Source: the human T2T-CHM13v2.0 reference genome, Homo sapiens. Taken from it: a stretch of 64,000 nt of DNA. The stretch covers positions 12,896,001 through 12,960,000 of the forward strand of contig CP068257.2 of NCBI GenBank assembly GCA_009914755.4. The letters are read 5' to 3'. Every line of letters begins with the position of its first letter. Within the stretch, counting starts at the first letter, position 1. The notes beneath the pieces are model-generated. The model was not told the origin of the DNA, ran no database searches, and was given only the letters and a program-made list of their open reading frames with translations. This document shows positions 1 through 64,000 of the stretch, in pieces. The translations under genes were made by a program, and so were the position numbers.

Positions 1-613
1 ATAGGAACACATTTACACTGTTGGTGGGACTGTAAACTAGTTCAACCATTGTGGAAGACTATGTGGCGATTCCTCAAGGATCTACAACTAGAAATTCCAT
101 TTGAGCCAGCCATCCCATTGCTGGGTATATACCCAAAGGATTATAAATCATGCTGCTATAAAGACACATGCACATGTATGTTTATTGTGGCACTATTCAC
201 AATAGCAAAGACTTGGAACCAACCCAAATGTCCATCAATGATAGACTGGATTAAGAAAATGTGGCACATACACCATGGAATACCATGCAGCCATAAAAAA
301 TGATGAGTTCATGTCCTTTGTAGGGACATGGATGAAGCTGGAAACCATCATTCTGAGCAAACTATTGCAAGGACGGAAAACCAAACACCGCATGTTCTCA
401 CTCATCAGTGGGAATTGAACAATGGGAACATCTGGACACAGGGCAGGGAACATCACACACCAGGGCCTGTTGTGGGGTTGGGGGAGGGGGGAGGGATAGC
501 ATTAAGAGAAATACCTAATGTAAATGACGAGTTAATGGTTGCAGCTCACCAACATGGCACATGTATACATATGTAACAAACCTGCACATGTACCCTAGAA
601 CTTAAAGTATAAT
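1..613 (+). mobile_element. LINE-1 3' end (young L1PA-type), 5'-truncated by the window edge; carries a degenerate ORF2 C-terminal remnant plus 3'UTR
   Basis: ORF 49..303 (+) translates to the L1 ORF2p C-terminal region ('[40 protein letters not shown]...[20 protein letters not shown]'). The frame breaks after 'MWHI' through a small deletion relative to the consensus '[17 protein letters not shown]'. A G-rich 3'UTR stretch 'ggggttgggggaggggggagggatagcattaagagaaatacctaatgtaaatgacgagttaatgg' follows. The canonical L1 terminus 'cctgcacatgtaccctagaacttaaagtataataa' lies at ~580-613. Confidence 0.93.
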
Positions 614-678
614 AATGGAAAAATAAACAAAGAAACAAAGACAGATAAAACAAACAAAATCCTGTAAAAAAAAAAAAA
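614..678 (+). repeat. Degenerate A-rich tail of the L1 insertion
   Basis: 'tggaaaaataaacaaagaaacaaagacagataaaacaaacaaaatcctgtaaaaaaaaaaaaag' directly follows the L1 terminus. Confidence 0.7.
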
Positions 679-834
679 GTACATAGCTTGAGTGAGTATC
701 CATACTTGAACCAGGCTGTATGTAGTAGACCAAGGGTGTATTACCCTGTAGCCCATGATGGCTTTGAATGTGGCCTTGACGGCTTTGAATGTGGCCCCAC
801 ACAAATTCATAAACTTTCTTAAAATATTATGAGA

Positions 835-882
835 TTTGTTTGTGATTTTTTGTGTTTTTGTTTGTTTGTTTGTTTGTTTTTA
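835..882. repeat. (TTTG)n simple repeat
   Basis: 'gatttgtttgtgattttttgtgtttttgtttgtttgtttgtttgttttt'. Confidence 0.8.
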
Positions 883-1130
883 GCTCATAAATTATACTTC
901 GTGTTAATGTATTTTATATGTGGTCCAAGAAAATTCTTCTTCTTCCAGTGTGGCCCAGGAAGGCCAAAAGATTAGACACCCCTAGAGTAGACTGAAGAAA
1001 CTTCATTCACTTTACAAATATTTATTGAGAGTCTACTACGTTGAAAGTATTATGCTAGCTGCAGAGGGAGGATATGTGGTGCTTACTTCAATATTAGGTC
1101 ATTTTTTAAAATATTTGAATATTAAGAAAG

Positions 1131-1335
1131 TTGTTAGCCTGGACAATCTAGCAAAACCCCCATGTCTACAAAACATATAAATACTAGCTGAGCATGGTGG
1201 TGCAGGACTGTGATTCCAGCGACTCGGGAGGCTGAGGCAGGAGAGTCACATAAGCTCAGGCATGCTGACGCTGCAGTGAGTGGTGATTGTGCCTGCACTC
1301 AAGCCTGGGTAACAGAATGAGACCCTGAAAAAAAA
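1131..1335 (+). mobile_element. Alu SINE, 5'-truncated, with poly(A) tail
   Basis: 'agcctggacaatctagcaaaacccccatgtctacaaaa...tagctgagcatggtggtgcaggactgtgattccagcgactcgggaggctgaggcaggagagtcaca...gcctgggtaacagaatgagaccctgaaaaaaaaaaaaaa' matches the Alu mid-linker and right monomer. Confidence 0.85.
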
Positions 1336-1392
1336 AAAAAAGGAAGGAAGGAAGGAGAAAGAAGGAACGAACGGAAAAGAAAGAAAGTTTTT
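1336..1392. repeat. (GGAA)n-type purine microsatellite abutting the Alu tail
   Basis: 'ggaaggaaggaaggagaaagaaggaacgaacggaaaagaaagaaag'. Confidence 0.8.
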
Positions 1393-1995
1393 TTACAATT
1401 GTAGGTGTTGACATGTGTGTGGACGCCTAGAGAGATTTCTTTGATGAACTTCCTGCATAGTCAGAGACAGGAATGACGATTTCTAAACTTACAGACGCTC
1501 TTACAGACATGGTTTCCCTGATCTCCATAAACTTTAGCTGGCAATTCAGGTGGAAACAGAAATAATATCTACAGTCCTGTTGCTTATAAAGGCAGTATAT
1601 TAAGAACAGAAGTATTGGAAATTAACATATTTCATGTCAGTTTCATTTTTCATCTAACTCTGTGTCTTCTTCAAGGTAATTGACCTTCCTTATGCCTTAG
1701 GCTCTACATATGAGGCTAAATAAGAGTCATTCTCTCACAGTTGTTACAAATATTAAATAAATTAGTGTACAAAAAGCTGTAAGCACAGCAACTGACATGA
1801 AAATAAACCAATGATAAATATAGAAAAATAAAATATTTTAGTTGGAAAAACAGACAAGGAAAATTGTTATGTTCTATAATTTAAGCATTTATAGAGTGTA
1901 ATGCAATAACATCTCATCAAATCTGAATATTGTATATGCTTAAAAGTTTTTAAAATCACTATCAGTAATGGACACTAGTAGTAAGAGGTAAAACA

Positions 1996-2296
1996 GCCAG
2001 TTGTGGTTGCTCATGCCTGTAATCCCAGCACTTTGGAAGGCTGAGGTGGTTTGAGATGGGAAGATCACTTGAACATAGGAGTTTGAGACCAGCCTGAGCA
2101 ACATAAGGAGACCTCATCTCTATAAAAAATTAAAAATTAGCTGGGCTGGTGGCATGGTGCCTGTGGTCCCAGCTACTCAGGAGGCTGAGATGGGAGGTAG
2201 CTTGAGTCCACCCAGGAGGTTAGGGTTAGGGTTAGGGTTATGTGATTGCACCACATCAACTCCAGCCTGGGTGACAGAGCAAGACTCTGTTTCCAA
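1996..2296 (+). mobile_element. Alu SINE (full length) with an internal telomere-like hexamer block
   Basis: 'gccagttgtggttgctcatgcctgtaatcccagcactttggaaggctgaggtgg...gagaccagcctgagcaacataaggagacctcatctctataaaaaattaaaaattagctgggctggtggcatggtgcctgtggtcccagctactcaggaggctgag...ctccagcctgggtgacagagcaagactctgtttcc'. Confidence 0.9.
2218..2240 (+). repeat. (TTAGGG)3.5 telomere-type hexamer repeat replacing part of the Alu right monomer
   Basis: 'ggttagggttagggttagggtta' occupies the place where the Alu consensus has 'ggaggttgcagtgagccgagatcg'. Confidence 0.9.
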
Positions 2297-3394
2297 GGTA
2301 AAGGCAAAATTCAAGAATAAAGATAACAGTACCTTGCATGTATGTTAAGCAAGCCTATTTTTAACTAACCTAAGTACAGAATACTTAACTATTATTCTCC
2401 TATTTCTTTTCTAATTTGGAATTTATCTGTATACAGTAGAGAGTTCTGAGACACACATTAAAGCCCTTAGAAGTTATTAACATTCCAGTACATGCAATGG
2501 GTTTCTTTTGTAATAATTCTGCAAGAGTTTACCAGTTTCTGTTATAGAATATCTCTGGTCTCTGCCTCTCAGCCTATACTGTAAGTGTCTTACAATAAAT
2601 TTGAATGCTACTCTTAATTATGAGCTATTCAAAGGAGAGAACCTATACTAAAAATAGAGAAAGAGAGAAATAAAGGATGAAAAAGAGGGTACACTAATGA
2701 TAACACTACACATGGTAAAACTGTATTTTAACATGTATTTGGATTTACTCTTTTTAAATTCATGAACATGTTTATCGATAAGTTTTAGGAATATAAGAAA
2801 ATAATGAATTATTTTTGATATAGGACTGAAAATCTATTGCTACATATTATATAAATGAATGTTTTGAACCTTCTCATAACTGTAAGACCTATTTGAAAAT
2901 ACTAATAACAAAATCTTTCTCCATTAGCTTTCAATTGGAAAGTTTGATCATTTTTAATTGAGGTAACATTAGTTATAATATGCATTGCATTTGAATTGTC
3001 CAATAGGTCACTTGAAATAGAACCAATGACAGTTAACAAAAGCTAAATGATTAAATATTTTCTTCATTTTTTATATTGTCAGTTTTTACCCTACTATAGG
3101 ATTTACAATTTAAAAAAAAACCACAAAAACAAGAAAATTCCTTTCACAAATTCTGAGAGTATAGTATGAAGAGTTTATGTTTCTTGGTTAGGAAATTTTG
3201 TAAACTAATATCTGGTATGTAGTTAATCAGTGAAGACAGTGATTCCCTATATTTCAGACCAATTTCTTGATGGTTCTGTTTCTAAACATAGACCCTTTCT
3301 AGACACAATTTCTCTTCAGTAAATGAAAGGATTTGCACTCCTTTTTCTATGAGCCTTTTATTTGTAGGGATTATCACAGCATCCACCTCTGCCA

Positions 3395-3690
3395 ATTTTT
3401 TTTCTTTTTGAGAAAGGGTCTTGCTCTGTTGCCCAGGCTGGAGTGCAGTGGCACGAACACGGCCCACTGTAGCCTTCAATCTCCTGGTCTCAAGCAATCT
3501 TCCTGCCTCAGCCTCCTGAATAGCTGGTACTACATGCACGTGCCACCATGCCCAGGTAATTTTTGAATTTTTTGTAGAGATGGGGTTTTGCCACATTGCC
3601 CAGACTGGGCTAGAACTCCTGAACTCAAGTGATTTACGCACCTCGGCCCTGCAAAGTGCTGGAACTACAGGTGTGAGCCCATGCACCTGG
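3395..3690 (-). mobile_element. Alu SINE (antisense, poly(T) at left)
   Basis: 'ttttttttctttttgagaaagggtcttgctctgttgcccaggctggagtgcagtggcac...gcctcagcctcctgaatagctggtactacatgcacgtgccaccatgcccaggtaatttttgaattttttgtagagatggggttttgccacattgcccagactgg...caaagtgctggaactacaggtgtgagccc'. The ORF 3282..3686(-) is Alu-derived. Confidence 0.9.
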
Positions 3691-5988
3691 ACAGATACTG
3701 CTCTTTATTCATATAATATGCAAAGAAAATTACCCACCAAAATAAATGTGAATTATGAGGAAAGGAGTTATTTTAAGACATAATTACAAATGGAAAAATA
3801 TCACTTCCATGTTAAAAGGAAACAATCCAACTGAATGTATGAAAAACATGCCTGTGCCTCTATATTCACATCTCTTTAAATTCATGCAGAATGAAACCAT
3901 CTGTCTAATGAAAATAAGAATTCATTCACAACAAAACTTAGCATTTCCAATGTGACCATTTTCTGTGATATGTTTTGTTCAAAGATGTATATTTTTTCAA
4001 AATTTTTTTTATTTTATGAATAAGGAAGTCAAGATTAACAATATTCCAAGTGTATTATAATAGTTACTGCTCTTAAGCCAAATGATGATGATGGAGTAAA
4101 GTATCATTTTGACAATAGTTTAATGTTGTAAATATGACTCTAACTCACTATAAAATACAGGCTTTATTAAATACTCTCTCTTTAGATTTTAAATACTTTG
4201 AGGTATATCATTCTCCATATTAACTTTTATGATCTTCCCTAAACCTACTATTGTTAACTATTTGTTGTACTTAATCAAGTAAATATCATATAAAATTAAT
4301 CTTAAATGGAAGCACAAGCCATGCTTTTAAAAACTTTTCTGTATTATTTGGAAAATGTTACTTTGAGTTTTTCTTATATTAGGGAAAAAGAAATCATGAT
4401 ACGTTATCTAGCTACATTTTAAACTAAAGATGCTTGTCTATCCATTATTATGCATATGTGTCAGAAAGAATTAATATTCAAAATCATTTATTCTCAGTTT
4501 CCAAAGATAAGAAATCATTTATTTTTGTTTCCTTCAGAAAAACTTGGATGGTAACTTCCAAAGAGTTTCAAAATATTGACCATTGTTCAATGTCTCATCA
4601 ATTCAAAAGGTCATAACAAATGAAATAAACCAATCTCTTTCTCTGAAAATGGGTGCCTAACATATAAAGACTGATAGACAATAAATCAATCCTTAAAAAA
4701 AATCTGGACTCAGCTATTGTTTATCTCAGAAAGAGACTAAAAATTGTATTTACCTGAGAAAAGAAATGTACAAGTATTGGAGAAATTTTCTGACATTGGT
4801 ACTTTGTAAATAGTTGTTTTACGTTATTAATAAATCTAGAGTTCTACAATAGAATTTGAACTTTATCCCATGTTATACTTTTTTTTTAAAAGTAGCACTT
4901 ATTGCCAAGACAAAGAACAGAGTAACATTCCACATATTACCAATTTGTCAAGTCTACCAGTATATGGTGTTTTGATGCTTCTCAAAACACAGCCCGATTT
5001 TTTGTGTAGTAATAACATTAGTTCGAGAGAATAGCAAATATACATCTTTACAACGAGCTATCATGATTTAACATTCAAAAATGAGAAAAGTCTTATATTT
5101 AACCATAACATTTCCATTTTACAACCTTCTTATAACTCTATTTTGAAGAGCTAATTACTTAAGAGATAAAATTCATTCAGTAGACTGTTCAATAGACGTT
5201 GACAATCTCATAGTCATTAAAAACATGCAAGAAGATTTTATAATAACAAACACTCAGAGACCACTAAATTGATTTTCTTGAAGTTGAACTGAACTCAAAC
5301 TTCACTTACAGATGTAAATGTTCCAATATGCACCATAAGACAAAATTACAGAGACAATAATTGCTAGGTGTGATTTAAAATCTAACTTTGCAATTTAATT
5401 TTTCCGTATTTGCCATGAGGCATTAAACCCTATGTTTGACTTATGACTGACAGATGAGAACATTGTATGTGTTCAAACACACATATGTGTTTATTTTCTA
5501 TTAAATAGTTTGATTTTATTTAACTATGTATGAAATCACCTTACCTTTGGTTTTTGATGTTTCTCCTTCTCTGAAACATTGGATGGCTTTCTCTTGAGCA
5601 TTTTGAATTCTGACTACTCCTAGTGAGTGCACTTTCTGCTGTTACAGAAACAACTGAAAACAGTCAGCAGTGTGCTGTCTAATGCACAGCATCAGATAAG
5701 GTTGAGCCCAGGGACCTGCCACTTCCTCCTTCGGTCAGGATATGACTTCAACATTTACATGGGTAATTTTTTTTTCTTACAGTAATTCTTTGGTAACTCT
5801 TTATTGTCTTGCTATTTTCTATGAGGTATGTTCCAAATCTCATATTTAGACATGCCTGCAGTTATGAGAGCCATAAGGATTTCAAAACAAAACTCATTTT
5901 CTTGGTTTATATAAAAGTAAAAATTTACAATGCATTCCATGGGTAGAAAAAAGAAAAAATCAGAGCCAATAACTGAAATAAAACTTGA

Positions 5989-6330
<342 letters not shown>

Positions 6331-9300
6331 GTATATTTCTAAATAAACACAGTTAGAAGATAAAATAAATAAACAATGTTAGAAGATAAAATAAGTTAGA
6401 ACTTAAACAATACTAATCCTACTTAAAGCATGTATGCATATATTTTAAAATATGGATTAGACCCATTCTAAATATAAATGGGAACATGACTAAAAGTAAA
6501 TGTTTATCATATGTTACTTTTCTAATGTATTAAGATGTTGTAAAGTTCTGGTTAACAAAGAGATCAATTAAACAGAACCCCCAATTAACCATATGTCTTT
6601 GTGCTACAAACGATGCCATATACTGATAATTGCTGCCCTGGTGATGAGCCAATGGATCAACGGTTTCTTCAAATAAAACACCCAGAACCTCTATTTAATA
6701 GTCCTGGTAGAGCTAATATGACTTATTAAGAGTTTCCCCATGGTTTAAAAATGTTTATGATAATGAAAAAAGCAAAATACCCAGAAGTAAAAGCAAAAAG
6801 TTCAAGCTTTATTGTTAAATGGGGATTTACCAAAGGGAGATTTGCAAAATATATGAAACTCTGGTTCCATTTGAGCAACCCAGATTAAGAAAATAAACCT
6901 AGATTTCTGTTTATAAATCCTCTGAATTGAAAAGTGTAGTGCCATATTCTTAATCAGCAGCTTTTCCACGTGACAAATCTACTGACTCTATTTCTCAAAC
7001 TTCCCTCACACTTCTAAGCTCCACCCCAAGGCCCAAATTTTACTAATTCATTTAACAAATGAGATTCAAATTTCACTAATTTATTTAATAAATATTAAAT
7101 TGATTGTCTATTATGTGCAATTTGACAATATTTCAAACCTCTTGACTAGCTAAAAACAACCTGTTTTTGTTCTATAACAGAATTGAAAGAATATACTTTT
7201 CAAGATTATGGTTAATATGCCTATTATTTTATTACCAGATAATAAAAGCAGACTTTGATTTTTGAGAATTATTGAGTTAGTGTTTTCAAAATACTGACAC
7301 AGACAGAGAACACTGGAAAACCTGAGAATGTTGAGGTGGGGTAATTCCCCAGAAATACATCTTTTAGACTTTCAGTTTGGGCTTGGGTTAAGAAAGTTGG
7401 CTAGGCAGATCTTTTGCTTCATCTCTTAAGAAATTGAAAGTCATAAAAATACGTTTTTAAGTGAACCATTTGCACCCTCGACGCCCTCTTTTCTTCATCT
7501 ATGAATAAAAATTTAATTATGGAGTTCAATCAGTAATAAAATGGCAATGATAATGCTTGCACTTAGTACATGGTAGAGTTTTGTTGATAGTAAAATGAAA
7601 TACCAATAAAGGACATACTTATTAGATGATTCATCATTTCAGTAATGTTTTATGTCAAAAAATGTTTGTGAACTCTAAAAAGGCATGAAGTTTCAGTTTG
7701 AGGTGGTGCTTGCTATAGGTTACATTTCTCCAATGTTTCTATAATACAGTGCTAAAGAATAGAGAACACTCACATTTATGAGACCCATATCTGGACTAGA
7801 TGCAGTTTTTAAAAGCGTTATACTGAAGCAAACAAAAAATATATATCCATTTATGGATCTCTAGGCACTTCACCATCTTTAACATTACAAGAAATGTTTA
7901 AAATGTAAACAAAATAAATATTTTCCTTCAAGTACGGGTGGAAAAGGAATTTTCCAATCTTTCTTTCACTCAAGAAAAATGTTTTCTGGGGCTTAAAAGA
8001 CAGATGTGACATTTGAGGTCCCATTCATTATCTAACTATGTTAAACTTCTTGATCCCCAAAAAGATCAAGTGACAAGGTTACAAATGTTTTTATCAATTA
8101 TCTACTATTTTATGGTATTTGGAGGACACCGAGATATTTAGTGAGTGACACAGAGTGACCCAGCAAGCTCAAAAGTCACAGATGGACAGAACAAGAATGA
8201 AGCAGAGAGTCAGTACAGAGCACACCTCACTACTGACCATGATTAAACCACTAGCAACCCTGTTGCTTAACATGTATTCTGAAATAGGGAAATTGCAAAA
8301 GCACAGTCTTGGTGCTTTACAATACCTTAATGGTCTTACATCCCAGACAGAATGGAACTTTGTGTACTATCTCTGTGTCATGAATCATGAGTAAAAATTT
8401 TGAAGAAATTGCAGTCAAATGACAAAGATTGAGGTGTATTTTTCGGGAAAGTAAGGTGAGCCATAAAAGGATTGCTTCAGCAATCCAACAAATATTTATT
8501 TAGTGTATTGCTAAAACACAAATCATAAAATTCGAAGCATAGATAGAAGGAAATTAGAGATCATGGGACATTCAAAGTGATGTCCTCGATTCTGAGACAT
8601 TGAGGATCTCCATCTACATCTCTCTGCCTTCTGCCATCAGGTTGAAGGATACAATTAGATAGTAGTTTGGATTAATCCTACTCTACATTTTATTTTAGGA
8701 CATGTACACTGGTTCAATGGATGAAGGGTTTTAAAATCAAATCTTTTAGAATGAAAGTAGATTCTCTGCATTGCTCTAATAGTTAAAACTTCTCTAACAT
8801 GAAGAGTTGGTTGGGCACAATCTTATGCATGCCTCTGTGTATTGCTGGGTCAACCATGACCAAGGGATATTTTATTAACTCTAACCAAAAATACTCCTGA
8901 CTATACCTCAAGTGTTTTGTTACAGGAGGAAAACAGAGAGACCAATTTCAAGAATTTGAAAATAAGCAAAATAAGGTTGTCATCACAGAACCCAACTCTG
9001 AAATTAAGATTTAATGTAAGAATAATCATTTTATAGAAAAAAGAACTGTATTCCATTCAAACCTGCAGAATTTACTCATCTATGATTAAGAAAAGGAGTC
9101 AATCATAAAAGTAACTTAACCTTGATAATTCCTCTCTTCTTTTTGGCCCCCTCAGAGTAGACTTCTTTCTATAGTACAGGGAAGAGAATTTTATTCAAAG
9201 AAGTTGAGTGGGGATATTGTGTTCCTACCTGTTTGGGGTTTCACGGAAGTGGAGATCCTACAATATCAAAAAAAAAAACTCTTTCTTTCTCAGTGTTTCC

Positions 9301-11037
9301 TGAAATAAGTACACATTGCCATCTGATGACGTTCTCTGCAATTCTGTATTTAATAATTCAGATGTTGGTGCCAAGCTATATAGAGGGGCCTTGGTGTTGT
9401 ACCCTCCTCTAGTTATCTAGCTTATTCTTACCATAGGTGGATTAAACATCTCAACACCTCCTTGTTTGGATTTGGGAGTTTAAGAGAAATGACGGGATGG
9501 ATATTCCCCCTGGCCTATGGGAGGAGTTAAGGAAGTGGGGGGACCGTTTCTTCCTTGTGAATCTCCTATATTTCCTAACTCTCTAAAGTCACTTACCCAT
9601 TCTATGTCTGGAGTTCCTGTTTACTAATTCCTTTCTCTAAGGGACCCAGCCCTACCCAGCTCTTGAAATCCCTTCTAATGTGTTACTAATTGAAAAGCTG
9701 TGCAGTGACTTTTCTGCTTCTCCTGGTGACCTGCTCCAGGAAGTGACAAGCTCATGTTTTGGGGAGATTAGGGGAAGATAAAATTCTGATTCTATTAACA
9801 GGAAGTGGCAAGAAGATGGGAGCTACTGAGGTTTGCCATTTCCAACAAGACGTGAAATCAAGCATATCTATCACCAGGATTAATTTCTTCTAAAAACGGA
9901 CCTGAAGTCTACATGATAAATTAATATTCCACCTGTTGACTTCTCCTTATAAGACCCTGCCTGAGTTTCATTGCCTGAGTTCCCATACATTCAACTAACA
10001 AGGATGAGGTGATGCCCAAACAACTTCTAAATAATTAGGAAGGTTAGGGAGAATCTGAATTCATTTTACCTCAAATAGAAAAAAGACAGTAACACAGACA
10101 AATACTGGAAGGTTCCTTTCAAGTTGCTGAGTTAAAGGAAAAGAGAGCTTAGTGAGCTTTGAGTATCTTAATTCTCCAGACAAGATAATCTATTGCATGG
10201 AGATGAACATATCATGCAAATTTTAGCTGGATTTCAGTAAACAAAATATGTGTTTAACTATTTTCCTTTGTTTTTATTTTAAGCTCTATGCATAAATGAT
10301 GATTTGGCTCCTTGGGTAGATATGTCTATAGGAGACAAAGGCAGCATTCATATGGACATCAAGTACCTGGAATCTGAGATTGCTATTTCTCATTACAAAT
10401 TTAAATACTGCCAAAGTGGTTAACTAGAATGTATTGACAGAAAAGGATCTACCCTTGATGTGCTCAAAATACTATGTTTCTGAGTGGTTAGAGTTGCTAG
10501 TCATACTCTGGATATCTTGGGAAGCCTCTTAGAGAGCCTGGCCTGGCAAAATTACTGCTTATTTTAAATTTCCAAAGAGATAATGTAACACATTATCTTG
10601 TTATCTCAGTTATAGAAGAAACAGATCATTGGGATAAATAGAAGGGACCAATGGCCTAAGATGAATGGTGAACCTAAAGAATCATACAGGATAAAACTGC
10701 CTTGAAGAGACAAAGAACTTCATAAATTACAGCTATGCCTTACAAGATGTTTGAATGTAAGAGAAGACTGGGTACCAAGAATGAGTAGTATCAGTTCAAA
10801 GTGACTGGAAAAATTAGGGAGGCTGATAAAGTTTAAGATTCAAAATAAATGCAAATTACTCAGATTACTTCAATAAATTATAAGTATTTCCTTTCTAAGT
10901 GGTTTTAAAGTCATATAAGGGCCATATTGTGGTTGGCATAACAAATAATGATAAAATTTAATCCATTTATGATTAAAAGTTGTAATTTTCATGAAGTAAT
11001 ATTATTCTACAAGTTAATAATATTAATAATAATGACT

Positions 11038-11260
11038 GTCATCTTGAGTGTTTATTACATAACAGAAATTATGCTGTGTGCTTTATAAATATTTTCAATA
11101 TAATCTTCACAAAAATCTTCATGAGCTGGTACTAATATTATCATTCTCAGCTTCCTGGTGGGGTTTGGTAACGTGTCTAGTTTGCACAGCTAGGAAGTGG
11201 TGGAGTCAGGATTCAATCCAAAGCCTCAGCTCATAACCATCACTCTATGTCATAAGTAGG
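11038..11260 (-). mobile_element. MIR SINE (antisense)
   Basis: 'catcttgagtgtttattacataacagaaattatgctgtgtgctttataaatatt...tattatcattctcagcttcctggtggggtttggtaacgtgtctagtttgcacagctaggaagtggtggagtcaggattcaatccaaagcctcagctcataacc' matches the reverse complement of the MIR consensus core ('...tattatccccattttacagatgaggaaactgaggc...cacacagctagtaagtggcagagccgggattcgaacccag'). Confidence 0.65.
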
Positions 11261-11699
11261 TCTTGGCATACCTAAATACCTGGCATAAAATGGGAATGAT
11301 TAATTTGACTGTTCGGGTCAGGAATGCTAAGGGCTAGGGGGAGGGTAATGTTGAGTTGCTGGCTTCTGGTTGAAAAGAGAGTTGGTTCAATCATTACATG
11401 TGTAAAAAAATTTGAAACCAGTAAATCTGCAACCAATCCAGAACTCTTTTCTATAATTAAGATTCAGTATCATGGGGACAAATCTGCATTTCAGGCCCCT
11501 CTCCAACCCAAGCTACCTTGTTGAGACACTTATTGGCCCTCAATTCTACCCTTGATAATAATCATTGTCTCTAATTTTATGCTTACAAAAATGGGTGTAG
11601 GTAATCAGAGTAGAAGCACAAATGAGACTTATGCACACTTTATGAAATTCCTTTCTATGAAGTTCCTTGGTCTGAATGTTTGTGTGGTCCCAAAATTCA

Positions 11700-12045
11700 T
11701 ATGTTGGAATTCTCACCCGCAAGGTGGAAGGTAATAGTAGGTAGGGCTTTTGGGAGAATTAGGTCATGGGGACAGAGCCTTTATGGATTGCATTAGTGCC
11801 CTTATAAAAGAGGCTAGAGAGACATCCCTTCACTCCCACTTTTCCACCATGTGAAGACATAGCAAGAAGGTGCCATCTATGACCCAGGAAACAGGCCCTC
11901 ACCAGAAGAGAAATCTGCTGGTGTCTTCATCATGGACTTCCCAGCCTCTAAACTGTGAGAAATGAATTTCTGTTGTTTGGAAGCTACCCCAAGTTTATGG
12001 TATTTTATTATAGCAGCCCAAATGGACTAAGTCACCTGTTTTTGA
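11700..12045 (+). mobile_element. ERVL-MaLR LTR fragment (MLT1-like 3' portion)
   Basis: '...gggcttttgggagaattaggtcatggggacagagcctttatggattgcattagtgcccttataaaagaggctagagagacatc...catgtgaagacatagcaagaaggtgccatctatgacccaggaaacaggccctcaccagaagagaaatctgctggtgtcttcatcatggacttcccagcctctaaactgtgagaaatgaatttctgttgtttggaagctaccccaagtttatggtattttattatagcagcccaaatggactaag' is the characteristic MLT1/MaLR 3' end. Confidence 0.6.
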
Positions 12046-13544
12046 TAAGGCATCTGTCCGTAAAGTTACTACCATAAGCACATTCCATTTGCTCGAGTTG
12101 GAGGTTTAGCTCTCCAATTTCTATTTCTAAAGAGCGTTTATTATTCCCTCAATCTTTTGCTCTTAATTTTGTGTTTTTGCTTGCCTCAATATCAAATCCA
12201 AATTGTGATTATCATCTTCACATTTCTACAATATTGTTCTTTTCTATATTTCTAAATGTCATTTAAAGTTTTGCAAATATAAAAATGCTTACACTAAAAA
12301 AGTTAGAAAACACAAGCACCCTCTCCCATCCTTCTCTATTCCTAGACTTCCTATTTCAACTCTTTTTCTGATCCTTCCAATATTTAAAAAAAAAATGTTT
12401 CTAGTTGGTTAGATTTATTTTTCTAGATAATATATTTTCTTGATTTATGCATTAGGCATTATCTATTTATTCCTTTTTTTATCCTTGAGGATTTTGTACT
12501 CTTCTTACTTCCCAACTACCTTATAATTATTTTGTTAAATCATTAGTCACTATTAACATTATCATGGTATAAATAATATTATTCATGGCTGAGTTAAATA
12601 TTGTTTAATGCTTTATGTTCCTCTTTTGCCCATTTTTGGAATTAATAACTGTCTTTCTTTTTATATGATTGGTTCTCTATATATTGTTAATATTTCACCA
12701 ATAAATACTCTGACAATTATTTCAAGTGATTTGTTTCAAATATTTAATTTCAAACATCATACTTGTCATTGCAAATGCTCAAACACTTTAGATGTTTTTT
12801 CTGTTCTAATGTGTTCTAATGTGGTTTAGTTGTTCTCCGTTGAGGATAGAATGGAATTTCTCCTTAATCACTTCCAATTATCTCTGGTCTAAGTCTCACA
12901 TCATGTTTCTTTTTGTCTGTTCTCTCATTTGCAGAAACATATCTCCTTAACAGAAAAAGGGCACTTACATCCTTTTAGATCCTTCACATTTGAATGCTAT
13001 ATTGACTTGAAATCGAATTCTAGCCTGGAAATCATTTTTTTCTCAATATTTAGAAGGCTTCTCCAATTGTCTTCTAGCTTTCAGAGTGTTGAGAAGTCTG
13101 CAGAAGCCATTGTGATTCCTGTTTTGTTGTGTATGGCCTGTTTTTTCTTTCTTTTTCTCTGCCTCTTTCCTCTGGATTTTCTTCGAATCTTTGGTATATC
13201 CTAAAATGTCATATTATGTGTGTTGATATGGGTTATTTAAAAACTTCTCTTTAGGCCTATGTTCCCTTGATAAGTTCTTCATCTCTCTTTGTTCTCTCCA
13301 TCTGGAAACGGATTAGTCCAATGTTGAACATACTGGATTGATACTCTCATTTTATTATATTGCTCTCTGATTTCATTTATTTGACCTTTTGTTTTCCAGG
13401 AAAATTCCGTTACTTTTTCTACTAATTACTATAATAAATACAATAAATATTTTACTTTAGCTAGATTTTTAATTTGCAGAAATGCTTTCTGATTGTTCAC
13501 TTTTCATAACATTCTGTTCTTAAGTTTTGGAAAGGCAGTGACAT

Positions 13545-13760
13545 GTAATGGTTATGAGGGTAGACTTTAACCACACTGCCTAGGTTCAAATCCTGACTCT
13601 GTCATTTACCTGGGTGCCCTTGACAAGTTATTTAGCCTTTCCATAAAGTGCACATGACAGTAATGCTTGAAAGATATTGCTATGAGAATGAAAAGAGACA
13701 CTATTATGGTGTTGTTGGAAAAGTGCCTGGTACATAATAAACACTAGATAGTAACAAGCA
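13545..13760 (+). mobile_element. MIR SINE (sense)
   Basis: 'ctaggttcaaatcctgactctgtcatttacctgggtgcccttgacaagttatttagcctttccataaagtgcacatgacagtaatgcttgaaagatattgctatgagaatgaaaagagacactattatggtgttgttggaaaagtgcctggtacataataaacactag' aligns with the MIR consensus ('ctgggttcgaatcccggctctgccacttactagctgtgtgaccttgggcaagttacttaacc...agtgcctggcacatagtaagcgctcaataaatg'). Confidence 0.6.
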
Positions 13761-14026
13761 AATACTTGGAATATATTCCATTATCTTTCTGAAGTTATTA
13801 ATTATCATTTTTACAATTTTCCTTCTATTCCCTTCATTATCTTGTTTTATTCTGACTTCTTCTGTTTGCTTTGATTTCAGTCTTTCATATTTAAGCTGTT
13901 GTCATATGTCTGGAGATTGTGCTCTCTGGATACATTACTAAAGATCATGGTATGAAAAAACCCGACTGGAAGTTCTATGTAAATGGGTGGGCTTGTCAGG
14001 TGATCAAGTAGCAGTTAAGTCTTTTG

Positions 14027-14328
14027 TTTTCTTTTTCTTTTTTTTTTTTTTTTTGAGACAAAGTCTTCCTCTGCCACCCAGGCTAGAATGCAGTGGCACA
14101 ATCATGGCTCACTACAGCTTTAAACTCCCAGGCTCAAGCAATCCTCTCACCTCAGTCTCCTAACTAGCTGGGATTACAGACATGCACCATAATGTCTGGT
14201 TTATTTTCTATTTCTTGTAGAGATGGGTTCTCACTGTCTTCCCAGGCTGGTCTTGAACTCCTGGACTCAAGAAATTCTCCTGCTTGGCCTCCCAAAGTGC
14301 TGGGATTACAAGCATGAATCACCACACC
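14027..14328 (-). mobile_element. Alu SINE (antisense)
   Basis: A poly(T) is followed by 'gagacaaagtcttcctctgccacccaggctagaatgcagtggcacaatcatggctcactacagc...tcaagcaatcctctcacctcagtctcctaactagctgggattacagacatgcaccataatgtctgg...tgtagagatgggttctcactgtcttcccaggctggtcttgaactcctggactcaagaaattctcctgcttggcctcccaaagtgctgggattacaagcatgaatcaccacacc'. Confidence 0.9.
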
Positions 14329-15774
14329 TACCCCAAGGAAACTTTTTCATCAGAAGACCCTCAAATGACAGTTTCTGGAGTTCTTTTCTTTGAGACTATT
14401 CAGGTCTGCAGATACTAACCTTTCCATGCCCTGCTGGGCTGTGGAGAAAAGAAAGTAGTTTCCTTGCTGCCTTCAAAGGCTGAGCCTCTCAGGGCCTCTG
14501 TGATGCACACTGACTCATTTCATTGCAGCCTCCTTGTCTACAACTTCTGAGATTGCAACGTGCTCCAACTCTCCATTCACCTTTTATTATCCAAAACATT
14601 AGTTGACATCCTTTCTATCCTTCTCCCAAATCTCTTTGTCTCTTTAGGTTTGCATCTTCTTGGTAAGTGTATGTAGCTATTTAAACAAAATCTAGTTTTG
14701 CCAACTATATTCCTTCACATTTTTATTAACTCCAAGTCTCTTCCTTCACCCTGCCTTTTAAAACATTTGGACATATTTATCTTATTTGCTCAGCTCCTAA
14801 CTATATGAAACATATAGCAGGTATTGATTCCTGTCAATACCACCCCTACCTTACAGTTTTCAGATTGGCATAGGGACATGGCAGAATGACACAGTAGGAA
14901 GAAAGCAACACACACAGATGAAGCCTTTCCATTGAAGCCCATTCTTACATGTAAGTGATTGTGCTCTCTCCACATTTTCATATTCTTCTCACAAGCACAA
15001 AAATACAGTATTCTGTGGAAGAGTTTGCCTTTTCATTCTTTATAAACAGGATAAAACAGTCGAAGCTCAAGTTTTTATTAAAAATCTTCAAAATAACTTT
15101 TAAACTTAGAATATTATTCAGTACCACTGAATCGTGCCTCATTTGGCAGAAAGGCAATTCTGTCCATATTACAATACTGACAGAACAAATTGATCTAAAT
15201 TTTGCACAGAAGTGCTTTGTTATAAATTTTGTTATTAACTTTTATCTGAACATAGTACACCTCGTGTATAATATTAAAATTGCCTGCTTAATTCATACTT
15301 TATTCCCCAGAAGCAAAGAGGAAAGTAGATTGTACTGATCAATAGACCATGATTTCCTGTCTCTACCTACTGAAGAAAAATGCAATCAGTAGAATTTCAT
15401 GGAAGAGATATATATGAGCTTCCTTTCCTCAGAAACGCTATTCTTAAACAGGAAGAACAAGATCATTTCTATTTCCTTTCTATTTTCACTCATCAGAAAA
15501 ATTTATAGCAGATTCAAGAGTGACCAGATTATTTTTCAGGCCTGATCATTTGAAACTACATCAAAGTTGTAAAGCTATAGGAGAGGGTAAGTGTATTGTC
15601 TACTTCTTAAAACAATCAAAAGCCTCATATGATCTTCATGCCATCATCTTTGAGAACAATATAATTATAAGATGAAATACTCCAATTGCATGTCAGTTTA
15701 ATTACAAATAAATAGAAAATAATTACGGTGGATGTTTTTAATGAAAAAATGTGTATCACAGCTAAATCAAATTT

Positions 15775-15870
15775 CCTATGTATATTACATAAATCTGCAT
15801 ATATACTTAGGTATATATGTATGTGTATATGCATGCGTGTGTTCATACACATACACATATTAGGCTGTTC
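15775..15870. repeat. TG/TA-rich low-complexity microsatellite
   Basis: 'tatatacttaggtatatatgtatgtgtatatgcatgcgtgtgttcatacacatacacatat'. Confidence 0.6.
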
Positions 15871-17733
15871 CAATTAAATGGAATTCCACCTTTTCTTTTT
15901 AACATAAAGGGTAATAAAAGAGCTTCTTAGGAGACTGAGTATATTGTAAATAGATGCACATTGCCTTCTCCCACCCAACACACACAAAGTGAGGTTTATA
16001 CATGAAGTGCAAAGCCACAGTGAGGCATGCTGCCTCGGAAGCCTACCTGCATTCTAACTGAAAGCATCTGCATGTGTTATTTGTGGGAAGAGGAAACAAA
16101 AATCAAGTGATCATTGACAGGATTTTAGAAACATGTTACCTGCAACTCAATTCTATTTTTTCTCAAATAAGAAAACTTTTCCATAACATTTGCAGCCATG
16201 TTTATGAGAAATGAAAGAAAGATCTGGTTTTGTCAACTGAATATACAATAAACCGAATATCCAAGTTAACATCTGTGCCCAGCAACACCCTCTCCAACCA
16301 AAATAATAATAATAACTGATTAACTACAAACCAATATCTGGTTGGAGAGAAATCAGATTTCTTGTTATGTTTCCAAGAGCATGTAATTCTGACCTCCTGG
16401 AGTGGCCCCTGCAAGCAGTGAAACACTCAGACTGTTTTCTGCTGAGCAGGCCTGGCAGAAGGGTCTGCTTTTCCTCGTTCTACCCATCCACGGAGAACCT
16501 GTGGTGTGAAGAGAGCATGTGGACTTTGGAGGAGTGATGTAGAGTTGAGTTCAGACAAGCTACATGAACTTGAGCCTGACACCTGTCCTCTCCAAGTCTC
16601 AAATTTCCTCATTAATTAAAAGGAGAAAATAACATTTCCTCATGAGATTATTGTTGGGATTAAATTGTGCAAAATGTATAAAATTCCTGACACAGAGACA
16701 GTCTTAACAAATACTAATTTCATCCTCTCTCCTTCAGGGACAAAGGTAGAAAGCCTGAGATTCCTAGGAATTCACGCCCCATACTTCTTCTAGGACGTGG
16801 TCATAGTGTGATCCAGGTTCCTGGGAACATGTTCAACCCCTGTTTTCAAAGCCTGTACACACATCATTGCTCTTTTTACCTGGTGTTTTCTTGCTGTCAC
16901 ATGCTCTAATGATATTTGAATATGCTATTTATCCCCAGCTACCAGTTAAGGGAAATTTCTACGGGGAATTCACTTCTGCTTTCACTTAGATTTAGCATTT
17001 AGCTGTGGATTTGCAAATGCACTTGACACAAACTCCACACTCTTTTCCATCACCAGGAAGGCTGGAACGTCTCTGGTCTTTGCCTATCTATGCCATTCTC
17101 CTCCTTTCTTTCTCTGATCTGGTCACGCTGATCTCTCTGCACTTGGACTACCAGTCAGTTCTTACCTGTCCTGGGATTTTGCTCAAGCTCTTCCATCTGC
17201 GGGAAGTGCTTTTCCCTTTACTTTTGACATGGGTGGCTCCTTGTCATCAAAGCCTGCTTTCCTTCAGGCCACCTGTCCGTGGAGGTCCTGTGGTGTGATG
17301 AGAGCATGTGGACTTTGGAGGAGTGATGGCATAAGCCTTCATGTCACCTCCACAAAGGGCTTTCTCCAATCAAACACATATAGGTGCTTGATTGTTTTTA
17401 CTGTTTTGATGATTTGTTGTGTTGTTGGTTTATTTTGGTTACTGGAAGGCAGAAATTAGGCCTATCGCTAGCACTAGCATAGAACCTGGCAGACAGGGGC
17501 TCAGGAAATGGTTGTTGAATAAACGAATCGTCTCAACTGTATAGGTGTGCACGTTTTAGGCCACCTCCTTGGATTGACAAGTAACAGGATTAAAATTGCA
17601 GAATCCGTACCCCTCAAAACTCAAAAGGATTATGGCAGGTAGAACAAATGTTGAATTAGACAACATGAGAAAAAAATCCAGCAAAAATTTGGAAACACGC
17701 ATGCTACGAACTATTTAAAAAAAAAACACTTTC

Positions 17734-18060
17734 AGCTGGGCGCAGTGGCTCACGCCTGTAATCCAATCACTTTGGGAGGCTGAGGCAGGTAGATCCACAT
17801 GAGCTCAGGAGTTCCAGAGCAGCCTGGGCAACATGGGGAAACACCATCTTTACTAAAAATACAAAAAAATTAGCCGGGCGTGGTGATGCATGCCTGTAGT
17901 CCCAGCTACTCGGGAGGCTGAAGCAGGAGAATTGTCTCAACCCAAGAGATGGAGGTTGCAGTGAGCCGACATCGCATCACTGCATGCCAGCCTGGGTGAC
18001 AGAGTGAGACTCCATCTCAATTAAAACAAAAACAAAAACAACAACAACAACAACAACCAA
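17734..18060 (+). mobile_element. Alu SINE (sense) with A-rich/(CAA)n tail
   Basis: 'agctgggcgcagtggctcacgcctgtaatccaatcactttgggaggctgaggcaggtagatccacatgagctcaggagttccagagcagcctgggcaacatgg...ttagccgggcgtggtgatgcatgcctgtagtcccagctactcgggaggctgaagcaggagaattg...ccagcctgggtgacagagtgagactccatctcaattaaaacaaaaacaaaaacaacaacaacaacaacaacc'. Confidence 0.9.
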
Positions 18061-18849
18061 AACTTTCTCCTGTATGGAGAAATTCATAAGATATGTCAAA
18101 ATACCTTCCTAATGATGATAATGATCTATTATTGATCTTTATAACATTCTGTCCCATGGCTTCAACATCTTTTAAGATAAATTATTTTATTCTAACAGCT
18201 TTCCTGTGAAGTACTTATTCTGATTTTTACGCATATGAAAAACTATTTGAATTTCCTTTTCTACCGACTCAGCTCCTGATTCCAGGACTTCTAATTCTGA
18301 ACCCACGAGTTTTCCTGCAAAGCATTCATTGAAATGAAATATCTCCTCACCCATTGAAAGAAATTATGTCGGTCCCATCTCCACTAAAATCCTGGCCCTA
18401 TAATTCTCTGAATATTAGAGCTTGACTTGAATTTGCCAACTCCTGTTTGTGCAGATAGTGTGTTAGAAAAGTAACACTTCTCCTTTGAAAAAGAAAAGAA
18501 ACTTTCTTTACAAGATAATAAATATATAGGGGAAAAACATGGGCTTTTGTTTTTCTAGTTTATGGTGCAATCAGTATGTCATGTGGTTCATGCAAAGGCA
18601 GCTTCTTTATTTCAGACAGCAAAGGTCATCTCTTCTGACAACCAGTAGGTGAGCAGAATCCACTCAGTAGTATCACCTTACCAAGGCAGCAATGGGGAAA
18701 CTACAGAAGTTTGTTGCTGGTCTTTAAACCAGCACAGCTTTGATCACCACCTTGGAAAACCCTAATAAGCTTAAGAGTCTTTTCTATGACTGACTAATGT
18801 CTTGACTAGTGAAGGTCCCTTGGGAGAATCTGTCTCTTTCTGTCTCTCT

Positions 18850-19143
18850 TCTTTTTCCAGAGAGTGGGGCTCTCTCAGTCACCCAGGCTGGAATTCAATA
18901 GCATGATCATGGCTCACTGCAGCATTGAACTCATGGGCTCCAGAGATCCTTCTAGTCCTCCTGTATTGCTAGGACTACAGGTGTTGGCCACCATGCCTGT
19001 CTAATTTTTTTTTTTTCTTTTCTGCAGAGACAAGGTTATCCCTATGTTGCCCAGACTGGTCTTGAACTCCGGGCCTCAATTTATCCTCCCATTTCTGCTT
19101 CTCAAAGTGCTGGGATTACAGGTGTAAGCCACCAAGCCTGGCC
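18850..19143 (-). mobile_element. Alu SINE (antisense, diverged AluJ-like)
   Basis: 'agagagtggggctctctcagtcacccaggctggaattcaatagcatgatcatggctcactgcagcattgaactcatgggctccagagatccttctagtcctcctgtattgctaggactacaggtgttggccaccatgcctgtctaatttttttttttt...gagacaaggttatccctatgttgcccagactggtcttgaactccgggcctcaat...ctcaaagtgctgggattacaggtgtaagccaccaagcctggcc'. Confidence 0.8.
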
Positions 19144-19803
19144 TCAAAATCCCTCTTTTAGGCAGACAGAGATAAGAATGAATGGGATTTGAATTCCCCA
19201 CAGGCATAATATATTGTTTCTGGGCTCTTCCCAGCATTCTTGTTATGCTGCAAGATTTGGAAGGAGGTGGTCTCATCTTATTTGTTTAACAATTATTTAC
19301 CAAATATCTATTATGGGCCTGGGACTCTGTCAGGTGTCCAAAGACGGAAAGGTATGAACTGTGCCTTCCAAGACTTTACAGTTCAGTGGGAAGACAGGCA
19401 GATCAACAGAGAGTGAGAATCCAATGTAACATGTTCTGTATCAATCTGAGGTGTAATAAGCAGTGAAAGCATAGAGGGTAAATTGTTAATTTGCCTGGAG
19501 AAGTTAGGAAATGTTTTACTAAAAAGGTAATTCTTGAGAAAACATTTAGTGAAACAGGAATTTGTCAGGTGGACAAGAAAAATGGGGGGCATATTCTAGC
19601 AATGGGCAGAGTATATGATATTAGAGGCATGAAATTGTTTGGTACTGAAACCATCTTTGCAAGATTATGGCAGCAAGAAATCTGACATAGCTGACTCCAT
19701 CTTGCTTCTGACCTCCAAGCTGTCCTTGATCATTCCTGAGTGTAGGCCAAGCTAACTTTAGGAAGAATTTAGTATATAGTTTAATCTTAGAGCAAAGATT
19801 AAA

Positions 19804-20275
19804 CTTCAAAACATGTCTCTTTCTTTGTTCAGGTAACATTATGCAGACAGGAGAGCTCTAATATAACATTTTGGACCAAACTGAGAGAGAAGAGGGGTGA
19901 TCTTTTCTGCATTCTGTTTGTCTGTTTCATAGACAAGAAAACTCTGAGGAAGTTTAGTAATCAACAAGCTTTAGAAATTTTGAAAACTGGAAGAAAGGTA
20001 TATCTCTCTATTTCCCATCTCTACTTCATGCTCCACATTTTAGTCAGTGCCTTTTATCTAACCACAAATCTAACTGTGTCCCTCTCTTGCTTCACAATGG
20101 TTCTTCAGTGGTTCCCCACCCCATGTAAATGTATACATGCTCACCTTACATTCAGCTCTACGCTATTGAGCATAGTATATTAGTTTTCCAAGGCTGCCAT
20201 AACGAAGTCATACAAACTGGGTGGCTTATAGCAGCAGATATTATTGTCTCAGTATTGGAGGCTAAAAGTCCAAAA
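19804..20275. repeat. Left arm of a local inverted duplication (unique sequence plus the terminal ~110 bp of an MLT1-type LTR in antisense)
   Basis: The reverse complement of 21320-21790 aligns with this segment at an estimated ~94% identity. For example, 'catgtctctttctttgttcaggtaacattatgcagacaggagagctctaatataacatt' here matches the reverse complement of 'aatgttacctgaacaaagaaagagacatg' on the right. The two ORF-track peptides are near-identical: 19980..20183(+) 'KTGRKVYLSISHLYFMLHILVSAFYLTTNLTVSLSCFTMVLQWFPTP...' and 21228..21833(-) '...KIGRKVYLSISHLYSMLHISASAFYLTTYLTVSLSCFTMVLQLFPTP...'. Confidence 0.8.
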
Positions 20276-20579
20276 CTAAACCGTCTTTGCAAAACTAATG
20301 AAAGGCCACATTGTTAGGCTTTTATGAGAGGGTCTTGAACACTGATAAGATAGACACAGTTTCTACCATTCCTTACTGCTCAGGGGTCATGTAGCCAGAG
20401 GTTACAATATTTGTGACTTTCCTAATTTCTCCTGTAGATAACATCACTATTGTAGAATCTAAGATTGGTTTTTTGAGGTATCTTTCACGCTGCCCCACCC
20501 AGACTCATGACTCAACTGGTCATGTGGCCTCATCCAGAGGCAGACTCAGTGCCCGAGGACCATTTTCAACACCCTGTGA

Positions 20580-20720
20580 TTTCATTCCCCAGCCAATCAG
20601 CAGCACCCATTCCCTAACTCCCTGCCCACAAAATTGTCCATAAAAACCACCTCCAAGCCTTTGGGGAGCCTGATTAGAGTGATAACTCTAGTTCTTCTGC
20701 ATGGGCTGGCCTCAATCAAT
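20580..20720 (+). mobile_element. LTR-like fragment with a promoter-type motif arrangement (family unassigned)
   Basis: 'ccagccaatcagcagcacccattccctaactccctgcccacaaaattgtccataaaaaccacctccaagcctttggggagcctgattagagtgataactctagttcttctgcatgggctggcctcaatcaattaaattcttctctactgcaa'. It shows a CCAAT-type box, a TATA-like 'cataaaaacc' and an AATTAAA element, the usual order in retroviral LTR U3-R regions. Confidence 0.3.
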
Positions 20721-20924
20721 TAAATTCTTCTCTACTGCAATGCCATAGTTTCAGTGGATTTATGCTGTTTGCGTAGTTGGCAGGAAAACCTGTTGGGCAA
20801 ATACAATATGGTCTAGAACTGAGGAATAATTCCCTACATCAAATGTGTATGATAAATAAGGAGAAAGACATGGGAGGGGGATGACAGGTGTTAGTTTACA
20901 GCCAGATTCTGAAGCATTTGGATG

Positions 20925-21421
20925 GCATGTGTTATGGGTTGAACTATATGGCCAAAAAAGATATGTTGAATTCCTGACCCCCAGCACCTCAGAATGTGAC
21001 CCTCTTTGGAAATACGATTGTTGCCAATATAATTAGTTTAGTTAAGATGAGGTCATATGAAGCAGGGTGAACCCTTAATCCAATAAAACCAGTGTCCTTG
21101 AAAGAAGAGGGAAACTTGGACACCCACATGCACAAAGGGATGACCATATAAGAACAAACAGGGAGAGACTGGCCATGTGAAGATGGAGGCAGGAAGTGGA
21201 ATTATGCCACCATGAATCAAGGAATGCCTAATGCCCAGGGCTATCAGAAGCTGGAAGAAACAAGGAAGGAGTCTCTCCTAGAGGCTTTGAAAAGAGCATG
21301 GCCCTGCCAATACCTTGATTTTGGACTTTTAGCCTCCAGAACTGAGACAATAATATCTGTGGCTGTAAGCCACCCAGTTTGTATGACTTTGTTATGGCAG
21401 CCTTGGAAAACCAATATACTA
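20925..21421 (+). mobile_element. ERVL-MaLR solo LTR (MLT1-type), sense; its last ~100 bp lie inside the right arm of the inverted duplication
   Basis: 'tgttatgggttgaactatatggccaaaaaagatatgttgaattcctgacccccagcacctcagaatgtgaccctctttggaaatacgattgttgccaatataattagtttagttaagatgaggtcatatgaagcagggtgaacccttaatccaataaaaccagtgtcc...catgtgaagatggaggcagg...ttggacttttagcctccagaactgagacaataatatctgtggctgtaagccacccagtttgtatgactttgttatggcagccttggaaaaccaatatac' follows the MLT1 consensus from the 5' 'tgt..' start to the 3' 'aactaatacaa' end. Confidence 0.65.
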
Positions 21422-21790
21422 TGCTCAATAGTGTAGAGCTGAATGTAAGGTGAGCATGTATACATTTACTTGGGGTGGGGAACAATTGAAGAACCATTGT
21501 GAAGCAAGAGAGGGACACAGTTAGATATGTGGTTAGATAAAAGGCACTGGCTGAAATGTGGAGCATGGAGTAGAGATGGGAAATAGAGAGATATACCTTT
21601 CTTCCAATTTTCAAAATTTCTAAAGCTTGTTGATCACTAAACTTCCTCGGTGTTTTCCTGTCTATGAAACAGACAAACAGAATGCAGAAAAGATCACCCC
21701 TCTTCTCTCTCAGTTTGGTCCAACATGTTATATTAGAGCTCTCCTGTCTGCATAATGTTACCTGAACAAAGAAAGAGACATGCTTTGAAA
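21320..21790. repeat. Right arm of the local inverted duplication (MLT1 3' end plus ~370 bp of adjacent sequence)
   Basis: Reverse-complementary to 19804-20275 (see the left-arm entry). The homology stops sharply on both outer sides (~19803 and ~21791). On the inner side it stops where the left arm's MLT1 copy is truncated at ~20276. Confidence 0.8.
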
Positions 21791-21844
21791 TATAATCCTG
21801 CCAGGTCCCCTTATTTAGTGATGGGAATGTCATAGTGAAAAATG

Positions 21845-21905
21845 ATAATACTAATACTATCTATACTATATATATTTATATATATGTATGTATATAATAC
21901 TATAT
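21845..21905. repeat. (TA)n/(TATG)n microsatellite
   Basis: 'tatctatactatatatatttatatatatgtatgtatataatactatataatat'. Confidence 0.7.
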
Positions 21906-24189
21906 AATATGGACTCTTAAAATGATTTTGATATTGATATTTTTATGATTAAAAAATTCAGTTGAAAACTCATCACCATGAAATGAATAAAGTAATATTC
22001 CAGTATCAAGCAATTTGACTTCCCAGAATTGTTTTTCTTGATCTTTATCCTAATTGGAAAAATGAATTCATATCCATATCTTGAACTATCTACTCCAATG
22101 CAAGCAAAAATCCTAAGAAGCATTCTCCAAGTAAGATCAATACTAAGGATACTGTAATACAGCTGTAATTTTCTGTTACGTATATTTCTTCCAATGTAAT
22201 GAACTGTTATGATAATTGGTAGCTTTAATGAAAGCAAATGACTTCTTTCTAATTTGGGTAGGTTGTATTCCAAGCTCTGATGTTCCTAAGTCTATGTACT
22301 CTTTAGCTGTTTCTAGTCTTGGATGGTTTAAATAGTTCTTATTATAAATGCAGAAAAATTGAGTATGTTTTCAGTATTTCCAACAACATAAATGCACATG
22401 CACAAACTTTACAAGTCATATATCTTTACTGAAATGACCAGATTCACTAGAGAGCAAGGAGACACTGCTAAAGCATTCTGATTCATATTCTGCAATGAGA
22501 CACAACATGTCTTTGCATATATGAGTAAATAATTTAACAACTGTAAGATATGTCCCAAAATATCTTTCATTTCATTTACTGGAATACCATAACTGACACT
22601 GATGCCAAAATATTAATTATATGACATAGCCAAAAATGTAAAGTATATGTTTCTAATTGAATTATATTGAAGGAGAAATTTAACATGACTTCACTTTGTT
22701 TTGAATGCAAATTACACAATGATATTATTAAATTAAGACTCTGTAAGTATGAAAAACTTTTGTGTACACAATTTAGTATTCAGTTGTCTTTGGTATTTTT
22801 ATGTAAAATCATAAAATTTATTTGGGAAAGTTAAGGCTCAGAGAAGAGCTGGAGAAGCTCAATTTAAGGGGAAAAAAATAAAGCTGAGAGCAGCACTGGG
22901 TCTAGAGCCCAAGTGTCTCTACTTGTGGTACAAATGTAGTGTAGTCTTACCATGTGAGTGAGCTTCTTCCCCAGTAACTAAGCCCTGGGTACAAAAACAA
23001 CAGTGGTTCCTATACTTCGTGATTCATACAAAGTTATATTTTAGAGAGATTAGTGGCCTTAAACAGAATTTCACAATAGTTTCTTACCCTGCAAATCAAA
23101 TGTTCTCCAAGGAAAGAACAGGTATAAAATACTTGGAAGGAGCTGTGAATGCCCCGTGTCAGCAATTGACATATGTGTCAGCATAAGTAGTGGTAGAATA
23201 ACCTAAGTAGGAAAAGACTTAACAAGAATATAGGTACAATTAAGAATGGTAGCAAAAGTGAACCAAAAATAGCTTGTATCTGCATGGGGTGGCCAAGTTG
23301 GGTATACACACCTACTGGCATTCATTCATTTTGTCATTCCTTTACCCCAACACCATTTTCGAGTTCCTACTATATGTCTAGCATTGGTAAATACATTCGT
23401 TTTTTAAAAGTCTGATTTGCTTACACTATCTGGATTTTTAAAATGAGTAATGTCTGGTTCTGAACCCATGCAATTGATTTCAAATCAGATAATCTAAGAG
23501 GACCTTAGATGCCTACATACTGACTTGAAGAAGGGTTTTATGGAGACGCCGATGGAGAATATGGATTATATGTTTTAAAGCCACCATTTCCCATACTCTT
23601 ATACTCAGTCTCATTCATTATTAAAGCCTAGAAGTAGATGAGAAGAAGGGAGATTTCTTGGAAGAGAAAAAATGAGCAAAATGAGCAAACATTTATTGAT
23701 AATCTGCTATAGATTACTGCATCTCACTAAATCCTCTTAACAACAGTATCAAGTGTTATTGTCTCCTGTGTTGCAAAGAGAAAACTGTGGTACAAAACAG
23801 CTAACTCACCTAAAGACAAAAAGCTAACAAGTAGTCAAGAGTTAAACCCAGGCCTGTCTGACACCACTGTACCACACAGCCAAACCTGTTATGCAGAATA
23901 AAACTCACAAGATAATTAGTGGAGAAAGATGATAAGCCAAAAGCAACTCCATGCATTTCTTTAGCAGTTGGCTGTACATCTAAAGCTTTATTTTATAGTC
24001 AAAGAAGATCGCCTCTTTATCCTATCCCTCCTTCTCTTCCTCTGGTTTCTTTCAATTCATTTTCCACTTTGTAATTCCTTTCCAAGTGCTCACTATGTTG
24101 TCACCTTCTCCTAAGACCCAAGGGAGTATTTTTAGGAGCAGTCAGAGGAAGAAACCGAAGGCTGGGGAGGATCACTCCAAATCCACTCA

Positions 24190-24627
<438 letters not shown>

Positions 24628-25869
24628 ATGTTTTGGTTTGTATACCTCACAGAAGGCCTCCAAGACGCAGGGAAAATATCTTCAATGACTCATCCTCTAT
24701 TGATAACACTAGCTTTTACACCAGGAGTCATGCTGAGAAGTTCAGAGACAGTGTTAAACTGCCACAACAAGTCAATGAACTCAACAAAATGCATTGCTTA
24801 CACATAAATCTACAATTGCCTTGCTGGTTTTGTGATGCAGCTTTCTGAAATATGTATTTGTTTCCTTTTAACATGGGTTCTTGGCCTCCATCTATATACC
24901 AAGCAGAGATCTAAGCACCAGCACATAAAATATCTCTTAGCATCCTAACAATAAGTCTGAGAGAAAGCTTTATTTTTCCCACCACACAGAAAGAGACTGT
25001 GGATCAGAGAGTAGTGTGACTGCGGATGTCATCGATTCCAAATTTAAACTCAGGATTCCTTCCTTTAAAGTCTAGTGGTCTTTCCATTATACCATGCTAC
25101 ATAAACTTCTCAACATCACAATGAATAAATACAATGCTAGCCACAATAAAAGTGCAAAAATGCTCTGAACATATGAGGAGTTTAATAAATATTTGGGGAT
25201 TGGTAGATTTGTATAATTTCAAAAGGCAAACCAACAAACCTTGTCTCCTTGCCAATGGGACGTATGTCTTGACAATGAAAATAACAGGAAGACATAATAA
25301 TTTATTCACTTCCAATTACCTATCTGCAGATGGACTTGCTAATTGGTTCTGTTTTCGTTATTAGTAAAGACATAATCTTACCTTTTTAACAATTTTCCCA
25401 GATACACAAAGGGCAAGCTGCTACTCTCATTGACAACTCATTGGCAGTAACCACATTTAAAGTCAGTTGTGTTTTAGTCAAAGGAGACTTTTCTCCACTT
25501 GCATCTGAATTGAAGTAATGCACAACAAATATAGCTATCAAATTTACTAATTGTGTTAAATAAGGATATCCAAGTGTTGCAAGACCATCAGAAAAAGCAC
25601 ACTACAAAAGCTAAGTAGTCAATTTCAAAAAGCCTTTTAACATAAGTATTTCAAAATCATTAATTTTGTTACCATTTAACACCAGTGATTTTCATTTCCC
25701 ACAATCTATTCTGACATTTAAAGGAAGATTTTTAAAGTATCTCTTGCATCATATAAGACTACCACCATATAATGCCACTTAAAAATTACTGCATTTTACA
25801 AAGGTAAAGGCAGGGGGAGGTTGGCCCATGAAAAAATCTAATAAAACCTTCCATATATATATATAAAAT

Positions 25870-26160
25870 TTTTTTTTTGAGACAGGGTCTCACTTTGTCG
25901 CCCAGGCTATAGTGCAGTGGTATGATTTTGGCTCACTACAACTTCTGCCTCCCGGGTTCAAGCTATTCTCTTGCCTCAGCCTCTCAAGTAGCTGGGGTTA
26001 CAGGTGTGCACCAACATGCCTTGCTAATTTTTGTATTTTTAGTACAGATGGGATTTCACCATGTTGGCCAGGCTCGTCTTGAACTCCTGATCTCAAGTGA
26101 TCTGCCCACCTCGGCTTCCCAAAGTGCTGGGATTACAGGGGTAAGCCACTGCTCCTGGCC
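25870..26160 (-). mobile_element. Alu SINE (antisense)
   Basis: 'ttttttttgagacagggtctcactttgtcgcccaggctatagtgcagtggtatgattttggctcactacaacttctgcctcccgggttcaagctattctcttgcctcagcctctcaagtagctggggttacaggtgtgcaccaacatgccttgctaatttttgtatttttagtacagatgggatttcaccatgttggccaggctcgtcttgaactcctgatctcaagtgatctgcccacctcggcttcccaaagtgctgggattacaggggtaagccactgctcctggcc'. A short (TA)n 'atatatatatata' precedes it. Confidence 0.9.
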
Positions 26161-27049
26161 TTTCTCATATTTCTTTTTGAGCCATGTTAGTGTTATCCAG
26201 TACAAAGAAACACACACATGCACACCACCTAGAGACCTATTGTCATGGTTCAAACATCTTAGGATATAGAGATCATGACCAAACAATATTGGAAACTCTT
26301 ACTAAAGTAAGTAGGCTTTATGATTAGTAAACTGGGCATTTTCTTTGATCCTCTGACAGAGGAGATGACTTTTGCTCCTCAATGATTGGGTTGAATGCTA
26401 TGCCAGGTGCCTTCGGTCATACAGAGTGGTATTGACAGAGGGTTTCATGGCTCCTAGAACCACAAGAAAGCCATCCACTAAAACATCTGTACCAGGGAGG
26501 TGTTGTCAGAAGACAGAAAGGAAAATAACAGTAAAGAACATAAAAGAGTAGCCATAAATAAGAGGAAGTTGCACGAGTAAGTCAGGTGAATGGTTTTTAA
26601 TCCGGCTTGGACGGCAAGCTTGAAAAAAAAAAAACACAAAAAATGACCCAGTCCAGAGCATCAGATTTTATTTACATAAATATCAAAAAAAGATTATGTT
26701 AAAATGATAAAAATTATTTAATTTAAAAGCATTTTGTAAAATCTGGAAGATATATGCTAAGTGAACTTGTGGTTTGTTAATACCCTTTGCTTGGGGATTT
26801 TTCTACTCCACAATTTATGAAAAGTCCCAAATATTCTCTAATGGGATTTTTAGCCCAGTCGGTTGGAAAGCACAAAACTATCTCTGGGGATTTATCCACT
26901 GCACCCATTAGAGGCTCTGTACACTCTTCCAGCTGATCATAAAGGCCTTGAGTACTGAGCATTACCAAGGGACACCCAGTCCATTCCTGGCGTCCTGGTG
27001 TCCTTTTTTCTTTTCTGTGTTCTTAGTGTGAGGTCCTAAGGTGATGTGT

Positions 27050-27260
27050 ATGGCAAGAATGGGACTAAGAAGACCTTGACTGAAACCGCAGCTCAGCCCT
27101 GAAACTGACTGACCTTGGGCGAGTTCCTCAATCTCGGTGCCCTGTTGCCTCTCATTTGGAAAATTCAATTGCCTACTTTACAGGATTGTTGTACCTTCTG
27201 GATTTAATAACTTGTGAAAATAATATACATATGAGAGATTCTCAAAAAGACTTCTTGGAT
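27050..27260 (+). mobile_element. MIR SINE (sense, diverged)
   Basis: 'gggactaagaagaccttgactgaaaccgcagctcagccctgaaactgactgaccttgggcgagttcctcaatctcggtgccctgttgcctctcatttggaaaattcaattgcctactttacaggattgttgtaccttctggattt' aligns with MIR ('...ctgccacttactagctgtgtgaccttgggcaagttacttaacctctctgtgcctcagtttcctcatctgtaaaatgggg...'). The ORF 26962..27168(-) is read through this element. Confidence 0.55.
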
Positions 27261-28331
27261 AGGTGAAAATGAAACTGAAAAATCAGAGAATAAAAAATGG
27301 TGTTCCTCTATTCAGAAGTTGTTCTAAAACTTTGGTGAGCATAAAATATCACCTAAGCAGCTTTTGAAATGATGTCCATTCTAGAAATTTTGATTGAGTA
27401 AGTCTGGATTAAGCAAGCATTACTAATCATGGAACCACACATTGGGAAATACCGCTTTAGAACATAGTATTCTATCAAAATTGTAAAACAAATATTGGTT
27501 TTATTTGAAAACATTACATGAAGTGATTCTTTCTTTAATGACATGTCTCTCACTTAAGTGTTCAGGTTTATAAGGCCTCTGATTCTCAATTAGAATGAGT
27601 TCCCTATATCCCCCTCATAAATAGAACTATATCAACCTTTCACATCTAAGCAGCACTGAGCTCTAATAAGTGTGCCACTGTATGACAGCCAAGTGTGGAA
27701 AGGCGACTGGAAAAACACCACATATTATTTCTTGCCTATTTATTTTAAAACTGAGTAATAAAAGGTGTTCAGCATTTTGCCATATAAGGTACTAAGTTCG
27801 GAAATATTTTCACGGGAATCAGGTCTTCCCCCCAGTGATGGCTTAATATAATCCACAAGTACTCTTCATTCCTTCATAAAGTTGATCCATGGATATTTAT
27901 TCATAGAAGAGGTCTTAGTGGTCATCTAGTACTATCCATTTATTTTACAGCTAAAGAAACCCCAGCTAATGTCAGCTGGCTTGTCCTCCAACCCAGAATC
28001 TTCACAAATGAAGAAGTTTCCCTCCCAAGGGAAGCCTAATTAAGAGCCAAGTCTACACTCAGAAAGATTTCTCCACTGAAACTAACTTTGCTATCCAGTG
28101 TTAAAAGGGAATCTAGTGTCTTAAATCATAGTATTAGTAGTAATTCCTTCATGTAAATAAATGCACAACATTTGGGTTAACCTCCTTCATAGTATCTTAC
28201 TGATTGATAATATAAGAAAGCAGGATGACAGATTCATTTCACACAAAAATGCACTCCTTCAAAATAACAAAATTAACCAGAATTCATTTTACTTCAGATC
28301 CTGAAAGTCCAGCATTAAAAAACATTAAAAA

Positions 28332-28630
28332 GGCTAGGCATAGTAGCTTCATGCCTATAATCTCAGCAGTTTGGGAGGCTGGAAAGAGGATCACTTGAAT
28401 CCAGGAGTTCAAGACCAGCCTAGGCAACATAGCAATACCTCATTTCTATTTTAAAAAAAAATAAAAATAGCTAGGCGTGTTGTTGCATGCCTATAGTCCT
28501 GTCTACTTGGGAGGCTGAGGTGGGAGGATGGCTTGAGCCCAGAAGATAGAGGCTGCAGTGAGCTGTGACCGCACTACTGCAGTGCAGCCTGGGCAACAGA
28601 GCAAGACCCTATCTCTAAACAAAAACAAAA
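28332..28630 (+). mobile_element. Alu SINE (sense, older AluJ-like)
   Basis: 'ggctaggcatagtagcttcatgcctataatctcagcagtttgggaggctggaaagaggatcacttgaatccaggagttcaagaccagcctaggcaacatagcaatacctcatttctattttaaaaaaaaataaaaatagctaggcgtgttgttgcatgcctatagtcctgtctacttgggaggctgaggtgggaggatggcttgagcccagaagatagaggctgcagtgagctgtgaccgcactactgcagtgcagcctgggcaacagagcaagaccctatctctaaac'. Confidence 0.85.
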
Positions 28631-31599
28631 TGCATTTAAAAGTTACTTCTTCTGAAAAGATAATTCTCTTCCACATTACACAGTAAAATAAATGAATTCA
28701 TTTTGGCTGACTGCTGTTTTGGGTTATTTCCCCATTTTGCTGTTTTGGGTTATTTCCCCAATTTCCTTAGATGTGTACAAAAAAATTAGTGCTGATGATA
28801 TTTTTAATCTTAACCCTCATCTGCTTTTTTGATAGATTTTTTTCCCAGATTTTTTCTGTTAACCCAAGCCCACACAGCCAGCAAAACTCCCAAGAACTCT
28901 TGCAACCAATTTTTCCTTTTCAATTGTATAAAGCTTTGAAAGTTATTGATTCTGCAAATGTGAAAAATTAACTTATCAAAAAATAGCACACATAAAATGG
29001 GAACTGACCAAAGAAACACAAAGAATATTGTTTTAACTGGAAGTTCTATCATTAACTGCTACAACTACTGTATTCCTGATATGGCTTTTTGCAATATATT
29101 TATCACTATATGGGAACGATTTAATCTGCTCCATAGAGAGAGCAGTAGGAGCTCTCAGTGGCCTCAAAATATGATGGTTCTTACCAAAAACAACGAATCT
29201 AAATTTCTTGCAGATGGTAGGCCTAACTTTTTTTTTTCTAAAAGGAAATAACTCTCCTCTAAAAGTCAAATTTGTTTTTAAAACTGTGGTGTCTTTAACC
29301 ACTTTCCCCCCCCCAGTTTTTCACTTGACACCTTGTCATGAGTTACAGTGGCTTGCATCAATCATTCTGGGTTCACACAGAAAATATTTTGTGGTGGTTG
29401 ACTATCACATGCGAGAAACTAAGTGCCCTTTGCGGGTGACTGCGCAGGTACCTCTGATTTCTTGCCAAATCATTCAGAATGCCGCAAGTCCATTAAATCT
29501 CTCCACAGGGAGGAAAAAGTTCCCGCATTCTAGAGAGAGAATTTATGAGTTCATTTCAATCACCACAAATGAAAGCCACCCTTAATATTCATTAGAGATT
29601 TTACAGTGGCAATATGCATTATCTATTCATATGCCCCTCTAAAAGGCCAATTTCCCTTGAAACCTTGCATGGCTCCAAGCCACTCTTTGTAGAAACAATG
29701 GCCTATGTCCAAGTGGAATCAGGGGAGGCAAATGGATGACATTTCCTTATCCATTGGTAGTAATTCCACTAAGCCACTATGGTGGCTATGAGTTTCTGAG
29801 CTTTAAAAATTAAAGGACAGATTTGGAATGTGCAGTCGTGTCATTGTATCACTTCTCTGCTGTCATCTGTGACCATATGTCCTAAATTGAATAGAGCTTT
29901 TCGGTTGGCATCACAAGAGATGACTTTTGAAACTGACATTTCTTTCATTTGGAGAAATGTATATGTTGGAGACATAATCCTATGAGCCTGAGAGCTTTTC
30001 ATTAATCTCTGTCTTTCTACCACCATAGTTCACGCCACCATCATCTTTCATCTATTTTTCCCTTCAAATCTATTTTCTTCACTGTATGTAGAGTGATCTT
30101 TCCAAAATATCAACTCAAGCCTCATATCCTCAACAAATCAACAAGAAATATCAAAATAAGCCCTTGGCTTAAAACAGTTCTTGCTTAGCTTCCTCATTGC
30201 TTTTAGGGAAGACACAGCAAAACAGCATAACCTGTAAGACCATATGTGGTCTGACTCCTTCCTCAGGCTTACCTTATCCCACATCTCCGTGTTTTCTCTC
30301 CCAGCTATTATGAATTCTCATTGTCCTTATTATCAGTTAGTTAACTCTTCTCTTCCATCACATTTGAACTCTATCATCACTACCCATGAAAGCATTTTCT
30401 GACTCCTCGCCTATTATTGGCCTTCACAGAACCATGTAACAATCATAGCTCTTATCAAAGCTGGCATTTCATGTTTATTTATGTGATTAAATATATTTTT
30501 GTTTCTAATTAGACTATAAGGTTCACAATAATCTGTTTCTACCCAACAGTTTATCCTCCTTAACTGGCATGATGTAAATACTCAAAACAAATTGTTGAGT
30601 AAATGAATAAATCAGTTCTTGATTTTAACGTATCTTGTGCCCTGGATAAAAAATCCTTTCTATGAGTGAGACATGGGCTTCCACTGGGGTTGGGCTTGAG
30701 GTGAGCTGCAATAAAGCCATATTTCTAATCCAATTATTCATCACTATGGTTGTATTTAATAGCTGGGAACCATGAGATGCATAAAGATCTTACACTGAAT
30801 ATTCATAAGGGTTTTTAGAGTGAATTCAACCACTTGCTTTACAACTTCCCAGGAAGGAGAGGGAACATGAATTTCTTTCCTTCATTTTTCATTCTTTCTG
30901 AAAAAGGTGGTTATGACTGAGCGATATATTATGACTTTGAAATAAAATATCATGAAATGCATATGTGATGTGGCTACTATAAAATATATGAGAAGAGTTT
31001 TAAAAAGGTAACATCATTTTACATATGCAAGACACTGTCAATACAGTCACAATTCGGGAGGTCAGAAAAGGGCAACGGTGATGCCAGCATGTGCACTCCA
31101 GCCTCTTCTTCTTTTTGTCTGTTTTCCCCAGTCTCTCACAGGCATGGGGTCAGTAGAGTACCCCCAAGAAGCTAAAAGTAAACTCTCACCCGTTGCTCAC
31201 TGTATACATTTCAGTGAGTTAGCTCCAGCTTTCTTAGTTCCAGGGAGATAATTGGGCAAACTATATGAAATAATCTTAAAAACTACTGGAAACCAGTAAT
31301 GTAAATTCAGTGCAACATTTTCTCGTGTAATACAGAATTGTTGATGGTGACATCCTAATGCAAGAACCTGTCTTTGTCACCATTGTGGCCACACAGCTCA
31401 GGGAAATACCTGATATATCATCGACATTATGCTGTTGTTACTGAATGACAAATAATTAGAAACATATAATAATAAATTATAATTAAATGATAAAAATTTC
31501 CCTTGAAAATAATAGCTTTTCTTCATTAAGTTCCAATTAGGTGTCAGGTACAGTTAAAGATGTTACATACATTATCTAGTCCAATTCTTACTAGAATTC

Positions 31600-31745
31600 C
31601 ACAAAGAAATCTTTGTGTTTTCCATTTGGTAGATAAGAAACTGAAACTCTGAGAAACGAAGTGACTTAACAGTTACACAGACAGTAAATGGTGAGGCCAC
31701 AGTTGAAGTCCAGGCTTATTTGACTCATGGAGTTTCCACCATATG
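31600..31745 (-). mobile_element. MIR SINE fragment (antisense)
   Basis: 'tttggtagataagaaactgaaactctgagaaacgaagtgacttaacagttacacagacagtaaatggtgaggccacagttgaagtccaggcttatttgactc' matches the reverse complement of the MIR core 'ttttacagatgaggaaactgaggcacagagaggttaagtaacttgcccaaggtcacacagctagtaagtggcagagccgggattcgaacccagg'. Confidence 0.55.
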
Positions 31746-31854
31746 CTGCTTCTCTTTACTGCCATGGTTATTTATAGATCTACTGCAAAATTTAAAGACA
31801 ACTTAGTGATGGGAAAAGTCAGGACTAAGAGTTAGGAGGATTATGTTCAGCATC

Positions 31855-31995
31855 AGCTCTGCCATCATGTGCTGTTTGGGATCTCAGGTAATTCACTTAA
31901 TCTTCATGCACCTCAATTTCTCTATCTGTAAAATGGCAGTAATGCTTTGCCTAATTCCTAGAGCTAGTAGAAGAGCAAATGTGAGAAAAGTTATA
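31855..31995 (+). mobile_element. MIR SINE fragment (sense)
   Basis: 'gctctgccatcatgtgctgtttgggatctcaggtaattcacttaatcttcatgcacctcaatttctctatctgtaaaatggcagtaatgctttgcctaattcctagagc' matches the MIR consensus 'gctctgccacttactagctgtgtgaccttgggcaagttacttaacctctctgtgcctcagtttcctcatctgtaaaatggggataataatagtacctacctcatag'. A further antisense MIR-like piece lies at ~32095-32165. Confidence 0.55.
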
Positions 31996-32844
31996 TTGCA
32001 CCTTGAAGGCAGGGTCTCTAATTATCAAGCTGTTAAACCCTTACTTTTAATTAGCCCTTTCACATCCAAGGTGTCATTTCATACTGCAAGCTGGGAGCTG
32101 ATGTCTCCATTTTTATAGATGAGATAAGTAAAGGTAAGTTACTAGCCTAGTCTCAAAAATTACAAAGCCATGATCTTTGCAGAAAAACTTTGGATTATAT
32201 GTAGATTTCAGCTTAAAATCCTGCTCTGCCACCTGCATAAATCGGTTATCCTCTTTGAGCTTCAGATTTCTACATATAAAATAGAAATAATGATACCATG
32301 ATACTGTCTTACTGAATCATAACACAATTAAAAGAATACATAAAATTACCTGAAATAAAGTCAAGTGCTAAGTCAATGGTGACCATGATTATCACAATGT
32401 GTCTCTGTGCTGAAAACAAGATTTCAAAGGCATGAACCACTCAAGGTGGCACCTAGTGTGTATGTGATGATGGGTGGGAGTCAGGGTGATGGTGGCAAAA
32501 GCAGATGTCTCTCTCCAACCAAGCACTCTTTATACCGCACAGACCCTGATCTTCTGCTCCCTTCTACAGTCTTACTTAAACTTCACCCATCCATTTTTTC
32601 AAAGCAGACTTTACTCCTCTGAAATAGCATTTAAAAGGATTTTTAAAGTACTTCTTGTTAGAATGGTGAGAGCTCCTGAGAATGAAAATGGAAATTCTGG
32701 TTCATGAAGAAGTTTCTGTAGCCCTGAAGTGAATTCATATGCATACTTGCTGGTTCTGACTTACATTGTTTAAGTCATGGCTGATGCATCCAGAGACCAT
32801 GAGGGAGAGAGAAAGGAGATGGCATAGAGGAAGTATAGTTGTTC

Positions 32845-32885
32845 AGAAATCAAAACAAAAACAAAAACAAAACCCTAAACCTAAA
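32845..32885. repeat. (CAAAA)n/(CTAAAC)n short simple repeat
   Basis: 'caaaacaaaaacaaaaacaaaaccctaaacctaaacc'. Confidence 0.6.
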
Positions 32886-35800
32886 CCAGCTGAGGTAAAG
32901 GTAAAAAATGTAGAAATACGGCCAACAGGCATCATCTGAAGAAAATTGCTTTGAAAAATTAGAAAGAAACCTTTATATACAAAACTTTTTCTGCACATAT
33001 AATTTATCTTCCTCATTGTATCCTTATGACCCAAACTATTGAAGACAGCAAGGATCTTAAAAATCATTGACATTCTCCTCCATTCCAAAGATGAGGAGGT
33101 AGAAGCCCATGGAGATTAGGCAATTTGATCCAAAGAGATCCTACTATGACAGAGCTAAGCTCATAGCTGACTCTTCTGGCTTTGAGCAGTATTCCCTTAA
33201 GGGTATAACACAGCTTCTAACACACCATGCTACACATGCAAAATATGTCTTTTCTATAGTTTGCTTAGCAGTATTTGAATTATGAACATATTTCTTTGCA
33301 ATAAAAGAAAATTTGGCAACACTTGGAGCATTTGCCAAGGCTCATTATATGTTCTAATGAGCTCCTTCAAATGTTCTAACATTCAGGCTTCTCTCCTGCC
33401 AAAGATTGATGTCCAGCTTTGGTGATTTGCTTCCTTCTGTTGGAGCATGCAAGAGAGGCTCTAAGTAAAAAGGACATTTAGGTCTTTCATGGCTAATAAG
33501 CATATTGGGCCCCCACCTCAGATTGTCCATAATTGTCTTCCTCCTTCTATTTGAGAATCCAGTGAAACGTATTCCAACTGTCTTGTGAAAGCCAAAATGT
33601 AGTTATACTTGATTATCATGGATCTTATTTCATGATCATAGGAACTAATCTAAATTACAAATGTTTTATGATAACTTTAGGAAGATTTTACTATAAGGAA
33701 TATCAATTCAACTTTCTCCTTAATATGATGCCTTTGAGTAAACAAGCACAGAGTGAAAACACATGAAGAGAGAAAAGGAGCAAAATCCTTAGGGTAATTC
33801 ATGAAGAAGAGGGATTCTTGGTTTCCATAACAATTCTATAACTAGATCACAGGACTATTGTTTTCACATATGCATGAAGTTTGTGTAATTGGGAAAAGCC
33901 AAACATCAACCCAAATAATTTGACTGGTTTGAATGCTACATTGCTGTGTCTCAAAAGTCTATTTTAATATTACCTCTATTTATCCTGGGTTTCTAGACTA
34001 ATACTTCACACTTACAGAGAAATTACATTTTCTCATTTTATCTTTATTTTTATTGTAAAATGTTTTATTGGAAAAGACACTTAAACATTTTATGCACATT
34101 TATGATTTACTTCATATTCAACCTAAGGAATTTCCATAAACCTGACATCTTCTACTATTATAATATCTCATATTTTATGTGTTTATTCTACAAGCTCTTC
34201 TTTATCTAATAAAAAATGTGTTTGCATGTCTGGCGAGACCTTTTTTCAGGCTTATTTTATATACAGGTACTACAAAGTGTTTGCCATATTATTGAATTTT
34301 TACACCAAAAATTGCTATTACTTATTCTTCCGTTTTACCGTTTTCTTTTAATAAGATCACGTAAACTCTCTTGTCCACCCCTTCTCCTAACACACATGCA
34401 TACTTCTAAGCTCTCAAGTTCATAGACTGGATGGCTTAGGAGGCACCTTACGTGACTTTGCTAAATGAGTGAATGAATGGATAAATGAATGAATAAGCCA
34501 TGCAGAATCTCCTAATTTTCAAATTCTTCTCTTGGGTAAATGCTGATTCTCCTAGCATCAAATATTAAATTGGTCATAATTAAAATTTCATCATGTAAAA
34601 TTGTCATAATTAATGATTATTTTCTTGCTCACCTTAAGTTTATAAAATTATTTTTAGAATCTTTATTGTCAAGTATATTAATTTTAGCACAGACTGTAGT
34701 GAGTATAGATATGTTTTGGCATTTTTGCATCACATTTTCCTATTTATCTTTTCAAAATTCTCAGTCCAGATTACCATTTATGATGCTTTCTTTTCCATAA
34801 GTGGTCCAAACACATTTGCTGAAACTTTTTACCTTTCCATCCCACAATAATTCCACTGCAAAAAAGTAAATTTAAAGCTGTTCCAACAACTGATTTTTGA
34901 CGTTGGAGATGAAACACAAGGATGTTAAATTATGAGGAATTATGCATTGATAGTTCATAGTCTACCTTCTTCCGGGTGAGTGTGTGAGCTTTCTTCTTAG
35001 TATGTCTTATTATTTACCAGGTCCAAAAATAATACTACTCACCACAAATGGGAACACAGAGGTTTTTTGGCAGGAGCCTAACATCACTAAAGCACAAAGA
35101 AAATGAGAATGGAATCCGTGAATTGTTTTTCCTTTTTCCTAAACCATGTGCCTCCTTACTCACTGTCTTTTTACTGGTCCTCTCTAGCCTTAATTCTTTC
35201 TTTGCATATGTCTATTTTTCAAAGTCTACATCATGGATTCTTACTCATTCACCTACACTTTTAAACTTCACTACTGTTTATCAAATAGGTAGAGAAGAAA
35301 AGAAAGGCCAAAATGAGGAAATAGTATGAAGATGTGAAGATGGAAAAAAATATCATTGTGCTTGATGAAAGGATGATACTCACTTTGTCTGCAGTAAAGA
35401 GTGTGTAAAAAAGACCTGTGTGCATCTGGTTAGAAGGAAGATTAGGTGAATGAGTTTAGATTTGACCCTGTAGGTTGTGGGGGAGGCGTTTAAAGGTTTG
35501 TGAGGGGAGCAGGGACATTATTAGATTTGAGCTTCAGGATCATTAATCAGGGTAGCATTTATCAGTTAGAATAGTCAAGAAAATTAATCTGTTAGATTAA
35601 TCTGATAATGGTGTGTCATGTTGATTGAAGGGGGAAGACCAGGGTCAGAGAGACCGAGGGAGACTGCCAAGGGAGAGAATAGAGAGACAAAATGGAGGAC
35701 AGGCACAGACAGCTTATCCCGGTTAAGCTGTCTGTCTCCAGTTACCTCGTCTGTCTCCCAGAGACCTCTGGTTTTCTTGAGACATATTAAAACTTTTATA

Positions 35801-36354
35801 CAACTCAACAGTGAAGCTGTGTATCCTAAGAGCACTTTCCCATGTCAATAATTAGCATCCACTGCTGCACGTTTGAACTGAAAGAATTGTAAAACCTTTT
35901 GTTACTCTATTTATTGGTGAACATTAGCAGACCACCTGTTCCTCCAACTGAAACAGTTGCGTAAAGAATTTTTCCATCATCCACACGGTTTGTCACCATT
36001 GTGATGAGTTCATACAAGATTCCAAAAAAAGTCTCATACTTGCCTTAGATACCTTTAAGTACAGCTTTGTTTATGTTCTCACCTTCAGATGCTGTATATC
36101 AACTACACTCATTTTTCTTTGATTTTTGTTATATGATTCTGTCTCTCACTATTACAATTTTTCTCACTATACTGTTTGAATTCTTCTGTAAGCAGGTCTC
36201 TGTTCTGTTCTTTTGGGTCTTTGACTTTGCCTCTTCCTGAAAGATCTTTTGTTACTGTCACTTTTTAAACATTTTCACACTATATAAAATGGGTTTGAAA
36301 ATATTTTAGAAATTTGAGAGGAGGAATGGATATTTGCTCCTTGTTTATGTCTAG

Positions 36355-36728
<374 letters not shown>

Positions 36729-37771
36729 CCATTTCTTAATCTTATAAAAATAATTTGTTTATCCTTATAAATCTGAAAAAGTCTCCCAGATTTTGAAAAA
36801 TATATGTGTTATTATAAAAACATATGAAAGGAAGACTTTGTCTCCTTCACAGCCCACAAACTCTATCCTTTCTTACCCTCATTCCCTACCAAGCCTATGG
36901 CTCATTTTCCTCCTTTTGTTAAGATGTTCCATGCTCTTAGCTTACAGAGCTTCGTAAGTACTCTTCAGTTATTCTTCTTATAAATTGATTTGAAACACTT
37001 GGCTTCAAAGATTATTTTTGGTCACCTCGACTATTCCCTTTCTTAAGATGCAGCTGAAATCCCCTCTCAACACCACTCATCTCAGATGTTAGAAAAGATC
37101 ATCATCCTTGGTTTTTCCTTTCCCATTTCTCTTGTGGAGTATACCCTTTCATAAATCTGATCTTTTACCTTTCTCAATTTATATCAATTCCATAATCACA
37201 AATATTTCTTCACTCCCTGATCCCACAGACACTACAAACAACTTAACTTCATGTTAAACATCTCTGTATCTCATTTTCTGTTGACTTCTGTGAAGAGCCC
37301 TTGACAAATAATACATTTCCCTGTCTGATTCCGTTTGTTTATAGTATCTCAACGGAATAAAATGTTCCAATCTTACAGACCTCTGGGTGCTTTGATTTTT
37401 GCAATAAATATTACTTACTATAGATGAATCCCAACACTATTTCACTAAATTTTTCTAATAGATATTAATAACCTTGCTTAACTACTGGGTGTTTTTGGTA
37501 TGCAAAGAGTTACTCAGAGGAAAGAGAGTGAGTAGGACTGAAACCACCTTACAGAGTTGGAATTAGTGGGTGAAAGAGGGTAAGGAGTTTACTCAAGCAC
37601 ACTCTGCCGGCAATGTCGGAGCTGCATTAAATCCATCAGCACCCACCTTGAGAGTGGGAGGCTACAGTGGGCTTAGCAGGAAGCATATCTGGGTGAACAA
37701 GGACTTCCTCAAAGATGAGTTAATTTCAGGCCACCTAAAAACTCTGATGTAATAATAGAATCAAAGACACC

Positions 37772-38018
<247 letters not shown>

Positions 38019-38676
38019 GACACAAGAATGTACTATTCCTAAAATTTTTGAAGTCAAGGAGAAACTAGTGTCCTTGTAGATTAGATTCATTTCCCATGAA
38101 ATGTGGGGTTTAGGCCCAGCTCCATCATATCTGCATATCTTGGCACGTATATTTTTAAAAATATAATCACACTCTTACCCTTTTAAATTGCAAAAATGTC
38201 GCCTCTGACTACCTGCCATTAATAGTAAGTAACATTCATTACAGAAGCACATCTTTTCAAACCCCAACACTGCCTCCTTTACATTCTATAATATGAAAGT
38301 TAAATAACCTAAATAATAACCCTGCAATTACTATTGAAAAAAATACCAGCTATGCTAAAATGAAACTGGATATTTTTCACTTGTTGTTGTTATAGAATAT
38401 ATGTGTAGAATACAAAAATAATAATTTGCACTCATCCAACTTCTTTCACTTTAGTGTCTCAAATCCCGGAGTGTAAGTGGTCTCATTAAGTTTACCAAAC
38501 CAATTTAACTCTAACATGCTCTTGAACCCTCTCTCCAAGTCCACTGAGGCTTTTCTGTCACGAATGCTGAACAATATCATCTGAAATTCTGAGCATTCTG
38601 TAGATATGTTTGACCTTCTGCAGATAAAACTCACTTAATCGTTAAGTTATATATTAAAATAGACAAAACTACCTAA

Positions 38677-39186
<510 letters not shown>

Positions 39187-40639
39187 TAATTCCAGCACAA
39201 GTGGAGTATGGTTAAGTTCCATGAAGATGAGGGCAGTGTAGATATCATTTAGCTCTGTATCTCCAGTGCCTGATATTGTGAATAGCAAATAGTAGGTTGG
39301 CAGGATGTGTTTCATGGATATGGAATGAAAGAATAATGCCCTCAAATAATGTAGAAGTTCAAAGGAAGGAGGGACTACTTCTGCCTGGTGTTACTCAGAA
39401 AAGCTTTCTAGATGATGAAGTATTTGATCTGAGTCTAAGGGATGATGGGATGGGTTCTAACAGAGAGAATTCACATATCAGGCAGAGGCCATCACACTGT
39501 CACAAAGATAGAGGGAAGAAAGTGTGAGACAGCCTTTAGGAATAGCAAATCATTCAGTTTGGCAGTTCGGCATAGGAAATCAATAAGGTGGGGGTAGTGC
39601 ACAGATAAGACTGAAAAATTAGATTGAGTCCAGACTGATGAAATCCAGAAATGCCAAGTTAGGGAGTCCAGATTTTATTCTTGAAGAAAACTCTGACTAT
39701 TTGTGTTCAGATGCCTATACAACAGCTTAGCCACTTGCCAAGGAGTCATCAGCCTTGATCCTGCTTCTGAAGATATCAGAGGGAGTCATCAGAAGCACGT
39801 CCTAATTATATTACCAGCTACTCTCCAAGAAGCTACTCTAAGAGAAAACCTGCAAAGTGCAGCAGTCCCAGAAAAGAAGATGAAGATTAAAGAAGAAGGA
39901 GGATATTTAGAAATGATTAATGTTGGTCAGTTTCATCAGTTCTAAGTCTGTTATCAGATACCTGTTATATTTACTATGGCACTTTGAACACAAGTTACTT
40001 TAATTCTAGTCTTTGCAGACTTAATGCACAAATCTTAAAAGGCAAAAAAAGTTCCAAGAGAAAATATGCCTTTTAAGAGACCTCTAAATATGTTATAAAA
40101 TGTAGCTTCTGTCTAAGAAGAGACTGATTCTTTGAGGAAAATGGTAGAGAGTAGGCTCCCTGGATACACAAAATTGTCCCATTCATTCACTGAAAACACA
40201 CATGACCAGAGGAGCTGTAGGTAAAGTTATAAAACATGCCTTGAGCAATTTACAATGAAATTGAAAAAAAAGTACCACTCTTAAGTACTAGAAGATTTAT
40301 AATATTTGACTTTAGCTTCTTGACTATTTCCATTTTTTAGTTAAGAAAGTTAAGATTAAAAGGTTTAAATAACTTATCCAAGCCCAAAAAAAAAGTAGCA
40401 CAGCCAGAATCCATCCAAATTTGTTTGACTCCAGAGAGCATACTCTTTCTCACGTATCACATAATAGCCTTAGAGTCTGCCCTCGTATATGGAAAACACT
40501 CTAATGTAGTAGCTAAAAGCAGGAGCTCTAGCTAAAAGCAAGACCTAGGTTATAGGTCTTGGCTCTACCTCCTGTTAGCTGTCTGACTTTGCACCTGTTA
40601 CCAACTTTTTGTGCCTCCATTTTCTCAACTGTAAAATGA

Positions 40640-40966
<327 letters not shown>

Positions 40967-41442
40967 AAAAATAATATTTCTTAAGGTAATATTTCATAAT
41001 GTAAGTCCTTACCTTATAGAGTTGATGTGAGATTTAAATGAGATAATACATATAAAATGCTTAGGAAAATGGCAGGCCCAAATAAAATGCTCATTAAAAT
41101 TAGCTATTATTTTTCAGTGAAATTTCATTATAATTGCAATAATTTAGACAGTTCACTTCACATTTTCTTGATCTCAGTCAACACACGAAGTCTTCCTTCA
41201 ATCAAAAAGAAATCCCTGGAAAAATTTTATGCAGTCATTAATTTGTACACAAAGGAATATATGAAATGTTAATATGGGTAAAAGTCACAAGAGTTTGGTT
41301 GCTTTTTGGAAAGACAACTCTTGCTCTGGTAACTTTTCTGAAACTGATAAATTTCACTGATTAGCACTTTTGCTATCTGTTTCTTTCCCGACAGTACAAA
41401 ACCCCAGATAAGATGACACATTTCCGTAGTCTGCAAACTTAC

Positions 41443-41795
41443 CCATGAATGTAGGAGATCCATATCTGAGCAGGAAGACTTGAGACGTGTGTGGCGAATA
41501 CAAGAGGAGCAGTGGTCCCAGGGTCCAACTTGTGCTATTTGGAAATCAAGACATGTCCAGAGAGGGTTTTCAGGAAAAAGCTTCCAGTGATGCCACATGT
41601 AAGCTTCACCTTCATACCAAGCTAATTTATCTTCCAAGTTGCAGTCATTTAAAGTGCTGGATCTACCCAGTGATGCAGAAAGAGTATCCAATCTAATCTC
41701 CATTTCTTCCTTCCTCCTCGTGCTAACACTATTCACTTTCTTTTCTCGGGACTTGGTTAATTTCAAACAAGAAATCAACGTGTCATCTTCATCTT
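41443..41795 (-). CDS. Candidate internal protein-coding exon (353 nt) of an unidentified minus-strand gene; encodes ~117 aa '(E)DEDDTLISCLKLTKSREKKVNSVSTRRKEEMEIRLDTLSASLGRSSTLNDCNLEDKLAWYEGEAYMWHHWKLFPENPLWTCLDFQIAQVGPWDHCSSCIRHTRLKSSCSDMDLLHSW'
   Basis: On the minus strand the acceptor 'tttttaacctatttctttgtcattcag|AAGATGAAGATGAC' is a good polypyrimidine tract plus AG (AG is the complement of 41797-41796). The frame is open through the segment as part of the ORF 41269..41778(-), whose stop-to-stop frame extends to ~41840. It ends at '...CATTCATGG|gtaagtttgcag', a perfect GTAAGT donor consensus (complement of 41442-41437). The sequence is non-repetitive and locally less AT-rich. One caveat: the frame stays open another 58 codons past the donor, so the open frame itself does not set the exon boundary. 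Confidence 0.3.
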
Positions 41796-42679
41796 CTGAA
41801 TGACAAAGAAATAGGTTAAAAACTATGATTATAATTCTTCACATATAGGAATTATTCTTCCATTTATATAAGAGAAATAAATACACTGCAATGGATAAAC
41901 CAAGAAGTCATTCAATTTTATAAAATTATTTACAGCAGCATTTATTTAAAAAGCAAGTTATTTTGCTATATAAAATTTTTTGTTTTGTAAAAGTCGCATT
42001 TTTCTGACATTTTTGAAACCATAACAATTGATTAAATTCTATCTCACTGGAAAGAATGGAGGCCACATACAAATAATATGCTGAAAGATATTTGAGAAAA
42101 AAATACAATTAAAAAACCCACCTCTTATGTTTCTATTCTTAAATATTTTTTTAATTTTTAAGGTCATGTGTATAATAAAGAATTATAAGGAAATAAATAA
42201 AATTATTTGCCTTACTTAAAAGAATAAAATCTCAGTGGTTTGGACTGAAATCCTACTGACATTCTGAAATTGTCTATTTTAATATCAATCTACCAAGAGA
42301 TGTATGGATGCAGTGTGTCTCACAGTGAAATGGTTTTCAAAAAACAAGAACGACAAAAATTTAAAAAAGCCATATCTGTAATACCATAAAGTTCATTTGT
42401 GAGATCTATATTTACACAATGTGGCAAAGACTCTGATGAAATTTCTAGTAATGTAGAAAACAGTTACAGAAAATAGAAATATATATCACCCAGAGTCAAT
42501 TGCTCTATGTCATGGAATCCCTTTAAATCCAAACGTTTAATGGGTATTTTTAAAAGAGTTCGATTACTTAAGGCATGCTATTATAAATAAATAAATGAAA
42601 ATCAAAGTTGCATGCCATGGACATACCAATTTGCTATGCTTACATCAAAATTCAAATACATTGTTTTCTATGGCCAAGG

Positions 42680-42800
42680 AATGGCGACAGTGGACACTGC
42701 TGAGCTTCCTCCATTGCTCTCTCTCACTGTGTCTCGGAGCCCGGTCTTGAAGGCAAGGAGAAACGGGGCGGTGCATAAATACGGGGTAAAATTCAGGAAC
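42680..42800 (-). promoter_or_regulatory. Isolated CpG-rich patch with a TATA-like element and a GC box; possible minor promoter or first-exon region for a minus-strand transcript
   Basis: 'ggcgacagtggacactgctgagcttcctccattgctctctctcactgtgtctcggagcccggtcttgaaggcaaggagaaacggggcggtgcataaatacgggg' has 6 CpGs in about 100 bp, while the surrounding kilobases have almost none. On the minus strand it reads 'ccccgtatttatgcaccgccccgtttctccttgcc': a TATTTAT TATA-like box followed by a CCGCCCC (Sp1-type) GC box. Downstream come a Kozak-like ATG ('gagagcaATGGag') and a GTAAGC donor candidate ('ttttgat|gtaagca', ~42644/42643). Confidence 0.2.
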
Positions 42801-45295
42801 AGATGGGGATGTCTGTTTTAAAATAACTTGGCAATAAAAAAAAATCCTCAATGTTTAATGATTATCTTAAGACTTTATCAAAATGGGCTTCATTAACGTA
42901 TGCTTCCTTAGTTCTCCCTCAAAGGAGTTTTAACAGCTTATTGAGTTCTTACTTACGGAGGTTTATTAATGTCGGTTTCACCTCATCCAGATTCTGCACT
43001 CTGGCTTTCTTAGTCCAAACCAGTTTCTGTAGTCGCTTTAATGTCCCCATTGATTCCACAGGGTCACTGCCTGATTTTATGGCCTAGCACAAACACAGCT
43101 CAAGGTAAAGACAAATTATTCCTCACAAAAGATTAAATATAAAATATGTTGAGATCATAAATGTGGAAAAATTAATAATGTGACCTTAAAACCTGAAGCC
43201 TGAGTCAATTTAAGCACTAACTTGAAAGCACACCATACTTTTTGGGTTCAAAATTATAAAATATGTTACAACTGGCCAGTCATACTAAAGCAGAGTGGTT
43301 TTACCATTTTTTTTTTTTTTTACTTCAAAATACAGCAAAATGGATTGAATTCAGAAATATCTATAAATGACTCACTCCTGCCCACTGTGAAACAGCGGAA
43401 AAAAACAAGATCTTTGCAGTGTAATATAGATGGAACAAGAGGTTCAAAGTTGCTATTTGCTAGTATTGGAATAGACTGATAGTATACAAAGTCTACCTGC
43501 TAATATTAGATAAAGCAGAATTTAAATAGTCTTCATTTTCTTTTTGGAAATTTGTGGACAAACAACATTTGTTTCAAGTATGAAAATTTTTCAAATAACA
43601 TACTTTTAAAAAAATAGCCTCTTGCTTTCTAGAAGATATGCACTAAGTGAAACAAAAGATAGCCACAGCATACCACATCATGTTTTAGAATATGTGTCAC
43701 TTGTTTATTATGACAAAATATGGACAAAATATAATTAACATTGCATTAATGACTCTTGTTTTCTTTAAAAGATTCAGGAATGTTTCCCACTAGTTTACTG
43801 TTGAATTTGTATTTATACAGCTTTTACTTATTATCTTAAGTATAGTTCCTCTTAAGGATTTCAAAATACTTTGGAAATTAACTCTTTGTGTGCTAAGTTT
43901 TATAGGAATTGATAAAAATCATTGTGTTCTGTTGAATTCACTAGTTGTGATGTAATACATATAGGAATACTTTTTCATCCAGAAAGTTCTAGACTCAGAA
44001 ATATTTCTCCACCTGCTTTTGTCTCATTCTTTCCATTGAACAGCTGATAAATAGCATCTACAAAGACACTGCAGTTTTCAAGAGGTGAATATTTGCTTCC
44101 TCATTAATGTTTGAATGAGACATATTTATAATAATGCTTTCCAATCCTTTTAAGGAGACTATAAGCCCAAATAAATGTTTGGAAGTAAAGGATATCTGAC
44201 ATGCAACATTTCCAATCTTTATACTCAGCTGTTATCTTTGTTCTTTAAGAATGACTTTGCACAACCAGTATAAACTTGTTGATCTGTCTCTGCAAAATAG
44301 CACTTACGTAGGAAATGTGACGTTTTTGTCAGAGGAAGCCATACCTTTTTGCATTAAATAAGTGGGAAAATATTGAAATCATTTTAATCTTTCAGAAAGG
44401 ACTGTGATGAGATATGCTTAGAAGCACAAAATCTTCCCTCTCTTTCCAAAGGCCATGCTCTGCTCATCACAATTTCTATTGCTGTTTATTTTTTTGTATT
44501 ATTTCTCAGTGTTTCTTTTAGTGCTTTCTGAGTTACTTGATTTTATAGACCCTTTACAACTCAGGAAAGGCCATTTTCTACTCTTTAGACCCTTTCAGAA
44601 ATAATAAGATGACATTGCACAACCATTTTTTCTTTGTTGTGCTTCTATTCTTATGGCAACTTCTTGTTACAGCCAAAGCTTAATTGCTCCACTGAAACAC
44701 TGGCAACAAAAATCGTCTTCTCTTCTCCCTTTGTGAAAAAGGCTTTCACTTAATGTGGAGAAAGGTATTATATACCAGGGAAATGGAACTTTGTATAAAT
44801 GATTTTCCCCCAAGAGGAACTAAAGCATTTGGAAGGTATCTGAATTCAGGTAAGTAAGATCTCATGTCCTAGAGGTTTTAAAACAAACTGACCTTTCATT
44901 ATTTTGTTCACATTCTATTGTAGCCTTTTTAAAGCATGATATTGTTAATTTTTGTATCTTTATTCACTTTGAGTTACTGGACATCAGTCTACTGCATTTT
45001 ATTTATTTTTAAAAATCCTATGTGCCTAGGATTGTACATGGCTTAATAAATATGTACTGAATGTAAATACAATCCTAATTTTATACATGTTTTATATACA
45101 AAATGGAGTATCCATAGTACATGTTTGATACTAGACTCATTACTTTCTAGTAGCAAATTATTTCTGGACAACCTCCTCTTGTTAATAGGTACTATATATC
45201 CAAGGGATGAAATTTAGAGTTAATATTATTATAAAAGATATAGAATCATTACAACTATGTATTAAAAAGAAAATGTATTCAGATTAAAAATACAG

Positions 45296-45626
<331 letters not shown>

Positions 45627-45769
45627 TCAAATAATAACCCTATTTATCTCAATTCTCTTATCCATTACCTACATATTTGTACTGAATGTGATTGATTAAG
45701 TTTTATAGTAACATACCTTTTAAATTTTAAATGTGTTCTAAGAAGATTAACCCATAAATTAAACCTAGC

Positions 45770-46330
45770 ATTCAACAAATCAATAAACTTTTATTTGAGC
45801 ACCTAGTAAATGCCAAGCACTATCTCACATTCTGGGGATATGGCATAGAGGAAGTAATATGAGATCACAGTTTTTATCAAGTCTAATTCTAGAGGGAGGT
45901 GACAGGCGATAAACATATAAACAAGTATATAAACATAAGAATGTGACATAAGAAATGCTGTATTAATAATTAACAGGGTGATTAGTGAGGATGCAAAAAG
46001 AGGGTTTATTAATATACTGATCAGGAGGAGCTTCACTGAAGATACTAAAGCTGAGGCCTGAATGATGAGAAGGAACCAGATATGTGAAGATTTAGAGAGG
46101 GTTTAGAATTCAGCAGATGGTCAGAAAGAATATTTCACCTGAGACTTGCATTGGAGAAAAAGTCAGCCAGGCAAGTAGCAGAGAGAAGAGAAGTCTTGGA
46201 ACACAATACAGTTTGCAAAGGTTCTAAAGCTGGAATTTCTGGAAGAATGCTTAGTATGTGCCCATGAAGGGAAAGAAAGGAAGAGTACCAAGAGATGAGC
46301 CCAGAGAATAACAGAGATCCTTCCAGGAAG
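45770..46330 (-). mobile_element. Ancient LINE-2 (L2) 3'-end-like fragment, antisense; subfamily not assignable by eye
   Basis: 'cattcaacaaatcaataaacttttatttgagcacctagtaaatgccaagcactatctcacattctggggatatggcatagaggaagtaatatgagatcac...gtgacaggcgataaacatataaacaag...gaggagcttcactgaagatactaaagctgaggcctgaatgatgagaaggaaccagatatgtgaagatttagagagggtttag' parallels the shared L2/MIR 3' region ('cattcaacaaatatttattgagcacctactatgtgccaggcactgtgctaggtgctgggg...gaggtgacatttgagctgagacctgaatgatgagaaggagccagccatg...'). Confidence 0.4.
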
Positions 46331-47054
46331 CTTCTGTAGAGCAGGTTGAAGAATATGGAATATCTAATCAGAGGGTGATACAACTTGGTTTACAGTTTTG
46401 TTCTTCTCTCTCTACTGAATTTTGATTTTCCATTTCAATGGACTCTTCCCAATAGCATTCAAACGTGCTTCATGTTATTCATCTTTACTTCACCATCTTT
46501 TATTTACCACTTTTTCTATTCTTCTTTGATCCTAGGCATTTGTATCAAAAATGTGAACTATGTATGCTTCCTTTAATTCTATTAACTTCTCATCCTTTTA
46601 ATCTATCTCATCTATCAGCTTTCATCTCTACCATTCCCTTTTAATTGTCATTTTGATCTAATGAGCCATTCTTAAACTCCTTTACTATTTGATATTCAGC
46701 AATGTTGACCACAGTGACCTTCTGGAAACACTCTCTTTTCTTGGCTTCTGTGACACCATGTTCCTCTGATTTTCCTTTTGCCTTTTTTGGCCCTTCCCTC
46801 TATAACTCCTATATGCTGACACCTTCCTTTTCTTGAAATTAAATTTTGAAATTACTTAAGGATTAACCCTGGCCTTTTATCTGATATCACCACCATTCTC
46901 TTCTCATGTGCATGCATGCACACATACCACTTTTAATATCACTTATATGCTAATGACTCCCAATTTATTTCTTTCCCCAGGCCTCTCTGCAGAGCTTCAG
47001 ACTCACATATCCAACTATGTATTTAAAACAATTTTTTTTTTGTTTTATCCATCA

Positions 47055-47092
47055 CCTTATTTATTTATTTATTTATTTTTTTAATTTTTTTT
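47055..47092 (-). repeat. (TTTA)n / poly(T) block, the A-rich/(TAAA)n tail of the minus-strand L1
   Basis: 'ttatttatttatttatttatttttttaatttttttt' sits immediately left of the reverse-complemented L1 terminus. Confidence 0.7.
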
Positions 47093-47891
47093 ATTACACT
47101 TTAAGTTTTAGGGTACATGTGCACATTGTGCAGGTTAGTTACATATGTATACATGTGCCATGCTGGTGCGCTGCATTAGGTATATCTCCCAATGCTATCC
47201 CTCCCCCCTCCCCCCACCCCGCAACAGTCCCCAGAGTGTGATATTCCCCTTCCTGTGTCCATGTGATCTCATTGTTCAATTCCCACCTATGAGTGAGAAT
47301 ATGCGGTGTTTGGTTTTTTGTTCTTGCGATAGTTTACCGAGAATGATGATTTCCAATTTCATCCATGTCCCTACAAAGGACATGAACTCATCATTTTTTA
47401 TGGCTGCATAGTATCCCATGGTGTATATGTGCCATATTTTCTTAATCCAGTCTATCATTGTTGGACATTTGGGTTGGTTCCAAGTCTTTGCTATTGTGAA
47501 TAATGCCGCAATAAACATACGTGTGCATGTGTCTTTATAGCAGCATGATTTATAGTCCTTTGGGTATATACCCAGTAATGGGATGGCTGGGTCAAATGGT
47601 ATTTCTAGTTCTAGATCCCTGAGGAATCGCCACACTGACTTCCACAATGGTTGAACTAGTTTACAGTCCCACCAACAGTGTAAAAGTGTTCCTATTTCTC
47701 CACATCCTCTCCAGCACCTGTTGTTTCCTGACTTTTTAATGATCGCCATTCTAACTGGTGTGAGATGGTATCTCATTGTGGTTTTGATTTGCATTTCTCT
47801 GATGGCCAGTGATGATGAGCATTTTTTCATGTGTTTTTTGGCTGCATAAATGTCTTCTTTTGAGAAGTATCTGTTCATGTCCTTCGCCCAC
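47093..47891 (-). mobile_element. LINE-1 3' end (young L1PA-type, antisense), 5'-truncated to ~800 bp; ORF2 C-terminal frame intact for 200 codons
   Basis: The reverse-complemented L1 terminus 'attacactttaagttttagggtacatgtgcacattgtgcaggttagttacatatgtatacatgtgccatgctggtg' and the G-rich 3'UTR ('ccctcccccctccccccaccccgcaacagtcccc') are present. ORF 47276..47878(-) reads '[200 protein letters not shown]', the L1 ORF2p C-terminus. The 5' truncation is at '...ctgttcatgtccttcgcccac'. Confidence 0.95.
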
Positions 47892-47994
47892 TAAGCACAG
47901 TCAGAACTGACCTCTAGAACTATGCTCCAAATATGATGCTCATCCCATCTTCTTCAACTCAGTGAAGGCCATCTTCATCCACCCAAGTGCACAT

Positions 47995-48096
47995 TCCATA
48001 ACTAAGAGTTTCATCTATTCTATCTTCAAAATGTATCTTGAATGTCCATAACTAAGAGTTTCGTCTATTCTATCTCCAAAATGTATCTTGAATGTT
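47995..48096. repeat. Tandem duplication, 2 x ~51 bp (2 mismatches)
   Basis: 'tccataactaagagtttcatctattctatcttcaaaatgtatcttgaatg' is followed immediately by 'tccataactaagagtttcgtctattctatctccaaaatgtatcttgaatg'. Confidence 0.85.
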
Positions 48097-48834
48097 TCTT
48101 TTTCTCCATCTCTATTGTTACCAATCTAGTTTAATTTTCTTTCATTGAAACTACTGTCAAGTCTCTAATTGGTTTTCTTTTCACTTTTGTCTTTGTAATT
48201 TAGAGTCTTCTTTGAAAGATATAAATTTCCATCAAAATGGTAATTATATGTTAATGTAAATGTAATTTTTCATATGTATATATTTAACATGTATATACTA
48301 TGTATTTCATATATTTGTGTCTATAAACAGAAATATCTTTTAGTTCATTTTGCTCACTCTTCCTTAAGTAATACAAAAATTTTGTTAGAAGTGCTTGGTT
48401 AAATATATCTCATTTTCAGACACTTTGCTTGAATATTAATATTAGAGAATACTTTTTAGAAGATAGCATCAATGAATTATTGAACTGGATTAGTCCTACG
48501 ATCATATTTTATGAGCTAGGATGGAAATTATTAGACATCTAGTCTACCAGGCTATATAAAAAATGAGAAAACTCAGAGAAGTTAAGTGGCTTACTCAAGG
48601 AAAGATAATTTATTAATAATAGAGTTGGGATGGAAATCAAGTATTCTGACTTTTAATCCAATGTTCTTTCTTACAAGATCTTTAAATGCCAGCATAATTA
48701 CTAGTTATCTAGTATTGACAGCCAAATTAAGACCAACCAAATTCAGGGAATTTATTTGGAGGTTAAATATGGCTTTCCAAAACAGAGGATAAGTATCAGG
48801 TACTTTCAGATTTATAGGCCTATCCTCTTAAATA

Positions 48835-48900
48835 TACATAATTAAGAAGGAAATATATAAATATATGTGTGTGTACGTATGTATATACCTACATATATTT
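48835..48900. repeat. TA/TG-rich low-complexity microsatellite
   Basis: 'aaatatataaatatatgtgtgtgtacgtatgtatatacctacatatattt'. Confidence 0.6.
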
Positions 48901-49578
48901 GCTGGAAAGGCATTTAAAGCTTTTAAATCTCTCTTGATTTTATCACTTCCTTTTAAAGAAGGAAAATTTAGGCTTATGGAGACTAACAAAATCCAGATTG
49001 CGTTATCTGTCTGAATTATGTTCTCTTTACTCCACTAATGAAAAGATAGCTGAATAACACGTCAGACTTGAATGAAGTAAAAAACAAAACAAAACAAAGC
49101 AGAAAACCCTTTGTTTTTGCTCTTCTTCTTAATTTCTGATTTGGAAAAATTTTCCTCTCTAGTGTCATATTTAACAAATATTCAAATAACAAATCCTAAT
49201 AACTTGATGTCTATCTCACATAATTTCTTCAACAGGAGAAATGGAGTTTTTCAAAAATTAATATTTTGGTTTATTTTTAAAGAAAACTGTAATGGAAACC
49301 GAAACTTCAAGTAGTTTCATATGTATCACATTGACAGTTTTCTCTAAGTTTTCTGGTCTTATGACTCGTTGTTTCATTATTAAAACTGTGCCAGTGTATG
49401 CATAGGGCTTAGAAATTTTTTAATGCTCCCATGTATTAAGTGAAAAACCAGAATGTAAATTTGTATAAAAAGTACAAACACCATTATATGTGGCCTTTTT
49501 CTATCTTTATATATTCTACTCTTCTTAGTTTTCTACAGTGAAGATGTGTTAGTTTTGTAATTAGCATAATTGGGAGAA

Positions 49579-49906
<328 letters not shown>

Positions 49907-52900
49907 TAAACTACAAAATGTATTTAGAAGGCAGATTTCAATAATCCAATCTATCCTTGCTAAGGACAGAAGTATTCAATTTTTTCTACTGGTAATTTGT
50001 TCTTAGCCACTTGAATGGGAAGGTGCTTAGAGACAGGAAGAAGAGAGCTACTTTCATGGTAAAACAAAATAAAGAAGAGGTTTTAAATGTTGAATTATTA
50101 AACCCCTAACTCTATATCTTCATTTCCTCCTATATAAAAGTGACTAGTCTCTATTCATGACCTAAAACATATTCTAAAAAGATAATTTTTAAGGTCACAA
50201 TGATCAATAAACATTTAGAAACTCAATGGACAGTAATAAAACCAATGGGATTATGAACTAGAATTGATCAATGCAAACACATGAAAACAAATACATTTCA
50301 CTTCAGAGGTTTATTTTATTGCTTTCTTGGAAATACAATTAATTAAAAAGACAATTTAAGATAATTTATGCAAATGAAATATTGATTGAAGAAATAATTA
50401 CAGTTGGTGGGAAAATTGCCATGTTGACATTAGATATTCATATATCATTATAATTTTAAAAATTATTATTTTTCAGTGATAGAAACTGAACTTAAACTAA
50501 GATTGGAAAAACACAATAAAGCTAGGCAAAATTTTAAGTCATCAAATAAATGAGTAATTGAATGAATTAGTTAATAAAATCAAATATATTCTCCTGGAAG
50601 GCTTATAAGACATTTATTTATTCATTTATCAGATGAGGACCTAATTTATTACTGAGGACCTAATCTACGGGAGGTGCAAAGAAGAATGAAATATTGTGTC
50701 TGCCTGTGATGCACATTGCTTAATATGAATACTAAGAAAAATAGTCATCTGTTTCTGTTCCTGTCCCCCTCACTGCAAGGTGATTTCTTTGGGGTTCTAG
50801 TACTGTTTTACACATATCACTTCCTAGAGTCAGTATGGTCAATAAATACATTCAATCTCAACAGCAGGCCAAAAATACATCTGGAGGAAAAAGTAGATGT
50901 GTCATATGAGAACTACAAATAAAATTCAATGATTATTCACAGGAGAAAGATTGCATAAGGTGAGAGTAGGGAGAAGAAATGTGCTTGGCTAGAGGATTAG
51001 CAGGTATTTAAGAAGCTAAGCAGTATAATTTAGGTTATCTAACAAAGCCATTTATGTAATAGTCTTATTCCACTGTAAAAACACTAAAACCCTTTCAAGT
51101 CCTAACATAATATTCTAGCTCCTCCTTCCTCTCAAGCAGATTTTGATGTGCATAATTCTGGTTTTGGAATAACATGCCCTCTGAGAACACAGTAAAAAAA
51201 GAAAGGAGTCTTTCAGAAGCCACACAGGCCCAATTTTCCATAGTATAATGAAGTCGCAATGTCACTGTCATTTCTCCACTTCTGCAGGGGAAGCCAAGAC
51301 TGCTTTTTGCTCACTGACCTATAGCTTTGGGTCAGTCTTTGAATGTGGACACACTGCCAAGCTAGCTGGGAGTTGCCAGGATTACACAAACCAGCATTGC
51401 AAATGGGGGTTGTGTTGATTTAAGAGAAAAGGCCACAGAAGCCACATCTTTCTTACTTCCTGCGTAATATCCTCTGCTCTGAAATTTTGAAGAAGTTTCT
51501 AGAACTACTCATAAGAACATTTCTGTTTCTGGGTACACCTCCTAGCTGACCAAAAATTATGAACAATAGGAAATTTAAGAGCCAGTATGCAAATTAATTA
51601 ATTTTTATTAAGTATCTATTGGATTCTTAGCAAGAAGAGGAGCTATGAATGGAAAATTACACAGTAAAAAAACATTTTTATCTAATATTTATTTCATATA
51701 CACAAGAAATGTTAAGAAAACCTAGAGTAAGAACCTGCCCTTGTGTGCCGACTAATGATTGTTCTGCTTTGAAAATCTGCTTTGTGACTGGCCATGTGAA
51801 CTTGAGTGAGCCACTTCTCCTCTCTGCACTTCAGCCCTTCATCTTTAAATTGAAGGATTGGATCACAGGAATTCATTGTTCCTCAAATATCCTTGGGGAC
51901 ATTTGACTAGATAAGTATCTTCTTTTGTTACTTTACATAAATTCTTGAGCCTTAGAAAAATATCAAGGAAAAAGTGAGAATGACCTACTGTTAATCACAG
52001 ATTATCAGAGTCTAAAGAAATATTCTCTACTCCAACATTTTACTTCAAAAATGTGGAAACGGAAATGCAGAAATACGAATTAAGTGGCCTAAGAGCACAG
52101 TCCGTGGTAGAGCCAAGTCCTGCAATCTAGTTCTCTTGCTTCTGTTTCTAATTAAGGAATTTCATAATCCTCCCAAATGTATAGCTTTATTTTCATCTGA
52201 AAGTCCTGTTAGTATTTACTGAGGTTCATTTGTTTGTTTCCCACAGCTTTTTGATATTTAACTAGTCATTAAAAACTCAGATAGCATGAGAAATAGCAAT
52301 AATTTTCTTTTAGGGAACAGAAGTAATATTTAAATCATAACTTTCCATCACCTCTTCCTCCTACCTAGCACAACTTAGACATCTCTTAGACAAAAAAATA
52401 CATATAGTTGAAAAGAAAACTATTATAAAAACTTAGATGTTAATAACATGTTAATAATATTGGGGAAGAGAGAGCTATAAATAAAGATATCAAAACTTTT
52501 GTATTCATACCTACATAAAGAAACATGATTTACTAAGAGTAGTTATTTCTCACAAAATTACAGTTACATTTTGGGAAGCAATGGTCAAATAAGTTGCAAA
52601 CATTAGCTTGTAGTGTTCTGAAGCCATCTAGAACAAGAACTACAAATAGGACTTATAGTTGTTTCATATCAATAATGCTATAATACTTGTTGATGTATGT
52701 GAATATCCTGGAAATTTGCCTGACCTTCTAAAACATGTCCTTTCCATGAACTTCTGTTTAGCAATATCTCAACAAGGAAAGGAAGGCAGTTGATGTGATT
52801 TTAATATCATAAGGGAGAGCTGGCACACAGAGATACTTTTTAAAAAATGGTTTTACTATATTTCATTCTATGGACTATAATCCAATTAATTACTTGATTT

Positions 52901-53559
52901 CCTGTTATGGCATACTCATGCTGTTTCCAAGTTCTCTTTTTTAGCAATGCTATAATGATGTACACTTCTCCCAGAAACATGGGATAACACCTATTTCCCC
53001 CAAAATCAGACGACATGCTTTTTAACATTATAAATTTTTTCCTATCTCAGGAAAAATTGCTAAATTTTAGGGAAAATTTTTTATATAACAACCTTTCCTT
53101 CTTTGAAGGAAATGCTTTATGTTCCTTTTAGTTCAGAAAACCACTCAGTAAGGACAAGCCTCTATTTATGTTCTTTAGAAACACTTCCATGTGGCAGCTG
53201 AAAACAGAAGTAATAAAGAACTATAGAAAACAGTGCTTGTGGCATTAAAATGAGTGGAAAAGAGATGGGAAATCCACTTAAATAGTTACATCTGGGAAGA
53301 AATGTCTCACCAGTTCATCAACAGTGGTCTCAACATGTCTTTGATAGTGAAATGGACTCCAACATTCAGAGGTCACCTTAGAAATTAGAAAAGGAAAAAG
53401 AGACAACTAATGTTAACATTCTTTAAAAAACAAAACAAAAAAACTCCACAAAGCTACCAAACTAATTGGGAAAGGATTCGCTGTCTTAATTAGAAATAAT
53501 TATCTTGTTATCAAAGTACACTGATTAATGTTTCATCAGTGACTTCATCTGCATATATA

Positions 53560-53665
53560 CACATATATAGACAAATATGGAATATGTGTATGTATACATA
53601 GTATATACACATTATATATCCATATATGTGTGTGTGATATGTGTATGTGTCTATGTGTATTAGAT
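53560..53665. repeat. TATG/TG-rich low-complexity microsatellite
   Basis: 'atatacacatatatagacaaatatggaatatgtgtatgtatacatagtatatacacattatatatccatatatgtgtgtgtgatatgtgtatgtgtctatgtgta'. Confidence 0.6.
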
Positions 53666-54044
53666 TCACTCCTCAGCCCTCACATAGAGCAATTCCAATC
53701 CATGATCTCACATTTAGAAGGGTTGGTGGAAAGGGGGGATCCCGAATGTTTTATGAAGCAGCCCACTCTAATCCCTTAGTGCTCTACATTATTAGGTACA
53801 CAATGGACATCCATTTTAGATACTCTAATTGAGTTTAAACTCAAGCCAAATACACATTTGGATTAATATCTCAAGTCATAGTGTGGGATGTCTTTTATTA
53901 CATTTGGTACCTGTCAGTGTAACCTTCTAACTGTCAGCTTCTACTCCTTTTGAAAACTTTATGTACCTGATATCAAACAATTTCTACCTAGGGCACTTCA
54001 GGACTGCAGCAAAGGGCATTTGATGGAGTCTATAACAGGTAATA

Positions 54045-54110
54045 AAATGGTGCTGTGGTCTGAATATTTGTGTTGCCCCCAAATTAATATGTTGGAATGT
54101 AATACACAAT
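54045..54110 (+). mobile_element. MLT1-type MaLR LTR, 5' piece (host element split by a nested insertion)
   Basis: 'ggtgctgtggtctgaatatttgtgttgcccccaaattaatatgttggaatgtaatacacaatatgatagtgt' resembles the MLT1 5' start 'tgtgtccccccaaaattcatatgttgaagccctaaccccca'. Confidence 0.45.
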
Positions 54111-54116
54111 ATGATA

Positions 54117-54540
54117 GTGTATTAGTCCATTTTCACATTGCTGTGAAGAAATACCTAAGACTGGGTAATTTACAAAGAAAAGAAGTGCAATTTGCACACA
54201 GTTCTACAGGCTGTACAAGAAACATAGTGGCTTCTGCTGTAGGGGAGGCCTCAGGAAGCCTCCAGTCATGGTGGAAGGCAAAGGGGGAGCAGGTTTTCTT
54301 ACATTTCAGGAGCAAGAGCAAAAGAATGAAGGCGGAGGGGCTACACACTTGTAAACAACCAGATCTCATGAGAACTCACTTACTGTCATGAGAACAGCTC
54401 CAATGGGTTAATGCTAAACCATTCATGAGAAATCCAATCCCATGATCTAATCACCTCCTACCAGGCCCCACCTACAACACCAGGAACCACAGTTCAACAG
54501 GAGATTTGGGCAGGAACACTTACACAAATTATATCAGATT
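54117..54540 (-). mobile_element. THE1/MST-type ERVL-MaLR solo LTR (antisense), nested inside an MLT1 element
   Basis: 'gtattagtccattttcacattgctgtgaagaaatacctaagactgggtaatttacaaagaaaagaagtgcaatttgcacacagttctacaggctgtacaagaaacatagtggcttctgctgtaggggaggcctcaggaagcctccagtcatggtggaaggcaaagggggagcagg...aaccagatctcatgagaactcacttactgtcatgagaacagctccaatgggttaatgctaaaccattcatgagaaatccaatcccatgatctaatcacctcctaccaggccccacctacaacaccaggaaccacagttcaacaggagatttgggcaggaacacttacacaaattatatca' is the reverse complement of the THE1/MST LTR consensus ('tgatatggtttggctgtgtcc...ggactaatac'). Confidence 0.65.
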
Positions 54541-54770
54541 GTATTAAGAGGTGGGGCTTTTGCGGAAGTAACTAAGTCATGAGGGCCCTCATGAATGGAA
54601 TTAGAGCCCTTATAAAAGTGGTTGAGGGGAGCTGCCTTGCTCCCTTTTTGAAGCAGACACTGAATCTGCTGGTGCCTTGTCTTGGACTTCTCAGCCTCTA
54701 GAGCTGTGGGAAATATGTTTCTGTTTTTACAAATTACCCAGCCTAAGGTACTTTGCTATAGCTGCCTGAA
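54541..54770 (+). mobile_element. MLT1-type MaLR LTR, 3' piece (continuation of the host element)
   Basis: 'ggtggggcttttgcggaagtaactaagtcatgagggccctcatgaatggaattagagcccttataaaagtggttgaggggagctgccttgctccctttttgaagcagacactgaatctgctggtgccttgtcttggacttctcagcctctagagctgtgggaaatatgtttctgtttttacaaattacccagcctaaggtactttgctatagctgcctgaaagaactaagacaa' parallels 11745-12045 and the MLT1 3' consensus. Confidence 0.55.
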
Positions 54771-57700
54771 AGAACTAAGACAAAGGTGATTTCAAATTTT
54801 ATTCTGAGGAGAGTCTGCAATGAGATTAAGAGGAATTTAGAGACAGGGAAATATGAATATTCATTAAACATCTTGAGGGAGTATGCTCCTTTATTTAAAT
54901 ATTTATGACAATCGCAAGAAGTTTTATTGTCACTATTTTACACATAAGGAAATTGAAGCACAGAGAGTTTAAGCAACAAGTTTAAAGTCCAGTGTTTTTA
55001 CTCATATAAATGTAAGGCAAGTTTGGTTTCCATAAAGTCTAAACCCCAGCAGAATTCTGGAGTTCTAGCACACAAAATATAGCCAAAGAGCAAGAGGTTT
55101 GAAGCAGAAAACTGACAAAGTAGCTGAAGTGACTGCAACAAGTACTAAGTGGTTGGATTTTATTTTTGACACAGTATATAAGAGTGCATTTACTAGCCAT
55201 TTTCTGGGCTGCGAAATTCCTTTTTAAAAATGCATGAGAATGATGCTAAGGAATACCAAATAAGTCCTCTCAATCTTTTAGGGAAATCAAAAAGTAAAAC
55301 ACCCATACATTTATGGAGTTCATTCATAAAAATTATTTGTTAGAATCAAGTATTTCCTCTTTTTTAAATAAAAGCTAAATGTAGAGTTGCTTAAACTCTC
55401 TTCTTTAAACGTGAAAGTACACATCATTAATGCAGTATAACTTCGGATAAGGAAATGAGAGAATCCAATATGATCTTAATTTTATTTCACCGGAAACAAG
55501 AGATTTGCATTCCATTTTAATAACCTGTTTCTTTAATACCAACAAAAGCCACTCTTGAAAGTCTTCTACTATTAAAGAGGAGATTAGATTTTTTTTCAAG
55601 ATAACGAAATATAGCCCTATATTCTTTCTACCTGCAAAATAAGTTATAATCCTGCTCTTTGGAAGTAGAAAACTTCTCTGTCTATAACCTCAAAATACTA
55701 TTAGGTAGTTCTAGTGGTTTTAAAATACACTCACAAATTCTTTTACACTGAAGAGGTCTTCAGAAGGTGGAACCTAAGACTGCCCCTCACCCTTAGTGTG
55801 AGCTGGATTTAGTGAGTTGCTTCTAACAAATAGAATAAAATGGAAGTGATGATGTTTAACTTCTGAAATTAGATCTTAAAAGGAATTGTGGCCTCTTCTT
55901 GTTCTGTGTCTTAGATACTCACTCTGGGGAAACCAGATGACATTCTGCGAAGACACTCAGCCTCATGGATAGACCAAAGTGGCAAGGGACCTATCCCTGC
56001 AGTCAATTCCCATAAAAAAACTGAGGTCACCTACCTATAGCCATGAGAGGGAGTTAGAAACAAACCTTTCAGCCCCAGTCAAGCCTTCAGATAACACCTT
56101 GAGCGACACTAACCACCTGAGATTATAACCACATGAGAGACTCTAAGCTAGAAATGCCCAGCTATACCACTCCCCAACTCCTGACCCACAGGGACTGTGA
56201 AATAATTTTTTTTGTTTGTTTTAAGCCCCTAAATTTTAAAGTAATTTGTTATGCGTCAATAGATTTGTAATACAATAGTTAAAAGTCATATAATGGATAA
56301 GAAAGTACTTGAAATAAGAAACATTGATCAATACACAATATCATTATTTTGTCATAATATAATCATGTCATACATAAAGACTATCATTTGGTTGACACTG
56401 TCATTTTGGACTCTTTTTGTTTGTTTGTTTTCCCCCTTTTAGATTGTTCACACTTTTGTTTAGAACTCCCTCAAATCTGTCTGATAAAACCTAGTGAAAG
56501 ACCTGTCTCTCCTGCTTGTTAATATATCACAGCATAACCTTAAATTATTTCTCCAGTGACCCAGCGTTGTGACCTCAGTTAAGCTCATGAAAAATTGGTC
56601 CCATTTTGTCCATTCTACACGCATCTCCCAAAAATTGTGTGCTATGTTGGATACAGTTTTAATTCTGTACATAGCCAATGGGATGTGTATGGCCAATATT
56701 TTATTTGTTAGTAATCCAATTTTCATCTTAAGGACTAAATGACTAACTCTAAATGCTGGTTACACTACATGAGAACTGAAGGAGGCTAGTTTAGTTTGTG
56801 CAATAAGAGGTGAGTCTAGACACTGTTTAACTGTGGACACAGTTTTGTCTGATTGCTTACATAGAGCAGAGTTTAGCATTAGCAAAAGTGATTGTTTTAA
56901 AAATAAGGTATCAGAAATGTATTCGGCTTTGAGGAAGAGAATAACCAACAGTGGTGGCTTAAACAAGTATGGGGCTTATGTTTCTGTAAAATAGAAGTGC
57001 AGACATAGGGTTTCCAACCCGGGTGCCGCTTCTCAAGGATGTCCTCAGTGAATCAGGCTCTATGCATGTGCCTGTTCCACCATCCTTCATGTGTGCCTTT
57101 GCCTCACGGCTGGAAGACAGCTGCTGACTTACCAGGTATTACATCCAGCTCCAGGCAGGAAAGAGAGCAAAAAACAAAGCTTTATCCTCATGAGACTCTG
57201 CCTTATTTTTTTTATTTTCCAGAAAAGAAAGTCCTCCTCTGGAATTTCTGACTATATTTCATTGGCCACAACTGGATTCCATGGCCACCCCTAACTACTG
57301 GGGAGGCTGAGAATTCAAATGCTGAAAATTGCAATCTCCATAGTGAAAGACACGAAGAAAGAAATTGATTGAAATGGGTTAATTAATTCAATTAGCAACA
57401 CTTTTTCTCAGCAAAGGAGCTGAGAAAGAAAATGTTTTGGTTCAGTCCTGGGTAGGGGTGCTTGACAGTGCTTAATATCACCAGCACTGAAGGTAATAAA
57501 TATTATCTCTCTTTTCTATCATGAATATGAATGATACTCTGAAGGCTGAATGCAACCTCAGAATTTAAGTGAGAAATGAGGCATGCAACACTTTTGAAAA
57601 TATATTAGCCCAAAGTCTGTATTACTGCATATTTTATTCCCCTTTTAATATGCTACAAAAGGTTTGAGCCATCAGCTGAATGCTGCCAGAGAAGAACAAA

Positions 57701-58449
57701 CAAGAACAAGAATGCAAAAATAAATGCTGGGAGTCAAGTTTTCCCAAGATGTTCTTTATAGTTGGTGTATGATCACATTTCTAAGCAGACTGCTTTGCTT
57801 CAAGCTCTACCCATCAGCACTTCTTCCACAAGCCTGGTTCTCCAGGAAGTTTATCCCGGGCTAACTATGCAGAAATATACGTGGGGCAAAGTGGGTACTG
57901 GAGAAAGCATTCCATGAACTCCTTCTTTTGCCCTGCTACCTGATTCTGTGTAACTTCTTCCATGCCTGAGATCTTCTCTTCCATTTTGAGAACATGAAGG
58001 AAACATGTTTGCTTAAGTACGTTCTGGTTGGGAATTAAATATTTAATTCTGATCATTTTTAGTGTCTGAAATATATTTCGTAAGCATGGTCATATGATAA
58101 TTATAACTATAAAATGTTTTACATTCTACAAACTTTATCCCATGTTACTAATATTCAGGAAATGATCATAGGAAAATATTTGCACTAGGATACTATTCAT
58201 TATTTTAACTCTTTCTATTTATACATAGTTTTAAGAAATTCTACAATGAATTTATATCATCTTCATAATAGGGAACAAAAATAAACTTCACTTTTTCCAT
58301 GAGGCTGTTGTCTTCCAAGACCATACCTAAGCCAAGTTTGGGTTTATAAAGTCAAAATCATGAGATATCCCATCTGTGAACAAATACTCATGGCTATAAT
58401 TTGGACGTTTGTTGTTTCCAAACTTCATGTTGAAATTTGACCCTCAATA

Positions 58450-58850
58450 TTGGATGTGGGGTGATATGGTTTCATTGTGTCCTCACAAAAAATCTCATCT
58501 TGAATTGTAATCCCCATAATTCCCACGTGTCAAGGGCGGGATCAGATGGAGGTAACTGGATCATGGAGGCAGTTTCCCCCATGCTGCTGTCATAATAATG
58601 AGTGACTCTCATGAGATCTGATGGTTTTATAAGCATCTGGCATTGCCCTTGCTTGCACTCACTTCATCCTGCCACCCTGTGAAGAAGGTGCCTGCTTCTC
58701 CTTAGCCTTCTGCCATGGTTGTAAGTTTCCTGAGGCCTCCCCAGCAAGGCAGAACTGTGAGTCAATTAAACCTCTTTCCTTTATAAATTACTTAGCCTCG
58801 GGTATTTCTTCATAACATTGTGAGAGAGGACTAATACATGGGGCCTAATG
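58450..58850 (+). mobile_element. THE1/MST-type ERVL-MaLR solo LTR (sense)
   Basis: 'tgatatggtttcattgtgtcctcacaaaaaatctcatcttgaattgtaatccccataattcccacgtgtcaagggcgggatcagatggaggtaactggatcatggaggcagtttcccccatgctgctgtcataataatgagtgactctcatgagatctgatggttttataagcatctggcattgccc...gccttctgccatggttgtaagtttcctgaggcctccccagcaaggcagaactgtgagtcaattaaacctctttcctttataaattacttagcctcgggtatttcttcataacattgtgagagaggactaatacatgg' follows the MaLR LTR consensus from 'tgatatggttt' to 'gactaatac'. Confidence 0.65.
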
Positions 58851-58859
58851 GCAGGTGTT

Positions 58860-59225
58860 TGGGTTATGGGGCTGAATCCTTCTACAATAGGTTAATGTTC
58901 TCCCTCAGTGGTGAGTTCTCACTCTATTAGTTCCTGCGAGAGCCAGTTGTTTCAAAGAGCTAGGGGTGCACCTCTCCCTGCCTTGCTTCCTCTTTTGCCT
59001 TGGAATCTCTGGGTCCCCTTCACCTTCAGCCATGAGTGGAAGCAGCCTGAGACCTTCACCAAATGCAGATGCCCAATCTTGAACTTTCCAGCCATCATAA
59101 TTGTGACCCAAATAAACCTTTTTCTTTATAAACTACCCGGTCTCAAGTATTTCTTTATTTTGTTTTTATTATTGTTTCTTTATTTTGTGTTGTATTATTG
59201 CAACACAAAATGGACTAAGACACTC
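58860..59225 (+). mobile_element. Second, older MaLR LTR (MSTB/MLT-like, sense) directly abutting the first; its 3' end is internally duplicated
   Basis: '...gttctcactctattagttcctgcgagagccagttgtttcaaagagctaggggtgcacctctccctgccttgcttcctcttttgccttggaatctctgggtccccttcaccttcagccatgagtggaagcagcctgagaccttcacc...ccagccatcataattgtgacccaaataaacctttttctttataaactacccggtctcaagtatttctttattttgtttttattattgtttctttattttgtgttgtattattgcaacacaaaatggactaagacac'. The ORF 58908..59282(+) is read through this LTR. Confidence 0.5.
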
Positions 59226-62200
59226 ACCAACTCTCTTGAATTCAAGAGTTTCATGGTTTGTGTACTGAATATTGTCACATAAAAATACCACTTCCTAGGC
59301 TCCAGTCATGACGATCCAGGTGAACAGGAGTATGGCACCAAAGTCTGCCTTTTTAAGTAATACTCCAGTTGAGGCTGATACAGACAGTTCTCAGATACAC
59401 TTGGAAAAACACTTATCTGATAGTCATTTGTTCACTGATGGAAGGCCAAGTTTCATGCCATAGTCCACTCTTATGCACACTGACAAGCCACTTTGCTACT
59501 CACACCAGCTTCTCCATTTGACAGTGGCTGCCTCTCTTCCCCATCTTTCAACAGATAGTTTGCATCTCCTTCTCCTCAGTCACAAGGAGTTAATAAATTA
59601 ATATTTTGCATAACACTCTTTGTTAAACTATTCTGTCATATAGATAAGTGTTTCTTAGTTAAATTCAATTGAATGTCTACTGTGAATAAAATTTAGATAA
59701 GACCAGTGCCTACTCCCAAACGACGATTTTTAGATTAGATGGCTCCTGCTTGTCTGTCACTAGGTATGAATTCCTTCGATCTTTAGTGATACACTACATG
59801 TCACAGTTGAATGGTTACCATTTGGAAGCACCATTTCTTGCCCAATTTTAACCTTCAGAAGCATTGTTGTTAGGGTAAAGATTTATCTTTAACCATTTTA
59901 TTCAAAGAACTTTCTATGTTACTTTCTTCTTTCCACGAAACGGGTCTATTTTTCTACGAAAAACCTACAGAAGGATTTCCTCTTGGCAGAAGGCATGTCT
60001 AGTGAGCTATTCCAGTAAACCAGCTGTTATTTTTCTCCTGGCCAGCAGACAATGCTTCACTTAGATATTATATCTGAGGTCTCATCTGAATTTAGGAAAA
60101 TGAGACTGCTTGTTTCAGAGATAATCTTCCAGCTGTGCTTGTGCAAGTCTTATTAAGCCCTTGAAAGAGTAAGAGGAGAAGGAGGGTGAGGGAGAAGAGG
60201 AAGAAAAGAGGAGGAGCAATGACAACAAATGAATTTTTGAAAGTATGTCTTAACTACCAGACATAGAACTATAGTGTTTTAATGACAGGTCTCACTGAAT
60301 CCCATGAAAGTACTGAGATATTTTTTATAGATGTATTTTACAGATGATAAAAACAGAGGCAGAGAGAGTCTAAGTAAATTGCACAATGCCACATAGCTAC
60401 TAACAGTCAAAGCAAGATTCAAACTGAGCTCTGTCTGATATCAGAGCTCTCATCCATGCACTGTGGGAGAACCCACTGGGAGATACTACAAGGGCAATGT
60501 GTTATCACATCTTGTAGCATAGGCCTATCACTCTGGTAGCATCAGAGCAGTCAGCAGAAACTCTAGTGGATCAAAATCATGATCTACCATCTAATTTATT
60601 GGAGGGCCTCCAATAGCCTCAGGAATCAGGCTGGATTTAGGAATGTGAGCCCCCCCTTCCTCACCAAATCAGCACTTTATAATTCATATGCTATGTACCT
60701 TCTATCCACTGCACCGAAGAAGTTCAGTTCTAAATTTTCTAATGAAACTATCAGAATGATTAAAGAGAACCTCATGGCTGTCAGAGAAAATATCAAAAGT
60801 CAGTCTGATGCCTGAATTGGCCTTGTTGACTCATATATCCTCTCTTGTTACAGGGTGAATAGCAAGTATTTGGCCATTGATTAATGTTACATTACTATTA
60901 TTAGTGAGGCCAAACATTCAGACTTTTTTAATTATCCAAACTCCTGGGCTAATTAATGCAGTTTTGAAAGGGATTGGTCAGGACTCACAGTTTATGTTTT
61001 TATATAAGTGTTTAGCATAGGTCTTGACAGGAACATCCCAGTATATTAATTTAATATTCCCAGAGTTACTTATCAAAAGGCTGTACAACATGATGTTTTG
61101 CAAAATCAAAATAGTTTATTATCTTATCATCATTGAATTTTTTTCATTTATATTTCAATTCACAGGGACATAAGCATATCAATTATAAAGCAACCTATAA
61201 TAACTAAATAGAAACTAGCTAAAAGGCTGTGTAAGTATTGTACACTATGCCTAATATATTACAGAGCTGAGTAACAAGACGATTTTCACAAAACACGCAA
61301 ATGCTGATTATTCACATTACCTGATAGGAAGTTCCTTGTAGAGTTTTTCCTTGATAGGTATGTATGTTGTTACTTAGAAAATCATCTTCATTTAGATCTA
61401 AGAAAAGAGATAACTGTTACATACAGAATATCAGACATTACAGGATTTAGGAAGTTTCGGTGCAATTTAACACTCATGTTTTTATTTAGTCTGTAAGACA
61501 TTACATTGGCTACGTCAAAAATATTTTTTTTTGTTAAATATATGCTATTTTTCTTTTTTTTTAACAAGAAACAGATCAAAATAAAATAGAAATTTAACAA
61601 AATAGGGATGCCGCTGACCATCTGTGTCCCTGAGGAAGTGATGGAAATTCACTGTGACTCCCTTTCTTGGTAATAATAGGATTGTGGACTAGCTACAAAA
61701 GCCACTTCTAACTTCAACATGCTATGACTCCATGCAGTTATCACCTCACCTGTTTCTATTAAACTAAGCTTTCCACCCCTGGCATTTTGAGCTTCATTAG
61801 CTTAGGTCTTCTCAACATGAATTATTTATGTTGAAATTGTTCTATGCATGCTTTAGTGAAAGCTTTGCAATGTAGCATCCATTTGCTTGCAGCTAAATGA
61901 AACCTTTTCAAATGCAGCAGCACTTCCCTTTTAGCTCCTGCAAATGGGAGCTTCATTTATTTAAGTCTGAAATATATGGTATGTTAAAAGAGGACAAGAC
62001 TTTATGGGTCACTTAATCCAAGCCTCTTATTTTACAGATAAGGAGAGTGCAACCCAACATCACCTGGTCAGCAGACCAGGGCCGTTTCCTTTCACTTTCA
62101 CTCCTATTTACTTGCAACCATTGCTTCAGTTTTCTACTATTCCTCATTCTCATATTCTGCAGTGGAAGCAGGGACAGGCAAGTCCTATCCTCCATGCACA

Positions 62201-63720
62201 GTGATAAATAGGTGCAGATTTTTCTCCAGATCTCCATCATAGCTATAGTTAAAAGATATGTTAAATTCACAGCTCAGTCTCAAAGTTATTTGCACCAATA
62301 ACTTAATATTTAAAATGAGAGTAACCATACAACAGAATTCCAGAAAGTACCTAAATTTTAAACTGAGCTGATTTTTTGATCTGGTTCTTTGAATCAAGAA
62401 TTTATGTCACAGGGTCAGGCTGCTAGAAGCTGAGCTTTTGCAGCTTGGTTTTTAGTTTCTGAACTGGGAAAAAAAAATATTGCCTCCCCTCTTATTCCTT
62501 TCCATCTTGTCTCTTTTAGTCACCTTTTTACAGGAATTTTGAATGACTCCTTCTATAAGCATTCTTCTAGGTGTAGAAAAAGAACAGTAAAGTGGCCTCC
62601 TGTGTTCTAGAATCTGGAATCAAGCTGAGAAAATAAGATACGAATATGTGCAATGCACTTTCATAACAACACAAGGCAGAAAAATGAGTGATTCACACAC
62701 AATACTATGGAGAGAGACCACTATGACTCAGAGAACTTGTGGAAGAGACAAGGCCAGAATGGAAGCTTGAAGAATGGATACAGTTTGAAAAAGTGGAAGG
62801 AAAGGAAAAGGTGTAAATATAGCAGTGATTCCATGAACCCTGGCCTATTATGCAGCATAAACGGAACATGTTTAATTAAGTGTAGAGATTGAGGCTGGTT
62901 AGGCCAGAGGGCAATTCTGGATATAGAGTAAGAGGAGGTAGGGCTGGATAGGTGACTGAGGCCAAATTGTAATGGGCCCTGAGTACCAGATGGAAGAATT
63001 TGGGCATAAACCATTAGACCAATGTTGTAAATATAAATATCTACAGGAATCAAATATATAACTAAATGAAGTTAATTAGATCAAGAAGGCAATGGGAATT
63101 CTACAGTGAGCTTAAAATCCAGCTCCACAGCTAAAGAGTAGCCATGGCTCTGAGCTCTCTCAGTTGAAGTCACCTGAGACTTTGGGTCCTGGATTGGAAA
63201 TTTCCCTCATGTTTTTCAAGGATATACAAATATACGGATTTTAATGTAAAATTTCCTGATTTTTAAAACGCCATATGGCCCCAAACAAGCTTTTCTTCTG
63301 AATAAATTCAGCTATAGAGGTACCATTTTACAGCCCCTGCTGTAAAAAATGGGGGACCTTTAAGGGCTGGGACTAAATTAGGCACACTTAAACCTTTGGT
63401 GTCTGGTCTTACACGTTTTTGTTTATTTATGATTCCCAAATATTACTCTCCAAAAATGTTTTATAAAGACAGAATCTATTTGGTCCTAAGTAGCAGCAAA
63501 GGCAGGAGTTGAATTAGACAATATGCAGGCTATATTTTCCAAAGTTGGCCACAACCATGCCTCCCATTCCGTGTGTTTTTTTGCAAAGTGACTTTCCCAT
63601 TCCATCAAGAAATGGTGTCTAATTCTTCTCCTGTTGACTCTGGGGTGATCTTAGTGACTCACTTGTCACAGTAGAGTGCAGTGGAAGTAATATTTTGTGA
63701 CTTCCAAGGTTAGGTTAAAG

Positions 63721-63880
63721 AAGCCTTGTATAAGCCGGGGGCAGTGGAGGACCTATATCCCAGCTGCTTGGGACGCTGAGGCAGAGGAATGCTTGAGGCC
63801 AGGAGTTTCAGATCAGCTTGGGCAACAGAGTGAGGCCTTGTCTCAAAAAGCAAAAAAACAAAAAAACAATTACAAAACAA
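63721..63880 (+). mobile_element. Alu-derived fragment (sense; roughly one monomer, diverged)
   Basis: 'aagccgggggcagtggaggacctatatcccagctgcttgggacgctgaggcagaggaatgcttgaggccaggagtttcagatcagcttgggcaacagagtgaggccttgtctcaaaaagcaaaaaaacaaaaaaac'. The ORF 63697..63978(+) is Alu-derived. Confidence 0.6.
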
Positions 63881-64000
63881 GAAACCTTGCAGCTTCTACC
63901 TTGGGTTCTTGGGATGTTCATTCCTTGATGCTTCTTCCTGTGATGTGTGAAGCTCCCTTGAATGTTGCACACACTTGAAACCCAACCCTGAGGCTGGGAG

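What the first reader, a model, noticed from the sequence alone, without database searches (positions are those of the whole stretch)
41443..41795. Candidate protein-coding exon on the minus strand (353 nt, consensus acceptor, perfect GTAAGT donor)
The acceptor reads 'tttttaacctatttctttgtcattcag|AAGATGAAGATGAC...' on the minus strand. It is followed by 117 uninterrupted codons of non-repetitive, less AT-rich sequence. The encoded peptide begins DEDDTLISCLKLTKSREKKVNSVSTRRKEEMEIRLDTLSASLGRSSTLNDCNLEDKLAWYEGEAYMWHHWKLFPENPLWTCLDFQIAQVGPWDHCSSCIRHTRLKSSCSDMDLLHSW. It ends at '...CATTCATGG|gtaagtttgcag', an exact match to the GTAAGT 5' splice-site consensus. With 2 nt plus 117 codons, the exon would sit between an intron in phase 1 and one in phase 0. 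Beyond the two L1 ORF2 remnants, this is the only long open frame in the window that is not repeat-derived (about 190 codons stop-to-stop). A ~0.06-per-codon stop frequency in this AT-rich DNA predicts roughly 0.2 chance ORFs of that length in 64 kb. I do not recognise the protein.
Basis: partly seen in the sequence, partly recalled or inferred. Interest (0 to 1): 0.55.

Follow-up and report, generated by a model that had tools for sequence, protein, structure and literature searches.

The report
Known coding exon of long SAMSN1

Summary
The 353-nt minus-strand exon at 41795..41443 is exactly as described: AG acceptor, 2 nt plus 117 open codons, GTAAGT donor. It is not a chance ORF. Its peptide is residues 199-315 of human SAMSN-1 isoform 6 (NP_001382786.1, 669 aa) and also lies in isoform 7 (NP_001382787.1, 701 aa). 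There it joins ...TLINLQ|DEDD upstream and ...DLLHSW|RSSSFGNF downstream. An internal ATG (41703..41701) starts isoform 2 (NP_001243299.1, 441 aa). The window carries two missense alleles relative to RefSeq (N248D, P270L). The usual SAMSN1 first exon lies 36 kb downstream on the same strand, and three more long-isoform exons lie upstream in the window. The frame is open in tamarin, treeshrew, rhino, meerkat, skink and parrot DNA. TGG|GTAAGT is identical in all seven species, and dN/dS is 0.07-0.55. Proteins with the same exon-to-RSSSF junction exist in marsupials, axolotl, reedfish, gar and teleosts. The locus was formerly annotated separately as LOC388813 / AF165138.7. The encoded segment sits just before the SPIDER region, has no Pfam domain and no confident predicted fold. 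Its function has not been studied. Verdict: supported, already known, low interest.

The parts
41443..41795 (-). The exon itself: 353 nt, phase 1 to phase 0. It encodes residues 199-315 of SAMSN-1 isoform 6 plus two bases of the Q198 codon.
   Evidence: sequence and translation. (115/117 identity to NP_001382786.1, with junctions INLQ|DEDD and HSW|RSSSF).
41437..41442 (-). 5' splice site GTAAGT, directly after the TGG (Trp) codon.
   Evidence: TGG|GTAAGT is identical in human, tamarin, treeshrew, rhino, meerkat, skink and parrot. Annotated proteins continue with RSSSF of the next SAMSN1 exon.
41796..41825 (-). 3' splice site: a pyrimidine-rich tract (ctatttctttgtcattcag) with a possible branch point ttaac.
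   Evidence: The cag/tag|AA acceptor is conserved in five mammals. In skink and parrot the exon appears to start about 27 nt further upstream, inferred from the protein models and the extended open frame, with the same phase.
41701..41703 (-). Internal ATG (Met31 of the exon, context GAAGAAATGG). It is the start codon of the 441-aa SAMSN-1 isoform 2.
   Evidence: The exact 441-aa sequence built from this ATG with reference alleles is NP_001243299.1. Macaque and gelada 441-aa proteins start at the same Met. Codon checked.
41644..41646 (-). Codon GAC (Asp) where RefSeq has Asn (N248D in isoform 6 numbering).
   Evidence: Chimpanzee and macaque also have Asp. Both alleles occur in many public contigs.
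41578..41580 (-). Codon CTT (Leu) where RefSeq and other primates have Pro (P270L). Other mammals have Pro, Ser or Thr.
42957..43083 (-). Preceding exon, 127 nt, phase 0 to phase 1: AIKSGSDPVESMGTLKRLQKLVWTKKARVQNLDEVKPTLINL+C. It carries the KRLQKLV basic motif.
   Evidence: Flanks are ctag| and |gtaagt.
53311..53376 (-). Long-isoform exon, 66 nt: VTSECWSPFHYQRHVETTVDEL.
61321..61397 (-). Long-isoform exon, 77 nt: (D)LNEDDFLSNNIHTYQGKTLQGTSYQ.
5545..5601 (-). Coding part of the usual SAMSN1 first exon (MLKRKPSNVSEKEKHQKPK|gtaagg, phase 0). It is the alternative start that the long forms bypass.
   Evidence: The 373-aa sequence is exactly NP_071419.3 / Q9NSI8.

Best explanation
The feature is an annotated protein-coding exon of the human gene SAMSN1 (also called HACS1 or SLy2), used by the long isoforms that start about 37 kb or more upstream of the usual first exon.

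Shown:
- The exon is spliced from the preceding exon (43083..42957, phase 1).
- Through its GTAAGT donor (phase 0) it joins the second exon of the 373-aa form, which begins RSSSFGNF and lies beyond the window.
- In the 669- and 701-aa isoforms it is an internal exon. In the 441-aa isoform its internal ATG is the start codon.
- It replaces the 19 residues MLKRKPSNVSEKEKHQKPK with a long N-terminal extension. Its 117 residues sit directly in front of the disordered SPIDER region, which is followed by the SH3 and SAM domains.
- This architecture predates the split of ray-finned fishes and tetrapods.

Inferred:
- The encoded segment is an unstructured linker carrying short conserved motifs: TLISCMKLTKSQEKK, WKxFP[ED]N, DFxI...W, and S-x-TD-x-DL.
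- It is the SAMSN1 counterpart of the SASH1 segment between NLS1 and SPIDER.
- By changing the residues just before the RSSSF serine cluster, it may alter phosphorylation-dependent 14-3-3 binding and nucleo-cytoplasmic distribution of the adaptor. That role of the serine cluster comes from my own knowledge of SLy-family biology. It was not tested here.
For: Identity with curated proteins. The peptide matches residues 199-315 of NP_001382786.1 and lies in NP_001382787.1 at 115/117, with both junctions as predicted. NP_001243299.1 is an exact match to a protein built from the exon's Met31 onward.

Context. The usual SAMSN1 first exon and three further long-isoform exons are on the same strand of the window. 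Spliced together, the four long-isoform exons translate to isoform 6 residues 108-315.

Domains. Pfam SPIDER starts at residue 316, followed by SH3 and SAM.

Conservation. The frame is open for 116-117 codons in six other amniotes. The only length change is one whole codon. The donor is invariant.

Selection. dN/dS is 0.07 for skink versus parrot and 0.23-0.55 among mammals. Fisher tests are significant for all listed pairs except human-tamarin. Third codon positions vary most (38/41/61 variable columns, p=0.035).

Long forms elsewhere. Long proteins with the same exon-to-R[SA][ST]SFG junction occur in koala, Dromiciops, axolotl, reedfish, gar, whitefish and loach.

Earlier annotation. Orthologues are named 'putative uncharacterized protein ENSP00000383407'. 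LOC388813 / ENSG00000243440 carries the related name 'uncharacterized protein ENSP00000383407-like' (PMC6557731) and is listed at 21q11 next to SAMSN1 (PMC4657880). AF165138.7 is listed in the same chromosome region (PMC3262805).

Disorder and SASH1 link. AlphaFold2 gave mean pLDDT 51.6 and pTM 0.16. Pfam and PDB sequence searches found nothing. hhalign against SASH1 gave 60% probability (E 8.8e-5) in local mode and 84% (E 8.7e-7) in global mode, with anchors at KRLxKLV and at S-x-T[DE]-x-[DE]-[LM] before R-x-x-SFG.
Against: No transcript, ribosome-profiling or peptide data could be consulted here. Use of the exon in human tissues therefore rests on the curated status of the NP_ records.

Constraint in mammals is only moderate:
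- The exon's nucleotide identity (0.76-0.92) is no higher than that of the flanking intron.
- Human-tamarin dN/dS of 0.53 is not significantly below 1.
- Public human-like contigs show three missense-variable sites within 117 codons.

Many automatic models in other species end by reading through the donor instead of splicing to SAMSN1. A horse protein skips this exon and the two exons before it.

The functional part of the statement (linker, effect on the RSSSF site) is inference only. Homology of the exon's middle part to SASH1 is not detectable.
Confidence: 0.96

Rival explanations
1. A chance open reading frame with fortuitous splice-like motifs in AT-rich intronic DNA.
For: Other long open frames in the window are non-coding, for example the 210 codons at 21231..21860. 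The human frame runs 57 codons past the donor.
Against: There is an exact match to curated human proteins. The protein is conserved as far as fish. The frame and the donor are conserved in seven amniotes and dN/dS is below 1. The expected number of chance frames this long is 0.02-0.05.
Confidence: 0.003
2. In humans the exon mainly serves as the last coding exon of a separate short product (the old LOC388813 / ENSP00000383407-type gene). That transcript would read through or retain the downstream intron. It would not be part of SAMSN1 protein.
For: RefSeq models in leaf monkey, baboon, snub-nosed monkey and elephant, and submitter annotations in macaw, end by read-through. Treeshrew, rhino and meerkat have a stop 3 codons after the donor. 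Rhino and meerkat have AATAAA about 200 nt downstream. The locus was long annotated as its own gene.
Against: Curated human isoforms 2, 6 and 7 splice it to SAMSN1. The donor GTAAGT is invariant over roughly 300 million years of amniote evolution (my estimate of the divergence time), which read-through use would not require. The read-through tail is not conserved. Human DNA has no AATAAA or ATTAAA for 1438 nt downstream. Fish, amphibian and marsupial proteins use the junction. The two uses are not mutually exclusive.
Confidence: 0.1
3. The exon is still spliced in humans, but its coding function is decaying. Under this reading the long protein is dispensable in primates and the exon drifts nearly neutrally.
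For: Human-tamarin dN/dS is 0.53 and not significant. Three missense-variable sites occur in public contigs, including the window's P270L. The exon is no better conserved than its flanks in mammals. A 2012 paper lists no annotated mouse orthologue for AF165138.7.
Against: The frame is intact in every primate sequence seen: human haplotypes, chimpanzee, macaque, baboon, gelada, leaf monkey, squirrel monkey and tamarin. There are no indels in five mammals, against 2-16 gaps per 400 nt of flank. Most mammalian pairs have dN/dS significantly below 1.
Confidence: 0.1

Closest known systems
Human SAMSN1 long isoforms: NP_001382786.1 (isoform 6, 669 aa), NP_001382787.1 (isoform 7, 701 aa) and NP_001243299.1 (isoform 2, 441 aa)
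   Same: The exon encodes residues 199-315 of isoform 6 and the first 87 residues of isoform 2. The junctions, phases and flanking exons are all as annotated.
   Different: There are only two missense alleles, N248D and P270L. Both are also seen in many public contigs.
LOC388813 / AF165138.7 / 'putative uncharacterized protein ENSP00000383407' (older separate-gene annotation at 21q11.2)
   Same: Same locus and strand, upstream of the usual SAMSN1 start. Orthologues carrying this name in meerkat, leaf monkey and snub-nosed monkey contain the exon. LOC388813 is listed at 21q11 next to SAMSN1, and AF165138.7 is listed in the same chromosome region.
   Different: Those models end by read-through or in non-conserved tails and do not join SAMSN1. 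A squirrel-monkey protein with this name (138 aa) holds only the exons further upstream. That AF165138.7 is the same gene as LOC388813 comes from my memory, not from a tool result.
SASH1 N-terminal region between NLS1 (residues 259-275) and SPIDER (from about residue 400)
   Same: Same family and the same order of parts: a basic KRL[QH]KLV...KK motif, then a linker of about 150 residues, then S-x-T[DE]-x-[DE]-[LM], then R-x-x-SFG-x-FD opening SPIDER, then SH3 and SAM. The compared segments are 205 residues long in both. hhalign gave 84% probability, E 8.7e-7, in global mode (SASH1 positions from PMC13467429).
   Different: The middle of the exon (the Trp/Phe/Pro-rich part) has no recognisable counterpart in SASH1. 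In local mode hhalign did not reach the exon at all. The single HMMER profile search found no SASH1-length protein among hits at E<=0.001.
Canonical 373-aa SAMSN1 (Q9NSI8) and SASH3/SLY1
   Same: SAMSN1 shares everything from RSSSF onward: SPIDER, SH3 and SAM.
   Different: The short forms start with about 19 residues (MLKRKPSNVSEKEKHQKPK) from an internal alternative first exon and lack the extension this exon belongs to. I did not look for a long SASH3 form.

Membership tests
Annotated coding exon of human SAMSN1 long isoforms | The encoded peptide is present in the curated protein sequences. | tested here: met
   115/117 identical to residues 199-315 of NP_001382786.1, and also present in NP_001382787.1. 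NP_001243299.1 is reproduced exactly from Met31 with reference alleles.
Annotated coding exon of human SAMSN1 long isoforms | Both exon junctions fall where the genomic splice sites are. | tested here: met
   Proteins read TLINLQ|DEDD and DLLHSW|RSSSF. The genome has C|gtaagt ... cag|AA and TGG|gtaagt. The four spliced window exons translate to residues 108-315.
Annotated coding exon of human SAMSN1 long isoforms | It lies in the SAMSN1 locus on the gene's strand. | tested here: met
   The usual first exon (19/19 residues of NP_071419.3) is at 5601..5545 on the same strand.
Annotated coding exon of human SAMSN1 long isoforms | Spliced transcripts and translated product are observed in human tissues. 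| not testable with these tools
   No RNA-seq, cDNA, ribosome-profiling or proteomics resource was available. This rests on the NP_ (curated RefSeq) status of the records and on the TrEMBL entry A0A2R8Y4K8.
Protein-coding sequence under purifying selection | The reading frame is preserved across species, with length changes in whole codons only. | tested here: met
   There are 117 codons in five mammals and 116 in skink and parrot, with no stops. The chance of no stop under random placement of the observed substitutions is 0.02-0.2 per species.
Protein-coding sequence under purifying selection | Excess of synonymous over non-synonymous change. | tested here: met
   dN/dS is 0.07-0.55. One-sided Fisher p ranges from 0.017 down to 1e-22 for five listed pairs, and human-tamarin is not significant (p=0.10).
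Protein-coding sequence under purifying selection | The exon is better conserved than the flanking intron. | tested here: not met
   In mammals exon identity is 0.76-0.92 and flank identity is 0.72-0.92. Only the absence of gaps sets the exon apart. Between mammals and sauropsids only the exon is alignable.
SLy family (SASH1, SAMSN1, SASH3) adaptor | SPIDER, SH3 and SAM core downstream of the segment. | tested here: met
   Pfam PF12485, PF07653 and PF00536/PF07647 hit human isoform 6 and the axolotl and gar long forms.
Homologue of the SASH1 NLS1-to-SPIDER linker | Significant profile-profile similarity over the exon-encoded segment. | tested here: inconclusive
   Local hhalign gave 60% probability, E 8.8e-5, and covered only the exons upstream of this one. 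Global hhalign gave 84%, E 8.7e-7, with confident columns only at the two ends.
Folded domain or zinc-binding motif | A confident predicted fold, or invariant Cys/His ligands. | tested here: not met
   AlphaFold2 mean pLDDT was 51.6 and pTM 0.16. Only one Cys of the C-terminal cluster is invariant among amniotes, and none is invariant once fish are included. Pfam and PDB searches gave no hit.
Repeat-derived ORF (L1, Alu or other interspersed repeat) | Similarity to transposon proteins, or multiple copies. | tested here: not met
   The peptide matches a single place in the window. There is no Pfam hit. Orthologues sit at the syntenic position next to the KRLQKLV exon in six species.

The most novel reading that the evidence does not exclude
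The exon belongs to an ancestral N-terminal extension of about 315 residues in SAMSN1. The extension is conserved from ray-finned fish to humans and is collinear with the SASH1 N-terminus: an NLS1-like KRLQKLV motif, a linker of about 150 residues, then an S-x-TD-x-DL motif directly before SPIDER. A 2026 SASH1 review still draws SAMSN1 as a 373-aa protein and calls the N-terminal extension unique to SASH1. If the long protein is made, it could have its own localisation or partners, and the exon could modulate the adjacent RSSSF phospho-site. In that case part of SAMSN1 biology (B-cell regulation, myeloma suppression) would have been studied with only the short form.
Probability: 0.45. Interest if true: 0.3.

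Novelty: already known. Interest (0 to 1): 0.08.

Why it matters
As a discovery it does not matter, because the exon is already in curated human annotation.

It is a useful positive control for the scan. A reader without tools picked out a true coding exon, with correct boundaries and phases, from raw AT-rich sequence.

There is a small residual point. The long SAMSN1 isoforms that contain this exon are old and conserved but essentially unstudied. Recent family reviews still describe SAMSN1 as lacking an N-terminal extension.

Tried and rejected
- Pfam and PDB sequence searches with the 117-aa peptide found nothing.
- A zinc-finger reading (Cys-x14-Cys-x2-Cys-x2-His) was rejected. The cysteines are replaced in tamarin, sheep and treeshrew and are shifted in birds and fish.
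- AlphaFold2 with a 12-sequence alignment gave no confident fold, so I ran no fold search.
- Rfam on 38-46 kb found no RNA family.
- I considered splicing from the exon into the 5'UTR of the usual first exon, as in a sheep hybrid model of 659 aa. It is rejected for human because that UTR has in-frame TAG codons.
- I considered use as a read-through terminal exon. The tail is not conserved and human DNA has no poly(A) hexamer within 1.4 kb.
- My first guesses about shorter internal donors, made to explain a remembered 441-aa isoform, were wrong. The 441-aa form starts at the internal ATG.
- DNA look-ups failed for squirrel monkey and manatee (not on record) and for sheep (gene range too long).
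- The literature has nothing specific on the long isoform.
- The 210-codon open frame at 21231..21860 was checked as a possible second exon and rejected.

Full report
**Observation.** On the minus strand the window reads ...tagtttttaacctatttctttgtcattcag|AA GAT GAA GAT GAC...CAT TCA TGG|gtaagtttgcag. This gives an exon at 41795..41443 of 353 nt, made of 2 nt plus 117 stop-free codons, encoding exactly the quoted peptide. The stop-to-stop frame is 189 codons. With a measured stop frequency of 0.0605 per codon, 0.05 frames of that length are expected in the window, and block shuffles gave 0.02.

One detail needs correcting. The window holds two longer open frames. The first is 204 codons (47279..47890, minus strand) and reads by eye as the Cys-rich C-terminus of L1 ORF2. 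The second is 210 codons (21231..21860, minus strand) and is not recognisably L1. It lies on one arm of a 479-nt inverted repeat and is broken by stops and frameshifts in meerkat and treeshrew.

**Identification.** The peptide alone hit nothing in Pfam or the PDB. A first protein search found elephant, manatee and tamarin models that all begin MGTL[NK]RLQKLV. That upstream exon is in the window at 43083..42957 and ends ...CTC C|gtaagt. The split codon C+AA therefore gives the Q seen in those models.

The usual SAMSN1 first exon (MLKRKPSNVSEKEKHQKPK|gtaagg, phase 0) lies at 5601..5545 on the same strand. I had recalled the 373-aa SAMSN1 sequence from memory, and a later look-up showed it to be exactly NP_071419.3 / Q9NSI8. 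From the ATG of the upstream exon, 94 + 353 nt = 447 nt. The GTAAGT donor is therefore phase 0, compatible with the phase-0 second SAMSN1 exon.

The cluster that holds human SAMSN1 contains curated records:
- NP_001382786.1, isoform 6, 669 aa
- NP_001382787.1, isoform 7, 701 aa

Both read ...TLINLQ|DEDDTLISC...DLLHSW|RSSSFGNFDRF. The exon is residues 199-315 of isoform 6. A 441-aa protein built from the exon's internal Met31 (ATG at 41703..41701, context GAAGAAATGG), using reference alleles, is exactly NP_001243299.1, isoform 2.

Four window exons (61397-61321, 53376-53311, 43083-42957, 41795-41443) splice in frame to residues 108-315 of isoform 6. The window differs from RefSeq at two residues, N248D (GAC) and P270L (CTT). 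Open frames called on public contigs show these two sites plus an H/Y site in several combinations. The window therefore appears to carry a frequent human haplotype.

**Earlier annotation.** NCBI names several orthologues 'putative uncharacterized protein ENSP00000383407'. One paper gives LOC388813 the name 'uncharacterized protein ENSP00000383407-like' with identifier ENSG00000243440 (PMC6557731). Another lists LOC388813 at 21q11 with ABCC13, HSPA13, SAMSN1 and SAMSN1-AS1 (PMC4657880). A third says AF165138.7 in this region has no annotated mouse orthologue (PMC3262805). From memory I take AF165138.7 to be the same gene as LOC388813. So this stretch appears to have been treated as a separate uncharacterised gene before being merged into SAMSN1.

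**Coding-type conservation.** I fetched orthologous DNA for meerkat, parrot, skink, tamarin, rhino and treeshrew. The findings were:
- All six keep 116-117 open codons. The only length difference is one whole codon in the sauropsids.
- TGG|GTAAGT is identical in all seven species.
- The mammalian acceptor is cag/tag|AA. In skink and parrot the exon appears to start about 27 nt further upstream, judging from the protein models and the extended open frame, in the same phase.
- Past the donor the frame stops after 3 codons in treeshrew, rhino and meerkat and after 22 in tamarin.
- dN/dS is 0.07 for skink versus parrot and 0.23-0.55 among mammals. Synonymous sites are saturated between mammals and sauropsids while pN is about 0.3.
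- Fisher tests are significant for all tested pairs except human-tamarin. Variable columns by codon position are 38/41/61 (p=0.035).

There is a caveat. Among mammals the exon's nucleotide identity is no higher than that of its flanks. Only the absence of gaps (0, against 2-16 per 400 nt of flank) sets it apart. With three missense-variable sites in humans, constraint in primates looks moderate.

**Depth and architecture.** A profile search of 1.84 billion representatives found 43 proteins. They include full-length long forms in which the exon homologue is followed directly by the SAMSN1 core:
- koala and Dromiciops: ...DMDLPHPW|RSSSFGNF
- axolotl: ...DIDLAYAW|RASSFGSF
- reedfish, gar, whitefish and loach

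The long form is therefore ancestral to bony vertebrates.

Pfam places SPIDER at residue 316 of human isoform 6, immediately after the exon, followed by SH3 and SAM. A horse protein joins the upstream exons directly to RSSSF, skipping this exon and the two before it. The exon and its immediate upstream neighbour together total 127 + 353 = 480 nt and the third skipped exon is 66 nt, so the skip keeps frame. This suggests cassette behaviour.

**What the segment does.** Nothing is known experimentally. The literature searches returned no study of the long isoform. AlphaFold2 gave no confident fold (pLDDT 51.6, pTM 0.16). A zinc-binding reading fails because the cysteines are not invariant.

The positions conserved from fish to human within this exon are the SC-x-x-L...K stretch, DF, a Trp, and D-x-D in S-x-TD-x-DL right before RSSSF.

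Against SASH1 N-terminal sequences, local hhalign gave 60% probability, E 8.8e-5. The match covers the upstream exons, including ES..[LF]KRL[QH]KLV, and does not reach this exon. That motif coincides with the validated SASH1 NLS1 at residues 259-275 (PMC13467429).

A global comparison of the segment from that motif to the start of SPIDER gave 84%, E 8.7e-7. The two segments have equal length (205 vs 205). Confident columns occur only at the two ends, including S-x-T[DE]-x-[DE]-[LM] before R-x-x-SFG.

My inference is that the exon encodes a disordered linker that is the SAMSN1 counterpart of the SASH1 NLS1-to-SPIDER segment. By replacing ...HQKPK with ...DLLHSW in front of the RSSSF serines, it may change how that regulatory site is used. 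The role of the serine cluster in 14-3-3 binding and shuttling is from my own knowledge of SLy proteins and was not tested here.

**Rivals.**
- A chance ORF is excluded.
- Use as a read-through terminal exon of a separate short product is suggested by many automatic models. It is opposed by the invariant donor, the non-conserved tail, the absence of a poly(A) hexamer within 1438 nt in human, and the curated spliced isoforms. It may coexist as a minor form.
- Functional decay in primates cannot be excluded from the weak primate dN/dS signal. Against it, every primate sequence seen is intact.

**Verdict.** The feature is an already annotated exon of SAMSN1 long isoforms, so novelty is nil and interest is low. 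The only mildly new angle is that this conserved N-terminal extension is ignored in the SLy-family literature. A 2026 review depicts SAMSN1 as 373 aa and calls the N-terminal extension unique to SASH1.

Noticed in passing
window 19797-20275 and 21319-21797: Inverted repeat with 479-nt arms, 95% complementary, separated by a 1043-nt spacer, inside the long SAMSN1 intron. A 210-codon open frame (21231..21860, minus strand), longer than the candidate exon, lies on one arm. It has no Pfam hit and is broken by stops and frameshifts in meerkat and treeshrew, so it is not coding. The origin of the duplication is unexplained.
   Followed up: partly
window 41578-41580, 41644-41646 (and the WDHC/WDYC codon in public contigs): The window allele differs from RefSeq SAMSN-1 isoform 6 at N248D and P270L. 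Open frames called on public contigs show D/N, P/L and H/Y in at least six combinations: (D,L,H) on 53 contigs, (N,P,H) on 87, (D,P,Y) on 51, (D,P,H) on 37. That makes three missense-variable sites in 117 codons, which suggests relaxed constraint in humans.
   Followed up: partly
window 47279-47890 (minus strand): A 204-codon open frame reading ...[20 protein letters not shown]... By eye this is the C-terminal Cys-rich part of L1 ORF2. There is no Pfam hit at E<=0.01.
   Followed up: partly
L004 4479-4829 (tamarin): The deposited tamarin protein (P0005) lacks 25 residues in the middle of the exon, yet the tamarin DNA encodes all 117 codons intact. This is a gene-model artefact, not a lineage-specific deletion.
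   Followed up: yes
Horse protein P0169 (UniRef F6ZWG6, 480 aa); window exons 53376-53311, 43083-42957, 41795-41443: A horse SAMSN1 protein joins the upstream N-terminal exons (...GISHQ) directly to RSSSFGNF, skipping these three exons. The last two total 127+353 = 480 nt and the first is 66 nt, so skipping keeps frame. This suggests alternative cassette use.
   Followed up: no
N-terminus of long SAMSN1 proteins (encoded upstream of the window); P0178, P0141, P0152, P0164: The start MNLFCFSLEGSMDSLYEP is almost invariant from teleosts to human. It resembles the SDSMDSLYSGQSSSSG motif inside SPIDER, which may be an internal repeat of a short motif.
   Followed up: no
window 43083-42957 (exon before the candidate): Its KRLQKLVWTKKARV motif aligns with SASH1 FKRLHKLVNSTRRVRKKL, which coincides with the experimentally validated SASH1 NLS1 (residues 259-275 according to PMC13467429). 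The long SAMSN1 forms may therefore carry an extra nuclear localisation signal.
   Followed up: partly
Homologue lists: No named rodent, lagomorph or bat protein containing this exon appeared, and a 2012 paper states that AF165138.7 has no annotated mouse orthologue. The exon may be lost or unannotated in rodents.
   Followed up: no
window 40609-41000: Alu-like sequence, with translations such as [25 protein letters not shown], lies about 450 nt downstream of the exon's donor. It ends the stretch that aligns with other mammals.
   Followed up: no
window 15002-14862, 9746-9639, 33546-33384 (minus strand): The C-terminal tails of the squirrel monkey, treeshrew and rhino gene models map here at 55-79% identity, some with stops in human. 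These look like non-conserved alternative 3' exons used by automatic models.
   Followed up: no
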